From an uncultured bacterium (GTDB lineage: Bacteria; Actinomycetota; Aquicultoria; SKW223; CALKMS01), in the NCBI GenBank assembly GCA_938091145.1, contig CALKMS010000032.1:1-51259 (forward strand): a DNA stretch of 51,259 bases, in the 5' to 3' direction. A model generated the notes under the pieces. The model worked only from the letters and a program-made list of their open reading frames with translations. It did no database searches and had not been told where the DNA came from. The translations under genes were made by a program, and so were the position numbers. Below are positions 1 to 51,259 of this stretch, one piece after another (within the stretch, counting starts at the first letter, position 1; every line of letters starts with the position of its first letter).

Positions 1-898
1 GCAGGTAGGAGCTGAAATCTTAGGAATTGAATCTCCAGCTGCGGATGCGGAAATAATCCTTTTGTTAACTGAGTTTTTGAGGGAATTAGGTGCAAAAAAC
101 TTTTACTTAATGATGAGTAGCATGGGTTGTCCTCAGTGCCGGCCGCCATATGTAAAGAAACTTAAAGTTTTTCTTGAAGAAAATAAAGATTCTCTTTGTT
201 CTGATTGTAAGCGCCGCTATGAGTTGAATCCTTTAAGGGTTTTTGACTGCAAAAATCCGTCGTGCGCTGAGTTAATTGCGGCCGCGCCAAAGATTTTAGA
301 TTCGCTTTGTTCTGACTGCATTGGTCATTTCGAAAAAGTGCAGAATTTACTTGAGGCAGTGGGTTTAAAGTTTACTATTGCGCCTAATCTGGTTCGTGGT
401 TTGGACTACTATCGGCGCACGACGTTTGAAGTTGTCAGCCCCTATTTAGGAGCCCAAAACGCACTGGGGGGAGGTGGTCGTTATGATGGTTTGGCTGAAG
501 ACTTGGGCGGCCAGCCGACGCCAGGCATTGGGTTTGCGGCAGGTGTTGAAAGAATACTAATTCACTTGAATAAGGAGGGAGTGGTTTTACCTGCTCTGAG
601 TTCACCTGAAATTTTTTTAATTGTTACTGATCCTTCTTTTCAAACGGAAGCCTTTTTTTTGGCTTGGGATTTGAGAAAGCAAGGTTTTACTGTTGAGTTT
701 GATTATCGCTTTCGAAAAGTGGGTAATCAGTTAAAGTTAGCTGATAGGCTTAAAGCCAAATATGCGGTTTTCTTAGGTGAAAAGGAAAAGTCAAAAAGAA
801 AATATAAATTAAAAGAAATGGTAAGTGGGTTGGAAAAGGAGATCCCCGAAAAAGAAATAGTTGTTTTCCTTAAAAAGAAATTGAGGGAGGGGAAGTGA
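1..898 (+). CDS. hisS: Histidine--tRNA ligase, C-terminal part (5' end upstream of window; codon phase starts at nt 2)
   Basis: Frame stays open from nt 2 (QVGAEILGIESPAADAEII...). HisRS-type Cys-rich insertion (CPQC...CSDC...CSDC), GGGRYDGL, and a C-terminal anticodon-binding domain. TGA overlaps the aspS GTG (GTGA). Confidence 0.9.
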   Translation, partial: QVGAEILGIESPAADAEIILLLTEFLRELGAKNFYLMMSSMGCPQCRPPYVKKLKVFLEENKDSLCSDCKRRYELNPLRVFDCKNPSCAELIAAAPKILDSLCSDCIGHFEKVQNLLEAVGLKFTIAPNLVRGLDYYRRTTFEVVSPYLGAQNALGGGGRYDGLAEDLGGQPTPGIGFAAGVERILIHLNKEGVVLPALSSPEIFLIVTDPSFQTEAFFLAWDLRKQGFTVEFDYRFRKVGNQLKLADRLKAKYAVFLGEKEKSKRKYKLKEMVSGLEKEIPEKEIVVFLKKKLREGK

Positions 899-2661
899 AA
901 GAGAAGAAAGTTTTGCTTACTGAAAGGACCCATTTTTGTGGTGATTTGGGATTATCTGATGTTGGTAGAGAAGTTAAAGTTTATGGGTGGGTTCATCGCC
1001 GTCGCGATCACGGGGGGGTAATCTTTCTTGATCTGAGGGATAGAACGGGCTTGATTCAACTAGTTGTGGATAGAGAAGAAAACCCTGAAGAATTTATTAA
1101 AGCGGAAAAAATCAGACCTGAATATGTATTAGAAGTGGAAGGGCTGGTGAGAAAAAGGCCTGCTGGAACTGAAAATCCTAACCTTCCAACTGGTGAGGTA
1201 GAAGTAAAAATTAAGAAGCTGACGGTGCTTTCAGTTTCTAAAACTCCTCCCTTTGAAATCGAAGATGACATAAATGTTGAAGAGTCAGTTCGTCTAAAAT
1301 ACCGCTATCTTGACTTGCGGCGACCATCAATGATTGGTAACTTAATATTGCGTCACCGGATAACATCTGAGATTAGGGATTATCTCAATCGGTATCAATT
1401 TATTGAAGTTGAAACTCCCTATCTCACCAAGAGTACGCCCGAAGGTGCGCGTGACTATCTTGTTCCTGCTCGCCTCAATCCGGGGCGGTTTTACGCTTTA
1501 GCTCAGTCACCACAGCTTTTTAAGCAAATATTGATGGTTGCAGGAGTTGAAAGATATTATCAATTTGCCCGATGTTTTCGAGATGAGGATCTGCGGCGAG
1601 ATCGGCAACCGGAACACACTCAAGTAGACATTGAGATGTCTTTTGTCAGCAAAGAAGATATTTTTGAGCTAGTTGAAGGCTTAATGGAGCGGGCGTTTAC
1701 TGTCTCTGGATACAGGATAAAAGTTCCTTTTAAACGTCTGACTTATGAGGAAGCGATGTTGCGATACGGGACCGACAAGCCTGACTTGCGTTATGGATTG
1801 GAAATCTCTGACTTGACGGAGATTTTTACTGAAAGTGATTTTAGAGTTTTTCGAGACGTTGTTGCCTTAGGTGGTTGTGTTAGAGGATTGAAGGCTGAAG
1901 CAAGCTTTTCGCGAAGTCAGCTTGACGAGATTACTGAATGGGCAAAAGGTCAAGGTGCGAGAGGGCTGGTTTGGTTGGTTCAAGAAGACGAAATTAAATC
2001 TCCGGTTGCAAAGTTTTTTTCGGAAATTGAAAAAGAGGAGTTAAAAAAACGACTAGATTTTAGAAGAGGCCAAACTGTTTTTTTAATGGCGGGAAGAGAA
2101 ACCGAAGTCGCAGAGTTAATGGGTCTTTTGCGAGCTAAGTTAGCCGATGAGCTTGGTTTAATAAGAACTGATGAATATCAGCTAATCTGGGTAACTGATT
2201 TTCCCTTGTTTGGTTATGATGAGGAGACTAAAACTTATTTTTCTTTCCATCATCCCTTTACTCGCCCAACCATCGAAACAGTTTCATTGCTTGATAGAGA
2301 TCCTTTGAAAGTAAAAGCGGAGGCCTATGACTTAGTGGTAAACGGTGTAGAGGTTGCTGGTGGTAGTTTGAGGATTTACCAGCCGGAGGTGCAAAAAAAG
2401 GTGTTTTCTCTCCTTGGGCTTTCGAATGAGGAAGCTCAAAGGAAATTTGGCTTTCTGCTTGAAGCTTTCGAATATGGGGTGCCACCGCATGGTGGAATTG
2501 CAATTGGGCTTGACCGTTTGGTTATGATTTTAGCAGGTCGGAAGACAATTCGAGATGTGATAGCTTTTCCCAAAACTCAGTCTGCTTATTGTCCTTTAAC
2601 GGGTGCGCCTGACGAAGTTGATGATGAACAGCTTAAAGAACTTCATTTAAAGAAGCGATAA
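895..2661 (+). CDS. aspS: Aspartate--tRNA ligase (possibly non-discriminating, since GatCAB is present)
   Basis: 588 aa. N-terminal OB fold and class-II motifs (FRDEDLRRDRQPEHTQ, GGSLRIY, GLDRLVMIL). Start is coupled to the hisS stop. Confidence 0.95.
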   Translation: MKEKKVLLTERTHFCGDLGLSDVGREVKVYGWVHRRRDHGGVIFLDLRDRTGLIQLVVDREENPEEFIKAEKIRPEYVLEVEGLVRKRPAGTENPNLPTGEVEVKIKKLTVLSVSKTPPFEIEDDINVEESVRLKYRYLDLRRPSMIGNLILRHRITSEIRDYLNRYQFIEVETPYLTKSTPEGARDYLVPARLNPGRFYALAQSPQLFKQILMVAGVERYYQFARCFRDEDLRRDRQPEHTQVDIEMSFVSKEDIFELVEGLMERAFTVSGYRIKVPFKRLTYEEAMLRYGTDKPDLRYGLEISDLTEIFTESDFRVFRDVVALGGCVRGLKAEASFSRSQLDEITEWAKGQGARGLVWLVQEDEIKSPVAKFFSEIEKEELKKRLDFRRGQTVFLMAGRETEVAELMGLLRAKLADELGLIRTDEYQLIWVTDFPLFGYDEETKTYFSFHHPFTRPTIETVSLLDRDPLKVKAEAYDLVVNGVEVAGGSLRIYQPEVQKKVFSLLGLSNEEAQRKFGFLLEAFEYGVPPHGGIAIGLDRLVMILAGRKTIRDVIAFPKTQSAYCPLTGAPDEVDDEQLKELHLKKR

Positions 2662-2685
2662 TTTAGCCAATTGAGGGCGGTTAAA

Positions 2686-2719
2686 AAAGATAGATAGATA
2701 ATTAAAGATAGATAGATAA
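2686..2719. repeat. Two copies of AAAGATAGATAGATAA ((GATA)3 core) 18 bp apart
   Basis: Exact 16-nt direct repeat at 2686-2701 and 2704-2719, just after the aspS stop. Confidence 0.9.
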
Positions 2720-2994
2720 ATAAATAGCGAGTTTTTGCATTGTGGAAAGGTTTAACATGTTAGTTCTTGCAGAAATTTGTGGTGTAGTTAGCTGATTAAT
2801 GATCCTTATAGCTAGACATTAACGTATATTAACTTGGGATTAAATTCAATAAGACTTCAGAAGCTACTGAATACTACTAGCTTTGGCTGCTAACAAATAT
2901 CCCGTTCTAAACTTTAAGCGTACTAAATGACTCGAAAAAACAAAAGCTCAATTTCTTTGTTGGTCTCCAGGCTGTCATTGATGTCAGCATTAAC

Positions 2995-3023
2995 TTCAAA
3001 CTGCTGTAAAAAAGTGCTAAAAT
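2995..3023 (+). promoter_or_regulatory. Possible sigma70-like promoter for the structured leader (TTCAAA-N17-TAAAAT with TGn extension)
   Basis: -35 TTCAAA 2995-3000; TG 3015-3016; -10 TAAAAT 3018-3023. Predicted TSS is about 15 nt upstream of the closing helix of the RNA element. Confidence 0.25.
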
Positions 3024-3045
3024 AGCAGTAGTGAAAATTGAATAT

Positions 3046-3229
3046 GGGCTCTGCCTTGTTCGTGAGATGGAATTTTTACTCGCTTGAGCCAACAAATCGA
3101 GCGAGGGAGCCCGGTCTCCAGTTACGGAAATGAAGCCTCTTCTGAGGAATCAGGAAGTAACTGGGAGGGCACCCACTTATGTGGGGAAAGGGTTCAGCTG
3201 AGTATTCCGGACACGGCAAGGCGGAGCTC
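3046..3229 (+). promoter_or_regulatory. Structured GC-rich 5' leader RNA (riboswitch-like; class unassigned, some ydaO/c-di-AMP-like sequence words)
   Basis: Closing helix 3046-3064 pairs with 3212-3229 (18 bp including G.U pairs that only work on the + strand). GGAAU 3069-3073 pairs with AUUCC 3204-3208. Hairpins at 3079-3105, 3118-3164 and 3172-3185. GAGCCC 3107-3112 pairs with GGGUUC 3190-3195. The element ends 4 nt before SD 3233-3238. Confidence 0.55.
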
Positions 3230-3242
3230 AAAAGGAGGGATA

Positions 3243-3758
3243 GTGAAAGAAAAAGCACTATTAGCAGCAGTTTTAGTTGGCCTAGTTACCTTAGCTGGTT
3301 GCGGGGGGGGCGGAACAACGCAAACAACTTCACCTGGAGGAGTGCCGGGGACGACAATTGAGAAATCAACGGCAACGCCGGCGACTGTGCCTCGGCTTGA
3401 GGTGCCGCGCGAGTATAAGGTTACTGAGAAAACTCCTCAATTTTTTAGAGAAGCAATCGAAAAGAAAGTTCCAATTGTAGTTCTTTTTTACACTCTTGAT
3501 GACACTGCCTCTAATTTAGTTCGAGCTGAGCTGAAAGAGGCAGTGGGCGATCCGAACTATGTTGATAAGGTAGTTTATATTGCTTTAGATATTAAAGATT
3601 ATGAAAAATCAGCTCGCTTAGCAGAAGAGTTTGGTGTAGGTTTGATACCACACCTTTCCTTTATAAGTTCCGATGGGAAGGTGGTAAAGGAATATCGCGG
3701 TTACGTTGACAGCTCGATAATAAAGCAGAATTTGCATAACTTATTACAGGAGCAATAG
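3243..3758 (+). CDS. Thioredoxin-fold-like lipoprotein lacking a CxxC motif
   Basis: GTG 3243 follows AGGAGG (3233-3238). KEKALLAAVLVGLVTLAGC is a lipoprotein signal with lipobox. A G/T/P-rich linker precedes a Trx-like core (VPIVVLFYT...GLIPHLSFISSDGKVV) with no cysteines. Confidence 0.75.
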   Translation: MKEKALLAAVLVGLVTLAGCGGGGTTQTTSPGGVPGTTIEKSTATPATVPRLEVPREYKVTEKTPQFFREAIEKKVPIVVLFYTLDDTASNLVRAELKEAVGDPNYVDKVVYIALDIKDYEKSARLAEEFGVGLIPHLSFISSDGKVVKEYRGYVDSSIIKQNLHNLLQEQ

Positions 3759-3771
3759 AAGCACAAAAAAG

Positions 3772-4596
3772 ATGAAGTGTGAAAAATGCGGGTTTGATAA
3801 TCCGAAAGATTTTGTTTTTTGTGGGCGATGTGGGGAGTTGGTTTCTCTGGGTGAAAAAGGGGAGTGGCGAAAATATTGTGTTTACTGCCAGTTCAAAAAT
3901 AAGCCGAGGCCTGACGGGACAAGTTATTGCCAGGGATGCGAAGGAGAGCCATTAGATAGGATTTCTTCACAAGTGAAAAATTCTTCAAGTTTTGAAAGTG
4001 TTTTGACTGAAGATTTTAAGAGAACCAGAAGGAAGATTTTTTCGGCTCAACTTAACTGGCCACTAATGTTTTTGTTTTTTACTTTAATTGTGTTTGCCAT
4101 CACGGTTCTTGCTTTTCGTTGGCTTTCTTTTTCTCGATTACCAAGTGAAAAGGAAAAGGAGTATCTAAAATTTGCTGACCATTGTATAGATGATTATGAT
4201 GTGATTGTAAAGCGAATGGGGGAAATAGGAAACCAGGTTTTCCGACCTGAAGAGGCAGGTTTTGAAGAAAGAAAAATGAAAGCTTTGAAGGATTTTGAAC
4301 AGTTAAATGATAATGTGGAAAGAGTTTATCGGGAGCTAAAGTCCAGATCGGCCCCTGCCAGATTTAAAGATTTTAGAGAAAGATTGCTGTCAGTATACAA
4401 AATTATTTATACGAGAGAACTACCAGAACTTAAAGAGTTTGTGACAGTTGTTGATCATTCAATTGTTGTTTCAATGATGAAGGGAGATTTGAATCGCAGT
4501 CCTTTTGAAAAGGCAGTTCTCGTTGGGGATGATGTTTCTAAAAAAATGGATGAAGTTATAAGGTTGAGGTATTTAAAAGGAGTTGTTGAAGAGTAA
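3772..4596 (+). CDS. Double zinc-ribbon, single-pass membrane protein of unknown function
   Basis: Two CxxC...CxxC ribbons (CEKC..CGRC; CVYC..CQGC), one TM helix (WPLMFLFFTLIVFAITVLAF) and a helical C-terminal domain of about 150 aa. No family recognised. Confidence 0.75.
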   Translation: MKCEKCGFDNPKDFVFCGRCGELVSLGEKGEWRKYCVYCQFKNKPRPDGTSYCQGCEGEPLDRISSQVKNSSSFESVLTEDFKRTRRKIFSAQLNWPLMFLFFTLIVFAITVLAFRWLSFSRLPSEKEKEYLKFADHCIDDYDVIVKRMGEIGNQVFRPEEAGFEERKMKALKDFEQLNDNVERVYRELKSRSAPARFKDFRERLLSVYKIIYTRELPELKEFVTVVDHSIVVSMMKGDLNRSPFEKAVLVGDDVSKKMDEVIRLRYLKGVVEE

Positions 4597-4601
4597 AAAT
4601 T

Positions 4602-4630
4602 TTGCTAAAAAAATGAAAAAATATTAAAAT
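4602..4630 (+). promoter_or_regulatory. Possible sigma70-like promoter (TTGCTA-N17-TAAAAT) ahead of the large lipoprotein gene
   Basis: -35 at 4602-4607, 17-nt spacer, -10 at 4625-4630. SD AGGAGGAGG at 4645-4653 follows. Confidence 0.4.
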
Positions 4631-4660
4631 AAGATGATAGTTTTAGGAGGAGGAACAAAA

Positions 4661-6784
4661 GTGGAAAAAATGAAGAAGTTAGTCGCAGCATCAATGGCAA
4701 TATTATTGGTAGTAATTATAGGGGGCTGTGCTGCCCCTCCGGTTGAAAAAAAGGCACCCCCAGCAGTAACTGAGGAAGCTCCTAAAGAGTTTTCCCTTTC
4801 TGAAATGCAAAAGTTTTCCGAGGAAGCTTTGGCCTTAGCCTATGGCGACCCATTCCGTAGTGATCCTTATTTAGCAGCTCTTGAACTGATAAAGGGCCGG
4901 GAAGTTGCTGTTGAAGGGTTGCAGGTTCGGATTATTACCCCGGAGGATGGTGAGGCTGTGACTGGAAAAGTGACAGTGCGATCGGTAGTCAAGATCGGAG
5001 GTCCGCCTGTTCAAAATGTGCGATTTTATGTGGATGGTTATCTTCGAGATATAAAAGACAAACCGCCTTATGAGTTCGTGTGGGATACGGCTGAAGAAGC
5101 TTTTACTTCTCATACTTTGAAGGTGGTGGCATTTGATGGAAAGAACCAAGCGAGTGATGAAATTACAGTTTACTGTGCTGTTAATGGCGGGATTGCTCTT
5201 GAAGGAGGAAATTACAGCAAAAAAAGTGGCTATGTTTCTTCTGTAAAATATCTTGATGTGGATGAGAATCGATATATTAAAGCAGTGGTTGCTAAAGGTA
5301 GCTCGTCAACTTTTTTGACTTATGTTTTCTCTCCGCCCCACCCGTTTTCTTACATTCAAGGCAAGCTGACAATAAACGGTAAAGTTTTAGCTGGTGATAA
5401 GCCACAAGTTTACATTTACAACTGGGCTTCTCAGAAGTACGAAGAAGAAATTGTTGATTTCCGAAGCGGTAAGGCAGTTGGTTTTGTGGAAGGAACGGAT
5501 TTTGGCTTTCCTTATTTCCAACCGGGAAGCAATCAGGTTTTAGTAAAAATACTTGTCCCATCCGGTTCAACTTACCAAATTGAAAGCTTGAACTTGAGTT
5601 ACAAATATGTGAGGGATAGAGTTAGACCTCGTATTGATGGTCTATTTCTTCAAAAATATCTTGATTCAAAAGGCACTGAAACCAAAGCTCGTTTTATTTT
5701 TAACCTTTCCGAAGACGCTTTCGTCACCCTCAGCCTTTATAAATTAAGCGGAGAAAAAATTGCTTCTTGTAGAAAAGCTTTTGGTTCCGGCTACAACTGG
5801 TTTAATTGGGAAGTGCCGAGAGGCCTTTCTGTTTCTAAATTGAGATACCGTTTAGCTGCCCAAGATTCGGCGGGCAACGCTTGGTTGACTCCGCTTAAAT
5901 CTTTCAAGCCGCTTGTCCCCGATCCTTATCAGTATCTTCCCAAACCTTCTTATTTTGGTGTTGAAGGAACACCGATTGTTTTACCTTATAGCAGGCAAAC
6001 GACTGAGACTACTGTTTCAGTTTGGAATTTCGTTGCTCACAAGGGGAATGTGCAAAAAGTTAGTTATTATGGGAACCCAGATTATCGAGCCGTTTTAGTT
6101 GGACCCTACGAAACTTGGTCTTCGGTTATTTATGCTTTTAAGGCTAGAAAACTTACGCCATTTGAGTATGCCAGTTTCAAAGCCAATTTCGAGGTTGAAG
6201 AGATTCATATGGCGGGCACTCAAAAACCCGTTTTCAAGATTTACAACTATGTTACAGGGAAGTATGATTCCCATCTTTATAATCCAGTTTCAGCTCGCGA
6301 TGCTTTTTCGCCTTTGGCCTCAAATGTTTATAGTGAACAGTGGGCTTCGGGAAATGAAATTCCATGGTATTACGCTGAACCGGGCACCGGTATTGTGAGG
6401 ATAAAGTACGAGGTTCCACCTCGTTCTATTGTTTTGTTAAAGGATAAGATTACCTTGAGCTATCGCTGTGCAGCTGATAGTGTCGATCCGAAAATTGCCT
6501 CTGGTAGTTTACGGATGAAAGATGTTAAACCAGGGGACGGAAAAGTGGAATTTCGCTATAATCTTTTTGAAGATGCATTTGTCACTATCAGAGTTGAGAC
6601 TCGTTCTGGAAAGTTGATCAGGTCAACCAAGTGGGGCGATAGGAAAGGATTCTCTTACCATTATTTCTGGGTTCCGCCTGAGTATTATGGCAAGAGAGCT
6701 CGAGTGAAACTTTACCTTCAAGACCCGGCAGGAAATACTTCTTCTACTGGATACTATTACTTTACTTTCCCCCGTACCCCTTAG
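4661..6784 (+). CDS. Large lipoprotein: Ig-like domain plus an internally duplicated beta-sandwich/FlgD-Ig-like module
   Basis: GTG 4661 lies 7 nt after the SD (ATG 4670 is an alternative). MKKLVAASMAILLVVIIGGC is a signal with lipobox. Big-type Ig domain (VTGKVTV..VRFYVDG..PPYEFVWDT..HTLKVVAFDG). Two FlgD-Ig-like segments (FNLSEDAFVTLSLY.., YNLFEDAFVTIRVE..). Confidence 0.8.
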   Translation: MEKMKKLVAASMAILLVVIIGGCAAPPVEKKAPPAVTEEAPKEFSLSEMQKFSEEALALAYGDPFRSDPYLAALELIKGREVAVEGLQVRIITPEDGEAVTGKVTVRSVVKIGGPPVQNVRFYVDGYLRDIKDKPPYEFVWDTAEEAFTSHTLKVVAFDGKNQASDEITVYCAVNGGIALEGGNYSKKSGYVSSVKYLDVDENRYIKAVVAKGSSSTFLTYVFSPPHPFSYIQGKLTINGKVLAGDKPQVYIYNWASQKYEEEIVDFRSGKAVGFVEGTDFGFPYFQPGSNQVLVKILVPSGSTYQIESLNLSYKYVRDRVRPRIDGLFLQKYLDSKGTETKARFIFNLSEDAFVTLSLYKLSGEKIASCRKAFGSGYNWFNWEVPRGLSVSKLRYRLAAQDSAGNAWLTPLKSFKPLVPDPYQYLPKPSYFGVEGTPIVLPYSRQTTETTVSVWNFVAHKGNVQKVSYYGNPDYRAVLVGPYETWSSVIYAFKARKLTPFEYASFKANFEVEEIHMAGTQKPVFKIYNYVTGKYDSHLYNPVSARDAFSPLASNVYSEQWASGNEIPWYYAEPGTGIVRIKYEVPPRSIVLLKDKITLSYRCAADSVDPKIASGSLRMKDVKPGDGKVEFRYNLFEDAFVTIRVETRSGKLIRSTKWGDRKGFSYHYFWVPPEYYGKRARVKLYLQDPAGNTSSTGYYYFTFPRTP

Positions 6785-6786
6785 CT

Positions 6787-8151
6787 TTGAATTTTTTTGG
6801 CGAAGAAGAAAAGAAAGAAATAGAGCGCGAGCCTTTGGCTTATAGAATGCGACCCCGAGATTTGGGGGAATTTGTTGGGCAGGAGGAGGCAATAGGAGAA
6901 GGCTCGCTTCTTCGTCAGGCAATTGAAGCTGACCGAGTTCCTTCGCTTATTTTGTTTGGCCCGCCTGGCAGTGGGAAAAGCAGTTTGGCTCAGATAATTT
7001 CTCAGCAAACGCGGAAGGCTTGGGAAAGTTTGTCAGCAGTAAATTCTGGTGTGCCGGAATTAAGAAGGGTTATTACTCGAGCTGAACAAAGATTCCAAAC
7101 AAAAGGAGAACAAACTATCCTTTTTATTGATGAAATTCATCGCTTTAATAAATCCCAGCAAGCAGCTCTTTTGCCGGCGGTGGAGAATGGAACCCTAGTT
7201 TTAATTGGCTCAACAACTGAGAATCCATTTTTTGAAATTATTTCGCCACTTTTGTCGCGCTCTAAACTAGTCATTTTTAAGCCCCTTTCTGATGAGGAAA
7301 TCGAGATAATAATTGACCGTGCATTAACTGATAAAGAGCGAGGTCTTGGCGGTGCTGAAGAAGGAATTACACTTGAAGCAAAAAAAGCGATTATTAAATA
7401 TTCTGGTGGAGATGCGCGAGTTGCTTTAAACACTCTCGAACTTTCTTTTTTTCTTGCCCGAAAAGCCGGCAAAAAAGAGGTGGAGTTGGAAGAAGTCAGG
7501 AAAGCTCAGCAAGAAAGAGTTTTCTACTTTAGTCGGCAGGGAGATGCTCATTATGATCTCGCGTCGGCTTTTATTAAAAGTATGAGGGGTTCGGATCCAG
7601 ATGCTGCTCTGTACTATTTGGCTCGAATGATAAAAGCGGGCGAAGATCCAAAGTTTATTGCCAGAAGAATGGTTGTTTTTGCTTCTGAGGATATTGGCAA
7701 TGCTCAACCGGAAGCGTTAACTGTGGCTCTAAGTGCTTTCCGGGCAGTGGAGGTTGTAGGACTTCCTGAAGCCGCTCTAAACTTAGCTCAAGCTTGTATT
7801 TATCTTTCTTGTTCACCTAAGAGCAACACGGTTAAAAAAGCAATTGATGCTGCTTTTCAAGCAGTAGAGAAAGAAGGCGAACTTCCTGTTCCTGATCATT
7901 TGCGGAGCAGCGGCTATCCAGGAGCAAAAAAACTGGGTTTGGGCTCCAATTACAAATACCCACATGACTATGAACGACACTATGTTGAGCAGGAATATCT
8001 TCCTGAGAAGATTCGGTCTTTTCAATTTTACCAGCCTTCAAATATTGGCTTTGAAAAAAAATTGAGTGATTTTCTTCGTTTTCTGAAAGGAGGTGGGAAA
8101 GATGAAGGTAAAAGAGGTGATGAAAAGACAGGTAGTGACAATTTCTCCTGA
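6787..8151 (+). CDS. rarA: Replication-associated recombination protein A (AAA+ ATPase RarA/MgsA)
   Basis: PLAYRMRP..FVGQE, Walker [40 protein letters not shown], and the MgsA C-domain (YDLASAFIKSMRGSDPDAALYYLARM). Confidence 0.92.
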   Translation: MNFFGEEEKKEIEREPLAYRMRPRDLGEFVGQEEAIGEGSLLRQAIEADRVPSLILFGPPGSGKSSLAQIISQQTRKAWESLSAVNSGVPELRRVITRAEQRFQTKGEQTILFIDEIHRFNKSQQAALLPAVENGTLVLIGSTTENPFFEIISPLLSRSKLVIFKPLSDEEIEIIIDRALTDKERGLGGAEEGITLEAKKAIIKYSGGDARVALNTLELSFFLARKAGKKEVELEEVRKAQQERVFYFSRQGDAHYDLASAFIKSMRGSDPDAALYYLARMIKAGEDPKFIARRMVVFASEDIGNAQPEALTVALSAFRAVEVVGLPEAALNLAQACIYLSCSPKSNTVKKAIDAAFQAVEKEGELPVPDHLRSSGYPGAKKLGLGSNYKYPHDYERHYVEQEYLPEKIRSFQFYQPSNIGFEKKLSDFLRFLKGGGKDEGKRGDEKTGSDNFS

Positions 8152-8497
8152 TGAAACGCTGGAAAAAGCTTCTGAATTGATGAAGTCTAATGGCATTCGT
8201 TCTCTGGTAGTAACGAATGAATCGCAGGGAGTTATTGGTATAATTACTGATAGTGACATTGTTCTACGAGGAATGGCTAAGGGTGATTTTCGAAAGGTGC
8301 GGGTGAAAGAAGTGATGACCGCTAACCCTGTGGTAGTAAATCATGATGATGATCTATTTTATGTGATAAACCGAATGAGACAGGGGAAGTTTCGTCGCCT
8401 TCCAGTGGTAGAGAAGGGCAAACTAGTCGGTATCGTTTCAATTACTGATATTGCTCCTTTTATGGTTGATTATTTGAAAAAGATAACCAGCTATTGA
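8102..8497 (+). CDS. CBS-domain pair protein
   Basis: ATG 8102 lies 8 nt after AAAGGAGG (8086-8093). Two CBS motifs (VKEVMKRQVVTISPD..; VKEVMTANPVVVNHD..). The 5' end overlaps the rarA tail by 50 nt. Confidence 0.85.
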   Translation: MKVKEVMKRQVVTISPDETLEKASELMKSNGIRSLVVTNESQGVIGIITDSDIVLRGMAKGDFRKVRVKEVMTANPVVVNHDDDLFYVINRMRQGKFRRLPVVEKGKLVGIVSITDIAPFMVDYLKKITSY

Positions 8498-8512
8498 TCC
8501 AGATAGTTTTTC

Positions 8513-8541
8513 TTCACAACCTAGAAGTTCTGGATTATACT
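8513..8541 (+). promoter_or_regulatory. Possible promoter for gatB (TTCACA-N17-TATACT)
   Basis: -35 at 8513-8518, 17-nt spacer, -10 at 8536-8541, in the 90-nt gap before gatB. Confidence 0.35.
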
Positions 8542-8587
8542 TTGTCTGCTCATTTAATTTTTGTTTTTCTAGGAGAAGCCTAAAATA

Positions 8588-10051
8588 TTGGTTCGGGAAG
8601 ATTACGAGGCGATAATTGGTTTAGAAATACATGTTGAACTATCCACGGAGAGCAAGATGTTTTGTTCTTGCTCTGCTCGGAGTTTTGGGGCTAAACCAAA
8701 CACCTTTACCTGCCCTGTTTGTTTAGGAATGCCGGGTGTGCTTCCGGTTATCAATCGACGAGCAGTGGAGGACGCTATTTTGGTTGCTATTTCTTTGAAC
8801 TGTTCAATTCCCGAGTTTTGTCAGTTTCATCGAAAGAATTATTTCTATCCTGATATGCCAAAAAATTATCAAATCTCTCAGTACGATTATCCACTAGGAG
8901 TTAAAGGGTGGGTCGAAATTGAAGTGGGCGACCAAAGGAAAAAAGTAGGGATTGCGCGGGTTCACATGGAAGAAGACACTGGGAAATTGATTCACATTGG
9001 CGAAAGCGGTCGGATAAGCGAAGCTGATTATAGTTTGGTCGATTTTAATCGGGCGGGGATTCCTTTGATTGAAATAGTTACTGAACCGGTTTTGAGGACG
9101 CCTGAAGAAGCCAAAGAGTTTATGAAAACTTTGCGCAATATCCTGCTCTGCCTTGGTGTTTCCGACTGTAATATGGAAGAGGGTTCTTTACGCTGTGACG
9201 CAAATGTTTCAGTTCGGAAAAAAGGAGAAACCTCATTGGGGGTAAAAACCGAAATAAAGAATTTAAACTCGTTCAAGGCTTTGCAGCGAGGGCTAGAGTA
9301 TGAAATTGAGAGACAAATTAAGCTATTAGAGAGTGGAGAATCAGTGACACAAGAAACTCGCCATTTTGATGCTGATCGCAATATCACTACTGCTCTAAGG
9401 ACCAAAGAGGAAGCTCACGATTATCGATATTTTCCGGATCCTGATCTTGTTCCTTTAGAAATTTCATCTGAATGGGTAGAAAGACTTCGAGCTAATCTTC
9501 CAGAGCTACCACAGGAGAGAAAGAAAAGATTTCAAAGAGAGTACGGATTAGGTTCACTAGAAGCTAAACTTTTAACCGAAGAAAAGGCTTGGGCCGATTA
9601 TTTTGAAGAGGTACACCGGCTTTTCCCTCAGCCGAAAATTATTGCTAATTGGATGCTTACCGAATTGGCTGCCCTTTTGAACCAGAGTGGCCTAAAGATA
9701 GACCAGTCGGCTTTTACACCCCGTCATTTAGCTGACCTCCTTAAGTTGTTAGACAAAAAGGTGATTAGCGGCAAGTTGGCTAAGATTATTATTGAGGAAA
9801 GCTTTGAACGAGGAGTTTTGCCCTCAATTATTGTTGAAGAAAAAGGCTTAGTTCAGATAAGTGATGAAGTTGAGCTTAGAAAATTGGTTGAGCAAGTAAT
9901 AGCTGAAAACCCTCAAGCAGTGGCTGATTATAAAAGAGGAAAGAAACAAGCAGTTGGTTATTTAGTCGGTCAGGTGATGAAGTTAACACAAGGGAAAGCT
10001 AACCCCCAGATAGTTGTTCGCTTACTTGAGGAAAGACTCAAGCTATCTTAG
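8588..10051 (+). CDS. gatB: Asp/Glu-tRNA(Asn/Gln) amidotransferase subunit B
   Basis: YEAIIGLEIHVEL, CPVCLGMPGVLP, ARVHMEEDTGK, and a C-terminal YqeY-like tail (GKANPQ). Confidence 0.95.
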   Translation: MVREDYEAIIGLEIHVELSTESKMFCSCSARSFGAKPNTFTCPVCLGMPGVLPVINRRAVEDAILVAISLNCSIPEFCQFHRKNYFYPDMPKNYQISQYDYPLGVKGWVEIEVGDQRKKVGIARVHMEEDTGKLIHIGESGRISEADYSLVDFNRAGIPLIEIVTEPVLRTPEEAKEFMKTLRNILLCLGVSDCNMEEGSLRCDANVSVRKKGETSLGVKTEIKNLNSFKALQRGLEYEIERQIKLLESGESVTQETRHFDADRNITTALRTKEEAHDYRYFPDPDLVPLEISSEWVERLRANLPELPQERKKRFQREYGLGSLEAKLLTEEKAWADYFEEVHRLFPQPKIIANWMLTELAALLNQSGLKIDQSAFTPRHLADLLKLLDKKVISGKLAKIIIEESFERGVLPSIIVEEKGLVQISDEVELRKLVEQVIAENPQAVADYKRGKKQAVGYLVGQVMKLTQGKANPQIVVRLLEERLKLS

Positions 10052-10125
10052 AGCTAAAGATTTTCCTTTATAGCTAGGATTAGCCAATTTAATAGGGCTA
10101 AAATTACCTCTTTTTTGGAAAAATG

Positions 10126-10154
10126 TTGTCCTTAACTGGCAAATGTGTTAACAT
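10126..10154 (+). promoter_or_regulatory. Possible promoter of the rimP-nusA-infB operon leader (TTGTCC-N17-TAACAT with TGn)
   Basis: -35 at 10126-10131; TG at 10146-10147; -10 at 10149-10154. Predicted TSS is near 10161. Confidence 0.35.
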
Positions 10155-10177
10155 AATAAAGCAGCCTGTTTTTGTTT

Positions 10178-10207
10178 AAAAGTGGGTAAAACCCACTTTT
10201 TTTATTC
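10178..10207 (+). terminator. Intrinsic terminator/attenuator hairpin in the rimP leader
   Basis: AAAAGTGGGT-AAA-ACCCACTTTT (10-bp stem, 10178-10200), with the T run continuing as TTTTTTT to 10203. It lies about 28 nt upstream of the rimP ATG. Confidence 0.65.
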
Positions 10208-10231
10208 AAAACTTTTGTTAATTCGATTAAA

Positions 10232-10696
10232 ATGAACAGAGAAATTGAGGAGAAGGTTGAAAAAATTATCAAACCTTATATAGAGGAGATGGGAGTTGAA
10301 CTTTACGGTGTGAGGTTTTTTTCTACCTCCGCTGGGCGAGTGTTGCGAATATATATTGATCAAGAGGGAGGAATTGACCTTAAAACCTGCGAGGAAGTGA
10401 GTTTGAGATTGAGTCCCCTCCTCGATTTAGAAGACCCTATTCCCTGCTCGTATTATCTTGAAGTTTCTTCTCCAGGCATTGAGCGCCCCTTATTTAAGAG
10501 GGAACATTTTTACCATAGTTTGGGCGAGAGAATTTCTTTAAAGACGGTTGAGCCGGTCGGTGGTCGGCGGAGTTTTATAGGGCAGATTGAGCAGGTTCAA
10601 CCAGGTTTTTTTGTTATTAGCTGCGATGGGAAAGAGTATGAGATTGAATATAGTAATGTTCAAAAAGCAAACTTGGTCGTAGATATAAAATTTTAG
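10232..10696 (+). CDS. rimP: Ribosome maturation factor RimP
   Basis: 154 aa; EEMGVELYGV, LRIYIDQEGGI, LEVSSPGIERPL. Position upstream of nusA. No obvious SD. Confidence 0.9.
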   Translation: MNREIEEKVEKIIKPYIEEMGVELYGVRFFSTSAGRVLRIYIDQEGGIDLKTCEEVSLRLSPLLDLEDPIPCSYYLEVSSPGIERPLFKREHFYHSLGERISLKTVEPVGGRRSFIGQIEQVQPGFFVISCDGKEYEIEYSNVQKANLVVDIKF

Positions 10697-10704
10697 GAGG
10701 ATTA

Positions 10705-11868
10705 ATGAGTAAAGAGCTTATCGAGGCTATTAAGCAATTGGAGATGGAAAGAGGGCTTAATTATTCGACGGTCATTGATGCTCTTAAGGCTGCTCTTCTC
10801 TCCGCTTATCGAAAGTATTTTAAAGATGAGAAAGCAAACGTAAGAATCGAAATTGACGAGGAAAGTGGAGAGATAAAGGTTATTGCTGATCGGGAAAAGG
10901 AAGTGGATGGCAAAAAGCAAATAGTTGAAGAAGAAGTGACCCCAAAAGATTTCGGTCGAATAGCGGCTCAGACTGCTAAACAAGTGGTTCTTCAAAAAAT
11001 TAGGGAAGCAGAAAGGGAGAAACTTTTTCAGGAATTTGCTGGAAAAGAAGGGGAACTGGTAACCGGTATTGTTCAGCAAAGCGATTATCGTTTTACGCTC
11101 CTTGATCTGGGCAATGCTGAGGCCTTACTTCCTCCTTCAGAACAAGTGCCTACCGAGCGCTATAAACATGGGATGAGACTTAAAGCTTATATTGTTGAGG
11201 TTAGAAAATCGACCAGGGAGCCACAGGTTATTGTTTCTCGTACCCACCCAGGTTTGGTAAGGCGGCTTTTCGAGTTAGAAGTGCCGGAAATTCAGCAAGG
11301 AATTGTCGAAATAAAAGTGGTTGCTCGCGAACCTGGCTATCGAACGAAAATAGCTGTTTATTCAAAAGATAAGAATGTTGATCCTGTCGGCGCTTGTGTG
11401 GGTCCTAAGGGGAGCCGGGTAAAGATGGTGGTTCAAGAGTTAAAAGGGGAGAAAATCGATGTAATTCCTTGGAACGAAAATCCTGCTCAACTTATTGCTA
11501 ATGCTTTGAGCCCTGCTAAAGTTAGCAAAGTTAGAATAAACGAGACGGAAAAAACGGCGCTCGTTATTGTTCCTGACGACCAACTTTCTTTAGCTATTGG
11601 CAAGGAAGGACAGAACGCTCGCCTGGCAGCTAAACTTACTGGGTGGAAGGTAGATATTAAAAGCGAGTCTCAGTTGGCAGAAGAGGAAAGCGAAAAGAAG
11701 GTAGAGAAAGCAGAGGATTTTAACCCAACTCAGCCAGAAATCTCGGCCGACCAAAAGCTTGAAAACTGTCAAGCTTTGACGACTAAAGGAACTCGTTGTA
11801 TGAATAAAGCTCTTTCGGGTAGTAAGTATTGTAAACGGCATCAGAACTACGTTGAGGGAGTTAAATGA
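10705..11868 (+). CDS. nusA: Transcription termination/antitermination factor NusA with a C-terminal CX9CX10CX2H extension
   Basis: NTD, S1 (GELVTGIVQ), KH1/KH2 ([23 protein letters not shown]). Tail is an acidic linker followed by [25 protein letters not shown]. Confidence 0.93.
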
Positions 11869-12143
11869 TGAAGAACTTGCCAATTCGGTTTTGTTTGGGT
11901 TGTCGCAGTCACAAACCAAAAAAAGAGCTTGTAAGATTGGTCAAGTCGAAAGAAGGAAAAGTTAAGATTGACTTGAGCGGAAAGCTGGCTGGCAGAGGGA
12001 GCTATTTTTGCCCTAATCTGAGTTGTTTAGAAAAAGGCAAGAAGCTATTGAGAAAAGCTCTTAGGGTCGAAGAAAGTTACTTAAATTGGGAGGAAATAAA
12101 GGAAGAATTTGAAAGGGTGGTAAAAGGTTTTAACCATGGCTAA
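11865..12143 (+). CDS. ylxR: YlxR/DUF448 RNA-binding protein
   Basis: RFCLGCRSHKPKKELVRLV, GRGSYFC. ATGA overlap with nusA; position between nusA and infB. Confidence 0.88.
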   Translation: MMKNLPIRFCLGCRSHKPKKELVRLVKSKEGKVKIDLSGKLAGRGSYFCPNLSCLEKGKKLLRKALRVEESYLNWEEIKEEFERVVKGFNHG

Positions 12144-14103
12144 AAAACGCCTTTTTGAGATAGCCAAGGAATTAAATATGAAAGTTAAGGATTTACAGGA
12201 TGTTCTGGCTTCTAAGGGCATTAAGTTTAAATCTCACATGACCCAGTTAGACGAAGATGAAGTTAGGAAAGTTTTAAATCAAAAAGCTAGTGAAACTTCT
12301 GATAAGAGCAAAAATACCAAAAATTTAGAGGAGAAGACTTTTAAAGAAAGTTCACCCTCAAAACCAGTTATAAAACTTCCCGAAGGGGTAACTGTCAGGG
12401 AGTTTGCTGAAAAAACAAAAAAGTCACCAACAGAGATTTTAAAGATATTGATGGAGTTAGGTGAGTTTCTCACTATTAATCAGTCGATGAGTCGGGAAGC
12501 AGCAGAGTTGGTTGCTGAGCATTTAGGTTTGAAAGTTGAGTTTATGTCGCCTTTTGAGGAAGTTCCGGTTGAAACCGAAGAGGAAACTGAAAGCGAGCAG
12601 GTTCCGAGACCACCAGTGGTGACGATTATGGGCCATGTTGATCACGGCAAAACGACATTACTTGATGCTATTAGACAAACTGATGTAGCTCTTAGAGAGT
12701 ATGGCGGAATAACCCAACACATTGGTGCTTATCAAATTGAGCACAAAGGTAAGAAAATTACTTTTATTGATACTCCTGGTCATGAGGCTTTTACTGCTAT
12801 GCGAGCCAGAGGAGCAAAGGTCACTGATATTGCTGTGCTTGTAGTGGCAGCTGATGATGGAGTCATGCCACAGACTATTGAGGCTATTAATCATGCAAAA
12901 GCTGCTAATGTTCCCATTTTAGTAGCTATCAACAAGATAGACAAAGAAGGTGCAAATCCAGAAAAAGTGAAGCAGCAATTGACAGAGTATGGCTTGGTGG
13001 CTGAGGAGTGGGGAGGCGACACAATTTTTGTACCTGTTTCGGCAAAACAAAGAACTAATCTTGATGAGCTTTTGGAAATGATTCTACTTTTAGCTGAGGT
13101 TCAGGAACTTAAATCAAGCATTTCTGGGCCGGCTCGAGCGGTGGTGATTGAGTCAAAGCTTGACCGCGGGAGAGGGCCAATGGCAACCGTTTTAGTTGAG
13201 AAGGGAGTTTTGAGAGTCGGCGATGCAGTGGTTGCCGGATTAGCTTATGGAAAAATAAGGGCTTTGTTTGATGACAAAGGTCAATCGGTAGAAGAAGCAT
13301 ACCCAGCTCAGCCAGTTGAGGTGCTTGGTCTCTCGGCGGTTCCTGAGCCGGGAGTGGAAATGATAGTAGTAGAAGGGGAAAAGAAAGCTCGTCAAATAGC
13401 TGAGGAGAGAGCCTTGAGGGCTCGTGTGCTTGCTGCCCAAAAACGACATGTTAGCTTGGAAGACCTTTTTGCCCTTAGTAAAGAAAGGGAAGATGTGGTT
13501 CTGAATCTAATTGTCAAGGCCGATACTCAGGGTTCACTTGAGGCAGTTAAGGATGCTTTGGAAAGGATTAAAACTGATGGAGCAAGGATAAAAATTCTCC
13601 ACACTGGTGTTGGGGCGATAAGCGAAGCTGATGTTATGCTTGCTAGCGCCTCGGATGCGGTTATCGTAGGCTTTAATGTTAGACCGAATGTTAAGACTCA
13701 AAAGCTTGCCCAAAGTGAAAAAATAGAAATACGTACTTACCGGGTGATTTACGAATTGACACAAGAAATTGAAGCGGCTTTGAGAGGCAAGCTTAAGCCG
13801 GAATTTGTCGAAGAAACCTTGGGATTGGCTGAAGTGAGAGCAACTTTTAAAATCTCTCGGTTAGGAGTGGTTGCTGGTTGTTATGTCATGGAGGGTAGGG
13901 TAACTAAGGACTCGAAAGTCCGTCTTTTGAGAGAAGGTTCGATTATTTTTGAAGGAGAAATTAGCTCTTTGAGGCGCTTCAAGGAGGATGTACGCGAGGT
14001 AAAAGCGGGCTTTGAGTGTGGCATCCTGCTTGACGGGTTTAATGATGTTAAAGTCGGGGATTTAATCGAGAGTTATCAGATTGTTGAAAAAAAGCCTGTT
14101 TAA
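12136..14103 (+). CDS. infB: Translation initiation factor IF-2
   Basis: 655 aa. G domain ([24 protein letters not shown]) and C-terminal IF2 domains. Confidence 0.96.
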
Positions 14104-14117
14104 ACAAGGGAGGCGCC

Positions 14118-14483
14118 TTGTTTGTTTCGCTTTCTTTCTGGCAAATGTATTTTTCTAATTGCCATTCTTTAAAGGACAAAAGAAGACTTGTGAACAGTTT
14201 AACTGATCGTTTGAAAAGAAAACTTTCAGTTTCTTGTCGGGTTGTGGGCGGCTCAAGAAATAGAAGAGAAGGAGTATTAGGGGTGACGTCAATAGTTTTA
14301 TCTAAAGAGGAAGCCGAAAAGTTGGTTCAGGAAGTAGAAAAAGAAATTTTACTTACCCCTGAAGTGGTTTTGGTGGGGGTAAAAAAATGCTTGTTAGGAA
14401 GTGAGGTAATCGAAGATGAGCTGGAAGATCGAGCGTTTGAGCCATATGATAAAGGAAGAGATTGGTCGGATGATGGAAAGTGA
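14118..14483 (+). CDS. DUF503 (YlxP-like) protein
   Basis: TTG start after GGGAGG. HSLKDKRRLVNSL motif 16 aa from the N-terminus. Conserved position between infB and rbfA. The acidic C-terminal tail overlaps rbfA by 68 nt. Confidence 0.75.
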   Translation: MFVSLSFWQMYFSNCHSLKDKRRLVNSLTDRLKRKLSVSCRVVGGSRNRREGVLGVTSIVLSKEEAEKLVQEVEKEILLTPEVVLVGVKKCLLGSEVIEDELEDRAFEPYDKGRDWSDDGK

Positions 14484-14766
14484 AATGGCTGATCCTCGCT
14501 TGGGTTTTGTTACCGTTACCAAAGTCAAACTGAGCGGGGATTTAAAGCAGGCTATAATTTACTTTTCGGTTCTGGGTAAAAAGGAGGCCTGGCGAGATTC
14601 TTTACGGGCATTAGAAAGTGCCCGAGGGTACCTTAAGATTGGTTTAGCCCGCAATCTAAAATTGCGCTTCATTCCGGAATTGATATTCAGAGAAGATGAT
14701 ACTCTAATAAAGGGAGCTAGAGTAATTGAACTTATTGAGAAAGAAAGAAGAAAAAGAGCTAAGTAA
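14416..14766 (+). CDS. rbfA: Ribosome-binding factor A
   Basis: RLSHMIKEEIGRMM..ADPRLGFVTVTKVKLSGDLKQAIIYFSVLG. Confidence 0.9.
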   Translation: MSWKIERLSHMIKEEIGRMMESEMADPRLGFVTVTKVKLSGDLKQAIIYFSVLGKKEAWRDSLRALESARGYLKIGLARNLKLRFIPELIFREDDTLIKGARVIELIEKERRKRAK

Positions 14767-15700
14767 AATAAAAGAGCTTTTTTTAGAAAAAAAGTATTTC
14801 TTTCTTTCCACTCATCTTTACCCCGATGGTGACGCACTGGGTTCTTTGGTTGGGTTAGCGATTGCTTTGAGAAATCAAGGTAAAGTAGTGAAAATGGGTT
14901 TGGGTGAAAGGGAGCCCTTGCCTCCCCATTATCTTTTTTTACCCTATTTGGATGAAATTGTTTATCCTGATGGTCATTGGTTTAAAGAGGAAGTTTTTGT
15001 TGCTCTCGACTGCGCTTCAATGGCAAGACTGGGAGGCTGGGTTGAAAAGGCAAAAAAAGCAAAGTGGCTTGTCAACATTGATCACCACCAAACTAACGAG
15101 AGATTCGGGAGTTTAAACTTAATTGAGGTAAAATCTTCCTCCACCAGTGAGCTGGTTTTTATAATCCTCAAGGAGTTGGGTTTCGAATTGAATAAAGAAG
15201 CGGCTCTAGCTTTTTATGTTGGTATTTTAACCGATACCGGCCGTTTTCAATACGCCAATACGTCGGCAAAAACTTTTGAAATTGCTCGCGAACTAATTGG
15301 TTTTGGACTCGATACCTTTCAAATTTTCCAAAATGTTTATGAAAATTACTCTTTCAACTGCTTGAAACTTTTAGGGCTGATACTTAAGAGAGCTCGAAAG
15401 GAAGGAGAGTTAATTCATTCATACCTCACTCAAAGGGACTTGGCAAAGTTTAATGTTGGTTTGTCAGAAACCGAGAATTACATTGATTTCTTGAGGTTAA
15501 ATCGCGATTCAAAGCTGGCAATCCTTTTTAAAGAGTTACCTGATGGTAATTGGAAAGTAAGTTTGCGTGGTAAGAAAGGTGTTTATTCCCATCTAATTGC
15601 TTCTCGGTTTGGTGGGGGGGGCCATCCGGGAGCAGCTGGTTTCACAACTAGTTTGCCCCGAAGAAAAGTTTTAAATTTAATAAAAGGGGATTTAATTTAA
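14726..15700 (+). CDS. nrnA: DHH/DHHA1 phosphoesterase (NrnA-like oligoribonuclease/pAp phosphatase)
   Basis: HLYPDGDALGS, DHHQTN, GILTDTGRFQY, GGGGHPGAAGF. Start codon uncertain (TTG 14726 or 14735). Confidence 0.85.
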   Translation: MNLLRKKEEKELSKIKELFLEKKYFFLSTHLYPDGDALGSLVGLAIALRNQGKVVKMGLGEREPLPPHYLFLPYLDEIVYPDGHWFKEEVFVALDCASMARLGGWVEKAKKAKWLVNIDHHQTNERFGSLNLIEVKSSSTSELVFIILKELGFELNKEAALAFYVGILTDTGRFQYANTSAKTFEIARELIGFGLDTFQIFQNVYENYSFNCLKLLGLILKRARKEGELIHSYLTQRDLAKFNVGLSETENYIDFLRLNRDSKLAILFKELPDGNWKVSLRGKKGVYSHLIASRFGGGGHPGAAGFTTSLPRRKVLNLIKGDLI

Positions 15701-15701
15701 A

Positions 15702-16628
15702 GTGAACGGTTTTTTGGTGGTTGATAAGCCTCCTTTTATTACTTCACATGATGTGGTCGACCGAGTAAGAAGGTTTTTTAAGGAAAAAAAAGTAGGCCAT
15801 ACTGGAACCCTCGACCCGATGGCCACAGGAGTTCTCGTTCTTGCTTTGGGTAAAGCAACTCGGCTGAGTCGATTTCTTAAACTGGAACCTAAAACTTATT
15901 TGGCTGAGATAACTTTTGGGATCGAAACAGATACGCTGGACTCAACTGGAAAAGTAGTTTGCGAAAAAAAAGTGAGTTTAAACGAAGAAGAAGTTGAAGA
16001 AGGGCTAAACCGTTTTTTGGGACGGGTAATGCAAATACCCCCAATGACTTCTGCAATTAAGAAAAACGGTGTTCCTCTTTACGTTTTGGCTCGGAAGGGT
16101 TTGGAAGTTGAGAGAACACCGCGGGAAGTTTTTTTTTACCGACTTGAACTTTTGAAGTTAGAATTAGGAGATAATCCTAAAGCTACGATCAGGGTGGAAA
16201 GCTCAAAGGGTGCTTACATTCGGGTTTTAGCTGCCGACTTAGGGAAAGCTTTGGGGACGGTTGCTCATCTTTCAGGTTTGAGGCGGTTGAGTTGCGGCAG
16301 TTTTTCCTTGGAACAAGCTCACACACTTAAAGAGCTTAAAGCTTTGCGGGATGAGGGAAGGCTTGAGGAGGTCTTGATTCCTTTGAATGAGGGTTTAAGT
16401 CACTGCCCAAAAGTAATTCTCAAAAATTCTTTTACTTATAAAGTGAAAAGAGGTCAACCGCCCAATCTGGCTATGATTTCAAAAAAGCCATTTAATCTGA
16501 AAAATGGCGTGGTAGTGAGGTTAGTTGAGTCTTCAGGCGAACTTTTAGCAGTTGCTCGCTGGCAGGGTGAATTCGTTTATGACTTGCGCCAGCCAGTTGC
16601 CAAATTGGAAGTGGTGTTGGCAAATTGA
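15702..16628 (+). CDS. truB: tRNA pseudouridine(55) synthase
   Basis: GFLVVDKP..TSHDVV, KVGHTGTLDPMATGVL, and a C-terminal PUA domain. Confidence 0.94.
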   Translation: MNGFLVVDKPPFITSHDVVDRVRRFFKEKKVGHTGTLDPMATGVLVLALGKATRLSRFLKLEPKTYLAEITFGIETDTLDSTGKVVCEKKVSLNEEEVEEGLNRFLGRVMQIPPMTSAIKKNGVPLYVLARKGLEVERTPREVFFYRLELLKLELGDNPKATIRVESSKGAYIRVLAADLGKALGTVAHLSGLRRLSCGSFSLEQAHTLKELKALRDEGRLEEVLIPLNEGLSHCPKVILKNSFTYKVKRGQPPNLAMISKKPFNLKNGVVVRLVESSGELLAVARWQGEFVYDLRQPVAKLEVVLAN

Positions 16629-17554
16629 GAAAGATTAAATTTGTTCTAACTGGCTTGCGTGAAGGAAGTGTTTTAGCTATTGGTGTTTTCGACGGTGTTC
16701 ACCTAGGCCATCAGTTGCTTTTGCGTAAAGCAAAGGATTTAGCCGAAAAAGAAAGAACTATTCTGGCGGTTTTGACCTTTTCCCCCCATCCAGAGGAAAT
16801 TTTGAGAGGGGAAAGAAATTTTCTAATCTTGCCGGAAGAAGAGCGGAAAAATAAACTTCTTCAGATGGGGGCTGACCTAATAATGACTCAGAAAATCGAC
16901 GACTCTTTTTTATCGCTAGAACCTGCAGAGTTTGTTGAGGAAATTGCTGCCTTTAATCCGGCTTGGGTAGTAATCGGCAAGGATTTTCATTTTGGCCGGG
17001 GGAAAAGTGGCGACGCAAATTTGATGCGAAAAATGGGAAATAAGTTTGGGTTTAAAGTATATCCTGTTCCTCTTTATGAAGTGAATGGAAAGAAGGTTAG
17101 TAGTAGCTTGATCCGAGAAGCTTTGTCGATAGGTGACTTTGAAATGGCTCGAAAGCTTCTGGGTTTTCCTTATTATTTAGTGGGCGAGGTGGAGAGGAGA
17201 AAAGGCTTGGCTTCCAAAGTTTTGGGGTATCCAACAGCAAACCTTTCCGTCGATGAAAGACTTTTTAGTTTGCCATCAGGTGTTTACCTTGGCCGGGTGT
17301 TTTTTCAAGGTAAAGAGCACAAATCTTTGGTATATAGCGGCACGAGCCCTACTTTAGGATTAGACCAGAAGGCTTTGGAGGTTCATTTTCTTGACTTTAA
17401 AGGAGAAGTTCCTAAAGGTTCAAAGCTCAAAGTTGAACTTTTAAAAAAGCTTCGAGAAGAAATGCATTTTTCGAATCTGAAAGAGTTGAAGGAACAAATT
17501 GAAAGCGATATTGCAAGAGCAAAAAATATTGAGTTGCCCATTTCAGAAAGATAA
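16625..17554 (+). CDS. ribF: Bifunctional riboflavin kinase/FMN adenylyltransferase
   Basis: IGVFDGVHLGHQ, FSPHP, GKDFHFG, and a C-terminal kinase domain (GYPTANL..LEVHFLDF). Confidence 0.92.
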   Translation: MRKIKFVLTGLREGSVLAIGVFDGVHLGHQLLLRKAKDLAEKERTILAVLTFSPHPEEILRGERNFLILPEEERKNKLLQMGADLIMTQKIDDSFLSLEPAEFVEEIAAFNPAWVVIGKDFHFGRGKSGDANLMRKMGNKFGFKVYPVPLYEVNGKKVSSSLIREALSIGDFEMARKLLGFPYYLVGEVERRKGLASKVLGYPTANLSVDERLFSLPSGVYLGRVFFQGKEHKSLVYSGTSPTLGLDQKALEVHFLDFKGEVPKGSKLKVELLKKLREEMHFSNLKELKEQIESDIARAKNIELPISER

Positions 17555-17578
17555 AATTTGTTTTTGGGAGGTTGAAAA

Positions 17579-18325
17579 GTGGTGAAGGAAAAAAGGAGTT
17601 CGTGGTGGAAGGAAAACTCGACTTTTGCTATTCCCGGGTTAATACTCATTTTGCTTTTATTCTATGCTATTTCTTATTCGCGCGGGGGTGAGCTGGTTTT
17701 ATCTACTCCTTCAGCCGCTGAATGTGCTAAGGCTTTAATCAATCAGGCAGAAATGGCTAGCGGCAAGAAGTTTCGTCTGGAAATAGTTGACGAAGGAACT
17801 TTAGAAGTAATAAACAAGAAGAAAGCTGTTGCTTTAATTGCCCCTTTTTCACTTGAGCTTTTCTCGGCAGGTGCTATGCCCATAGCTGTAGATGCTTTGG
17901 TGGCGGTTTCTTATGAAGGTCGGAGTTTAAATCAGGACGAAATTTCCAGTCTTGAAAAAGCTGGAAAGTTTTTTTATCCCCCTAAAGATCTTTGGCCTTT
18001 TTTTAATTATCGAGTAGCTCCTGTTTCCAAAAATCCCTGTATTTTTAATTCTGGAGTTTCAATGGGGAAAGATGCTGTTGCATTAATTCCATGGTCTCAG
18101 GCCCAAAAGAAAGGTTTGAAGGTTGGTGCTTATAATGGAATGATTCCGAGCGAAAATAGCATTTCGGTCTTACAGTATCCACTCTGGTATCAAATCTTTC
18201 TCTTTACATCTGGTAAAGAAGAAACTGAAAAGGCAGGAGTAGGTTTGCTTTTGAAAGCGGCTAGGCAAAAGGGATTTAAAAAATACTTGAGGGAATTAGG
18301 TTTTTATCCTTGGCCGGTGGAGTAA
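17579..18325 (+). CDS. Membrane-anchored periplasmic-binding-protein-like (PstS/PBP2-like) protein, function unknown
   Basis: GTG after GGGAGG. N-terminal TM anchor (FAIPGLILILLLFYAI), then an alpha/beta domain with weak PBP-like character. The family call is tentative. Confidence 0.55.
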   Translation: MVKEKRSSWWKENSTFAIPGLILILLLFYAISYSRGGELVLSTPSAAECAKALINQAEMASGKKFRLEIVDEGTLEVINKKKAVALIAPFSLELFSAGAMPIAVDALVAVSYEGRSLNQDEISSLEKAGKFFYPPKDLWPFFNYRVAPVSKNPCIFNSGVSMGKDAVALIPWSQAQKKGLKVGAYNGMIPSENSISVLQYPLWYQIFLFTSGKEETEKAGVGLLLKAARQKGFKKYLRELGFYPWPVE

Positions 18326-18353
18326 AATCCCGAAAGGACGAGCTAAAGAAAAC

Positions 18354-19001
18354 TTGGAAATTAAAAATAGAGTCAAGGAAATAATTGAACGCTTACTCAG
18401 GACTTATCCGGAAGCAAAAATTGCTTTGAAATTCACCAACCCTCTTGAACTTCTTGTTGCCACTATTCTCTCAGCTCAAACAACTGATAAAAAAGTAAAC
18501 GAAGTCACAGCTTCCCTTTTTAGGAAGTATCGGAAGCCTGAGGACTATGCTCGAGCTGATCTGAAGGAGCTGGAAAACGATGTTAAAGAACTTGGCTTTT
18601 TTCGAAACAAAGCTCGAAATATAAAAATGGCGGCGGAGATGATTGTTCGGGAATTTAAAGGAGAAGTTCCTCAAACAATGGAAGAATTAACTCGGCTGCC
18701 TGGAGTTGCCAGAAAAACTGCCAACATAGTTTTAGCTAATGCGTTTTCGGTAGTTGTTGGCATACCGGTTGATACTCACGTTTTTCGTTTGAGCCATCGT
18801 TTAGGTTTTTCTCAAGAGAAAGACCCGGTTAAGGTTGAAAGGGACTTAATGGAGCTGGTTCCTAAAGAGCACTGGTTTAAGTTTCCCTATCTTTTAATCG
18901 AGCATGGTAGGGCTATCTGTCAAGCTAGGAAGCCAGCTTGTAGTCGATGTGTTTTAAGCGATCTTTGCCCTTCAGCTGGCAAACTTTCAAACTCGGTTTG
19001 A
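18354..19001 (+). CDS. nth: Endonuclease III
   Basis: HhH-GPD (LPGVARKTANIVL, VDTHV) and a C-terminal 4Fe-4S cluster (CQARKPACSRCVLSDLC). Confidence 0.94.
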   Translation: MEIKNRVKEIIERLLRTYPEAKIALKFTNPLELLVATILSAQTTDKKVNEVTASLFRKYRKPEDYARADLKELENDVKELGFFRNKARNIKMAAEMIVREFKGEVPQTMEELTRLPGVARKTANIVLANAFSVVVGIPVDTHVFRLSHRLGFSQEKDPVKVERDLMELVPKEHWFKFPYLLIEHGRAICQARKPACSRCVLSDLCPSAGKLSNSV

Positions 19002-19049
19002 TGGTTTTTTACTTCAAAAGTTTTGACTTCCTTATGTTAAACTAATGCT

Positions 19050-20375
19050 TTGAAGCCAATGGATTTAGCTAGGGTTTTACCTTATACGGCTACGGTAAAC
19101 AACAAAAACCACCTAGTTGTGGGTGGTTGCGACGTGGTCGAGCTTGCTCAGGAATTTGGTACCCCGCTTTTCGTTTACGATGAAGAGACCATCAGGGAAA
19201 ACATTCGTCGGTATAAAGAGGCTTTTGCTTCTCGGACTCAAAATTTCGAAATTGTTTATGCTGGAAAGGCCTTTCTTTGTCAGGCAATCTGCCAGCTTAT
19301 GATGAAAGAGGGACTTAGTATTGATGTTTCTTCTGGTGGAGAAATTTACACAGCTATGAAAGCTAATTTTCCTTCAGAAAGAATTTATTTTCACGGCAAC
19401 AATAAAACCGAAGAAGAGATTGATTTGGCTTTAAGCTACTCAGTTGGGGGAGTTATTGTGGATAGTTTTGATGAAATTGAACTTTTGGAAGAAAAGGTTA
19501 AAAACAGGGGGAAGAAGCTACCGGTTTTTCTGCGCATTACACCTGGAGTTATTCCTTCCACTCACTCTTTTATCCAAACTGGTCAAGTTGATTCCAAGTT
19601 TGGTTTCGGCTTGGCGGGTGGCTTAGCTCTGAAGGCGACTCAAAAAGTGCTTGAAAGCTCCTTTCTTGAATTGAGGGGTTTTCATGTTCACATTGGCTCT
19701 CAAATCTTTCTTCTTCGTTCATATGCTCGGGCGGTGGAGGTTATAATGGGGTTTATAAGTGAGGTGAAGAAAGAGTGCAATTTCGTTACTCGAGAATTGA
19801 ACCTTGGCGGCGGTCTGGGAATTTCCTATCGAACGACTGATGAACCGGCAACCATTGAGGAGTTCGCTGAAGTATTGGTTGAGGGGGTAAAAAGAGAAGG
19901 AGAGAAGCATGGGTTGGAAATACCGAAGATTATGGTTGAACCTGGACGCTCAATTGTTGGTCAGGCAGCAGTTACTATTTATCGAGTAGGGACGGTGAAG
20001 GAAATCCCGGGCATCAGAATTTATGTTTCAGTGGACGGTGGAATGTCTGACAATCTTCGGCCAATGCTTTACGGTGCCGTTTATGAAGCCATTCTAGCTA
20101 ATCGGGTGGAAAATGGAAAGAAGGTGAAGGTAACAGTTGCCGGTAAACACTGCGAGTCGGGTGATATTCTGATTAAAGAAGCTTATCTACCTATGCCTCG
20201 CCGTGGTGATTATTTATGCACACCCTCAACTGGTGCTTATGGGTATGCTATGGCAAATAACTATAATCGGCAGCCGAGACCGGCGGTGGTGATGGTCCGC
20301 GATGGAAAGGCAAGGGTGATTATTGAAAGAGAAAGTTTTGAAGATTTGGTTCGTTTGGATCGACCATATTTTTAG
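19050..20375 (+). CDS. lysA: Diaminopimelate decarboxylase
   Basis: YAGKAF, HVHIGSQ, LNLGGGLGI, CESGD, GAYGY. The start could be ATG 19059. Confidence 0.93.
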   Translation: MKPMDLARVLPYTATVNNKNHLVVGGCDVVELAQEFGTPLFVYDEETIRENIRRYKEAFASRTQNFEIVYAGKAFLCQAICQLMMKEGLSIDVSSGGEIYTAMKANFPSERIYFHGNNKTEEEIDLALSYSVGGVIVDSFDEIELLEEKVKNRGKKLPVFLRITPGVIPSTHSFIQTGQVDSKFGFGLAGGLALKATQKVLESSFLELRGFHVHIGSQIFLLRSYARAVEVIMGFISEVKKECNFVTRELNLGGGLGISYRTTDEPATIEEFAEVLVEGVKREGEKHGLEIPKIMVEPGRSIVGQAAVTIYRVGTVKEIPGIRIYVSVDGGMSDNLRPMLYGAVYEAILANRVENGKKVKVTVAGKHCESGDILIKEAYLPMPRRGDYLCTPSTGAYGYAMANNYNRQPRPAVVMVRDGKARVIIERESFEDLVRLDRPYF

Positions 20376-20397
20376 AAGACAAAGGAGGTAAATTTAT

Positions 20398-21684
20398 TTG
20401 GAAATTGGAGTAGGAATAATTGGTCTGGGAACGGTTGGAGGTTCTGTTTATAAAGTTTTGGCTCAAAACCGGGAAAAAATCGAGAAAGAGGTTGGGCAAC
20501 CAGTTAAGGTAAAAAAAGTTTTTGATCTCAACCAAAGCAGGTATGATGAACTTTCAGTTCCTGAAGAGCAACGTGCTCTTTCGGCGAAGGAAGTTTTAAA
20601 TCGAGACGATATTTCAATCGTTGTTGAGCTTATAGGTAATATTGAGCCTGCGCGCTCTATTATTCTGGAGAGTTTAAAGAGCGGGAAAAGCGTGGTCACT
20701 GCCAATAAGGAGCTTTTAGCCTTGCACGGAGAAGAACTTTTTACAGTTGCTGCTGAGAGTGGTGTTGATTTGCTTTTTGAAGCGAGCGTAGGCGGTGGTA
20801 TACCCATAATTAAGCCTCTTAAGGAATCGTTGACAGGCAATCGAGTTCGGGAGGTAATGGGTATTGTAAATGGTACGACCAACTATATTTTAAGTCGGAT
20901 GAGCGAGGAAGGTTGTAGTTTTTCTGACGCTTTGAAGGAAGCTCAAGAAAAAGGATATGCCGAAGCTGACCCTTCAGCTGATGTAGAAGGGCGGGATGCC
21001 GCTTCAAAGATTGCCATTCTGGCTTCGATAGCTTTTAATTCGCGGATCCTATCTACTCAAGTTTATTGTGAGGGTATTAGGAAGATAACTCCTCAAGACA
21101 TTAAGTATGCTAAGGAGCTTGGCTTTGTCATCAAGCTTCTGGCGGTGGGCAAGGAAGAGAATGGTTTAATCGATGTGCGGGTGCACCCAGCTCTGATACC
21201 CGTTACTCATCCTCTAGCCTCTGTAGAAAAAGTTTATAACGCTATTTATGTGAGAGGGGACGTGGTGGGAGAGGTGATGTTTTTTGGTCCGGGAGCAGGA
21301 GGAATGGCAGCGGCCAGTTCAGTGGTGGGAGACATAATTGAGATTGCTCGAAATTTAAAGTTCGGAAGTTTGGGGAGGATAGGTTGCACTTGTTTCGAGT
21401 CCAAGAAAGTGAGACCAATTGAGGATTTGATAACTCGCTACTATGTTTTGATGGAGGTTCTTGATCGGCCTGGGGTTTTGGCTTCCATAGCTGGGGAGTT
21501 TGGGAAAGCTCAAGTTAGTCTGGCTAGTGTCATTCAGAAAGAAACTTTTGGAGAACGGGCTGAGCTGGTGTTTATGACCCATAAAACTATTGAGAGCTCT
21601 TTTAGGAAAGCCCTTGAGGCGATAAAGGGTTTGCCAGTGGTTAACGAAGTCAAAAATGTAATAAGAGTTGAAGGAGAAGAATGA
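20398..21684 (+). CDS. hom: Homoserine dehydrogenase (with C-terminal ACT domain)
   Basis: [40 protein letters not shown], and an ACT-like tail. Confidence 0.94.
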
Positions 21685-22739
21685 GCTGGCCCGGTGTGAT
21701 AGAAAAATACCGTTTTTACCTTCCAGTCACTCCTTCAACTCCTGTTGTTACTCTGCACGAAGGTGGGACTCCTTTAATTCCTTCTAAGGCATTGAGCCGC
21801 GATCTAAATCTGAGGATTTATTACAAGTTTGAAGGCCTCAACCCTACTGGTTCGTTTAAGGATCGGGGTATGACTGTTGCTATTAGCAAAGCAGTGGAGG
21901 AAGGAGCTAAAGCTGTGATTTGTGCTTCGACTGGTAACACCTCAGCTTCGGCTGCCGCTTATGCAGCCAGAGCTGGCCTTAAATGCTTTGTTCTCATTCC
22001 GGAAGGAAAAATAGCGCGTGGAAAGCTCGTTCAAGCCTTAATGCATCACGCGGTAGTAATTGGCATAAAAGGTAATTTTGACCAAGCTCTTGCTCTAGTT
22101 CGCCGTCTTTCAGCTGATTATCCTTTAAGTTTAGTTAATTCTTTGAATCCTCACAGAATTGAAGGCCAAAAAACGGCTGCTTTTGAAGTTTGCGATGACC
22201 TTGATGACTCGCCGGATTATTTATTTATACCGGTAGGCAACGCCGGAAACATCACTGCTTACTGGAAAGGTTTTAAGGAATACTTCGAAAGGGGAGCTAT
22301 CACGAAGAAACCGCGCTTATTTGGTTTTCAAGCAGCTGGGGCTGCCCCTTTGGTTTTGGGACATCCGGTAGAAAGGCCTGAAACAGTGGCGACCGCGATC
22401 AGAATAGGGAAGCCAGCCAGGGGCGAGGAAGCACTTCAGGCAGCGCGCGAATCCGGAGGAGAAATCGACATGGTAACGGATGAAGAAATACTTAAGGCTT
22501 ATCATTTTTTAGCAGAGAAAGAAGGCCTTTTTGTTGAACCGGCTTCAGCTGCTTCAGTTGCGGGCTTATTGAAAAAATTTTCTCAAGGGGTAGTCCCCCC
22601 AGGGGCCCAAATAGTTTGCGTGTTGACGGGGTGCGGCCTAAAAGATCCTGATACAGCTTTGAAAGTCAAGATGGAGATGAATATTGTAGAAAGCGAAGAA
22701 GAAACTAAGAAGTTGATTTTGAAGGAAATGAAATGGTAA
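21681..22739 (+). CDS. thrC: Threonine synthase
   Basis: [13 protein letters not shown]-lysine motif, [20 protein letters not shown] overlap with hom. Confidence 0.94.
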
Positions 22740-23635
22740 AAACAGTTGTTCCGGGTTCCACATCTAATCTTGGTTCTGGCTTTGATGTGTTTGGCTTAGC
22801 TTTACCTTTGTTTTTAGAACTTGAGTTTCAATTCAGTTCCCAATATGAAATTGTCGCTGAAGGAGAAGGTGCCGATACTTTGCCATTAAATACTCGCAAT
22901 CTAATCTTTCGCACTTTCGAGTTTTTCTGCATGAAGTTGGGAAAGAAACCAGTGCCACTTCAGGTTAGGATTCAGAATGAAATTCCTTTGACTCGAGGCT
23001 TGGGTAGCAGTGCGGCGGCAATCGTCGGTTCGCTAATTGCTGCTAATAAACTGTACCGAACTGAACTGAGTTTGAGAGATATTTTTCAATTAGCGGCAGA
23101 GTATGAAGGGCATCCTGACAATGTAAGCGCAAGTTTATTTGGCGGGTTTACCATTTCTTACCAGGTTGGTAATGCTTATGAAACGCGTAGTTATAAACTG
23201 CATCCTGATCTCCGAGTTTTTTTGTTGATTCCTCCGACTGGACTTTCTACCCATGAAGCTCGTGGGGTTTTGCCTGAAACAGTGAGACTTGATGATGCTA
23301 TTTTTAACCTTTCAAGAGCATCTCTCCTTGCCCTTTCTTTGATTAGGGGCGACTGGGGCGACATAAAGGAAGCAATGAAAGATAAACTTCATCAACCTTA
23401 TCGTCAGAAATTGATACCACAACTTTCAGATTTGCTGACTCACCTTAACAACCTTTCGGCTGTGCTTGGTGCTTCTTTGAGTGGCGCGGGGCCTGCCTTG
23501 GTTGGTTTTTACAAAAAAACAGATGAAGAAAGTTTGAAAGCAGATATTCAGTGCCTTTTGAATCAAAAAAAGCTGAATTACAAGCTAAAATTTTTGAGGA
23601 TAGAAGAAAAAGGCGCTACCATAATAGAGGATTGA
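22733..23635 (+). CDS. thrB: Homoserine kinase
   Basis: GHMP kinase motifs ([31 protein letters not shown]). Confidence 0.93.
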
Positions 23636-25866
23636 TGAAGCGACCAGAAATCAAAGAGAAAAAAATTATTTCCCCAGAAGGAGAAGAGTTTGAAGTTGAT
23701 TACGAGACCACCTTTCGCTTTTTAAATCAAGGCGTCTCTCTGGCTTTAGGTGAAGTTAAAGAAGGTCGTTTAAGCATAAAAGAAGGAGAGTGTTTTCTCT
23801 ATACTAATCTTGAAGGCGATATTCCAATTGTAAACCGGGGAGGTTTTGGATTTTATTATCGTGATACCCGCTTTTTAAGTGCTTATGAACTTCGAGTGGC
23901 AGGGAGTCATCCCGTTTTACTTCATTCAACAGCTGAAAGAAATTATCTTGGTCATGTTGAAGGAACAAATGTCGAGATTAATTACGACGGCATTTTAATC
24001 CCTCAGCATACTATCAATATTCGACGATTAAGAGCTATAAAAAGAGTTTTGTACGAACGATTGAGATTGAAGAACTATAATTCCTTTATTGTCAAAGTTC
24101 CTCTGGAATTTGAATTTGGAGCCGATTTTGCTGATATTTTTGAAGTAAGAGGCTTAAAAAGGAAAAGAAGGGGAACTTATTTGAAGCCAAAGGTATGTCC
24201 GGGAGGGATAATTTTTGCTTACATGGGAGAGGATGAAGTGTTCCGGCAACTGAGGATTAAGTGGGGGCAAGAGCCAAAAAGTATTATTTTTACGCCCGAA
24301 ACGGTGAAGGTTTTCTTTGAAATTGAGATAGGTCCTCAAGGTCGGTTTTTGCTTGATCTTTCTTTTGAACCATCAATTGGAGGTGTTCGGAGAAAGATCA
24401 AGTCTTTTAATGAAGTAGTGGCTCATTTGAGAAGATCTTATTTGGAATGGGAGAGAAACTCGGTTCGGTTGACAACTGATAACCAGCTTTTCAATATCGT
24501 TCTGGAGAAAGCCAGCAACGATTTGCGACAGCTTTACACCCCTACTTATATGGGTGAAATTATCTATGCTGGTATTCCTTGGTTTGCTGCTCCCTTTGGC
24601 CGCGATTCACTAATCTCGGCTCTTCAGGCTTTGCCTTTTAAACCCTCTTTAGCAAAAGGAACTCTTTCCTTCTGCGCCCGCTTTCAAGGAAAAGAGTTTA
24701 ATCCTGAAAGAGATGAGGAACCTGGGAAGATTTTTCACGAAATACGACAAGGTGAATTAGCAAATTTGCGTCAGATTCCTCAAACTCCGTATTATGGTTC
24801 GGTTGACTCAACTCCTTTGTTTTTAATTTTAGCCAGCGAGTATCTTAAATGGACCGGAGACGAGAACTTCATTAAGAGCATTATGAGCAACATTTTGTTG
24901 GCTTTTGAATGGCTGGAAAAGTTTGGCGATGTGGATAAAGATGGTTTGATTGAGTATCAGTGTCGATCAAAAAAAGGTCTTTTCAATCAGGGCTGGAAGG
25001 ACTCTTGGGATGCTATTATCGAGGACGGTAAGCAACCGCAACCTCCTATTGCTTTGGTTGAAGTTCAGGGCTATGCCTATAAAGCTTATTTGAGCTGGTC
25101 GAACTGGTTTAACCGCTGGGGTGATAAGGAAAAAGCTAAGAAGTTAGAAGGTAAAGCCGAAGAAATAAGAAAAAAATTTGAAGAGTTTTTCTGGCAAGAA
25201 GAGCGTAATTTTTATGCTTTGGCTTTAGATGGCAATAAGAGGCCGATAAAAACTGTGACTTCAAATCCAGGACATTGTTTGTGGGCGGAGATTGTGTCTC
25301 AAGAAAGAGCTTTTTGGATTGCGCGAAGACTTTTATTACCTGATATGTTTTCTGGATGGGGAATCCGAACAGTTAGTAAGGCTGAAAGGGTTTATAACCC
25401 TATGGGTTATCATACGGGGACAGTTTGGCCTCATGATAACTCTCTGATAATTGCCGGTCTAAAAAAATATGGCTTCGAGGACGAAGCAGTGGTGGTAGCC
25501 AATGGCTTGTATGAGATGGTATCACGTCATCCGCAACTCCGTTTTCCCGAGCTTTTTTGTGGTTTTACTCGGCGGGGCAATAATTATCCTGTTTCCTATC
25601 CGGTTGCTTGTTTGCCTCAGGCATGGGCAGCAGGAAGTGTTTTTATGATTTTGTTTTCTCTCCTTGGTTTGGAAGCATACGCTTCCAAAAATCTTCTTGT
25701 CATCAGACCAACCTTACCTCCTTGGTTGAACTGGGTCAAGATTTCTAATTTAGGAGTGGGAGAGAATAAAGTGGACTTGATGGTGAGGCGGGAGGGAAAT
25801 TCGATAAAGGTAGAAGAGTTAGAAGTAGAGGGCAGTTTGTTTATAATAAAAGAAGTAAAGGAGTAG
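23635..25866 (+). CDS. Amylo-alpha-1,6-glucosidase/glycogen-debranching-family (GDE_N_bis + GDE_C, six-hairpin glycosidase) protein
   Basis: ATG 23635 (TGATG overlap with thrB, AGAGGA SD) is preferred over the track's 23551. Motifs GIPWFAAPFGRDSLI, GKIFHE, QGWKDSWD, VEVQGYAY and GTVWPHDN. Confidence 0.85.
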   Translation: MKRPEIKEKKIISPEGEEFEVDYETTFRFLNQGVSLALGEVKEGRLSIKEGECFLYTNLEGDIPIVNRGGFGFYYRDTRFLSAYELRVAGSHPVLLHSTAERNYLGHVEGTNVEINYDGILIPQHTINIRRLRAIKRVLYERLRLKNYNSFIVKVPLEFEFGADFADIFEVRGLKRKRRGTYLKPKVCPGGIIFAYMGEDEVFRQLRIKWGQEPKSIIFTPETVKVFFEIEIGPQGRFLLDLSFEPSIGGVRRKIKSFNEVVAHLRRSYLEWERNSVRLTTDNQLFNIVLEKASNDLRQLYTPTYMGEIIYAGIPWFAAPFGRDSLISALQALPFKPSLAKGTLSFCARFQGKEFNPERDEEPGKIFHEIRQGELANLRQIPQTPYYGSVDSTPLFLILASEYLKWTGDENFIKSIMSNILLAFEWLEKFGDVDKDGLIEYQCRSKKGLFNQGWKDSWDAIIEDGKQPQPPIALVEVQGYAYKAYLSWSNWFNRWGDKEKAKKLEGKAEEIRKKFEEFFWQEERNFYALALDGNKRPIKTVTSNPGHCLWAEIVSQERAFWIARRLLLPDMFSGWGIRTVSKAERVYNPMGYHTGTVWPHDNSLIIAGLKKYGFEDEAVVVANGLYEMVSRHPQLRFPELFCGFTRRGNNYPVSYPVACLPQAWAAGSVFMILFSLLGLEAYASKNLLVIRPTLPPWLNWVKISNLGVGENKVDLMVRREGNSIKVEELEVEGSLFIIKEVKE

Positions 25867-25868
25867 GA

Positions 25869-26795
25869 TTGGAAGTGGAGAAGAAAAAAAAGTGGTGGTT
25901 GATAGGGTGTTCATCCGCTTTAATCTTGTTTTTTTTGTTTTTATTTTTGCCTTTTTACTTTTTATTTGTTTTTTTTAAGAAGCCTTTTTTTTCTCGAAAG
26001 CTTTCGGCAGGCGGCTCAGTGGCTTTGATTAGAGTTGAAGGCGAAATTTCTGCTTCTCAAGATGGCCTTAGTGGGATAACACCTGAAAAAATAATTGAGC
26101 AACTCCGCTGGGCAGAAAAAGATGACAGTATTAAGGCTATCCTTTTGCGGATTAATAGTCCTGGTGGAACAGCCGCCGCTTCACAGGAAATATTTACTGA
26201 ACTTAAAAGGGCGAAAAAACCCGTGGTGGCTTCAATCGCCGATATTGGGGCGTCTGGTGCTTACTGGGTTGCTTGTGGAGCCGATAAAATTGTTGCCTCT
26301 CCTTCTTCGGCTGTTGGTAGTATTGGGGTTATAATAACCCTTCCAAACTTTAAGGGTTTACTTGATAAATTGGGAGTAAGTTACATAGTTATCACTAAAG
26401 GAAAATATAAGGACATTGGCAATCCAGCTAGGCCGTTAACGGAAGAGGAGCGAAAAGTTCTTGATGAGCAGGCTGAAGTGATCTACCGAGATTTTATTGA
26501 AAATGTGGCAGAGAGTCGTAATTTATCTTTGGAGGAGGTAGAAAAGTACGCTACCGGTCTAACTTATCTTGGCAGTCAGGCTAAGGAAATGGGGCTTGTT
26601 GACCAGCTTGGTAACTATACTGATGCCGTGAAGTTAGCGGCGAAGTTGGGGAAAATTAAAGGAGAACCAGAAGTCGAAGAGTATGAAGAACCGTTTGACT
26701 TGAGATATCTTCGGCACATTTTCAATTTAATGAAATCAGGAATTGATTTTAAGCGGTTTTTCTCAGGTTCTCACCAACCGATCTTTTTGCCTTAA
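25869..26795 (+). CDS. sppA: Signal peptide peptidase SppA (36K type, S49)
   Basis: N-terminal TM, LRINSPGGTAAAS, ASGAYWVA, GSIGV, KGKYKD. Confidence 0.9.
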   Translation: MEVEKKKKWWLIGCSSALILFFLFLFLPFYFLFVFFKKPFFSRKLSAGGSVALIRVEGEISASQDGLSGITPEKIIEQLRWAEKDDSIKAILLRINSPGGTAAASQEIFTELKRAKKPVVASIADIGASGAYWVACGADKIVASPSSAVGSIGVIITLPNFKGLLDKLGVSYIVITKGKYKDIGNPARPLTEEERKVLDEQAEVIYRDFIENVAESRNLSLEEVEKYATGLTYLGSQAKEMGLVDQLGNYTDAVKLAAKLGKIKGEPEVEEYEEPFDLRYLRHIFNLMKSGIDFKRFFSGSHQPIFLP

Positions 26796-26909
26796 AACTT
26801 AATTGTTTTTTTACTTCGTCGTATAATTAAGGTGTTGAGATTATAATTGATAGTGTTGGAATATCATGTGTAAGTTTTGAGATAATCGGTATTTGGGAGG
26901 ATTATAAAG

Positions 26910-27791
26910 ATGGAAAAAGGGAGTTACCGTTTAAAGACAGGTTTGGCTGAAATGCTCAAAGGCGGTGTGATAATGGATGTTACCAATGCTGAACAAGCAA
27001 AGATAGCTGAAGACGCTGGTGCGGTGTCCGTCATGGCTTTGGAAAGGGTGCCGGCTGATATTCGAGCGGCGGGCGGTGTGGCAAGAATGGCTGATCCAGC
27101 GATCATCGAAGAGATTATGGGTGCTGTTTCTATCCCGGTGATGGCGAAAGTTCGGATTGGTCATTTTGTTGAGGCGCAAATTTTAGAAGCTATAGGTGTT
27201 GACTTTATAGACGAGAGCGAAGTGTTAACCCCAGCTGACGAAGAGCATCATATTGATAAGCACAAATTTAGTGTCCCTTTTGTTTGTGGCTGCCGTAATT
27301 TGGGTGAAGCTTTAAGAAGAATAGGTGAGGGTGCAGCAATGATAAGGACAAAAGGCGAAGCCGGTACTGGAAATGTGGTTGAAGCGGTCAGGCATATGAG
27401 GGCAGTAATGGGGGAAATCCGACGAATCACTTCTCTATCTGATGAGGAAATAATGAAAGTGGCTAAAGAGCTGCAGGCGCCATATGAGTTAGTAAAAAAG
27501 GTTAAAGAGCTTGGCCGGTTGCCAGTGGTTAATTTTGCGGCAGGCGGGATTGCAACTCCAGCTGATGCTGCATTAATGATGCAGCTTGGTGCTGATGGCG
27601 TTTTTGTTGGATCAGGAATTTTTAAGTCGGAGAACCCTCCCCTTTACGCTAAAGCAATTGTTGAGGCTGTTGCTCACTATGATGACCCTGATGTTCTAGC
27701 TCGAGTGTCTCGAAGACTTGGTCAGCCAATGAAGGGCTTAGATGTCAAAGTTCTGTCTCAAGAAGAACTTTTACAGGTGCGAGGTTGGTAA
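26910..27791 (+). CDS. pdxS: Pyridoxal 5'-phosphate synthase subunit PdxS
   Basis: [49 protein letters not shown]. Confidence 0.97.
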
Positions 27792-28369
27792 TGAGAATTG
27801 GCGTTCTAGCATTTCAAGGTGATGTTCGAGAGCATATACAGGCAATAGAAAAAGCTGGTGGGAAAGCTATGCCTGTTAAACGGGCGGTTGAGATAAGTAA
27901 ATTAGATGGCTTGATCATTCCGGGGGGCGAAAGCACTACAATCGCTAGATTCATTAAGGAAGAAGGCTTGACTGAACCTATAAGAGCTCAAGTGAGCAGT
28001 GGCATGCCCATCTATGGAACTTGCGCGGGTCTAATTATTTTAGCCCGCCGAGTGGAAAATAACGCTGTGTTTTCACTGAAAATACTTGATGTTGAGGTAA
28101 AAAGGAACGCCTACGGTCGCCAAAGGGAAAGTTTCGAAGACGAAATCGAAGTCGAAGGATTTGAAACTCCTTATCGCGGAGTTTTCATTAGGGCTCCATT
28201 GATAAGCAAGGTTGGGCCTCAAGTTAAAGTTTTGGCTCGCTATCAAGGTAAGCCTGTTTTGGTTTTAGAAAAGAATGTTCTGGCAAGCACTTTTCATCCC
28301 GAACTAACATCGGATGACCGTATCCATCGACTTTTTTTGAGTTTAATTGACGGGAGCAAAAAAAGCTAA
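27791..28369 (+). CDS. pdxT: Pyridoxal 5'-phosphate synthase glutaminase subunit PdxT
   Basis: [31 protein letters not shown] 27791 (TAATG overlap with pdxS) is preferred over TTG 27785. Confidence 0.94.
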   Translation: MRIGVLAFQGDVREHIQAIEKAGGKAMPVKRAVEISKLDGLIIPGGESTTIARFIKEEGLTEPIRAQVSSGMPIYGTCAGLIILARRVENNAVFSLKILDVEVKRNAYGRQRESFEDEIEVEGFETPYRGVFIRAPLISKVGPQVKVLARYQGKPVLVLEKNVLASTFHPELTSDDRIHRLFLSLIDGSKKS

Positions 28370-29121
28370 TGTCTGGACATTCTAAGTGGGCTCAAATTAA
28401 GAGAAAGAAGTCGAAAGAAGACGCTAAAAGAGGTCAGCTTTTTTCTAAGCTAATCAGGGCAATAATGATGGCAGCAAAAAAAAATCCGAATCCTGATACC
28501 AATCCCCAGTTAGCTCAGGCTATAGATCGAGCCCGTTCTTTTCATGTTCCTCATGAAAATATTGAAAGGGCAATAAAAAGAGCAGCGGGCGAAGGCGAGA
28601 GTGTTAATTATGAACATGTTTTTTATGAAGGGTATGGACCTGGTGGGGTAGCTTATTTAGTGGAAGTAATGACCGATAATCGAAATCGCACTGCTGCCGA
28701 AATTCGAAATATTTTTTCTTCAGCGGGTGGAAGCTTAGCGGAAAGTGGCAGTGTGAGCTGGTTATTCGAGCGCAAAGGCGTTATTGTGGTGAGTGTTAAC
28801 TCGGCTGAGGAAGAAGAAAGTTTGTTAGAGATAGCATTAGAAGAAGAGGCTGAGGACGTTATAACTCGGGAAAACGAGGTGGAAATAATCACTACTTTTG
28901 AGAACTTTCGCCGCGTTAAAGAGGCAATAGCTGAAAAAAATTTTTCCATTGTTTCAGCCGAGATTACTATGGTTCCTCAACGGACAGTTCGAGTGGAAGG
29001 CAATGAAGCCCAAAAAGTTTTGAATCTTTTGGACGCCTTAGAGGAGCACGATGATGTTCAGGAAGTTTATTCCAATTTCGACATTCCCGAGCGCCTACTC
29101 GAGGAATTAGCTGCTTCATAA
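28369..29121 (+). CDS. yebC: YebC/PmpR-family transcriptional regulator
   Basis: MSGHSKWAQIKRKK..., GYGPGGVA, NRNRTAAEIR. Position upstream of ruvC. Confidence 0.93.
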   Translation: MSGHSKWAQIKRKKSKEDAKRGQLFSKLIRAIMMAAKKNPNPDTNPQLAQAIDRARSFHVPHENIERAIKRAAGEGESVNYEHVFYEGYGPGGVAYLVEVMTDNRNRTAAEIRNIFSSAGGSLAESGSVSWLFERKGVIVVSVNSAEEEESLLEIALEEEAEDVITRENEVEIITTFENFRRVKEAIAEKNFSIVSAEITMVPQRTVRVEGNEAQKVLNLLDALEEHDDVQEVYSNFDIPERLLEELAAS

Positions 29122-29631
29122 ATGATTATTTTTGGAGTTGACCCGGGGACAGCAACTACCGGGTACGGAATTGTTGAAGTAAGCGGGGATAGGTTAGTTA
29201 GTGTCAGTTACGGTTGTATTAGAACCTCACCTGAACTCAATCATCAATTTAGACTTCTGAAAATTTATCGGAAACTTATTGACTTGATTGATCTTTATAA
29301 ACCGGATGATATAGCTGTGGAGAAAGTTTTTTTCAATTTAAACTCTAAAACGGCAATGCTGGTAGGAGAAGCTCGAGGTGTGGTAATGTTAGCAGCTGCG
29401 ACTTGCGGTTTGCGTGTTTTTGAGTACACACCTTTACAGATAAAAATGTCTTTGGTGGGTTTTGGACGAGCTGACAAAAAACAGGTTCAGGCAATGGTCA
29501 AAGAGGTTTTAAACCTTGACCAAATACCTTTTCCTGATGACGCAGCTGATGCTTTGGCGGCGGCCGTTTGTCATGCTCATTCGCTAAAATTTATAGAAAA
29601 GGTGGAGAACTCTGATGATTTCGTATCTTGA
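29122..29631 (+). CDS. ruvC: Holliday junction resolvase RuvC
   Basis: IFGVDPGTATTGYG, AVEKVFF, GRADKKQV, DAADALA. Confidence 0.93.
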   Translation: MIIFGVDPGTATTGYGIVEVSGDRLVSVSYGCIRTSPELNHQFRLLKIYRKLIDLIDLYKPDDIAVEKVFFNLNSKTAMLVGEARGVVMLAAATCGLRVFEYTPLQIKMSLVGFGRADKKQVQAMVKEVLNLDQIPFPDDAADALAAAVCHAHSLKFIEKVENSDDFVS

Positions 29632-30217
29632 GGGTGAAGTTATAAGAGTTTTACCTGAATCAGCTGTTTTCTTGGTCGGTGGAGTTGGGTATCAGGTTTA
29701 CCTACCTCAAAAAGAACTAAATTCTTTAAAAGAGGGGGAAAGAAAAGCCATCCATACTTTTTTGCATTTAAAACCTAATGGGATTGAACTTTATGGATTC
29801 TTGGAGGCGGAAGAAAAGGAACTATTTAAAGAACTAATTTCTTTATCTCAGGTTGGCCCTAAAACGGCTCTAGCCATTTTGTCAGCTTTTTCTTTAGCTG
29901 AGTTAGAGTCGATAGTAGCAAAAGGAGATGCTTTAGCATTGGCTCGCGTTCCGGGTTTGGGTCCGAAGACGGCCCGAAAGCTTTTGGGTGACTTGAAGGA
30001 GAAGTTCGCGAGTTTTAAAGGTTGGGCATTGACAGGGGAAAAGAATTTCGAAGGAGAGAAAAAACTTTTAGTAATTGAGGCTCTCACAAGTTTGGGCTAT
30101 CCGATTTCTCAAGCTCGCGAAATAGTTAGAAACCTTGAAGTTGATTTTCAAACTGAGCCAGTTGAAGAAATTGTTCGTTTAGCCTTAAATAAAATGGCTA
30201 TGGGGGCAAACAGTTGA
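29615..30217 (+). CDS. ruvA: Holliday junction branch migration complex subunit RuvA
   Basis: MISYLEG, GVGYQV, HhH repeats ([22 protein letters not shown]), and domain III. Confidence 0.93.
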
Positions 30218-31224
30218 CTGACAAGATCTTGCTTTCTTCTTTTCCTTTTGATGAGGACAAAGAAGTTGAAGTTAGTTTGCGCCCTCGCTATTTAAGGGAG
30301 TTTATTGGGCAAAAGAAAATAAAGGAAACACTTTCTATTATTCTCGAGGCTGCTCGCGGCAGATCTGAATGTCTTGACCATCTTCTTTTCTGCGGCCCGC
30401 CGGGCTTGGGGAAAACTACAATGGCTACAATTATTGCTAATGAGTTAAATGCTAGAGTTAAGATTACCTCGGGACCGGCTTTGGAGAGAGCAGGCGACTT
30501 GGCAGCAATTTTGACTTCTTTAGAGGAAGGTGACATTCTTTTTATTGATGAAATTCACCGACTTTCTCGTACGGTAGAGGAAATACTCTACCCTGCTCTT
30601 GAAGATTACAAGCTTGATATTATTATTGGCCGGGGACCATCAGCTCGGACTCTGCGTCTCTACCTTTCACCTTTTACTTTAATTGGCGCAACGACCCGAC
30701 CGGGACTCTTAACAGCACCATTGAGGGATAGGTTTGGTCAGACAATTAGATTTGATTTTTATTCTTCTGAGGAACTTAAGGAAGTCGTTCTTCGTTCAGC
30801 CCAGATTTTGAAAATTCCTGTCACCGAGGGCGGTGCCCTAGAAATTGCCCGGCGCTCTCGAGGCACGCCAAGGGTGGCCAACCGGCTTTTGAGAAGAGTT
30901 AGAGATTATGCGCAGGTGAAAAAGGGCGGCTTGGTTGACGAGCAAGTGGCCAGTGAGGCGTTGGATTTTTATGAAGTTGATGAGAAAGGCTTGGATGCTC
31001 TTGATCGCAAGATTCTTTTAACCTTAATTGAGAAATTTCATTGCAAGCCAGTTGGCTTAAACACCTTAGCGGTTTCGGTCGGCGAAGACCCACAGACCAT
31101 TGAAGACGTTTACGAACCTTATCTTTTGCAGCTGGGATTGGTTCATAGGACTCCTCGAGGGCGAGTTCCGACTGAGCTTGCATTTGAACATTTGGGGCTA
31201 AAGAAAAAAGGGACTCTTTTTTGA
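30214..31224 (+). CDS. ruvB: Holliday junction branch migration DNA helicase RuvB
   Basis: [49 protein letters not shown]. Confidence 0.96.
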
Positions 31225-31249
31225 ATTGAGAGCAAAACTTGATTAAAAT
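31221..31249 (+). promoter_or_regulatory. Possible promoter TTGAAT-N17-TAAAAT; the -10 box ends 6 nt before the GTG start (leaderless candidate)
   Basis: -35 at 31221-31226, 17-nt spacer, -10 at 31244-31249, GTG at 31256. No SD in between. Confidence 0.35.
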
Positions 31250-31255
31250 TATCCT

Positions 31256-31627
31256 GTGAATAAGTCGATTGGTTTAATTTTAATTGCGGTGATTTTTTCG
31301 GTAAGTGGTCAGCTTCTGTTGAAAGCGGGAGCCAATAGAATGGGAAGAGTTGAAACCTCAGCGCTTAAAAATCCATTGCAGGTGGCTTTTTCTTTTCTTA
31401 AGTCGCCCTTGATTCTAGGAGGGCTTTTGCTTTTTGTCATCAGTGCTTTTTTATGGATTATTGCTTTGACACGTGTTGATTTGAGTTTTGCCTATCCATT
31501 GATTGGGACTAGCTATATCCTAATTCTTTTGTTTTCCAGGATTTTTTTTGGTGAAGACGTTAATGTCTTTCGATGGGTTGGAGCCTTGCTAGTTGCTTTG
31601 GGAGTGGCTTTGATTAGCCGGGGGTAG
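31256..31627 (+). CDS. Small 4-TM EamA/ArnE-like (DMT superfamily) membrane protein
   Basis: 123 aa. SVSGQLLLKAG and SFAYPL..GE..RWVGALLVALGV match the ArnE/EamA half-transporter pattern. Confidence 0.65.
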   Translation: MNKSIGLILIAVIFSVSGQLLLKAGANRMGRVETSALKNPLQVAFSFLKSPLILGGLLLFVISAFLWIIALTRVDLSFAYPLIGTSYILILLFSRIFFGEDVNVFRWVGALLVALGVALISRG

Positions 31628-31629
31628 TT

Positions 31630-32187
31630 GTGAGTTTGGTTTTGCATGTTTGTTGTTCTCCTTGTGCAATCTATCCTGTTACTTTATTGAGGAAGGACGA
31701 GCCAGACTTGCTGCTTTATTATTTTAATCCAAATATTCACCCTTATCAGGAGTATCAGAAAAGACTAGAAAGTTTTCGGCAGTTATCAGCTGAGTTAGGT
31801 TTGAGCAGTAAAATTGGCGATTATCGGCCAGAAATTTATTTTCAGTCAATTGGGTTGGCGACGGAAAAACCTGTTAGATGTCGCTCTTGCTATTCGTTGA
31901 GGCTTAGGGAAACTGCTCGTTTGGCTAAAAGTCTTGGTATATACCGAATGACTACAACTTTGTTGGTCAGCCCTTATCAGGAACATGAGCTTGTTCGTGA
32001 AGAAGGGGAAAAAGCGGCTCGGGATTTTGGGGTTGAGTTTGTTTATTTTGATTTTCGTTCTGGTTATTATCAGGGGCTAAATGAAGCCAGGGAGAAGGGA
32101 TTTTATCGGCAGTGGTATTGCGGATGTTTGTTTAGCGAGATGGAGCGCGTGAAAGAGAAAGAGGTGAAGAAAAGTGCGCGAGCTTGA
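31630..32187 (+). CDS. queH: Epoxyqueuosine reductase QueH (DUF208)
   Basis: LHVCCSPC N-terminal motif, RCRSCY, YCGCLFSE C-terminal motif. Adjacent to queA. Confidence 0.85.
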   Translation: MSLVLHVCCSPCAIYPVTLLRKDEPDLLLYYFNPNIHPYQEYQKRLESFRQLSAELGLSSKIGDYRPEIYFQSIGLATEKPVRCRSCYSLRLRETARLAKSLGIYRMTTTLLVSPYQEHELVREEGEKAARDFGVEFVYFDFRSGYYQGLNEAREKGFYRQWYCGCLFSEMERVKEKEVKKSARA

Positions 32188-32415
32188 TTTTTTCGGAAAG
32201 ATGCTCCTTTTAATGGGATTGCTGATGGCAATAACCGGTTTGCTTCTAATATTTCTTTCTCGAGTTTTTAAAAGTGGGGGATTTGGACTTTTGCCAGGAG
32301 ATATTTTAATTAAGCGAGGGAATTTCACTTTCTTTTTTCCTATAGCAACTGGCTTGATTTTAAGCCTTATTTTGACTTTGATTTTAAATCTTTTGTTCTG
32401 GTTTTTAAACCGGAA

Positions 32416-32419
<4 letters not shown>
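32174..32419 (+). CDS. DUF2905 small membrane protein
   Basis: 81 aa, two TM segments flanking GLLPGDILIKRGNFTFFFPI. Overlaps the queH end (14 nt) and the queA start (ATGA). Confidence 0.7.
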
Positions 32420-35479
<3,060 letters not shown>

Positions 35480-35480
35480 G

Positions 35481-36176
35481 GTGAGCGAAAAAAACTCATT
35501 TTTAAACTCCTGCCTATCTTCCCCTTTTTTAGTTTTATGTCTTTGGGTTTGTTGGGGCGGTTTTCTCTGGTTAATTATTAATTTTTTTTTGGCGCATAGG
35601 TTAATGAGAGAGGGGCCGGCTGTTATTTTATTTGCTTTATTATTTTTTTATTTGGGAGGTCTACTTTTAATTTGGTTTTTTCGAGCAAGGAGAGCTGGAT
35701 GGTCATCTGTGGGTTTTTCAGGTTTTGCTTTATCGGCATTTATTTGGGGATTGTTTGCTTTTTGTCTTTTTACTTTGTTCACTGCTTTTTATGGATATTT
35801 ATTACGGTCCCTTTTTGGCTGCAACTTGTATGAAGTATATGACCTTTCTCCCTTTTTCTTTAGAATTAAGGGCTTTTGGTTACTGCCTGCTTTTTTAGTG
35901 ATTGGCCTTTTAGGCCCTTTGACAGAAGAGTTGTTTTTTCGGGGTTACATCTATCTTTACCTAAAAGAAAAAAAAGGTTTTTTCCCCGCTTTGTTCATTT
36001 CAAGTTTTGTATTTTCGCTTTTACACTTTTTGCTTTTACTTATACCTCCCTTTTTGTTTTTTGTAATTTTGTCTGCATTGATGCTTGAAAAAAGGAATTC
36101 TCTTGACGCCAGCCTAATTTTTCATATACTCAATAATGTTTTAGCACTTATTTTTTACCTTTTTTTGCGATCTTAA
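35481..36176 (+). CDS. CPBP-family intramembrane glutamic endopeptidase (CAAX protease-like)
   Basis: Polytopic membrane protein with motifs TEELFFRGYIY, FSLLH and HILNN. Confidence 0.8.
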   Translation: MSEKNSFLNSCLSSPFLVLCLWVCWGGFLWLIINFFLAHRLMREGPAVILFALLFFYLGGLLLIWFFRARRAGWSSVGFSGFALSAFIWGLFAFCLFTLFTAFYGYLLRSLFGCNLYEVYDLSPFFFRIKGFWLLPAFLVIGLLGPLTEELFFRGYIYLYLKEKKGFFPALFISSFVFSLLHFLLLLIPPFLFFVILSALMLEKRNSLDASLIFHILNNVLALIFYLFLRS

Positions 36177-36187
36177 GGAGTTGGGCA

Positions 36188-36469
36188 ATGATTTCTCGAG
36201 AAGATGTTGAGCATATCGCCTGGCTAGCTAGGCTAGAACTTACCGAAGAAGAGATTGAGAAGTTTACTAAGCAGCTCGGTCAGATTCTTGAACATGCGGG
36301 CAAAATTAAAGAAGTCGACACTCGTAACATTAAGCCAACTTCTCATCCTTGGCCTTTGAAAAATGTTTTTCGAGAGGATGTACCCAGAGAATCAATTCCT
36401 TTGGAAAAGGCTTTAAAAAATGCTCCTCAAAAGGAATCAGGAGCCTTTATGGTGCCTAAGATAACTTAA
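36188..36469 (+). CDS. gatC: Asp/Glu-tRNA amidotransferase subunit C
   Basis: ISREDVEHIAWLARLELTEEE...; 93 aa, upstream of gatA. Confidence 0.93.
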   Translation: MISREDVEHIAWLARLELTEEEIEKFTKQLGQILEHAGKIKEVDTRNIKPTSHPWPLKNVFREDVPRESIPLEKALKNAPQKESGAFMVPKIT

Positions 36470-36473
36470 GATA

Positions 36474-37919
36474 ATGAGTAAGAGATTGCATCCCTTGGCT
36501 CAAAAATTTTTTAAAGGAGAATTAACACCTTCAGAACTTTTAGAGTCTTATCTAGTTAGAATAGAAAAGCATAATCCCTCCCTAAACGCTTATTTGACGG
36601 TTTCCTTTGATGAAGCTCTTAGTCAGGCTAAAAAAGTGGAAGAAAAGATAGTTAGAGGGGATGATTTGGGCGTATTAGCGGGCGTGCCTGTGGCGGTAAA
36701 AGACAATATTTGTACCGAAGGGATAAGAACGACTTGTGCTTCAAAAATTTTAGAGAACTTTATCCCGATTTATGATGCTACGGTTATCGAGAAGTTGAAA
36801 GCTGAAGACGCTATAATTGTTGGCAAGACCAACATGGATGAGTTTGCTATGGGTTCTTCCACTGAAAATTCAGCTTTTGGACCATCTAAAAACCCCTGGG
36901 ATTTGGATCGAACGCCGGGTGGTTCTTCGGGAGGGTCGGCGGTAGCGGTGGCTGCTGATCTTGCACCGTTGGCTTTGGGTTCTGACACTGGAGGTTCAAT
37001 TCGTCAACCGGCTGCTTTTTGCGGGCTGGTAGGTCTTAAACCGACTTATGGTTTGGTGTCTCGCTATGGTTTGGTTGCTTTTGCTTCTTCATTGGATCAA
37101 GTTGGTCCGATGGCAAAGAATGTTGCTGATTGCGCTTTTTTGCTTCAGGTTATAGCAGGTCACGATCCAAAAGACTCTACCTCTTTTCCTAACGAGGTGC
37201 CAGATTATTTAGCTTGTTTGGAAGAACCTTTTAAGAAAATGAAAGTGGGTGTTGTGAGGGAACTGGCTGGTGAGGGAATAGAAAAAGGAGTAAAGGAAGT
37301 TTTCGATTGGGCGCTTAATAGGTTAGCTGACGCAGGGGTTATTGTTGAGGAAGTTTCTCTCCCTTCTTTTGAATACGCACTCTCCGCCTACTATTTAATA
37401 GCTCCTGCTGAAGCCAGTTCAAATTTAGCACGGTACGATGGCGTTCGTTATGGTTATCGTGACTTCGAGGCAAAAGATATTTGGGAAATGTACGCTAAAA
37501 CACGGGCAGAGGGTTTTGGAGCTGAGGTAAAGAGAAGGATAATGTTGGGGACTTATGCTTTATCCGCAGGTTACTATGAGGCTTACTATGGTCAAGCTCA
37601 GAAGATCAGGACTTTGATAATTCAGGACTTTAATCGTGCTTTTGAACAGTACGATCTTTTGGTGTCACCGACTGCACCCACCGTTCCTTTTAAGCTTGGC
37701 GAGAAAGTTGATGACCCTCTGCAAATGTATCTTTCAGATGTCTGCACTATTCCAGTTAATCTAGCGGGTTTGCCTGCAATTTCTATTCCGGCTGGCCTTT
37801 CTGATGGCTTACCCGTTGGATTTCAAATAATAGGCTCCTCTTTCAGCGAACCGATGGTTTTCCAACTTGCTAAATTAGCTGAAGAAGCCTTTTCTTTTCA
37901 GTTTAAACCTTCATATTAG
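36474..37919 (+). CDS. gatA: Asp/Glu-tRNA amidotransferase subunit A
   Basis: Amidase signature GGSSGGSAVAVAA..GSDTGGSIRQPA, and VAVKDN. Confidence 0.96.
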   Translation: MSKRLHPLAQKFFKGELTPSELLESYLVRIEKHNPSLNAYLTVSFDEALSQAKKVEEKIVRGDDLGVLAGVPVAVKDNICTEGIRTTCASKILENFIPIYDATVIEKLKAEDAIIVGKTNMDEFAMGSSTENSAFGPSKNPWDLDRTPGGSSGGSAVAVAADLAPLALGSDTGGSIRQPAAFCGLVGLKPTYGLVSRYGLVAFASSLDQVGPMAKNVADCAFLLQVIAGHDPKDSTSFPNEVPDYLACLEEPFKKMKVGVVRELAGEGIEKGVKEVFDWALNRLADAGVIVEEVSLPSFEYALSAYYLIAPAEASSNLARYDGVRYGYRDFEAKDIWEMYAKTRAEGFGAEVKRRIMLGTYALSAGYYEAYYGQAQKIRTLIIQDFNRAFEQYDLLVSPTAPTVPFKLGEKVDDPLQMYLSDVCTIPVNLAGLPAISIPAGLSDGLPVGFQIIGSSFSEPMVFQLAKLAEEAFSFQFKPSY

Positions 37920-38002
37920 ATTAAAAGTTTAAAGCTATTTTTTTGGGCGTTTCAGGTGTGTTCCTTTTCAGATCAATGATAAACGCCGAAATTACCAAAA
38001 AA

Positions 38003-38854
38003 TTATTGAGATTTTTTCACCAATGCTTTGTAAGCTTGATGAATTTTTTGGTAAATCGGGCCAGGGTGTCCGCTGCCAATTTTTCTACCCTCTACTTCAA
38101 CAACTGGCATAACTTCCTTTAAAGTGCTGGTAATGAAAATCTCTTCTGCTTCAAAAATTTCATCTTTTTTGACTGTTCTTTCTATGGGGTTAATCCCAAT
38201 AGTGGGAGCGATTTCCAAGATTATTTCTCGGGTGATTCCAGGAAGAAGACCAGCTTCAACCGGTGGGGTGATAATTTCATTTTTTTTAACGAGGAACACG
38301 TTAGAAAGAGTGGCTTCAGTGAGTTCGTCGTTAAAGTTGAGATAAAAACCTTCATCTATTCCCTTTTTTTTAAGCTCTCTAAGCGCAATTAAGCGGTTAA
38401 TAAAGGAAGTTGTTTTTAGCTGGGAAAGAATTGAGCTCTGATTGATCCTTTCTTCTAAAAACGTAGCCTTAAGGCCATTGCGATAATAGCGGAAAGGATA
38501 GTTTTTGAAGGGTTTTACGAAGATAAAAACAGTTGGTGGAGTCGTGTGTTTAGGGTAGGGAAAGCCTTCGCTTATTCCGTTGCTAATGGTAATCCTTATT
38601 TTCGCATCAGTTAAGTGGTTTATTTTTATCAGTTTTTCACTGGCTCTTTTTAGTTCATTAAGAGGAGGCAAAGGAATTTTTAAAATCTTAGCTGATTTCG
38701 CTAAGCGGTTGAGGTGACGGCCTAGGGCAAAAGGGGAACCGTTGTAAACTCGAATAGTTTCAAAGAGACCATACCCGTAAAGGAAGCCGAAGTCAAAGGG
38801 ATTAATTGAAGCTTCATGTGCTTTAATGAAATCCCCGTTAAGGTAGACAAACAT
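38003..38854 (-). CDS. pabC: Class IV aminotransferase-fold protein, probably aminodeoxychorismate lyase (PabC)
   Basis: 283 aa. GYGLFETIRV, NRLI..RELKKKG, LPGITR. Start overlaps the stop of the chorismate-binding enzyme gene. D-amino-acid or BCAT activity is not excluded. Confidence 0.7.
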   Translation of the reverse strand: MFVYLNGDFIKAHEASINPFDFGFLYGYGLFETIRVYNGSPFALGRHLNRLAKSAKILKIPLPPLNELKRASEKLIKINHLTDAKIRITISNGISEGFPYPKHTTPPTVFIFVKPFKNYPFRYYRNGLKATFLEERINQSSILSQLKTTSFINRLIALRELKKKGIDEGFYLNFNDELTEATLSNVFLVKKNEIITPPVEAGLLPGITREIILEIAPTIGINPIERTVKKDEIFEAEEIFITSTLKEVMPVVEVEGRKIGSGHPGPIYQKIHQAYKALVKKSQ

Positions 38855-40254
38855 CAGCCACTCAGAACTTTAAAAAGCGCTTGTCCTTTCTGTAAGGTTT
38901 CTTCATATTCTAATTCAGGTTGAGAGTCAGCTACAATCCCTCCTCCTACCTGAAAAAAAGCTTGATTTTCTCTGACTATTACTGTTCTAATAACAATGTT
39001 TAAGTCCATTTGGCCATTAAATGAGATATAACCAAGCGTTCCTGTGTAAGGTCCTCTTTTAGTGGGTTCAAGCTCTTCAATAATTTCCATTGCTCTCACT
39101 TTTGGAGCACCCGTAATTGAACCACCTGGAAAGGTGGCTCGGAGAAGATCAAACTGATCGATTCCGTTTTTTAATTGAGCCTTAACAATTGACACTAAAT
39201 GGTGAACGGTAGCGTATTTTTCCACTTTGAAAAGTTTTTTAACTCTAACCGATCCGGTTTTCGCTACCTTTCCGAGGTCGTTGCGTTCAAGATCAACTAT
39301 CATCAGATTTTCTGCTCTCTCTTTCGAACTGCTAAGTAGTTCTTTTGCTAACTCACGATCTCTAGTCGGATCAATGCTTCGGGGCCGAGTACCTTTTATT
39401 GGCCGGGTTTCTACAGTTCCATCGGGTTTTAGAAGGAGAAATCTTTCGGGTGATGAGCAAATGAGGGAGATCTCTGGGAAGCCAAGATAAGCAGCAAAAG
39501 GCACTGGGTTAATTTCCTGTAAGCGTGAAAATATTTCGAAAGGGTGAAAGCTTAAATCATTTTGGAATCGCTGAGAAAGATTTACCTGAAAAATGTCACC
39601 GGCGTAGATATAATCGATAGCTTTTTTGACTGCTTCAAGATATTTTTTTCTGGTGAAGTTTGATTTAAAAGATTTGTTGCCTTTAAATCGGTGATTTTTC
39701 CAAGGTAAATGAAGTGGTCTTTCTTTGATGATTTTGATTATCTCACTTTCGGTTAAAGTAGATTTTTCAGTGACAATCAAAAAGGCTTCTTTTTTTAGAT
39801 GGTCTTCAATAATTGCCCAGCCGTAAAATCCTAAATAAAGAAGAGGAGCTTTTAAGTCGTTTTCAGCAAAAGATGGTAGTTTTTCGATAAAGTCTTTAAG
39901 ATCATAGGAAAAGTAACCAATTGCTCCACCAACAAAAGGGAGTTCGGGACTTTTAATTTTGCTTGGAAGGGTGGATAACCAGACCTTTTTTAAAGTTTCC
40001 AAGGGGTCGCCCTTGATAAACTTTTCTTCTTTATCCGTTTTCACTATCACTGTTTCTAGTTCGGCTTTAAACGTTAAGTAGGGTTCGGCTGTTAAAATTG
40101 AATAGCGACCGGTTTCCGGGTTAAAGTAACTGCTTTCAAGTAAAACCGGATGAGAAAGATGTGAAATCGAAGGAAATAGATTTCTCAAGGGGAAAAGCTT
40201 TTCTCTTGGTATAAGATGTTTTAAATTTATTATTTCAACGGTGTTTATTTCCAC
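38854..40254 (-). CDS. pabB: Aminodeoxychorismate synthase component I (chorismate-binding enzyme; PabB-like)
   Basis: C-terminal chorismate-binding signature (FPGGSITGAPK, RGPYTG..GYISF, VGGGIVADS). The track's start 40362 overlaps the rpsT promoter and start, so GTG 40254 is used (no good SD; TTG near 40188 is an alternative). Confidence 0.8.
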   Translation of the reverse strand: MEINTVEIINLKHLIPREKLFPLRNLFPSISHLSHPVLLESSYFNPETGRYSILTAEPYLTFKAELETVIVKTDKEEKFIKGDPLETLKKVWLSTLPSKIKSPELPFVGGAIGYFSYDLKDFIEKLPSFAENDLKAPLLYLGFYGWAIIEDHLKKEAFLIVTEKSTLTESEIIKIIKERPLHLPWKNHRFKGNKSFKSNFTRKKYLEAVKKAIDYIYAGDIFQVNLSQRFQNDLSFHPFEIFSRLQEINPVPFAAYLGFPEISLICSSPERFLLLKPDGTVETRPIKGTRPRSIDPTRDRELAKELLSSSKERAENLMIVDLERNDLGKVAKTGSVRVKKLFKVEKYATVHHLVSIVKAQLKNGIDQFDLLRATFPGGSITGAPKVRAMEIIEELEPTKRGPYTGTLGYISFNGQMDLNIVIRTVIVRENQAFFQVGGGIVADSQPELEYEETLQKGQALFKVLSG

Positions 40255-40293
40255 GGTATAAATCTTAGCTGAAATTGGCCTGAAAAAAAATGG

Positions 40294-40322
40294 TTGCTCT
40301 AAATTATTACCTCTGCTATGAT
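40294..40322 (+). promoter_or_regulatory. Probable rpsT promoter (TTGCTC-N17-TATGAT)
   Basis: -35 at 40294-40299, 17-nt spacer, -10 at 40317-40322, followed by AAGGAGG and ATG 40344. Confidence 0.5.
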
Positions 40323-40343
40323 ATGGCAATTTAAGGAGGTAAA

Positions 40344-40646
40344 ATGCCAAATATAAAGTCAAAAGCCAAGAGGATGAGGCAAGCGGAGAAGCGGAGATTG
40401 AGAAACAAGGCGGTTAAGACAAGAGTAAAAAATGTTATTAAAGAATTTAAGGAAATTTTAGAAACTGGGAAAAGTGAAGAGGCTTTAACTCAGCTTCCGT
40501 TGGTTTATAAGATCCTTGATAAGGCGGCATCAAAGGGAGTAATTCATAGGCGTCGAGCAGCTTCTCTCAAGTCAAAGCTGACAAAGAAACTTAATCAGCT
40601 TTCCCAGAATTTTCCCAAAGTTGAAAAATCTTCTCCAGCAAGATAA
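40344..40646 (+). CDS. rpsT: 30S ribosomal protein S20 (with a C-terminal extension of about 12-15 aa)
   Basis: MPNIKSKAKRMRQAEKRRLRNKAVK...KGVIHRRRAASLKSKL. Strong SD. The 3' end overlaps the convergent holA by 56 nt. Confidence 0.92.
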   Translation: MPNIKSKAKRMRQAEKRRLRNKAVKTRVKNVIKEFKEILETGKSEEALTQLPLVYKILDKAASKGVIHRRRAASLKSKLTKKLNQLSQNFPKVEKSSPAR

Positions 40647-41556
40647 TCGGCGCGGCTGATTGTTCAATTTTTCCGGTCTTAAGGAGATAGTCAAGTTTTA
40701 AGCCTTCCAAAAGCGCTTTTTCTAGCTCCTGGCATGAGAAATTGTTTGATTCGTTTATTAAATGGCGAATATAGTAGGGATTGAGGTTTAGCTTTTTGGC
40801 GATAGTTTTATAATCGGTAACCCCTTCAACGGTGAAAACTCTGACTTTCAACCATAGCCGCAGGCGACTTAGAACTTGGGATATAAAAATGGGAGCCTCT
40901 GAAGGGTAAGTAAACATTTTTGCCAGAAGTTTGAGGACTTGTTTTTTATCTTTTTGGGAAAGGGCTTTGAATAGTTTAAGGGTAAGGTTTTCTGTGCTTT
41001 CGCTCAATAAAAGTTTTAACTCCTGGCTACTGATTTTATTATGGCGAGCGAAATAAAGTGCGATTTTTTTTGCTTCTTGTTTAATTAGATTAAGGTTACT
41101 GCCGTATAAATTAATTAAAACCTCCAATAGCTTGTTGGAAACTTCCTTTCCATGCTTCCTGAACTCAGCTTGGATTTTTTTTCTTAGCCAATTCTCGTTA
41201 AAAACTATTTTTCTGGCTTCTTTGCAGTTTTTCAGAAATTCTGGTTTCAACAGAGGGTGTGGGGGTTTAAGTTCTCCAGCTAAAATGATTAAATGCCTTT
41301 CATCTGATTCTTTATAGTTTTGAATCAGATTGGTGATCAATTCCCTACTTAAATTTTCGCCGTGGTACACTACGTTTATTTCAAGATTTCCAAAAAAAGA
41401 AATAGTTGGTTGAGAAAGAAAAGTGTTTATTTTTTCTTTCTCCAAATCAACCTTTCGAATTTCAAATTGGCCCGGGTTTGCTTTCTGAAGCTCTTCTATT
41501 TTATCTTCGGCTTCAAAGTTTACTAGACTGAAGTCACCGTAAAAAAGATAGATCAT
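40591..41556 (-). CDS. holA: DNA polymerase III delta subunit
   Basis: 321 aa, MIYLFYGD... clamp-loader delta-like layout. Conserved position between comEC and the convergent rpsT. The call rests partly on synteny. Confidence 0.75.
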   Translation of the reverse strand: MIYLFYGDFSLVNFEAEDKIEELQKANPGQFEIRKVDLEKEKINTFLSQPTISFFGNLEINVVYHGENLSRELITNLIQNYKESDERHLIILAGELKPPHPLLKPEFLKNCKEARKIVFNENWLRKKIQAEFRKHGKEVSNKLLEVLINLYGSNLNLIKQEAKKIALYFARHNKISSQELKLLLSESTENLTLKLFKALSQKDKKQVLKLLAKMFTYPSEAPIFISQVLSRLRLWLKVRVFTVEGVTDYKTIAKKLNLNPYYIRHLINESNNFSCQELEKALLEGLKLDYLLKTGKIEQSAAPIILLEKIFQLWENSGKAD

Positions 41557-42139
41557 TCCAGCTCAAAATAACCTTGCTCGATTGCTTTGCTTATAGCTTG
41601 AAGTCTATCGTTTGCTTCCAACTTTTTATATGCTGACCGCAGGTGAGTTTTAATCGTGCTTTGAGAAAGAAAAAACCTTTTTGAGGCTTCTTTTCCTGTT
41701 AGCCCGTCCTTCATAAATTTTAAGATTTCTCTTTCGCGCATAGTGATTAACTCTTTTTTCACTTTAATCATAGCTTTTTCAAGCAAGGGAAAAACAAAAA
41801 TATTCCTTTTTCGGCGAATTTGAGAGCTTTTATGATGTCTTCAGTAGGTTCAGCCTTTAAAACGCACTCATCAAAGCAAGTTTTAAATTTAGGTGTTAAA
41901 AAAGCTTTTCTGGTGAAACCAGTTAATTGGATGTTTTTAATTTCCTTATCTAGCTCCAAACCACCTTGATTGTCAAGCTGCAAATCGATTACTACAAATT
42001 GAGACGCGCATTTCTCAATGAATTTGAGAGCCATATCAGGCGAAGAAAAACTTCCAATTACTTGATAACCGTTCGATTCGAGAATTTTTTTCACCCCTAT
42101 TTGGGAAACCTCATGGTCATCAACGACTACTACTTTCAT
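41553..42139 (-). pseudogene. NarL/LuxR-family response regulator split by a frameshift (REC ORF 41768..42139; HTH ORF 41553..41786)
   Basis: The REC domain is intact (VDDHE, VVIDLQL, LTGF, LKAE) and so is the LuxR HTH (LTMREREILKFM..STIKTHLRSAYKKL). The frames differ by one base within the T5-G-T5-C3 tract (plus-strand 41787-41802). Confidence 0.75.
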
Positions 42140-43901
42140 TTTTCTTCATTGTCCAGGGAAGTTCAATTTTAATTTCCGTGCCCTGACCTAACCTCGTTTT
42201 TATTTTTAGGTTTGCTTCTATTTCTTGAGCTCTTTCCCTAAGATTTCTTAGCCCTTTAGCTCCACCCTTTCTTTTGGCTTCTCGCAAGCTAAAACCCACT
42301 CCATCATCTTTTATTTTTATCAAAAAATATTTCCTAGCTTTATGGTAGCCCATCGTTATGACAACTTGCTTGGCTTGCGCATGCTTGAAAACGTTGTGGA
42401 GGGACTCTTGAATCATTCGAAATAAATGCTTTTGCACGAAGGGTGAGAGCAAAGGTAGATGACGATCCAAACTTAGCTTAGTTTCAATTCCAGTGTTTTT
42501 TTCAAAATTAGCTGAGTATTTTTTGACTAAATCATAAAAATCTTTTTCCAAGCTTGAACTTTCCCCGTCAAGAACAGCTAACTGTAAAGTCTTCAGGCTT
42601 CTTTCTACAATGTCTTTAGCTAAGTTGACTTTTTTTTCTAAGTTTTTCTTACCGCTTATGTTTAGGGAATCAAGAATGCGGCTTAAGCCGTAAAGCTCTA
42701 GAAGTACTGAGTCATGCAACTCTTTTGCTATTTTGTTTCTTTCTTCAGTGATGATAGTGTTTTTGATTTTTTCACGGGATAGAGCATGGAAAAAGGCTAA
42801 CGAAATTTGCCCAGCAAAGGTTTTTAAAAGTTCTAAATCTTCAAAAGAGAAATTTTTGTTTTCGGTGGCTTCAACTAGCAAAGCTCCCTCTACTTTATTT
42901 TCAACGATTAGAGGGATGAAAACAAAAGTTGAACTGGTTGAGCAACCAATAAGCCTTTGAGCTTCAGTTGCCAGAGGGTGAGAAGAATTAACCACGATCA
43001 ATTCTTTCTTTTTTTGCAAAGCCAAGCCGAGCGCCGATTGATTTCCAATCTCAATCACAGGAATTTCCTCAAATTTTTCTTTAAAACGTTTTGATCGAAA
43101 CCAGCGAGAGATGCTTTCGCTTTCAATTAAACACAAAGCAGCTCTAGGAAATCCAGTGCTTTCCAAGGAATGCAAACAAGTTTTAACCATTTCTTTAATT
43201 TCGGTTTGGATTGAGATGTTTTGGGCTATTTTTTGGATGGTTGAAATCTGAGCTAAGCTTTGCTTTACTTTTTCTAATGCTTTTTTAGCTTTTTTCTCTT
43301 CTAACTTCAGGGCTTCTTGCTGCTGGTCTGAGCGATCAATGACTTTGGAGAGAAAGGTGATTATAAAGATGACAGCAAAAAAATAAAAGTAATGAGCAAT
43401 CAGAATGTCTAACTCTTTTAGCTTTTTAATGACAGCCGGGGTAAAGCCATTTACAACTAGTGTTAGATAATAAAGGATAGACCAGAGTAGAAGCACAAGT
43501 GTAGAAACTTTCCAGGTGGAATAACGAGCGAAAATTATCAACACCGAGATGGTGTAGACAAAGAAAGGGCTTCTCCACCCTCTGCTTAGAGCAAGCAAGA
43601 TGGCGCATAAGAAAAGGTCGAAAAGCCAAAAAAAATAAATCTGGTGAAAATTTTTGGCAAGAGTTTTAAGCTTTAAGACCAGTATGAGATTGTAAGCGAG
43701 AGCGGTGTACCATAACAGGTCAAATAGTGGTATTTCTTCAAAGGGAGAAATATTTGAGTGCATTATTAGGTAAGCCAGAATCAATGCACAGAGGCGAAAG
43801 GCAAGAATTGCTATTAGAGATTTTCGATTAGTTTCCTTAGAATTGGGTTTTAATTGATAAGGATTCTCCTTCTTTTTTAATTTTAATCCAGCCGTCTTCA
43901 T
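42120..43901 (-). CDS. Sensor histidine kinase (multi-TM N-domain, GAF-like domain, HisKA_3, HATPase_c)
   Basis: H-box ERNKIAKELHDSVLLELYG (HisKA_3), N/G boxes (HNVFKHA; DDGVGF; GLRNLRERA), and about 6 predicted TM helices. The 5' end overlaps comEC by 65 nt. Confidence 0.88.
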   Translation of the reverse strand: MKTAGLKLKKKENPYQLKPNSKETNRKSLIAILAFRLCALILAYLIMHSNISPFEEIPLFDLLWYTALAYNLILVLKLKTLAKNFHQIYFFWLFDLFLCAILLALSRGWRSPFFVYTISVLIIFARYSTWKVSTLVLLLWSILYYLTLVVNGFTPAVIKKLKELDILIAHYFYFFAVIFIITFLSKVIDRSDQQQEALKLEEKKAKKALEKVKQSLAQISTIQKIAQNISIQTEIKEMVKTCLHSLESTGFPRAALCLIESESISRWFRSKRFKEKFEEIPVIEIGNQSALGLALQKKKELIVVNSSHPLATEAQRLIGCSTSSTFVFIPLIVENKVEGALLVEATENKNFSFEDLELLKTFAGQISLAFFHALSREKIKNTIITEERNKIAKELHDSVLLELYGLSRILDSLNISGKKNLEKKVNLAKDIVERSLKTLQLAVLDGESSSLEKDFYDLVKKYSANFEKNTGIETKLSLDRHLPLLSPFVQKHLFRMIQESLHNVFKHAQAKQVVITMGYHKARKYFLIKIKDDGVGFSLREAKRKGGAKGLRNLRERAQEIEANLKIKTRLGQGTEIKIELPWTMKKNESSSR

Positions 43902-45990
43902 CGGTCCGATAAATAATTGTATTTTCTTTTTTTAACAGAGAAATGACTTTCAGTTTAGGATGGCCATATTGGTTGTTTTTTCCTGCGCTAATTATACCAA
44001 TTTTTGGTTTTATTCTATTTAAAAATTCAGGTCGGAGAAAACCTCCGTGATGGGGGAGTTTTAAAACAGTTGCGGGTTTGATTTTATTTGCGAGCCAACG
44101 TTGACTTTTATTTTCGGCATCACCTGGGAACAAGAAAGAAAATTTTCCGGCATGGACAATCGCTGTTAGAGGAGATTCGTTAAGGTTGCCTTCAAGATAA
44201 AATGGTATGAGTTCAATAGTTCCTTTAGTAAGCTTGAAGGTGGCGGCACGTTTTTGAAAATAAATTTTTACTTTCGCTTGTCGATATTTCGAAATCAGTT
44301 TTTGAAACTCTTTTGACTTTGGGTAGTATTGGGAATAAAGGCTCCAGGTTTTAAACTTGACAGGTAAATCGTAAAGACCACCAATATGATCGCGATGAGG
44401 GTGAGAAAGAACAACGGCGTCAATTTTTTGAATCCCCATTGAGTTCAAATTTTTGGAAAGCAAGAAACATGAAGCTCCGCCGTCAATCAAGATGTTTTGT
44501 CCCTTGGGAAGCTGGATAAGACAAGCATCACCTTGACCAACATTTAAAAAAGTAAAAGTTGGAGGCCGAAAATAAGTACCTAGCGAGTGATACCAGAGAG
44601 CAAAAGAAAAAAAGAGAAGGTAGCATCTCAAAAAGTTAAAAAGATTAATTTTTGGTTTTTGTTTTAAAAGAATTTTGAAGGCTGGTATTAAAAAGAGGGG
44701 GGAAAAGGTTAATGCAGCTAAAGTAGAATTTGATAGAGGAAAAAAAGAAAGAATTTTTACAATCCAAATTATTGCTCTTGTGATTAAAAAAATCAAAGGC
44801 ATTAGCAGTAAAGCGATAGGTTTAAAAAAAAGACTTATAAAGAGAGCGAGAAAGGATATGAAGGTGTTCAAAGTGAAGAGAGGGATGATTAAAAGGTTTG
44901 ATAGAAAAGAGACCGAAGGAAAACTGCCAAAAGCATAGAGTACCAGTGGAAGGGTTCCCAGTTGAGCAGAAAGAGTAATGTTGATAAGGCTTTTTAAACT
45001 TTCGGGATAAATGCAAATAAACTCTTCAAGCATTGGCTTAAAAAATCCAATGCCCGCGACAGCCAAAACCGAAAGCTGAAAACTCAAGTTATAGAGCAAA
45101 AAAGGATTAAAAAGAAGCATTATAAAGCAAGCAAGCGAAAGGTTGTTAATTATTTGGTGGTTCCGGCCAATTTCTAAAGTAAGAAAACTTATGAGAATCA
45201 TTAATGAGGCTCTGGTAACCGAGGGGGTTAGGTCAGCCAAGGCGGCGTAGATGAAGAGAAGAGAAAAACTGAGAAGATAGCGGGGTAAACGAGGAAAGAA
45301 AGAAAAAATTGACAAGAAAAGGAAAAATAGGAATCCGACATGGAGGCCAGAGATTGCTAGCAAATGGGCAGCCCCAGTTTTTTGAAAGAGTCCGTATAAT
45401 TCAGGCTCAAGCTCCATTCGACCAAAGAGAGAAGAAGTTACTAAATTTGCTTCTTTAGGTGGTAAATTTTCTTTGAAAAAAAGATAAGAACGATCTTTGA
45501 TTTTTGTCAAAAGCTTTTGATACCAGGATTTAGGCTTTTTGATGATTAGCGGGCAAAGAATAGAAAAGCTTTGGTTGGCGTTTTTTATTAATTTACCCTT
45601 TAACCTTATTTTTTCCCCATAACGAAGCGATGAAGCATAAGATTGACTTAAGTAGATTTTTCCTTCTGCTTGGTAAACACAGTTTTTATAAATAATATTT
45701 TTCACCTGAATAAAATAGCTTTGGTTATTTTTTTCAATTTCGCCTTCGGTTTCAACTGTTTTGTCTTTAAATTTTTCCAACGAATGACAAACCGAAACCC
45801 TTATCCAGCCTAGAATTAGAAAAACAAAGATAGCAAAGAAAATTGGTAGCGATTTTGATTTGGTTAAAAAGGAGAAGATTAAAGGGATAAAAAATAGGGC
45901 GACAATAAAACTGCTTTGGTTGCGGGTTTTTAATAGTATGCCAAGTGAGAAACTTAGAGTAAACCAGAAAAATGGGGTAAAGCGGTTCAT
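43837..45990 (-). CDS. comEC: DNA internalization-related competence protein ComEC/Rec2
   Basis: Polytopic competence domain (TGAAHLLAISGLHVG) plus a C-terminal metallo-beta-lactamase domain (VLSHPHRDHIGG). Confidence 0.92.
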   Translation of the reverse strand: MNRFTPFFWFTLSFSLGILLKTRNQSSFIVALFFIPLIFSFLTKSKSLPIFFAIFVFLILGWIRVSVCHSLEKFKDKTVETEGEIEKNNQSYFIQVKNIIYKNCVYQAEGKIYLSQSYASSLRYGEKIRLKGKLIKNANQSFSILCPLIIKKPKSWYQKLLTKIKDRSYLFFKENLPPKEANLVTSSLFGRMELEPELYGLFQKTGAAHLLAISGLHVGFLFFLFLSIFSFFPRLPRYLLSFSLLFIYAALADLTPSVTRASLMILISFLTLEIGRNHQIINNLSLACFIMLLFNPFLLYNLSFQLSVLAVAGIGFFKPMLEEFICIYPESLKSLINITLSAQLGTLPLVLYAFGSFPSVSFLSNLLIIPLFTLNTFISFLALFISLFFKPIALLLMPLIFLITRAIIWIVKILSFFPLSNSTLAALTFSPLFLIPAFKILLKQKPKINLFNFLRCYLLFFSFALWYHSLGTYFRPPTFTFLNVGQGDACLIQLPKGQNILIDGGASCFLLSKNLNSMGIQKIDAVVLSHPHRDHIGGLYDLPVKFKTWSLYSQYYPKSKEFQKLISKYRQAKVKIYFQKRAATFKLTKGTIELIPFYLEGNLNESPLTAIVHAGKFSFLFPGDAENKSQRWLANKIKPATVLKLPHHGGFLRPEFLNRIKPKIGIISAGKNNQYGHPKLKVISLLKKENTIIYRTDEDGWIKIKKEGESLSIKTQF

Positions 45991-46625
45991 TCTACAGTGA
46001 CTAAGTCTTTTATTTGAGAGAATTTTTTCTTTCCAATCCCTTCGATCTCTTTTAACTCTTCTATTTTTTGGAAGCCTTCGTTTTTTTCTCGATATTCGAT
46101 AATTCTTTGAGCCAGAGTTTCTCCAAGACCCGGTAGAGACTCCAGTTCTTCTAGGCTGGCAGTGTTTAAATTTATCAGTTTGTTTTTATCAGCATTGGTT
46201 GAAGAAAGATTTAAACTGGATTCTTTTCCAGGGATGATGATTTTTTCGCCGTCACGGAGTTTGCGAGCTAGATTAATTGCATCAAGATTAGCCCCTTTTT
46301 TTGTTCCCCCAGCTGCTTTTACGGCATCAATTACTCTTTTGCCAGTCGGGAAGTAATAAACTCCTGGTTTTTTCACTTCACCGCCAATATGGACGGCAAT
46401 TTTGGCTTCTGTGGCAAACTCTTTGCTAAAATTTAGCTTTCTTTCGCTCTTTTCAATTAACTTGAGTGGTTTTGGCAGGGATAGATAGTAGTAAAAGCTA
46501 ACTCCACCGAGAAATAAAAGCAAGAGAATTGCTAGACCGATTTGTTGTTTGAAAGTAAGAACCAAGCCGTTTTCTTCACAAAACTTATCCCATCTCTCTC
46601 TTAAGAAATCAAACCACGCTCTCAA
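45987..46625 (-). CDS. comEA: Competence protein ComEA (membrane anchor, SLBB, helix-hairpin-helix DNA-binding)
   Basis: TTG start 6 nt after GGAGG. VHIGGEVKKPGVY (SLBB) and LNTASLEELESLPGLGETLAQRIIEYR (HhH). Confidence 0.9.
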   Translation of the reverse strand: MRAWFDFLRERWDKFCEENGLVLTFKQQIGLAILLLLFLGGVSFYYYLSLPKPLKLIEKSERKLNFSKEFATEAKIAVHIGGEVKKPGVYYFPTGKRVIDAVKAAGGTKKGANLDAINLARKLRDGEKIIIPGKESSLNLSSTNADKNKLINLNTASLEELESLPGLGETLAQRIIEYREKNEGFQKIEELKEIEGIGKKKFSQIKDLVTVE

Positions 46626-46767
46626 GGCACCCCTCCAAACGATTAAAAGTTACCGTATTATCATTTTTAAATCAACCCCAATTTTAGAAGCGAAATCAGC
46701 ATCTGATATATTGGGGCCTTTTATCGGGTTTTAGAGTGATTGTAACGGATTGAAAAGCATCGATGTG

Positions 46768-46796
46768 TTGAATTGGTTGCTCTTCTATCCTATAAT
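46768..46796 (+). promoter_or_regulatory. Near-consensus promoter for tRNA-Pro (TTGAAT-N17-TATAAT)
   Basis: -35 at 46768-46773, 17-nt spacer, -10 at 46791-46796. The tRNA 5' end lies 22 nt downstream. Confidence 0.6.
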
Positions 46797-46817
46797 CAAG
46801 CTGAAGTTTCATAAAGT

Positions 46818-46894
46818 CGGGGCGTGGCGCAGGTGGCTAGCGCACCAGCATGGGGGGCTGGAGGTCGCCCGTTCAAATCGGGTCGCCCCGACCA
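46818..46894 (+). tRNA. tRNA-Pro (anticodon GGG), CCA encoded
   Basis: Hand-folded cloverleaf. Acceptor CGGGGCG/CGCCCCG, D stem GCGC/GCGC, anticodon stem CCAGC/GCUGG with loop AU-GGG-GG (U33, G37), variable loop AGGUC, T arm GCCCG-UUCAAAU-CGGGU, discriminator A plus CCA. Confidence 0.93.
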
Positions 46895-46945
46895 TTTCAG
46901 ATTGAAACATTGGTCTCTTTCATAATTTAATTGTGTATGGCAAAA

Positions 46946-46986
46946 GTGGCTAGCGCACCAGCATGGGGGGCTGGAGGTCGCCCGTT
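46946..46986 (+). repeat. Exact 41-nt copy of the interior of tRNA-Pro (D loop through the 5' half of the T stem, matching 46833-46873)
   Basis: Base-by-base identity of gtggctagcgcaccagcatggggggctggaggtcgcccgtt at 46833-46873 and 46946-46986. Flanks are unrelated. Flanking GGCAAA at 46939-46944 and 47008-47013. Confidence 0.95.
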
Positions 46987-47205
46987 TTTGCCATACTTTA
47001 ACGGGTAGGCAAATCAATTTTTCGACTAGTGATTAAAGGTTTATTTTGGTTTTATTAGAGAGCCTTTTAGAGTTTTTCTAGCTTTGTTGTGTTTTTGGGC
47101 AAAGATAAAAAATTTTTAAGCTTTGGAGTTTTAAGTTTTTGAGAACCATTTTTTAAAGAGGTGACTGAAATACTTTACTCTAAGGAGTTACGAAAAGATT
47201 TTTAC

Positions 47206-47234
47206 TTACCTGAGAAAGCTTTTTAGGGTAAAAT
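47206..47234 (+). promoter_or_regulatory. Weak possible promoter (TTACCT-N17-TAAAAT) ending 6 nt before the ATG (leaderless candidate)
   Basis: -10 TAAAAT at 47229-47234, then aattgc, then ATG 47241. No SD upstream of the start. Confidence 0.25.
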
Positions 47235-47240
47235 AATTGC

Positions 47241-47825
47241 ATGTCATCATTTGGAAAGCAAAACGAAAAAATTTTTAATTTACCTAATTTGTTGACTTTA
47301 ATTAGGCTAATTATGATCCCTGCTTTTCTTTATTTTTTCTTTCATTGGCCGGTTTTCCCTGTCTGGGCTCTACTTTTATTTGCGTTTTTAACTGATTTTC
47401 TTGATGGCCAGTTAGCTCGAAGATTGGATGAGGTAACCCGTTTTGGAGTTGTTTTTGATCCACTGGTTGACCGCCTTTTTATTTTTTCAGTATTGGTCGC
47501 ATATTATATTCGAGGTTATCTTTCCTTGCTTTTTGTTCTCCCAGTTTTGGCTCGTGATTTCTTAGTCGTGGTTGGTTATCTTTTTTTGAAACTCCGAAAA
47601 GTCTCGTTAGGTGTTTCGCTTTTTGGCAAAATTGCTACTTTTTTGATTTTTAGCAGCTTAGTGATGGTGGTTTTACCTGAAATGGAAAGTTGGGGTCTAT
47701 CTATTTATGTTATAGGCGCTTTAGTTTATTTGTACTCGGCTTTTGATTATTTTCTGATTGCTCGGCATGTCTTAAAAAAAGAAATCTCATCTAAATCTAG
47801 AGCCACCAATTTTCTTGGCGCTTAG
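47241..47825 (+). CDS. CDP-alcohol phosphatidyltransferase family protein
   Basis: Full signature D-x2-DG-x2-AR-x8-G-x3-D-x3-D ([26 protein letters not shown]), [11 protein letters not shown], and about 5-6 TM helices. Confidence 0.88.
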
Positions 47826-47836
47826 GAGGTAAAGAA

Positions 47837-50347
47837 ATGGCTGTAAAAGCGGTAGTGATGGCTGGAGGCGAGGGGACAAGACTCAGGCCTTTAACCAGTA
47901 ACTTGCCAAAACCAATGATTAATGTGGCGAATCGTCCAGTAATGGAATACATTTTGCTTTTACTGAAAAGGCACGGTATTAAAGAGGTGGTGGTGACTCT
48001 TCACTTTTTGCCTCAGCTAATTCGTCACTATTTTTCTTCTGGCAAAGATTTTGGAATGGCTATTAAATATGTGACTGAAGAAGAGCCATTGGGAACGGCT
48101 GGCGGGGTTAAAAATGCCGAAAGATATCTTAATGACACTTTTATCGTTATCAGTGGCGATGCCTTAACTGATTTTGATTTGACTCGACTTATTGAGTTTC
48201 ATAAGAAAAAAGGAGCCTTGGTAACGATTGCTTTAAAAGAGGTTGAAAATCCGCTGGAGTATGGGATTGTGATAACTGCTGAAGACGGTAGGATAGAGAA
48301 GTTTTTGGAGAAGCCGGGATGGAGCGAAGTTTTTAGCAATACTGTCAACACCGGAATATATGTAATAGAGCCGGAAGTGCTCAACTATATTCCTTCTGGT
48401 AGGCCTTTCGATTTTAGCAAGGATCTGTTTCCGATGCTTTTAGCGGAAAAGAAATCCATTTACGGATATGTGGCCAAAGGTTATTGGTGCGACATTGGCG
48501 ATCTAGAACAGTATCGAAAAGCAAACTTTGACCTTTTACTGGGCAAGTTAAAGTTTGAGCCTGCCGGGATTAAAATGGCTAATCATGTTTGGGTAGGTGA
48601 AGGTGTCTCAATCGACCCTAAAGCCAAAATTGATGGACCTTCTTTAATTGGTCCCCATGTAAAGATTGAGAAGGGAGTTAGTATTGGTGAGCTTTCGATC
48701 ATTGGGCATAATGCTGTTTTAAAGGAGGGAGCACATATCCACCGAGCAATTGTGTCTGATAACGTTTTTGTTGGTGCCAATGCTGTTTTGCATAATTGTA
48801 TTGTTGGTCGGAATAGCGAGATAAGAAAGGGTGCTCGGATTGAAGAAAGGGCAGTTATTGGTGATGAATGTATTGTGGGAGCTGATACATTTATCGGCCA
48901 TGATGTTAAAATATATCCATTTAAGACGGTCGAGGCTGGGGCAATTGTGAATCGAAGCATTGTTTGGGAGACTCGAGGGGTAAGAAATCTTTTTGGACCA
49001 AAAGGAGCGGAAGGATTGATAAATGTCGATATAACTCCTGATTTTGCTCTTCGCTTAGCAATGGCTTATGGTTCTCTTTTACCGGTTGGTTCGACAGTGG
49101 TTTGCGGGCGTGATGCTAGCTGGGCTGCTCGGATGATAAATCGGGCTATAATTGCTGGTTTAACAGGAGTGGGAATTAACGTTAAGGATTTGAGGGTTTG
49201 TTCGGCTCCGGTTGCCAGATTTGCAGTTGTGAACTCTGCTAGCCAGGGTGGAATCCATGTTAGAGTTTCTCCTTTCGATAACCAATCCCTTCAAATCCAG
49301 TTTTTTAATGAAAAAGGGATTGATATTGAGGAGGATTTCCAGCGGAAAATTGAGAGATATTTTTTCCGAGAAGATTTTCGCCGCGCGTTCTACAGCGAAA
49401 TTGGAAAAATTGAGTACCAAGCTCGAATGATGGAGTATTATACTTCCGCTCTTTGTAAGACTTTTTCCCTCTGTGAGACCAAAAGACTGTCTAAGAAAAT
49501 AGTTGTTGATCATTCTTTTGGCACTTCTGCTTTGATTTTTCCCTTTATTCTGGGGAAAATAGGGTGTGATGCTATTTCATTAAACGCTTATACCGATGAA
49601 AGTCGAACTACTCTTTCTTTTGATGAGTTCGAAAAAGCGCTGAATCACTTGTCAGAAATTGTTAAGGTTTTTCAGGCTGACTTTGGGGTTTTAATTGATA
49701 GTGCTGGAGAAAAAATATATCTTGTTGATAACGAGGGTAATCGTGTAAACCCCGATGTTTTGCTTTTGCTTTTTGTTAAGTTTGTTTCTTCTCTGGAAAA
49801 AAGAAAAGGGAAAATTGTTTTGCCGGTCAGTGTTTCTTACCTAGCTGAAGAGATTGCAGCCGCTTATGGTCGGAAGGTTTTGAGAGTTAAAATGAGCCCT
49901 GCTGAGTGGATGAGAGCGGCCACTCGTCCGGATGTTGTTTTTGCCGGTGCTCAAGGCGGAGGTTTTATTTTTCCCCGATTTATTCCCGCCTACGATGGCG
50001 TGATGTCTACCTTAAAACTACTGGAATATCTTTCCCATTTTGAAGCACCACTCTCGGGAATCATCGGGCAAATACCTCAACCATCTCTTGTTCAAAAGGT
50101 TGTTTACTGCTCGTGGGAGAAAAAAGGCGAAGTGATTCGGGTTTTAGTGGAGAAATATAGAGGCGCAGAGAAAGACCTTTTGGATGGGGTGAAAATTTAT
50201 CACGGGAGCAAGAAAAAGTGGACATTGGTGCTTCCTGATCCGATCGATCCCGTTTTGAGAATTTACACTGAGGGCGAAGATAATCGCGAAGCCCTCGCTC
50301 TGGCTGAAGACATGATTGGAGAGGTGAAGGAGATTATTGAAGAGTAA
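47837..50347 (+). CDS. Fusion protein: sugar-1-phosphate nucleotidyltransferase, left-handed beta-helix, and a phosphohexomutase-like domain with degenerate catalytic motifs
   Basis: N-terminus [16 protein letters not shown] and GTAGG. Hexapeptide repeats at about residues 250-370. The C-terminal PGM/PMM fold has VSPFDN in place of TASHNP and IDSAGEK in place of DGDADR. Confidence 0.85.
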
Positions 50348-51259
50348 ATGATTAAATTTGGAACTGATGGTTGGCGGGGAATAATAGCTGAAGACTTTAG
50401 TGTATTTAATCTGCAGAGGGTAGCTGCAGGTATTGCTCTTTATTTGAAGGAAGAAAACCTAAAAGATCCCGTTTTTATTGGATATGATACTCGCTTTCTT
50501 TCCGAAAGGTTTGCTCGAAAAGTTGCTGAAGTTTTTGCCTCTTATGGAATAAAAGCTCTTCTTGGAGACAGATTTTATCCAACACCGATAACCGCTTTTG
50601 CGGCTCGTTTTTTTAACCTTTCGGGAGCGGTTATGATCACTGCCAGTCATAATCCAAGTTATTATAATGGCGTGAAATTTATCCCTTCTTATGGTGGTCC
50701 CGCAAGTTTAGAGATAACTTCGAAAATTGAGAACCTAATTCCGGAAAAAGCAGAGGAGAGAGCCTTTAATGAAGGGTTAATAGAAGAGTTTAGCCCCTTT
50801 TCTGCTTATTTGGAGGAGATTAAAAAGATTATTGATTTTGAGTTGATTTCTCGAAGCAATTTAAAATTAGTTTTTAACCCTAACTATGGGGCTGCTATTG
50901 GGTTGTTCGAAAAAATTTTTTCAACCACCCCTCTTCATTTTTTAGTCATTAACAACTATCGCGACCCTTATTTTGGCGGAAGAAATCCTGATACTAACAC
51001 CGAAAACTTAAGACTGCTTTTAAAGACTGTCAGAGAAGAAAGTGCAGTCGCTGGTTTTTCGCTCGACGGGGACGCAGATCGGTTTGGGGTGGTGGAATCT
51101 CCTTTTTCAATATTTTCTACCAACGAGTTGCTCCCCATTCTTACTTATTATTTGCTCGAAGTTAAAGGATGGCGGGGGAACGTTGTGCGAACCGTTGCCA
51201 CTACTCACTTGCTTGACCGGATTGCCGAAAGATATGGTTTGGCTTTAGTGGAAACACCA
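50348..51259 (+). CDS. Phosphoglucomutase/phosphomannomutase (alpha-D-phosphohexomutase), 3' end beyond the window
   Basis: Not in the ORF track because it is open-ended. ATG 50348 follows the TAA directly. MIKFGTDGWRG, active-site ITASHNPSYYNG, metal loop LDGDADR. The frame is open to nt 51259. Confidence 0.9.
   Translation, partial: MIKFGTDGWRGIIAEDFSVFNLQRVAAGIALYLKEENLKDPVFIGYDTRFLSERFARKVAEVFASYGIKALLGDRFYPTPITAFAARFFNLSGAVMITASHNPSYYNGVKFIPSYGGPASLEITSKIENLIPEKAEERAFNEGLIEEFSPFSAYLEEIKKIIDFELISRSNLKLVFNPNYGAAIGLFEKIFSTTPLHFLVINNYRDPYFGGRNPDTNTENLRLLLKTVREESAVAGFSLDGDADRFGVVESPFSIFSTNELLPILTYYLLEVKGWRGNVVRTVATTHLLDRIAERYGLALVETP

What the first reader, a model, noticed from the sequence alone, without database searches (positions are those of the whole stretch)
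46818..47013. tRNA-Pro(GGG) followed by an exact 41-nt copy of its own interior, set in competing hairpins
Positions 46946-46986 repeat 46833-46873 without a mismatch. The copied segment runs from the D loop through the 3' D-stem strand, the whole anticodon arm and the variable loop to the 5' T-stem strand, while the flanks are unrelated. The copy lacks the acceptor stem and the 5' D-stem strand. After an enlarged 17-nt loop the T-stem partner CGGGU reappears at 47002-47006. AUGGCAAAA (46937-46945) is complementary to UUUUGCCAU (46986-46994), so the copy can fold into a long rod with the anticodon loop AUGGGGG at its tip. The same UUUGCC (46987-46992) can instead pair with GGCAAA (47008-47013), which is a mutually exclusive hairpin. 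GGCAAA therefore flanks the 62-nt unit as a direct repeat. Perfect identity with abrupt borders argues against slow decay of a duplicated tRNA gene. Several explanations are possible: a recombination or integration scar, although no integrase or island is present and only 72 nt separate the two repeat copies; a tRNA-derived mini-element with a target-site duplication; or a functional anticodon-arm mimic, acting as a decoy or processing signal, that is co-transcribed from the strong tRNA promoter toward the downstream operon.
Basis: partly seen in the sequence, partly recalled or inferred. Interest (0 to 1): 0.6.

Follow-up and report, generated by a model that had tools for sequence, protein, structure and literature searches.

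The report
One-off tRNA-Pro fragment copy in hairpin
Just downstream of a normal proline tRNA gene lies an exact 41-base copy of that gene's middle part, framed by a perfect 11-base hairpin stem; it occurs only in this genome and is most likely a recent DNA-copying accident, not a working RNA.

Summary
tRNA-Pro(GGG) lies at 46818-46894, and 46946-46986 repeats 46833-46873 exactly. The similarity runs to 49 nt with three clustered mismatches. The copy fills exactly the space between two perfect 11-nt inverted arms (46935-46945 and 46986-46996).

It is not a tRNA gene by ARAGORN or Rfam. It is not part of a repeat family: the 41-mer occurs twice in the 1.26-Mb genome and the arms form no family. 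No island, integrase or other gene lies between the copies, which are 72 nt apart.

Six related loci, five of them distinct sequences, keep the same comEA / tRNA-Pro(GGG) / CDP-alcohol phosphatidyltransferase layout. Where the tRNA is fully assembled it is identical to the window's. None has the copy or a second tRNA.

My best reading (about 0.55) is a young, lineage-specific partial duplication of the tRNA interior. Replication template switching, a known mutation process, would have made or perfected its stem. It probably has no function.

Function as an anticodon-arm mimic, a mobile-element scar and an assembly artefact are not excluded, but nothing supports them.

This scan has noted hairpin-associated partial tRNA copies on other DNA before. 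Those were recurrent families; this one is a singleton. Interest is low to moderate.

The parts
46768..46796 (+). Promoter-like site TTGAAT-17-TATAAT upstream of the tRNA
   Evidence: 10 of 12 consensus matches. The stretch is nearly invariant in same-genus genomes G001 and G002 (alignment).
46818..46894 (+). tRNA-Pro(GGG) gene, intact
   Evidence: ARAGORN. Rfam RF00005, 52.8 bits, E 5.5e-10. 100% identical in G001, G002, L023, L024 and L025/L026.
46833..46873 (+). Source segment M: D loop, 3' D-stem strand, anticodon arm, variable loop and 5' T-stem strand plus TT
   Evidence: Exact repeat. Mapped onto the Rfam tRNA alignment.
46935..46945 (+). Arm 1, GTATGGCAAAA. Its TGGC is in register with the tRNA's TGGC at 46825-46828.
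   Evidence: Perfect 11-nt inverted repeat with 46986-46996 (I8). The three other genomic occurrences of this 11-mer lie in unrelated contexts.
46946..46986 (+). Exact 41-nt copy of M. It is not a tRNA gene.
   Evidence: No Rfam tRNA match at E up to 10. ARAGORN in bacterial mode finds nothing down to ps50.
46986..46996 (+). Arm 2, TTTTGCCATAC. Its first T is shared with the end of the copy.
   Evidence: I8. Pairs with arm 1 at about 0.9 probability in the RNA ensemble.
46987..47013 (+). Alternative small hairpin (arm 2 with arm 3), followed by TCAATTTTTCG
   Evidence: -9.8 kcal/mol when folded alone. It does not pass the terminator scan.
47005..47014 (+). Arm 3, GTA-GGCAAAT: an imperfect direct copy of arm 1 that is complementary to arm 2 with one bulge
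   Evidence: Read from the sequence. Local alignment of 46918-46944 with 46987-47013 scores 25, shuffle p = 0.11, which is not significant.
47241..47825 (+). Downstream gene, a CDP-alcohol phosphatidyltransferase (PgsA-like). A conserved promoter-like stretch lies directly upstream of its start.
   Evidence: NCBIfam TIGR00560, 1.8e-26, below the curated cut-off; Pfam PF01066. The stretch GGGTAAAATTATTGCATG is conserved in relatives.

Best explanation
The feature is a young partial duplicate of the tRNA-Pro(GGG) gene interior, specific to this lineage. It measures 41 nt, perhaps originally 49 nt or more, and lies 113 nt downstream of its source. It is enclosed by a perfect 11-bp stem. I infer that it arose through replication or repair errors of the template-switching kind. 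A direct copy of the nearby tRNA interior was laid down, and a short inverted copy of the adjacent sequence was made or perfected. That produced the 11/11 stem and the clustered GCAG to AAAA change in a single event. It is probably co-transcribed with the tRNA, because no terminator lies between them, and the RNA would fold into a stable rod. I regard that rod as a by-product with no dedicated function. Shown here: the anatomy, the singleton status and the absence from relatives. Inferred: the mechanism of origin and the lack of function.
For: - **Exact repeat, exactly framed.** The 41/41 repeat sits exactly between the inner ends of an 11/11 inverted repeat, so the direct and the inverted repeat are linked.
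- **Clustered mismatches.** Similarity extends to 46/49. The three mismatches fall within 4 nt, all change to A, and all improve pairing with the TTTT of arm 2. This is the multi-base pattern described for quasi-palindrome template switching (PMC8794818, PMC7202029).
- **Arm 1 looks templated on arm 2.** Arm 1 is a perfect complement of arm 2, including the base that bulges in the arm 2/arm 3 hairpin. It is only an imperfect direct copy of arm 3.
- **Singleton in the genome.** There are two copies of the 41-mer. The only other partial tRNA copy is a tRNA-Ser cut by a contig end. The arms form no family.
- **Absent from relatives.** It is missing from G001 and G002 (same genus) and from L023, L024, L025/L026 and L027. 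All keep the same gene order and, where it is fully assembled, an identical tRNA.
- **Unstable spacer.** The spacer is otherwise fast-evolving and variable in length, 198-346 nt, longest in this genome. It also holds other small local duplications. A neutral copy as old as the species split could therefore not be 41/41.
Against: - No ancestral sequence could be reconstructed. The spacer is too diverged from all relatives to place the switch points, and removing 41, 51 or 62 nt improves the alignment about equally.
- The event needs at least two or three switches, or a duplication followed by a later stem-perfecting event.
- Perfect conservation of the copy and the stem would also be expected under selection.
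- No reads or second assembly of this population could be examined.
Confidence: 0.55

Rival explanations
1. The copy is a functional RNA that mimics the tRNA-Pro anticodon arm. It would be co-transcribed with the tRNA and fold into a rod displaying the loop AUGGGGG. It could then bind or titrate a protein that reads the tRNA-Pro anticodon arm, such as TrmD, ProRS or an anticodon nuclease, or serve as a processing or stability signal.
For: - The anticodon stem-loop is intact at the tip of a -30.8 kcal/mol rod, with arm pairing probability of about 0.9.
- No terminator lies between the conserved tRNA promoter and the copy.
- Both the copy and the stem are perfect.
Against: - It is absent from all six related loci and from every collection searched.
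- The fold is not exceptional against shuffles (z = -1.53).
- The downstream gene is a phospholipid-synthesis enzyme with its own conserved promoter-like stretch, about 250 nt further on.
- The acceptor-like stem starts G-C and is followed by U, not the C1-G72/A73 of the real tRNA.
- There are no expression data.
Confidence: 0.1
2. The copy is a scar of a mobile element that targeted the tRNA gene. It could be an integrase att duplication whose island was later deleted, or the relic of a small hairpin or nuclease cassette of the kind this scan has seen beside tRNA genes in other phyla.
For: - tRNA genes are the classic integration sites, and integration is the main known source of partial tRNA genes (PMC9897764).
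- A same-class relative (L018) carries an att-like 19-nt repeat of the tRNA-Pro(GGG) 3' end about 145 nt downstream.
- CGGGT reappears after an enlarged T loop, which recalls T-loop inserts noted earlier in the scan.
Against: - The repeat is internal and lacks the tRNA 3' end.
- The intact tRNA's 3' part is native, being identical in relatives, and the sequence after the copy is not tRNA-like. Neither att arrangement therefore fits.
- Only 72 nt separate the copies, and there is no integrase, nuclease or foreign gene.
- The flanks match those of relatives.
- The hairpin is not repeated anywhere in the genome.
Confidence: 0.1
3. The copy is an old tandem duplicate of the tRNA gene whose ends decayed. 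Its interior would have been kept identical by gene conversion from the working gene.
For: - Register-true TGGC lies upstream of the copy and CGGGT downstream.
- There is a weak resemblance between 46918-46944 and 46987-47013.
Against: - No relative shows any second tRNA or remnant at this site.
- The flank resemblance is not significant (p = 0.11).
- Conversion tracts with such sharp borders, coinciding exactly with the inner ends of an inverted repeat, would be a coincidence.
Confidence: 0.1
4. The copy is an assembly or library artefact: a chimeric molecule or a mis-joined path in a fragmented metagenome-assembled genome.
For: - The genome is a 163-contig assembly, 91% complete.
- No independent assembly holds either junction.
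Against: - Both junctions join unique sequence to the tRNA interior, so they need reads that carry them. A graph error cannot invent them.
- The site lies deep inside a 51-kb contig, 4 kb from its end, with normal gene order on both sides.
- No alternative contig covers the locus.
Confidence: 0.1

Closest known systems
Template-switch (quasi-palindrome) mutations that create or perfect hairpin stems (PMC8794818; PMC7202029)
   Same: A perfect reverse-complement repeat lies next to its presumed template. Several clustered base changes all improve the stem. The pattern can be made by a single event.
   Different: This case also needs a 40-41-nt direct copy taken from 113 nt upstream, so the event is more complex than the usual four-point switch. 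The ancestral state could not be reconstructed.
Partial tRNA genes left by integration of mobile elements (att direct repeats; PMC9897764 and, as cited there, Williams 2002 NAR 30:866)
   Same: A fragment of a tRNA gene is repeated in direct orientation close to the intact gene.
   Different: Those repeats include the tRNA 3' end (or the 5' end) and bracket kilobases of foreign DNA with an integrase. Here the fragment is internal, 72 nt away, and no element is present.
Anticodon-arm mimics in mRNA leaders, such as the E. coli thrS operator bound by ThrRS (from my own knowledge)
   Same: A hairpin presents the anticodon stem-loop of one tRNA outside a tRNA.
   Different: Those operators lie in the leader of the cognate synthetase gene, overlap its ribosome-binding site and are conserved. 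This copy lies behind the tRNA gene itself, upstream of a lipid-synthesis gene, and is not conserved.
Hairpin-associated partial tRNA copies noted earlier in this scan in Patescibacteria, DPANN and Bacteroidota (e1-2033670, e1-4809525 and others; AI notes, unchecked)
   Same: A dead partial tRNA copy lies beside the working gene and is associated with a hairpin. The T loop appears to be interrupted.
   Different: Those are recurrent families at many tRNA genes, often with a small nuclease gene. Here there is a single case in the genome, none in relatives and no nuclease.

Membership tests
Canonical bacterial tRNA gene (a second tRNA-Pro) | Cloverleaf with acceptor stem, D arm and T arm that standard detectors recognise | tested here: not met
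   ARAGORN finds one tRNA in the window and nothing in 46900-47060 down to ps50. Rfam gives no second tRNA match at E up to 10. Only the permissive metazoan-mitochondrial mode draws a degenerate 63-nt cloverleaf, and it also calls a His tRNA on the opposite strand.
tRNA-targeted integrative element (att duplication) | The repeat block reaches one end of the tRNA gene (normally the 3' end), so that the element restores the gene | tested here: not met
   The block covers gene positions 16-56 of 77 and lacks both ends.
tRNA-targeted integrative element (att duplication) | Foreign DNA with an integrase lies between the repeats | tested here: not met
   72 nt lie between the copies. The neighbours comEA and the pgsA-like gene match the gene order in six related loci.
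MITE or mini-element with target-site duplication | Multiple copies in the genome or in relatives | tested here: not met
   The 41-mer occurs twice and the arms form no family. There are no hits in 40 relatives or in the metagenome and genome collections.
MITE or mini-element with target-site duplication | Terminal inverted repeats and flanking direct repeats | tested here: inconclusive
   An 11-nt inverted repeat is present. The flanking direct repeat is imperfect (GTATGGCAAA versus GTA-GGCAAA) and follows from both being complementary to arm 2. Flank similarity has p = 0.11.
tRNA-mimic regulatory operator (thrS type) | An anticodon-arm-like hairpin with the cognate anticodon | tested here: met
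   The anticodon arm is identical to that of tRNA-Pro(GGG) and forms in the minimum-energy fold.
tRNA-mimic regulatory operator (thrS type) | Location in the leader of the regulated (cognate synthetase) gene, and conservation among relatives | tested here: not met
   The downstream gene is a CDP-alcohol phosphatidyltransferase with its own conserved promoter-like stretch about 250 nt further on. The copy is absent from all relatives.
Template-switch mutation | A new perfect reverse-complement repeat next to its template, with clustered multi-base change | tested here: met
   11/11 arms. Three mismatches within 4 nt, all towards complementarity.
Template-switch mutation | The ancestral state lacks the repeat, and switch points can be placed on an outgroup sequence | tested here: inconclusive
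   Relatives lack the copy, but the spacers cannot be aligned at base level.
Intrinsic terminator | A G+C-rich stem directly followed by a T run | tested here: not met
   No terminator-like site in 46400-47400. The T run of the rod lies inside its stem.

The most novel reading that the evidence does not exclude
The 63-nt unit 46935-46997 is a working RNA: the tRNA-Pro(GGG) anticodon arm re-capped with a new 11-bp stem. It would be made from the tRNA's own promoter. It would act as a decoy or titrator for a factor that reads the tRNA-Pro anticodon loop, such as a modification enzyme, the synthetase or an anticodon nuclease.
Probability: 0.07. Interest if true: 0.6.

Novelty: new variant of a known kind. 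Interest (0 to 1): 0.25.

Why it matters
If my reading is right, the feature matters only modestly. It would be a clean natural example of a tRNA gene fragment that comes neither from element integration nor from CRISPR uptake, the two sources described in PMC9897764. It would also show how one copying error can create a long, perfect RNA hairpin. The two 41-nt direct repeats create a hazard: recombination between them would delete the 3' part of the tRNA gene (my inference). It would matter more only if the rod proved to be an expressed, selected mimic of the tRNA-Pro anticodon arm. Nothing here supports that.

Tried and rejected
- **Independent assemblies:** exact look-ups of the PgsA-like and ComEA proteins found no record. 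Four collection scans with the two junctions and with relaxed border patterns found nothing. The window's own genome may be hidden in these scans.
- **Repeat family:** the arms, the 22-nt spacerless palindrome and arm pairs with a variable spacer form no family in the genome.
- **Other partial tRNA copies in the genome:** the only other hit is a tRNA-Ser cut by a contig end.
- **Tandem 113-nt duplication followed by decay:** the flanks after the two copies show no significant similarity.
- **Ancestral-state reconstruction:** alignments of the spacer to relatives are too weak to place borders. No conserved hairpin exists at this place in relatives.
- **Riboswitch-like balance of the two hairpins:** rejected on energies.
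- **CRISPR spacer origin:** rejected, because there are no direct repeats of CRISPR size.
- **Link to the genome's abundant REP-like repeats:** they share no sequence with this hairpin, and none lies near it.

Full report
**What is there**

- ARAGORN finds one tRNA in the window, tRNA-Pro(GGG) at 46818-46894. Rfam's tRNA model matches it at 52.8 bits.
- A promoter-like site, TTGAAT-17-TATAAT, lies at 46768-46796. It is almost invariant in two same-genus genomes.
- The 41 nt at 46946-46986 are identical to 46833-46873.
- In the 1.26-Mb, 163-contig genome the 41-mer occurs exactly twice at up to 3 mismatches. A reversed-pattern control gave none.
- On the Rfam alignment the segment runs from the D loop to the 5' T-stem strand plus TT.

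- Direct similarity continues 8 nt to the left, giving 46 of 49. The three mismatches (GCAG versus AAAA) all fall within 4 nt.
- The inverted repeat is 11 nt, not 9: GTATGGCAAAA (46935-46945) and TTTTGCCATAC (46986-46996), 11/11. Its inner ends coincide with the borders of the copy, sharing one T.
- A third arm-like sequence, GTA-GGCAAAT (47005-47014), pairs with arm 2 with one bulge. Alone it gives a hairpin of -9.8 kcal/mol.

**More than chance?**

A 41-nt exact repeat cannot arise by chance. By my own estimate, an 11-nt perfect inverted repeat framing it to within a base has odds of about 1e-6 to 1e-5. The genome holds only 145 perfect inverted repeats of at least 11 nt with a spacer of 60 nt or less. 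Most of them belong to an unrelated REP-like family. The direct repeat and the inverted repeat are therefore linked.

**What it is not**

- **Not a tRNA gene.** ARAGORN in bacterial mode finds nothing in 46900-47060 even at half the normal threshold. Rfam gives no second tRNA match at E up to 10. Only the permissive metazoan-mitochondrial mode draws a degenerate 63-nt cloverleaf over 46935-46997, and it also calls a His tRNA on the opposite strand. I give that no weight.
- **Not a terminator**.
- **Not a member of a repeat family.** The arms occur elsewhere only in unrelated contexts. Neither the spacerless palindrome nor arm pairs with a variable spacer recur. A BLAST of the whole spacer against the genome finds only itself and the other tRNA-Pro genes.
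- **Not one of several partial tRNA copies.** A BLAST of all 41 tRNA genes against the genome finds just one other fragment, a tRNA-Ser cut by a contig end.

**Context and relatives**

- The neighbours are comEA on the minus strand and a CDP-alcohol phosphatidyltransferase (PgsA-like) on the plus strand. The latter is followed by a nucleotidyltransferase/phosphomutase fusion.
- Among 40 relatives, a search with the 196-nt region found only tRNA genes.
- Both same-genus genomes keep comEA, the promoter, a 100% identical tRNA and the pgsA-like gene, but not the copy.
- A protein search gave six further PgsA-like proteins at 63-77% identity.
- I fetched the contigs of four of these proteins, P0002-P0005 (71-77% identity). 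They gave five loci: L023, L024, L025, L026 and L027. L025 and L026 are identical to the G001 locus.
- Where the tRNA is fully assembled, these loci carry an identical tRNA and a single copy of the 41-mer. L027 begins inside the tRNA and shows no copy further downstream.
- The spacer between the tRNA and the gene ranges from 198 to 346 nt and is longest here.
- Spacer sequences cannot be aligned at base level. Removing 41, 51 or 62 nt improves the alignment about equally. The exact ancestral state is therefore unknown.
- No relative has a hairpin at the corresponding place.

**How it folds**

- As RNA, 46935-46996 forms a rod of -30.8 kcal/mol with the anticodon loop AUGGGGG at its tip. The arm 1/arm 2 pairs have a probability of about 0.9.
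- The energy is unremarkable against shuffles (z = -1.53).
- The alternative hairpin (arm 2 with arm 3) excludes the rod but is far weaker: -23.6 kcal/mol for the region when arm 1 is blocked. The "competing hairpins" exist on paper but are not balanced.

**Best explanation (0.55)**

The feature is a young, lineage-specific partial duplicate of the tRNA interior, with a stem made or perfected by replication template switching. The reasons:

- The source tRNA is frozen. It is identical in species whose PgsA-like protein is only 71-77% identical. The spacer, by contrast, evolves fast. A neutral copy that is still 41/41 must be much younger than the species split.
- Arm 1 is a perfect complement of arm 2, including the base that bulges in the arm 2/arm 3 hairpin. 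It is only an imperfect direct copy of arm 3. It therefore looks templated on arm 2.
- The three clustered changes to A all create pairs with TTTT. This is the multi-base signature described for quasi-palindrome template switching, which can build a perfect stem in one event (PMC8794818, PMC7202029).
- The same spacer carries other small local duplications (D2-D4 and D9).

The mechanism and the lack of function are inferences. The anatomy, the singleton status and the absence from relatives are shown.

**Rivals**

- **Functional anticodon-arm mimic (0.1).** It fits the intact arm and the probable co-transcription. However, it is not conserved, it sits about 250 nt upstream of the conserved promoter-like stretch of an unrelated gene, and it lacks the real tRNA's acceptor end.
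- **Mobile-element scar (0.1).** This is the usual source of partial tRNA genes (PMC9897764). Here the fragment lacks both gene ends, the tRNA's 3' part is native, the gap is 72 nt and no element is present.
- **Old tandem duplicate homogenised by gene conversion (0.1).** No remnant exists in any relative, and flank similarity is not significant.
- **Artefact (0.1).** Still, both junctions need real molecules, and the site lies well inside a 51-kb contig whose gene order matches that of relatives.

**Comparison with earlier notes of this scan**

Earlier notes describe hairpin-associated partial tRNA copies in Patescibacteria, DPANN archaea and Bacteroidota. They led me to test for a recurrent hairpin family and for a nearby nuclease gene. 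Neither is present here, so this case does not belong with them.

**Verdict**

I rate it a new variant of a known kind, with interest 0.25.

Noticed in passing
L018 950-1450 (genome G022, same class), minus strand: tRNA-Pro(GGG) at 1354-1278 is followed about 145 nt downstream by an exact 19-nt copy of its 3' end, AATCCAGTCGCCCCGACCA (1133-1115). This is a classic att-like repeat running from the T loop to CCA, yet only about 125 nt lie in between.
   Followed up: partly
window 47193-47210 and 47267-47284, weaker copy at 47099-47119; also L023, L024, L025: An 18-nt motif resembling GAAAATTTTTAACTTACC occurs twice, about 40 nt before and about 33 nt after the start codon of the PgsA-like gene. 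The spacing is 73-74 nt, and the pair is conserved in three related species. It may be a pair of operator sites or an old 5'-end duplication.
   Followed up: partly
own genome, many contigs (for example C65 183-460 and 3380-3760, C83 5311-6020, C126 1821-2600, C102 4441-5280); none near the finding: An abundant REP-like palindromic repeat family built on CTCGCAATGAC / GTCATTGCGAG gave 129 hits at up to 1 mismatch. The repeats are often in dense arrays and at contig ends, which probably explains why the assembly is so fragmented. Similar repeats were noted in other genomes of the scan.
   Followed up: partly
window 47114-47143: A 15-nt tandem repeat, TTTTAAGCTTTGGAG x2, lies in the spacer upstream of the PgsA-like gene.
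   Followed up: no
window 47241-47825: The collection's gene call for this protein is 170 aa (88% of the 194-aa frame), while relatives are 192-196 aa.
   Followed up: no
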